From a candidate division FCPU426 bacterium (lineage in GTDB: Bacteria > Oederibacteriota > Muellerivitia > Muellerivitales > Muellerivitaceae), in the NCBI GenBank assembly GCA_963771075.1, contig CAVYSE010000013.1:1-14339 (forward strand): a stretch of DNA of 14,339 bases, written 5' to 3'. The translations under genes and the position numbers were made by a program. Positions 1 to 14,339 of the stretch are shown in pieces. Each line of letters opens with the position of its first letter. Within the stretch, counting starts at the first letter, position 1. The notes beneath the pieces are model-generated. The model made no database searches. It saw only the letters and a list, made by a program, of their open reading frames with translations, and was not told where the DNA came from.

Positions 1-142
1 TTGCACACCATCCTTTTTGCGAGGGCCATGTGCAGGAGCCTGTAATTATTGGATTTTTTCAATGTTCCGCCGAATTCGTTGAAATTTGGATAAGTTCAAA
101 TGCAGATTCAATGTCAACATCATCTTTCACAGAACTTAGCAT

Positions 143-168
143 AGAAAAAAGGTGCCTGGCCACCTTTA
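143..168. repeat. REP-like short palindrome AAAGGTG-cctggc-CACCTTT (copy 1)
   Basis: 7-bp inverted arms at 148-154 and 161-167. The A-tract plus GTGCCTGGCCA core recurs at 2565-2585. Confidence 0.55.
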
Positions 169-242
169 TCCGCATTACCTGTCCACGACGGGTCCCCATC
201 GTAGACAACCTGATAACGACTATTTTACCCCCTTTGGTCATG

Positions 243-269
243 TGGACTTCCCCGATTTAGTGGACACCC
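243..269 (+). mobile_element. Orphan IS3-family-like terminal inverted repeat
   Basis: TGGACTTCCCCGATTTAGTGGACACCC begins with TG and has the TAGTGGACAC core I recall from IS3-family ends. No transposase or partner repeat is seen in the window. Confidence 0.4.
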
Positions 270-275
270 TAGTTT

Positions 276-358
276 GGCCGCTAAAACAACCGCTTCCCTC
301 ACGGCGCCGCCAGCCGTACCGCCCTGCGGGGAGGGTTGAAGGGGTCGTTTTCGGGGCC
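276..358. other. GC-rich branched stem-loop element
   Basis: 276-296 is complementary to 338-358 at 17/21 positions and 297-300 pairs with 331-334. These enclose hairpins ACGGC/GCCGT (301-317) and CCGC/GCGG (319-329). Confidence 0.5.
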
Positions 359-435
359 GCCGCCATGAGTAGGCAAAAGTATTAAAATAATTTCTTTGTA
401 ATTGGATCTTTTCATGAAGTGCTTAAAGAATTGTT

Positions 436-2589
436 TTACGGGTTACCCTTTTTTCCCGGAAAAACCATTTCCCTCACGCCGGTCACCAGCCCCTTCGACT
501 CCGGCTCACGGGAGAGGTCAATCACGAGCCCCGAGGGTTTTTGGGTGGTGACGGGGTCCGAAATATCCATCTCACTCCGGGTGACCAAGGTGCCCTCCAC
601 TTGGAATTCCTCCGATTGATCGTCCGACCTCAATAGTTTCGCGTCGCCCGAGGGTTTGAAACTTTCAACCAGCTTATGTTCGCCGATTTCCTTGATCTTC
701 AAAGCGATTGGAAAGGCTTTGAAAAAAGCGCTGGAATAGCCTGGGCTCAAATATTTGTTGAGTTTGGTTCTCCTGCCCAACAGGTCGTTGTAATCCGCCG
801 CGTAAAAGACCTGGGCGAAAGCCTGGGCGGTTTTTGATTCCGCGTTGATTTGGTTGAGAAGGTCCAACTGGGACTGGCCCGAAGGGTTAGTCGAAGGTCT
901 ATTATCGGTAGCCGATGGGGCCGATTTAGTCGGCAGTCGACGGTTCGCAGCCAGAGCACCAATTCCCTTTTCCGGAATTGGCGCGCTCAAACCTTGTTCC
1001 TCGGTTTGAGACCTCGGAACAGAGGGCAGGGAAGCTTTAGGCGAAATATGAGTGGTGGAAGTTGTTGGGTTTTGGGTTTCACTGAAACCAACATTCGTGC
1101 CTTCCTTTGTGTCTTCGTGTCTTTGTGTTGGATTTGAAGTTCCCGGGGTTGGAATTGTCGTGGGTAGTGGTTGAGGAACAGCCTTACTATCGCTTTCCCA
1201 AGGGTTTACCCAAGACCCCACCCAATGGATTACTCCAGAAGCGGTTCGGCTCAACAAGCCCCTTAGCCCTGCCGGGTGGAAGAAGAATAGATAGAGCCCA
1301 TAAGCTAGGCCCACCACCAAGGCGATACCCACCACGCCCTGGGTTATTTTCTTGGCGGGCTTGCCCACCACCTCCCCCAAGAACCTTAGAGTGCCGTTCA
1401 AGGCCTTTTTTAGGTGTCGCCCAACCCAGCCGATGGACTTCTTGGCCGGGGGCCAGGTTGTATGCCAAGTCCAATGCAAGATCCGGCCAAAGAAGGCCGC
1501 TACCAGGAATAGCTTTTCCCAGAGGGCGAGGTCTTGCCCTGCCTTGATCTTGGCACGGATGGCCTTGATCCAGGGGATGCCGGCCATGGTGCCCCAAAAC
1601 ACCGACTGGTCGTCGCTCTCAAGGCGACGGCCATGACCTGTCTGTGCCGATACCATAGGGGTATCGGTGCGAGACTCACCAGGATCATTTTTAGATTCTA
1701 GATGGACTGTTTCTGGCGTATCGGTTGGGGCTGTTTCCCCCGTCAAGGGTTCGGACGGTTTGACCCCCTCGACCTTGGGAGAAGTACGCGGGGTGGGAGT
1801 GGGTCCTTCAGGATAGGCGGATGGGTGGGCCTTATTCTGAACTTTCATGGCTTTTATGTTTTCCGCCACTTTTTGGGAGGTGTATTCCTCAGGCCGATTC
1901 CCGGCCTTAATCCAGGCGACGTAGTCCTTGACCTGGGATTCAGTCATCTGTTCATCAATGGCCACCTGGAGGGCCCGGTAAACTTGGTCTTGGGTCTCGG
2001 GGGGGATGAGGGGGTAGGGGTATAGTTTTTGGGGTTCCCCCCCCTCGGCCAAGTCTTTCTTGGGACGACCCGCTTTGAGGCCGGTACCAGGGCCCAAGGC
2101 GGCCAATTGGGAGACGGCCAACTCAGAAATACCCTGAATTCCCTTATTTAAAATGTTCGGGTCCCGAACAATTGCCTCCCTGGTTTTCGGGTTTAGTAAC
2201 GGTAAAAGCTTAAGCGCACGGTTAACCCTATCCAACTCGATCCCCAAATACCCCTTTATCTGCCTTTGGGTCACATAGGGGTTGGCCTTGATAACCCTTT
2301 CGACATCCTGGTAATCCACCCACCAACCCCGCTGGTCAACAACGTTATCGATCCGGCCTTTGACGACCGTTTCCAACTCGCTAGGGTTGGTGATATAGCA
2401 AGGGGCCTTATCCTTTTGAAGCCGGTTTAAGGCGATCAAACGCCGGTTGCCGCTGAAGACCCAATAGTGGAAGTCCTCCACCCGCCAGGGGCGGCCTTCC
2501 AGGGTGATCCGGGGGTTCTCGGGATGGATCTGGACCCCTTCGGCCAGGGGTTGGGTGCGGTTGAAGAAAAAAAAGTGCCTGGCCAACAA
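436..2589 (-). CDS. ParB-like (GxRR + HTH) / transmembrane / VirB8-NTF2-like fusion protein, probably 5'-truncated
   Basis: YWVFSGNRRLIAL matches ParB box II. DN at residues 81-82 sits at the EN position, and TQRQIKGYLGIELDRVNRALKLL is a ParB-type HTH. It also has Pro/Thr-rich linkers, a hydrophobic helix GVVGIALVVGLAYGLYLFFF, and a C-terminal AQAFAQVFYAADY...KYLS followed by beta strands. The TTG start has no RBS and ParB box I is missing. Confidence 0.75.
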   Translation of the reverse strand: MLARHFFFFNRTQPLAEGVQIHPENPRITLEGRPWRVEDFHYWVFSGNRRLIALNRLQKDKAPCYITNPSELETVVKGRIDNVVDQRGWWVDYQDVERVIKANPYVTQRQIKGYLGIELDRVNRALKLLPLLNPKTREAIVRDPNILNKGIQGISELAVSQLAALGPGTGLKAGRPKKDLAEGGEPQKLYPYPLIPPETQDQVYRALQVAIDEQMTESQVKDYVAWIKAGNRPEEYTSQKVAENIKAMKVQNKAHPSAYPEGPTPTPRTSPKVEGVKPSEPLTGETAPTDTPETVHLESKNDPGESRTDTPMVSAQTGHGRRLESDDQSVFWGTMAGIPWIKAIRAKIKAGQDLALWEKLFLVAAFFGRILHWTWHTTWPPAKKSIGWVGRHLKKALNGTLRFLGEVVGKPAKKITQGVVGIALVVGLAYGLYLFFFHPAGLRGLLSRTASGVIHWVGSWVNPWESDSKAVPQPLPTTIPTPGTSNPTQRHEDTKEGTNVGFSETQNPTTSTTHISPKASLPSVPRSQTEEQGLSAPIPEKGIGALAANRRLPTKSAPSATDNRPSTNPSGQSQLDLLNQINAESKTAQAFAQVFYAADYNDLLGRRTKLNKYLSPGYSSAFFKAFPIALKIKEIGEHKLVESFKPSGDAKLLRSDDQSEEFQVEGTLVTRSEMDISDPVTTQKPSGLVIDLSREPESKGLVTGVREMVFPGKKGNP
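2565..2585. repeat. REP-like repeat, degenerate copy 2 (AGAAAAAAAAGTGCCTGGCCA)
   Basis: Direct repeat of 143-162. It lies where the GC-rich ParB-like coding sequence gives way to AT-rich DNA. Confidence 0.5.
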
Positions 2590-2660
2590 TCTACACTTAA
2601 GGTCGCATTACAAATAAAACTCATTAACTCGCTCGAAACTGATTATACCTTTCTTCTAGG

Positions 2661-2855
2661 TTACAGAATAAATACGGAATATTTGCCATTCTTTTTAATT
2701 GAGGGGAAAAGTTGAGCCCCCATGGATTGATCTGGGGTGGCCCCGGAAGTCTCTAAGATACCCATTTCAAGGGCACGTTTTGTTATTTCTTTGTAATGAA
2801 GAGGTTCTTTTGACTTCTTCAAAACTTCTATTGCGGCGGCCTTATATTTGTTCAA
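2661..2855 (-). CDS. HARE-HTH (HB1/ASXL/restriction endonuclease-type winged HTH) protein, stand-alone or truncated
   Basis: KAAAIEVLKKSKEPLHYKEITKRALEMGILETSGATPDQSMGAQL fits this family. The ORF stops before the usual final wing strand. Confidence 0.75.
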   Translation of the reverse strand: MNKYKAAAIEVLKKSKEPLHYKEITKRALEMGILETSGATPDQSMGAQLFPSIKKNGKYSVFIL

Positions 2856-2875
2856 TTTAATATACCCTTAAATCT

Positions 2876-3052
2876 TTACTTCTTCTTGTAAACGTTTAGG
2901 CCGACCTTTTCATCCCGTTCAGGGATCGTGACGTTCCCCTCGGTTGAGGCTACGATTGTGGTCTTGCCGGAAGAGGAAGGCCCATACTCCTTGGACAAAT
3001 CCACTTTTATAGTGAGGATATTTCCTTCAACTTTCATTTCGACGTTTTTCAT
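2876..3052 (-). CDS. 58-aa small hypothetical protein (not in the ORF track)
   Basis: Manual translation: MKNVEMKVEGNILTIKVDLSKEYGPSSSGKTTIVASTEGNVTIPERDEKVGLNVYKKK*. AAAGGA RBS upstream of ATG 3052; TAA at 2876-2878. Confidence 0.85.
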   Translation of the reverse strand: MKNVEMKVEGNILTIKVDLSKEYGPSSSGKTTIVASTEGNVTIPERDEKVGLNVYKKK

Positions 3053-3176
3053 TTAATTTTCCTTTAATCTAACTCTAGCTATGGTCCCGTAAAAATAATA
3101 GAGATGTAACGAGGTTGATTATAAATCCTAATGGATTCGGGCTGTGGTTTTTCAGGCGGGTAAAAAGAACTACCAA

Positions 3177-3611
3177 TTAGCTATTCAGGGAGCCTTCGTA
3201 ATCACTGTATTCTTCGGTTTTCCATTGGTGGCCGCAAGCTGGATCTTTGCATTGCCAAGTGTTTTGAATGGTCTGTTCCACTAATGTCACTTGTTCCTGG
3301 CGGGTGATTTCAAACCCCTGGTTGAGTGCGAAAAGATTGTTGGAATAGAGTACGCCCTGATCCACCCGCTTGATGGTCTGGCGTTTTTCATGTTCGCCGG
3401 TGATTTCGTGTTTCAGGAGATTCTTTTTGAAGAAGCCTTTGCATTCAGGGCAACGGGTGTCGAATAGTTTCGTTACCGCCCAATGAATCGGGGCAACGGT
3501 AAGCCCGAATCCCCAAACTAAAACCACAAAAGCGAAGCAACAAACTATGACGATGAAACCATAATGAAACAGGTGAGGTAAAAAACTGGTTAGAAGTTCC
3601 ATGGGCTTCAA
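3177..3611 (-). CDS. Membrane-anchored zinc-ribbon-like hypothetical protein
   Basis: N-terminal hydrophobic stretch, then CPEC and CKDPAC cysteine pairs separated by about 60 beta-rich residues. Start may be TTG 3611 or ATG 3602. Confidence 0.75.
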   Translation of the reverse strand: MKPMELLTSFLPHLFHYGFIVIVCCFAFVVLVWGFGLTVAPIHWAVTKLFDTRCPECKGFFKKNLLKHEITGEHEKRQTIKRVDQGVLYSNNLFALNQGFEITRQEQVTLVEQTIQNTWQCKDPACGHQWKTEEYSDYEGSLNS

Positions 3612-3746
3612 CCCCCTTAACTTTTTAACCTAAAATTAGGATAGACCCATTCCCTAAGGGTGGCAAGCATTTGGAAACATCCGGCCAATTTTTTAAAAAT
3701 CCGCCATCTTTCTGACCGCCCTGGTCATCATCCGACATTTTCTCGA

Positions 3747-4010
3747 TCACTCCAAACCCCTGGCGATCAGGAATTGTTGGACCCGGTTGTAGACCAGGAT
3801 GACTTCATCCGGGCTCAAATCTCGTTTTAGTTCCTCGGTCAACACCTCCCCGGCGTGTTCCAAAAGTTCCACGAAAAGTTTGGTTTTCTCACCCTTATCC
3901 ACCATAACATTGTCGCCGTTGCCCTTTTTCCAGGAAGGGCAATACTTTTGGAGGATCTCCGTCGTCAAACACTTTGATAGGATTTGGCCGACCAGCACCA
4001 ATTGGTCCAC
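3747..4010 (-). CDS. Hypothetical protein (helical, about 87 aa)
   Basis: Protein-like composition, co-oriented with the downstream genes and divergent from the XRE gene. Start uncertain. Confidence 0.6.
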   Translation of the reverse strand: MDQLVLVGQILSKCLTTEILQKYCPSWKKGNGDNVMVDKGEKTKLFVELLEHAGEVLTEELKRDLSPDEVILVYNRVQQFLIARGLE

Positions 4011-4066
4011 AGGCTTTTTCGTAATAATTCCCCATTCGCATATCGGTAAGCCTATTTTACCCTATA

Positions 4067-4088
4067 AAATACTACCTAGGTAGTATTT
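4067..4088. promoter_or_regulatory. Perfect 22-bp palindrome, candidate XRE operator
   Basis: AAATACTACCT-AGGTAGTATTT lies between divergent genes, next to a minus-strand GGGTAAAAT -10-like box (4054-4062). Confidence 0.7.
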
Positions 4089-4129
4089 ACTGGCTAAGTG
4101 TGATTTTGAAAACCGCCTACCATGGCGGC

Positions 4130-4348
4130 ATGAACCGGGAAGAATTCCATAAGAAAATCGGCGTAAACATCCGCAAGCAACGGAAAAAGGCAGGACTTTC
4201 GATTTCCAAGGCCGCTAAGGCCTATGGCTGTACCCCTAAACGATGGGTCTTACTAGAAGTAGGGAATCCAATGAGCATGGATTCCTTCCTCCGGGCGGCG
4301 GAAGTCATCGGCGTGAAACCCTGGAAGCTCCTTAAAATAACTCCCTAA
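4130..4348 (+). CDS. XRE-family helix-turn-helix transcriptional regulator
   Basis: IGVNIRKQRKKAGLSISKAAKAYGCTPKRWVLLEVG...RAAEVIGVKPWKLL is an HTH_3 pattern. ATG 4130 is preferred over GTG 4100. Confidence 0.85.
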   Translation: MNREEFHKKIGVNIRKQRKKAGLSISKAAKAYGCTPKRWVLLEVGNPMSMDSFLRAAEVIGVKPWKLLKITP

Positions 4349-4361
4349 TAAACCAGCGCAC

Positions 4362-7300
4362 CTATGAATTTCTTAAACTTTCCCACCATGCATAAAGGTG
4401 CTCCCCACAGATATTTTGCAGGTCTTGTTTATCCGCCAAGAATGAATCTCCCCGCGAGTAATCCGAGGAAATATCTGCGTAACCTGCGACTGAACTATCA
4501 AATCCGTCCATTGACAACAAAATCTTGAGGAGGACCTGAAGCCAAACTAATGTTTTCATACGGTAAAACCATCCTGACGAATCGATGGATTGAACCCTCG
4601 GCCGTTCAAACCATCCCAACAAAACCTTGTGTGTTTCCCTAATTCTTGAAAAATACTGCCGTTTCTTTCCATCGTCTAACGAAAGTAGGAGATGGGCTGC
4701 CACAGCAGTGGCTTGCACATCCACATAAACATTAAAATAGTATTCGGAAGTTGGAGATTCTTGGATTTTCTCAATCAATGGGTCCAGCCATATTTGTGTC
4801 GCGTCTTCCAAGGAACACTTACTAGACTTGATTAGTTCAAGGCCGATTTCTTGGTAATTCAGGAGTGACCAGCATTCACTTCTTCCGTCACACACCAAAA
4901 CCAGTTTTTTAAACAGAGCAATGTTTCCAGCTGGAAATAGTTGAAGGATATTTTCGATCAACGCCTTTCTTAGCATTTCATTCTCAACGGTACTTGCCCC
5001 CCCTTTTTGCATCGACCTCACATAAACGCCATTTATCCAATCCGAGAAAATCAGCACCCGTTCTTCGATTGTGAAGCAATCCATAAACGATCCAAAACGC
5101 GCCATCACTTCAAACGGTGGTTCGTTTTGAAAAATGGTGGTTGCGGCCAGAGCTTTTATCCAAGGTGTTTTAGCCTTGCACAAGCCCGTAATAAGTTCTT
5201 CGGACGGTTTGAAGGACACCAGGAGATGAAGCCCATCAAAACCTTGGTCCATCAAAAACAAGTCCGTTTCAGTCCAATCCGCACGTTGAAAAACCGTGTC
5301 AATAATCTCGACCAATGCTTTTGGATCAACCGACTCCAAAACGCTAACGGCCATCGATATCGAATAAGGACCCACCAAAGGCAATCCCCTTAAACCATAT
5401 TTCTGAAAGCGATTAGATATTTCTAAGATCACTGCAAAATCAACAGCTGATTTCCGCGAGTTATATATCTCCCGAAGCCCTTCTAGGGTGTTGCCCTTGA
5501 TCCCAATCGGTTGATTTCTTATTTCGTCATCAAGCAAAAAATCGGAAAGAAGTTTTTTTAAATCGTCATTTTTTTCCACACAAGTGTTGAACTCCTGAAA
5601 CCGGCTTGATCTTGCTAAAACCTCGCCACAGTCCCGCCATATTTCTTTGAAATGATCAGGTGCCAGCCCGGAAAGACGGCTAACAACATCTTGTAGGTCA
5701 ACCAAAGGTGAAGATAAGTTGAACTCATCGGGCTCCAAAAACAGCCCATCGGCTTTGAGAACATCTCTGATTTCTGAAACTCCAATAGTCTCGTTAACCT
5801 TACCGGGCATCAAAAAGGAGAATAGCTTTCCGGGTTGGGTGATAACTTCAAAAGCTTTCTTGAACAAAGGTGGGCTAGGCGAATCTTTAGGTGGCTGGTA
5901 AAGCGTCTCAATTTTCCGGGTACCCAATATGGCATTATTTTGGATTTCATGGCGGACATATTCTTCAATCGGACCCAAGACATCATCAGGCAAGGGAGTG
6001 ATGAGAAGTGGATAATTCACCATGGCCTTTTGGATTGAGTTTGAGAGGTTGTATCCAGCGAAAAGTCGCCCGTCCCCGTCCCAAAAAAGAACATACCGAT
6101 CATGAAAAATCCGCTTCTGGGCCCCCGAGACTGTCTGCAAGTCCAGAATCCTAATACCACGGTGACGAAGCCTCTCTTCGTTGGCCGCGCAGTATTCTCT
6201 GATAACATCGGCCCTTAATTTCTCTACAGGTTCATTATTCCCAGGCTTGACAGGATCAATGCCCTTCCCAGGGTGGCCCTGCTTCTCAGATACTGTTCCT
6301 GATCCAGACCCGTTCGGCCCAGCTTCAGGGCCTTTCAAAGTTTCGCCATTTTCCGTTTGGTCGATTTCCGCCTCGTCGATTGATATGCATTGGGTATTAG
6401 TGACCGCCACCAGTTCAGTTTCGCTAGCGTTCACCCTCAGCAAAACATCCACCCCCAAAGAGCTGAAGTAAGGATCGACGATTAGGCAAGTTTGCGCCTT
6501 GTGGATATTGCAGACCTTCGTAAGCCAATCGGCGATCAGGGTGGAACGCTCCTCGTTCGTTTTTCCGGAGGGACGAATAAAAACGGCCGTTGATGGAGCG
6601 GGATTTATTTTTTTCTTCAGCAGATCCATGTTCCGACCGATTGGATTCCAAGGGTCAAATGGATATCGCAGCACGCCTTGGTCCCTAAAGAAAAATTGAG
6701 CGGGAGGACGTTTGCGGTCGATCTTTCCACCAGTCAGGGATAACAAACGGTCCAACCATGACGATTTCGGGACTTTTGGGTTCCCTATTCGCATTTGAAA
6801 TTCCATTTTCCTCAAAACATTAAATCGTTCCTGGTACCAGAGTGTCCAACGGTCTTCACCAGGCACTCTTTTGTAGACTTTCACCTCGCTTTCAGTAATA
6901 GGTTCGGAAAATCGAAATTCAAACTGCCTGTCGGAGGGAAATCGCCCGGCTCTACACTGATCGGACAGCAGGTCATTGCCGTTAAAAGAAAGGCACCCGA
7001 CGATAATTTCGGATGAAACAGGAAAAGCGTCCGCTAAGATTTCCACCTTTACACCTTCACACACAATGTTCCCGATCAGGCCTTTTTTAAGGTCCTCCGG
7101 GGATCGAACCGCCCCTGTTGCCGGGTCCTTAACCTGGGTTTGCGTGGTGACCTTGCAAAGGGATTGTTCAATAGCGTCCTTCGATGGATAAGCAATCCAT
7201 TCAATATTGCCCAAGCGTTTAAAATCCGTTTCATGAAACGAAAGACCGGTTTGGAGCGCCAGGTACTCGACCAAATCCTTCAGCAGTTCCTCGGCCCCAG

Positions 7301-7910
7301 GGATCAATTCGTCGTTTCGCATCCTCCACAAAAGAGTCTTATCCGTGCGGAACAACGTCGCAACCATCGTGACCGCGTCTTTTATCGGACTTCCGCTGCC
7401 CTTCAGGTCGTCCGGGACTACCCTCAAGACATTTTCTGGCAATCCTGTCACTGGAGGCCTGAACACGAATTCGGACTTAGGCAAACCGCGAATCCCTAGC
7501 TTCAAATCAGAATAATCAGGATCGACGGTTGGCAGGCACAAGTCCGAGGCGGCCTCCCCTAGTGACCGACCCTCGAAGAGTTTTTGCGCAACCTCGACTG
7601 TTTCCCGTCCCTTGAGAGTAATTGCGATCTTTCCGACCTCTGGTTTTTTAAAGGTCCGATCAATCTCGTTCGAGTCATAGAAATTCTTGAACGTAGAAGG
7701 ACTCCAGTTAGAACCCGGTGGCACCTTTAACAGCGAGACCATTCCATAAACCACCCGTGCGACCCAAGCTCCACTCTCCTTGTACCTCATGGCCCAAAGT
7801 TCCAACCGGACATCAGCCTCACCGGTTAGTGGGCCAAAAGAATGATGAGCGGTTGGGAGAGCCGAAAGGATTATTGCAAGGTTTTGAATTTCTAGGCTTT
7901 TGGAATGCAT
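4362..7910 (-). CDS. Large PLD-superfamily-like (HDR motif) protein, VPA1262-family-like; putative defence nuclease
   Basis: Central CLIVDPYFS, IFHDRYVLF (6093-6104) and GYNLSNSIQ motifs, with a long helical C-terminus. ATG 7910 is preceded by GAGGGG and lies 1 nt after the upstream stop. Confidence 0.7.
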   Translation of the reverse strand: MHSKSLEIQNLAIILSALPTAHHSFGPLTGEADVRLELWAMRYKESGAWVARVVYGMVSLLKVPPGSNWSPSTFKNFYDSNEIDRTFKKPEVGKIAITLKGRETVEVAQKLFEGRSLGEAASDLCLPTVDPDYSDLKLGIRGLPKSEFVFRPPVTGLPENVLRVVPDDLKGSGSPIKDAVTMVATLFRTDKTLLWRMRNDELIPGAEELLKDLVEYLALQTGLSFHETDFKRLGNIEWIAYPSKDAIEQSLCKVTTQTQVKDPATGAVRSPEDLKKGLIGNIVCEGVKVEILADAFPVSSEIIVGCLSFNGNDLLSDQCRAGRFPSDRQFEFRFSEPITESEVKVYKRVPGEDRWTLWYQERFNVLRKMEFQMRIGNPKVPKSSWLDRLLSLTGGKIDRKRPPAQFFFRDQGVLRYPFDPWNPIGRNMDLLKKKINPAPSTAVFIRPSGKTNEERSTLIADWLTKVCNIHKAQTCLIVDPYFSSLGVDVLLRVNASETELVAVTNTQCISIDEAEIDQTENGETLKGPEAGPNGSGSGTVSEKQGHPGKGIDPVKPGNNEPVEKLRADVIREYCAANEERLRHRGIRILDLQTVSGAQKRIFHDRYVLFWDGDGRLFAGYNLSNSIQKAMVNYPLLITPLPDDVLGPIEEYVRHEIQNNAILGTRKIETLYQPPKDSPSPPLFKKAFEVITQPGKLFSFLMPGKVNETIGVSEIRDVLKADGLFLEPDEFNLSSPLVDLQDVVSRLSGLAPDHFKEIWRDCGEVLARSSRFQEFNTCVEKNDDLKKLLSDFLLDDEIRNQPIGIKGNTLEGLREIYNSRKSAVDFAVILEISNRFQKYGLRGLPLVGPYSISMAVSVLESVDPKALVEIIDTVFQRADWTETDLFLMDQGFDGLHLLVSFKPSEELITGLCKAKTPWIKALAATTIFQNEPPFEVMARFGSFMDCFTIEERVLIFSDWINGVYVRSMQKGGASTVENEMLRKALIENILQLFPAGNIALFKKLVLVCDGRSECWSLLNYQEIGLELIKSSKCSLEDATQIWLDPLIEKIQESPTSEYYFNVYVDVQATAVAAHLLLSLDDGKKRQYFSRIRETHKVLLGWFERPRVQSIDSSGWFYRMKTLVWLQVLLKILLSMDGFDSSVAGYADISSDYSRGDSFLADKQDLQNICGEHLYAWWESLRNS

Positions 7911-7911
7911 C

Positions 7912-8103
7912 CTACCCCTCAAACTTTTCGATAATCTTCACTTGCTCTTCTTCCCAAGATTGGAGGGGAAGGTTTTTATTATCAGTTTCAATTTTTAATA
8001 TCCTCCCCTTTCCATCCTTGGAAGGAACAATCTTCTTGACCCGCCCCACGATCTTGAACCGCTGGTGCTGAACTAGGTCGTTTAGGTATATTCTCTCATT
8101 CAT
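7912..8103 (-). CDS. Small SH3/Tudor-like barrel protein
   Basis: DLVQHQRFKIVGRVKKI...WEEEQVKII; translationally coupled to the PLD-like gene. The fold is inferred. Confidence 0.65.
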   Translation of the reverse strand: MNERIYLNDLVQHQRFKIVGRVKKIVPSKDGKGRILKIETDNKNLPLQSWEEEQVKIIEKFEG

Positions 8104-8160
8104 GACACTCACGGCCTTCGCTTTTCGTCGTAATATTCATCATTTCCTAAAGGATTTTAT

Positions 8161-8760
8161 ATGAACCGGGTATGCGTTTTCATTGATGGAAGCAATTTTT
8201 ACTTCGCCCTCAAACGAAACAACCGGGCAACCAGGGTGGATTATTACCAGTTAAGCCTTGCCCTGGCCGGACCCGACCGGCAACTGGTCCGCACCTATTA
8301 CTACAATGTCGCCTACGATAAAACCCAATTTCCCGACAAAGCCAAAACGCAAATGTCCTTCCTGGACTCCCTGGATCGGACCCCCTATTTGGAACTGCGT
8401 TTAGGCCGCTTGGTTTCCACATTCGATGGTAACGTTCAGGAAAGGGGCATGGACGTTTTAATTGCTTCCGATATGGTCTATTACGCCGCCCGCAAGGCCT
8501 GTGATACGGCTATTGTGGTAACAGAGGACGCTGTTTATTCCTCGGTCTTGGAGGAGGTAAAGGAATTGGGCCTGCACGTTGAAATAGCCACCTTCCAGGA
8601 CAACCAAAGCCGGGAGCTTATTCGAGCATCTGACCTCCGAATTCCCCTGGATACAGTCTTGGATCGATTCTCAACCAAAATATTCCCATCCGACGTTGAT
8701 GACAATCGCGGTGGCACGGCAGATCGGGTTGGAAAGGTTCTAAAATCGTTCATAAAGTAA
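8161..8760 (+). CDS. NYN domain protein (LabA/DUF88, PIN-like fold)
   Basis: RVCVFIDGSNFY, RTYYY, QERGMDVLIASDM and DTAIVVTED...VKELGLHVEI motifs; AAAGGA RBS. Confidence 0.9.
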   Translation: MNRVCVFIDGSNFYFALKRNNRATRVDYYQLSLALAGPDRQLVRTYYYNVAYDKTQFPDKAKTQMSFLDSLDRTPYLELRLGRLVSTFDGNVQERGMDVLIASDMVYYAARKACDTAIVVTEDAVYSSVLEEVKELGLHVEIATFQDNQSRELIRASDLRIPLDTVLDRFSTKIFPSDVDDNRGGTADRVGKVLKSFIK

Positions 8761-8776
8761 ATTGGGATGTGTGTTT

Positions 8777-9010
8777 ATGACAAAGGAATCTCTTCCCCCA
8801 GGTAGCCATGTAATCCATACCAAGACGCAGGTTATCGGTACGGTCATCAAAGAAATCGACGACTTTGTTTGCGTCAGGATCGCCAAGGACAAACCTCCGG
8901 TGGTTTGGAAAAGGGATGAACTGACTATCTGGAACGGAATGGAAGAAATTCAAAAGAGGCTCAAGCAAGGCGGGTGTATTAGGGATATCTTTCTGAAAAT
9001 GACGGATTAA
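8777..9010 (+). CDS. Small SH3/Tudor-like barrel protein
   Basis: PGSHVIHTKTQVIGTVIKE...WKRDELTIW; 16 nt downstream of the NYN stop, with GGGA upstream. The fold is inferred. Confidence 0.65.
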   Translation: MTKESLPPGSHVIHTKTQVIGTVIKEIDDFVCVRIAKDKPPVVWKRDELTIWNGMEEIQKRLKQGGCIRDIFLKMTD

Positions 9011-9047
9011 GTTTCACTTACAACTTGCTTATTTTTAACCTTTACCG

Positions 9048-11408
9048 TCAATTGAGTTTACTGTTCACCATCTCTTCGATCTCCCTGATAAAGGTCTTCT
9101 GCTTTTCGTTCCCCGGACGAATAAAGAATAGTTGTTTCCGTGCCCTAGTGATCGCCACGTACATCAAGCGCCTTTCCTCGGCATTCTGAAAGTTTTCCCT
9201 CGGGGCAGCAACCAAATCTAAAACAGGGTCGTCTTCAATAACGCTCGGGAAGCTATTCTTCTTGGGCGGTATGATAAAAACATAATCCGCTTCCAACCCT
9301 TTTGATTTATGGATGGTCATATATTCAATTTTCAGGCTTTTGAAGGTTTTTTGTAATTCGGTTAAATATACTGGGACATCTTCGTTGTAACGCCCCAAAA
9401 AGTAGACGCTGGCCCCTTTTCCTCTTTCAAACTTATCGATTGTTTCAATAAACTTTTTCACGATGCTTAGATTATGAACCCAAATGACTAGATTTTTTTT
9501 GGGGGTTTGATGAAAGCTCCTGACCGTCTTTGATCGTTGATGAGGATTCTTTTCTATAAACTTTTTCCCTAAATCGACCACATTCGGGTATGACCGGTAG
9601 TTGACCCCTATTTCCACCACCTTATTGTTTGGAAACCTTTTTTCAAAATTTTGGATCATTCCTACGTCGCTACCATTAAACCGGTAGATGGATTGCCAGT
9701 CATCACCGACGAAAAATAGATGGCAATTATCGTTTTTATCCCCAATAGCCCGGATTAACTTAATAGCTCCCTGGGCCGTATCCTGGAACTCATCGACAAT
9801 GATGTAACGAAACCTCAAACCCAATACCGGGAAAGCCTGATTAACGTATTGTAGGGATTTATTCAGCATATCGCCAAAATCAATTTGTCCCTCCGACTCA
9901 ATGGATGATTGGTAGGAATCGTAAAAGATCCTGAAAATTTTGAGGAAAGCTAGGTTACGCAACCTGTAGATGCTCGGCCCGTCCTGTGCCCTTACCGTTA
10001 AATCCTCAAAATTCAGGCCGCTGGTCTTAAAAAGGTCCGCAAACTTCCTAAGGATTTTATTCAGGAATTGGCTGACATCGCTTTTCCGGATTAGCTTATC
10101 CAGGTCAACCGGCTGTTCACTGAATTTGACCCCTTCCCCGCGAAGCATCTTTTCTAATTCTGTCTCAAGGATGCCATCGGCTTGTTGATGGCTGTATGTG
10201 CAAATTAATTTCGTATTATTGGTCTTGTGGAGCAATTCCTTCCATTTCATTCCCTCAACGTACTTTTTCTTTTCTTCATTCGTGAACCAAGGCGGAGGAT
10301 TCCCTTTTTTATCCACTCCAAAATGTTCAAGATAAATCCCATAGTCCGTCAAATAAAAATCAGGCTGGTACTGCCTTTTCTCCAGAGTTTCGGTTGGAAT
10401 TTCGTATGGCTTTTCGTATTCAAAACTCACTCCTTTTCTGAAAAGAAAATTTGCAATGACTTTTTCCTCAAGGCTTTTGACTTTATGGTTCGAAAGAGTG
10501 TAAAGGTCCCCAAGGTCCGCCACATACTCATCCCATTCTTTTTTCGTCTCAAAATCATATTTGGGAATATACGGCTTTAGGTAACCCGAGAAATAATTGA
10601 GAACCCCTTCATAGAATTCCTTATTCTTTAGGTAAAGGTCTTTAAAAATTTGAAAATCCAGGAAACCTTGGCTGTTTCGAGTAAGAGCGTCGTCCTTTTC
10701 CAACATCCGGGGTTTCTTTTTCGAACCCCGGGTGATGATTTGGTAACCCAGACTATGGATTGTACGGCATTCAACATCCCCTATCCCGTACCAGTCTTTT
10801 ACCCGACGTTTCATTTCCTCTGCGGCCTTCTTTCCGAAAGTCAAAAGCAGGATATCCCCCGGATCAACCTTCTTACATTTCACTGGGTAACCCACTTTAG
10901 CCGCGATCACAGCCGTTTTACCGCTTCCGGCACCCGCCAAGACAAGGGTGTTGTCCTCGTCGCATATAACCGCCCGGCGTTGGTCATCATCCAAGGGGTT
11001 TGAACCGGACTTATCAAAAAAGTTCTTAAAGTTGGTTAATTCATGGCTAACGAAGGTTTGGTTGTAGGAGTCTCTTGGTTGTAGTTCATCATTGCAAAGG
11101 GAACCGAATTGTTTCCACTTCTTCATCAGTTCAGGTTCAAAATTGAAATCAGCCAACAAATCAAAACCTTTTTCAATAACAACCACCGTTTTGCTTAACC
11201 AAACCTGGGCTTTCTTTTGATTAAAATATCCAGCGCCAAATTCCTGGTAACCATTAAATTCATTAATCAGGGATTCCATTTCGGCTTGAAAAGCTTTGCC
11301 TTTTCCAGGCTCCAATTTTCTTTTGAGAAAATTCGGTTTGAATTTACGGAACAATCTTGCGAAGAAATCCCACAAATGGCCTTCATTTTTTTTGGACCTA
11401 TCCATCAA
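9048..11408 (-). CDS. UvrD/helicase IV-like SF1 DNA helicase with an inserted PD-(D/E)XK-like nuclease domain
   Basis: Q motif LDDDQRRAV, Walker A LAGAGSGKT, RTIHSLG, Walker B IIVDEFQD, VGDDWQSIYRFNG, NYRS, MTIHKSKGLE and EERRLMYVAITRAR. Insert: KSLEEKVIANFL...YEKPY...YQPDFYL...IYLEHFG. Confidence 0.93.
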   Translation of the reverse strand: MMDRSKKNEGHLWDFFARLFRKFKPNFLKRKLEPGKGKAFQAEMESLINEFNGYQEFGAGYFNQKKAQVWLSKTVVVIEKGFDLLADFNFEPELMKKWKQFGSLCNDELQPRDSYNQTFVSHELTNFKNFFDKSGSNPLDDDQRRAVICDEDNTLVLAGAGSGKTAVIAAKVGYPVKCKKVDPGDILLLTFGKKAAEEMKRRVKDWYGIGDVECRTIHSLGYQIITRGSKKKPRMLEKDDALTRNSQGFLDFQIFKDLYLKNKEFYEGVLNYFSGYLKPYIPKYDFETKKEWDEYVADLGDLYTLSNHKVKSLEEKVIANFLFRKGVSFEYEKPYEIPTETLEKRQYQPDFYLTDYGIYLEHFGVDKKGNPPPWFTNEEKKKYVEGMKWKELLHKTNNTKLICTYSHQQADGILETELEKMLRGEGVKFSEQPVDLDKLIRKSDVSQFLNKILRKFADLFKTSGLNFEDLTVRAQDGPSIYRLRNLAFLKIFRIFYDSYQSSIESEGQIDFGDMLNKSLQYVNQAFPVLGLRFRYIIVDEFQDTAQGAIKLIRAIGDKNDNCHLFFVGDDWQSIYRFNGSDVGMIQNFEKRFPNNKVVEIGVNYRSYPNVVDLGKKFIEKNPHQRSKTVRSFHQTPKKNLVIWVHNLSIVKKFIETIDKFERGKGASVYFLGRYNEDVPVYLTELQKTFKSLKIEYMTIHKSKGLEADYVFIIPPKKNSFPSVIEDDPVLDLVAAPRENFQNAEERRLMYVAITRARKQLFFIRPGNEKQKTFIREIEEMVNSKLN

Positions 11409-11569
11409 TAACCAATCTTATGAATTTTGGCGCACGGTTTTTTCAACTTTTAATCTCACTCACGGTTTCCATTCTCCTTTTTACTTTTTGGAGTTTTGAT
11501 GGCTTGAAGCCAACAAAGTCAGAAGAACGAATTTCGTTTTAATATCCTTTTTCTTATTCATTTCATTCA

Positions 11570-12050
11570 TCACCTTGGCTCAAATAGCTTTCTCAATTTT
11601 TCAATGTAATCCACCGGCAAATGATGTTCCACCGCTCCTGTTAAAATGACGTTTAGATAGTCTCTGCTGGGCCTATAGATTCCCTTTTTTATAACCTCGT
11701 AGGTAATAACATCGGATACCGATTTCTCACCCACCAGAATTTCAACCCGAAATTGCCTATAAACACCCGAGGGGACCCCCTCTTTTATGTCAATGTTATC
11801 TAAAGACCTTTTGTCCGTTTCAAATAAAACTCCCCAGACCGTCTCATTTATTCTTCTCACAATATCGGCGACCCCTCCGTTGCGGCGGTTTGATTTGTGA
11901 GTAAACGCCAATTGAAAATCTTTCAAGATGGCAACTTTAGGGTTGTTGAGGCTGATTTTGGAATGGTTTTCAACACACCATTTTCCCCAGGTCTTCCGAA
12001 TTCATATTTGAGCCATACGCGAAATAAAGGAAGGAATTGGATTGGTTCAT
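11570..12050 (-). pseudogene. Gamma-glutamylcyclotransferase (GGCT/AIG2-like), one frameshift (real or sequencing error)
   Basis: ATG 12050 gives MNQSNSFLYFAYGSNM, the GGCT signature. Removing one base from the GGGGAAAA run at 11981-11988 joins it to the ORF 11570..11926 (GVADIV...VWGVLF...DIKEGV...PSRDYL...GAVEHHLP..YI), giving 159 aa. Confidence 0.85.
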
Positions 12051-12183
12051 TTTGTTTATTCCGGGATTAATTTTTACGGATTTTACCCCTTCTCCAGAAT
12101 GGTGTGGACGGAAGAAAATCCTCCGGCTTTTGAAGAATGAATGATCCACTCATAAAAGGGGAGGTTGAAGCCCACGGACCGGG

Positions 12184-13203
12184 CTAACTATTTTTTCCGT
12201 TAATCTCAATTTGAATTTTCTCACAACCTGCCATGATCTTCCCAAAACTTGGCGGGCTTTGGATCAAACCCGCTTCCGTCATTTTTCCATAATCCGCTTC
12301 TAAATCCCTGTAAGCCTTGCCCTCGGGAACCAATTGGATCTTCCCCTTTATGGCATCAAGGTAACTGATGGGTTTCCCTTTTGAATCCTTTTCCTTGAAA
12401 AACATTCCCTTGTGACGGGCAACGCTCAGGGCCAAGTCCCTGTCCCCCAGGGCGTCCGCGAAATAAACCGTTTGTGATATTTCAACCAGGTCGTACCAAT
12501 GGCGAGAAAATCGCACGCTGGGAGCTTCCTTTTGGCGGCAATAGACATGAACCGCAGTGGCTTTCTCCCAAAAGGTTCTTTCAATGCGCATGACATTGGG
12601 TGAAGCTTCGGGAAATACCAATTCCGGCATCTTGGCTGCCATATCACAAGTGATGAGTTTCTTTTCATTCGGCTCACCGGTTGACCGCGCGCCAAACTCA
12701 AGTTGTACCGAGGGGCTAACATAATCGGAGCTTTCGGTTAAGGGCGGGTAATAGATCAGGAGTTTTTCCCCTTCCTTCCCACTGGTAGCGAGCCTGGCAT
12801 CCAGCTTGTTTTGTTTGAGGGCTTCCGAAAGGATCGGCCTGACTTTCCCGGTAATCCAACCCGGTAGGCTTTTCCTGATTATGTCGGACCATTTTTTCGC
12901 CTTGCTGGCGGTGGCGGGAATACCGTTTTCACCGGCCTTAATTTCAGGAATGAATTCGCGGATGTCGCAGGTCAGGTCGATATCCTCTGAGAACCGGTTG
13001 ATGGCGTTATAGGCTTTGGAAAGCGACGTTCCGCCCTTGAAAGTAAGTGCCGGGGCGATTGCGGATTGGAAAAGCGCCGATAGGGTCCAGACAACCCAAA
13101 CGTCCTTTTCCAGCAGGTAGGCCGGGCTTCCTATCCTTGCCGAGGCGGCTTGCAGGGCTTCCTTGCGATCCGACCTTGAAAGGGAAAAGTAGGACTCAGC
13201 CAA
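12184..13203 (-). CDS. abiEii: AbiEii/AbiGii-family nucleotidyltransferase toxin
   Basis: LEKDVWV, LTFKGGTSLSKAY..INRFSEDIDL, ERTFWEKAT and SRHWYDL motifs. The start overlaps the antitoxin stop (TTGGCTGA). Confidence 0.93.
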   Translation of the reverse strand: MAESYFSLSRSDRKEALQAASARIGSPAYLLEKDVWVVWTLSALFQSAIAPALTFKGGTSLSKAYNAINRFSEDIDLTCDIREFIPEIKAGENGIPATASKAKKWSDIIRKSLPGWITGKVRPILSEALKQNKLDARLATSGKEGEKLLIYYPPLTESSDYVSPSVQLEFGARSTGEPNEKKLITCDMAAKMPELVFPEASPNVMRIERTFWEKATAVHVYCRQKEAPSVRFSRHWYDLVEISQTVYFADALGDRDLALSVARHKGMFFKEKDSKGKPISYLDAIKGKIQLVPEGKAYRDLEADYGKMTEAGLIQSPPSFGKIMAGCEKIQIEINGKNS

Positions 13204-13780
13204 GTTGGCCGGCTTCGCCCAGCAATCGGGCGATCCATTCCGGGAATGAGGCCCTCGAAGCGACCATCACTTTCCACTCTTCCTTTGAGATTTTTTGCCG
13301 GATTTTGACAAGGGCCTCCTGCCCAGGGTATCCAGCCAAGGCCCGGACGGCCATTCCGGCAGGCCGGTTGCCCAGGACAACTGCCACCGGGGCGCGTGCC
13401 TGAAACGAATGGTTCGTTCCCGAGTTTCATGGTGCGGTTCCTGCCGGATGTGAAGAACACTTCCTCGACGGGAACCTCGGTGGTCAGGCCAAGTGCGTTG
13501 GCCGCGACCGCGCCATTCGGGGACACTTCCTCCCTTTTTTGACCGCGATGGACTGGATGACGGCTTCCGGGGAGGGGGGGCGGCTGCCAAAACGACCTAC
13601 CACGGGGGCCACATATGCGCCTCTCTCAACCCGGATCAATTTCCCGGCTTTCGTCAGGCGGGTAAAAGCCTGATCCACGGCGGCGCGGGTGTTTTTTCCC
13701 AAAAACTCCTTGGGGGACAATACGCTTCCCTCCGGCTTTGCCTTGGACGAGCTAAGAATGGATTCAATGAGGGGGCTCAT
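13196..13780 (-). pseudogene. abiEi: AbiEi-type (DUF6088-like) antitoxin, split by three single-base deletions
   Basis: Consecutive fragments in shifting frames: ...RAAVDQAFTRLTKAGKLIRVERGAY.../SPNGAVAANALGLTTEVP...FFTSGRNR/RTIRFRHAPRWQL/VLGNRPAGMAVRALA...FPEWIA. Shifts fall near 13533, 13419 and 13378. GGAG RBS upstream. Confidence 0.85.
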
Positions 13781-13795
13781 GGGAAATAACTCCTT

Positions 13796-13825
13796 ATGTC
13801 AGAATTATATGTCCTTTTCTGACAT
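13796..13825. promoter_or_regulatory. Inverted-repeat operator of the AbiE operon
   Basis: ATGTCAGAA-N12-TTCTGACAT just upstream of the antitoxin RBS. AbiEi proteins are known to autorepress through promoter inverted repeats. Confidence 0.75.
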
Positions 13826-13956
13826 CTATCAAGGAGCCATCTTTTGGGTTCCCGGAGGAAGTAATGGGTATGGGAGGGGGGGAAATCCGGTTTCCACGGA
13901 TTAAATATTCGGTTCTCATTTATTTCTTCCGCCGTCAAACCAGCCGGTACCCGTTT

Positions 13957-14259
13957 TTATCCTTCTTCCGTGGCCGATGGTTTGATTTCTACCGTATCCA
14001 TGCACACTTCTTGGAATACCTTGAGTGCCAATAGCTCCAACTCCCTAAAACCAAAAAGCGCTCCATCCCGGACCCATTCCTTCGGTGAGACCGGGGAATC
14101 TCCGGAAAGTTTGATGGTTCCCGGGTCCATAACCCAGTACTTCACCATGCTTTTGGCGGCTTCCTGAATCCGGTTAAGCTTTTCTGAAAGACCAGGCCGG
14201 AAATCCCAATCCTCAGGACGTTCGGTATGACGGATGGTGAACTTTTCATTCTCTTGCAT
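13957..14259 (-). CDS. Hypothetical protein (100 aa)
   Basis: ATG-started ORF with protein-like composition, co-oriented with its neighbours. No recognised motif. Confidence 0.55.
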   Translation of the reverse strand: MQENEKFTIRHTERPEDWDFRPGLSEKLNRIQEAAKSMVKYWVMDPGTIKLSGDSPVSPKEWVRDGALFGFRELELLALKVFQEVCMDTVEIKPSATEEG

Positions 14260-14266
14260 TGATTCA

Positions 14267-14302
14267 TGGGGAATACCGTGGAATTCCCCACTTACTTTTT
14301 TT
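14267..14302 (+). terminator. Possible intrinsic terminator or hairpin
   Basis: TGGGGAAT-accgtgga-ATTCCCCA followed by CTTAC and a T7 tract. No plus-strand gene clearly ends here. Confidence 0.3.
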
Positions 14303-14339
14303 GCGGGAACAATAAGCTCATAGGCGGCAAGGGCATTGC

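Follow-up and report, generated by a model that had tools for sequence, protein, structure and literature searches.

The window analysed here (i.e., the entire 14,339-base contig C13 of a 4.39-Mb genome in 28 contigs, referred to as G000) carries a gene of a real and unusual family that is known here through a damaged copy. The family members are genuine fusions of a ParB-type DNA-clamp region, a predicted transmembrane (TM) helix and a VirB8-like domain, and, judging from their sequences, most members with an intact clamp likely bind a palindrome located within their own coding sequence. This gene-internal palindrome had been overlooked in the initial annotation and points to the DNA that would be tethered.

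Layout of the window gene and its truncated 5′ end

As initially annotated, the frame from 436 to 2589 on the minus strand is open for 717 codons, and its GNRR motif, DN motif and HTH lie where that annotation had placed them. The features of the gene and its immediate surroundings are the following:

436–2589, minus strand: ORF of 717 aa, a 5′-truncated member of the ParB–TM–VirB8-like family (continuous open frame)
2564–2594, strandless: non-homologous flank, a REP-like short hairpin, source of the TTG and first 9 codons (blastn to contigs C3 and C11 ends at 2563)
2320–2562, minus strand: rest of the ParB CTPase domain, with box II GNRR at 2440–2451 and box III DN at 2344–2349 (conserved motifs, Spo0J/Noc profile match)
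2206–2274, minus strand: HTH, with recognition-helix residues –3 (R173-equivalent) and –2 at 2230–2235 (Spo0J alignment, model of the C11 paralogue, covariation)
2154–2170, strandless: perfect 8-1-8 palindrome within the ORF, predicted to be the likely cognate site (palindrome search)
2141–2148, minus strand: conserved AATAAGGG box, 14 nt from the palindrome centre (comparison across units)
1615–1870, minus strand: Pro/Thr/Ser-rich linker 1, presumably cytoplasmic (composition)
1345–1614, minus strand: amphipathic, basic, conserved segment preceding the TM helix (hydrophobic moment up to 0.63)
1279–1335, minus strand: predicted TM helix (hydropathy 2.35)
874–1195, minus strand: Pro/Thr/Ser-rich linker 2, presumably extracytoplasmic (composition)
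457–867, minus strand: VirB8/DotI-like NTF2 domain, homologous to the lineage's post-VirB4 bitopic ICE protein (structure model and profile comparison)
299–358, minus strand: vestige, i.e., the final 19 codons and stop of a type-B domain, the alternative C-terminus (aligns with type-B gene 3′ ends on contigs C1, C11, C18 and C27)

The two Pro/Thr-rich linkers noted previously were evident from a Pro/Thr/Ser content of 35% and 43%, and the TM helix anticipated at about 1280–1340 was recovered by prediction at virtually that position. The segment preceding this helix is common to 11 other loci of G000. Neither Pfam nor NCBIfam yielded a match for the 717-aa ORF, and no sigma-70-like promoter was found when sought in 2300–3200.

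The gene does not begin at the TTG of the ORF, since this TTG and the first nine residues are foreign to the gene and paralogue similarity ends at 2563. DNA identity with the C3 paralogue amounts to 98.7% over 2,563 nt, and the similarity to the C3 and C11 copies ends at the same nucleotide, beyond which the flank stands in place of 63 N-terminal residues of the intact paralogues. These residues include box I, in agreement with the earlier remark that the window copy lacks this motif. Words related to the flank recur near other family genes. Contigs from four public runs (three studies) all ceased to match at 2563, with at least two of them continuing into an intact N-terminus, and among the contigs listed for these runs no piece bridged the 2563/2564 junction. 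The truncation of the window copy is either strain-specific or an assembly error; contig C13 overlaps the start of contig C2 as well (97.8% over 1,573 nt). Because the truncation junction has no independent support, the claims made below apply to the family, from which the biology is read, and the window copy itself, devoid of box I and a native start, is probably inactive or mis-assembled at its 5′ end.

Downstream of the stop codon of the window gene, the type-B remnant records a domain swap. The repeat at 287–359 was also considered as an oriT, which was rejected because it corresponds to the end of a type-B gene.

Three short palindromic repeat families are represented in the window (at 1–36, 146–170 and 180–207), which occur genome-wide in G000 and separate small cargo genes in arrays. 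Family 1 is 36–37 bp long (30 matches), family 2 has a 28-bp, 11-6-11 structure (86 matches, both strands counted), is often preceded by TTAC and often abuts a repeated sequence resembling a group II intron end, and family 3 is a REP-like hairpin; these repeats are possibly REP/Y1-transposase or cassette recombination sites. Furthermore, a 1,186-aa ORF at 4362–7922 (minus strand) has no Pfam match and contains an HDRY motif, which we take to suggest a PLD-like nuclease domain, and the region 9048–13780 holds a UvrD-like helicase with a weak endonuclease-like insert, an AIG2/GGCT gene and an AbiEi/AbiEii pair of which the antitoxin is apparently split.

Copies, architectures and spread of the family

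A search of 1.84 billion representatives with a profile of the C-terminal domain of the window gene (referred to as type A) retrieved 118 proteins. Among the 60 representatives of at least 400 aa, the family HTH was present in 56 and the ParB N-domain in 35, indicating that the fusion is genuine. The assembly chimera of two halves, against which the initial annotation had cautioned, was ruled out by this wide co-occurrence in homologues. Strong type-A profile matches occurred in 9 of the 41 genomes searched, with up to 12 copies each, all within the host family and none in a genome outside it, and a GTDB-wide locus scan returned only 2 loci.

G000 itself contains about 20 family loci, whole or fragmentary, which are mosaics of several ParB types, membrane segments and C-terminal domains. 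The position of the type-A domain can be taken by an unrelated domain (type B), a short tail, or a second ParB without TM helix, and many family members indeed have an unrelated C-terminal domain or lack the TM helix. At the hisS locus, family genes or pieces thereof were present in three of four congeners, suggesting that some copies are vertically inherited, and the G000 and G002 copies at this locus differ in helix and site. Tandem double-ParB members without TM helix (L014:9044–10699, L053:715–2385, downstream of hisS in G000 and G002) have a palindrome in the first repeat only. A separate branch lacks the CTPase domain (HTH–TM–VirB8-like; L098, L082, L085, L099, L100, L102 and others) and has lost the internal palindrome as well.

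The ParB-type N-terminal region

The ParB-type N-terminus proposed earlier was borne out by the family profile, with E-values of 5e-15 for Spo0J (1vz0) and 2e-12 for Noc. Noc, ParB and KorB structures were matched by a model of the intact C11 paralogue (Foldseek; best match 7nfu, Noc, E 1e-8). The ParB motif residues G, R, D and N are invariant across 11 aligned family members, intact members display the box I, II and III motifs together with the ParB N-domain fold, and the HTH DNA-binding domain follows the CTPase domain (Spo0J alignment and C11 model). By its motifs and profile matches, the N-terminus of the family is of the ParB/Noc type. Intact members would probably clamp in a CTP-dependent manner; sequence does not reliably predict the nucleotide specificity of ParB-like proteins (PMC12704722).

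A palindrome inside the coding sequence

Gene-specific palindromes of 17–23 bp were found to follow the HTH region, inside the ORF, in 47 of 76 rows versus 2 of 76 control windows, with 11 further HTH rows falling below the palindrome threshold. The palindrome centre is located exactly 64 nt from the recognition helix in 36 of these 47, and no palindrome was present in any of eight CTPase-less members or ten second-repeat HTHs. The 47 palindromes comprise 43 distinct half-sites. The exact arms of the window palindrome recur only in the near-identical C3 copy, and each of the seven G000 sites searched had one to three exact-arm copies, situated in its own gene(s) plus one orphan. A pattern in which only the outer letters were fixed gave 44 matches, spread over 12 of the 31 family genomes, and none in the reversed control; the inner 15-mers of these matches had at most one mismatch in 43 of the 44, as judged by eye. 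A single match of the pattern in a viral contig is a candidate at most. Since the bases flanking the palindrome centre pair in 43 of the 47, a double-stranded dyad fits better than a hairpin. Overall, these sites are likely bound by the proteins in whose genes they lie.

Covariation between helix and site was assessed over 133 columns in the 36 genes with the same distance, with the palindrome's own codons being excluded. Using a column shuffle, which ignores kinship, site base 3 correlated best with residue –3 (z 6.4; next column 3.8) and site base 5 with residue –2 (z 7.9; next column 3.1). Expressed as binary traits, which were picked after inspection, R at –3 goes with G at base 3 in 6 of 7 genes versus 0 of 29 (and Q with A in 2 of 2), and D or E at –2 goes with C at base 5 in 13 of 14 versus 1 of 22; both of the latter traits changed 10 times on a tree from which these columns had been left out. 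Tree-aware sign tests on these traits remained above 0.05 (median p of 0.0625 and 0.125), and the independent pairs (5.3 to 0 of 6 and 3.7 to 0 of 4) were not significant. Moreover, helix and site are just 64 nt apart, so that recombination could co-inherit both.

Residue –3 falls on the conserved Arg in the Spo0J alignment. Guanine is read by R173 in ParB and adenine by Q158 in Noc, and an R at position 201 reads a C:G pair (PMC7383237); in the family, an Arg at the 201-equivalent position goes with C in four of six genes. Bases 2, 6 and 8 of the site follow columns outside the helix, and no recognition code was visible in the 11 genes with a longer loop.

Units consisting of the palindrome plus the conserved box were found 37 times in G000, versus 1–4 times in shuffles. 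Family genes account for seven of these units, and about 20 more, with unchanged spacing, are orphans, of which some are situated in gene debris (C1, C3, C20) and some in compact arrays (C22 after rplI; C24). The orphan palindromes stay perfect or near-perfect, most of them without a resident cognate gene, and similar arrays occur in G008, G018, G021 and the metagenome loci L122 and L134. The arrays consist of three to nine different family-type palindromes with near-constant flanks, 60–200 bp apart (G000 C22:24170–24600, i.e., L178 10170–10600; G018 C1; G008 C46; G021 C104; L122; L134). L122 additionally contains in-frame tandem repeats of recognition helix plus palindrome. Finally, on G000 C12:7678–13673, rep-like, parA, parB, coupling protein and relaxase-like genes stand in a row, after which a separate cluster of odd-centred palindromes is found near L020 4393–5712.

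The VirB8-like domain, its ICE relatives and membrane topology

In line with the VirB8/NTF2-like C-terminal domain initially proposed, a wide VIA structure search with the predicted model (pLDDT 89.7) returned VirB8-like proteins in all of the top 12 rows (Z 10.9–15.8), with other NTF2 proteins at 10.8 or below. The best match was DotI (Z 15.8, rmsd 2.6, 129 residues aligned), and the VirB8-like fold is retained across the 118 representatives (50% clustering). A PDB sequence search with the domain gave a weak match only (IcmL-like 5cnl, E 0.63), and a meaningful Pfam match was obtained for 0 of 34 C-terminal domains. ESM Atlas leads for type A were unnamed clusters and ARC6-like, and a search of the same atlas at 0.9 gave nothing for type B.

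The closest relatives of the domain are ICE proteins of the same lineage. The ICEs of this lineage encode a bitopic protein of 180–230 aa immediately after VirB4, which is homologous to the type-A domain (hhalign 97.3% in one comparison and 98.1%, E 1.2e-13, in another). In each of 19 VirB4 clusters, the type-A profile matched the ORF that follows VirB4; such matches had been the basis for choosing about half of these clusters. A complex prediction of the C-terminal domain with the ICE VirB8-like protein scored 0.22 versus a mark of 0.32. Type B showed no similarity to nine ICE gene families, on which ground its derivation from these was rejected. A stand-alone 216-aa protein with a TM helix and a type-A domain (L040:1201–1848, on a 2.5-kb contig) is a possible intermediate between ICE subunit and fusion. 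The lineage also has a conserved ICE type without a VirB8 Pfam match above cut-off (G000 C3:383–398 kb and C8:62–74 kb; L198–L216), the content of which includes lipoproteins, an outer-membrane-like protein, a pilin-like protein, VirB6, VirB4, a VirB8-like protein and TPR-GGDEF, often also with an integrase, a coupling protein and a relaxase-like gene.

Among the long family members, 42 of 61 have one predicted TM helix. Around the last TM helix (52 members), K/R residues were more numerous before it in 35, equal in 13 and more numerous after it in 4, a charge bias that favours location of the C-terminal domain outside. Tethering with the N-terminus in and the C-terminus out is the probable arrangement.

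Genomic context and conjugation genes

No match to VirB4, coupling protein, relaxase, integrase or ParA was found in 53 family loci (about 5–8 kb on each side, less at contig ends), with ParA being searched via Pfam in the loci of the own genome and via BLAST with the C12 ParA across the 53 loci. Family loci thus have no adjacent parA, and the VirB4, VirD4 or relaxase neighbours that the initial annotation had proposed to look for were encountered in 0 of 53. Peripheral ICE pieces were present in two loci (L083, L093), no neighbour family was conserved across the 53 loci, and none of the 19 VirB4 clusters contained a fusion gene. The absence of VirB4, coupling protein and relaxase beside the 53 loci indicates that the fusion is not a channel subunit, as do the four of nine genomes without VirB4 match and the exchange of the VirB8-like domain for an unrelated one elsewhere. 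Of the tether to membrane or T4SS-like channel initially put forward, the link between DNA and membrane is therefore retained as the best reading, whereas membership of a T4SS is abandoned.

The four genomes in question (G002, G008, G012 and G023; 90–98% complete) have two to nine strong C-domain matches each. The VirB4-rich genomes G014, G020 and G024 showed no strong fusion-type match, and fusions and complete-looking T4SS clusters occur together in G000, G004 and G018. In G000, contigs C3 and C8 carry T4SS clusters, whilst C2, C12 and C27 encode coupling proteins. The family genes of this genome lie next to housekeeping genes, small cargo, TA modules and IS elements. TA and defence-type genes are frequent beside family genes. 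No oriT mimic was found in the gene flanks, i.e., no oriT-like sequence common to these flanks and the ICE loci.

A tentative explanation and its rivals

In the explanation that we tentatively favour, the dimer of an intact member would bind the palindrome inside its own gene and close as a CTP-dependent ParB-type clamp. The predicted membrane helix would hold this clamp, so that the locus of the gene would be tethered to the inner membrane, and the VirB8-like outer domain would dock on conjugation channels provided by ICEs in the same cell, thereby promoting transfer of the gene itself. With an own site for each paralogue, copies would not cross-load. The ParB motifs and fold, the palindromes, the HTH covariation, the homology of the C-terminal domain to the ICE protein and the charge bias speak for this explanation, whereas the VirB4-less genomes, the VirB4-rich genomes without fusion, the lack of a shared oriT and the swapped C-terminal domains speak against it, as do the non-significant tree-aware tests, possible co-inheritance, the orphan palindromes and the vertical inheritance at hisS. 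As a whole, it falls slightly short of an even chance, with docking and hitch-hiking on conjugation channels being a possible but doubtful part. A bolder and somewhat unlikely version holds that the genes are selfish single-gene elements, i.e., trans-envelope clamps with an address in their own coding sequence, of which helix and address would diversify together against cross-talk, and of which a stolen VirB8 domain would be plugged into ICE channels for export of the locus; the orphan arrays would then be an archive or decoy bank of past addresses.

The same self-loading tether might also function without T4SS contact if the VirB8-like domain were a borrowed periplasmic dimerisation module replacing the C-terminal dimer domain of ParB, in which case the tether would serve the gene via biased segregation, vesicle packaging or Noc-like local occlusion. 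VirB8 dimerises, the C-terminal domain can be swapped (types A and B, a short tail and a tandem ParB all occur; cf. the scar at 299–358), copies abound in genomes without a VirB4 match, and type B is unlike ICE genes, all of which suit such a module. Nevertheless, the nearest relatives of the domain belong to the ICEs of the same lineage and its fold has been kept throughout the representatives, and we regard this alternative as unlikely.

More unlikely still is a one-component transmembrane regulator, i.e., a KorB/BisD/VirB-type clamp that would act from the internal operator on its own gene and on adjacent cargo, with its outer domain responding either to an envelope cue or to the assembly of a channel. 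Although orphan ParB clamps do regulate transcription (PMC12704722), swappable outer domains suit sensors and some orphan sites are located upstream of genes, the site is usually single and mid-gene instead of at promoters, and no neighbour family is shared throughout the 53 loci.

It is quite improbable that the proteins are anti-conjugation sentinels or decoys, in which the VirB8 mimic would sense or poison the channels of an arriving ICE and the clamp would halt the cell or capture DNA, since fusions coexist with complete-looking T4SS clusters in three genomes and the self-site inside the gene is left unexplained. A precedent exists in Namtar, a membrane defence that depends on VirB8 (bioRxiv 10.64898/2026.07.06.735840), and both the frequent TA and defence-type neighbours and the differing specificity at the orthologous hisS locus would fit such a role.

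Lastly, the palindromes could be small mobile hairpins or template-switch products in a tolerant loop of otherwise ordinary orphan ParB fusions, as their codons lie in or beside a low-confidence loop (residues 201–206) of the C11 paralogue model, the genome is rich in short palindromic repeats and orphan arrays exist without cognate genes, but the fixed position across divergent types, the loss in CTPase-less members, the paired centre-flanking bases and a residue-specific covariation matching the ParB/Noc code make this very improbable.

If the proposed binding is true, the family would amount to a library supplied by nature, with 43 distinct half-sites and the HTHs that belong to them, in which the ParB recognition code is directly testable beyond the single ParB/Noc switch, together with candidate orthogonal DNA-labelling pairs. 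If docking is true as well, DNA would be able to parasitise conjugation channels in a novel manner, with neither a relaxase nor a coupling protein of its own.

Comparison with known systems

No published description of the family was found in the literature. A survey of ParB fusions (PMC12704722) does not use the words 'transmembrane', 'VirB8' or 'secretion' in its main text, and its supplements, which list ParB fusions, could hold members.

Noc (Bacillus/Geobacillus, NBS sites), which gave the best Foldseek match of the N-terminal region, is likewise a ParB-family clamp without ParA and links palindromic sites on DNA to the membrane, a link that is predicted on the side of the family. Noc has an N-terminal amphipathic helix and many dispersed chromosomal sites. 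In contrast, the membrane helix predicted for the family is integral and follows the DNA-binding domain, and the family has an outer domain, many paralogues, and one gene-specific site within each gene instead of many dispersed copies of one site. The best score with the Noc model TIGR04285 was 53 bits versus a cut-off of 315. Membrane binding by Noc is CTP-regulated (PMC12704722).

With chromosomal ParB/Spo0J–parS, the family shares the CTPase motifs, the HTH and apparently the same specificity positions (R173 and G201 equivalents). It differs in the lack of an adjacent parA, in odd-centred 17-bp sites that vary per gene, and in a 30-residue insertion in the CTPase domain, and G000 has, besides the family, a canonical ParB on C25 as well as two parS-like sites on C27. 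The likeness to VirB8, DotI, IcmL, TraM and TcpC lies in the predicted fold, the succession of TM helix and NTF2 domain, and the homology to the post-VirB4 gene of local ICEs, yet in the family this domain is fused to a DNA clamp, encoded away from T4SS operons and exchangeable for other domains.

KorB, BisD and Shigella VirB are soluble and act on promoters of their own element, and are not known to have a TM helix or an outer domain. Like the family, they are orphan ParB clamps, linked in their case to mobile elements (PMC12704722), and KorB was among the fold matches. Namtar is similarly a patchy host membrane protein of which the action depends on VirB8, but it has five TM helices and no characterised domain, and its description mentions neither a ParB nor a VirB8-like part (bioRxiv 10.64898/2026.07.06.735840). 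The parts of the family are known and no known system combines them; the family would work most like Noc, yet it falls outside Noc, ParABS systems and T4SS subunits alike.
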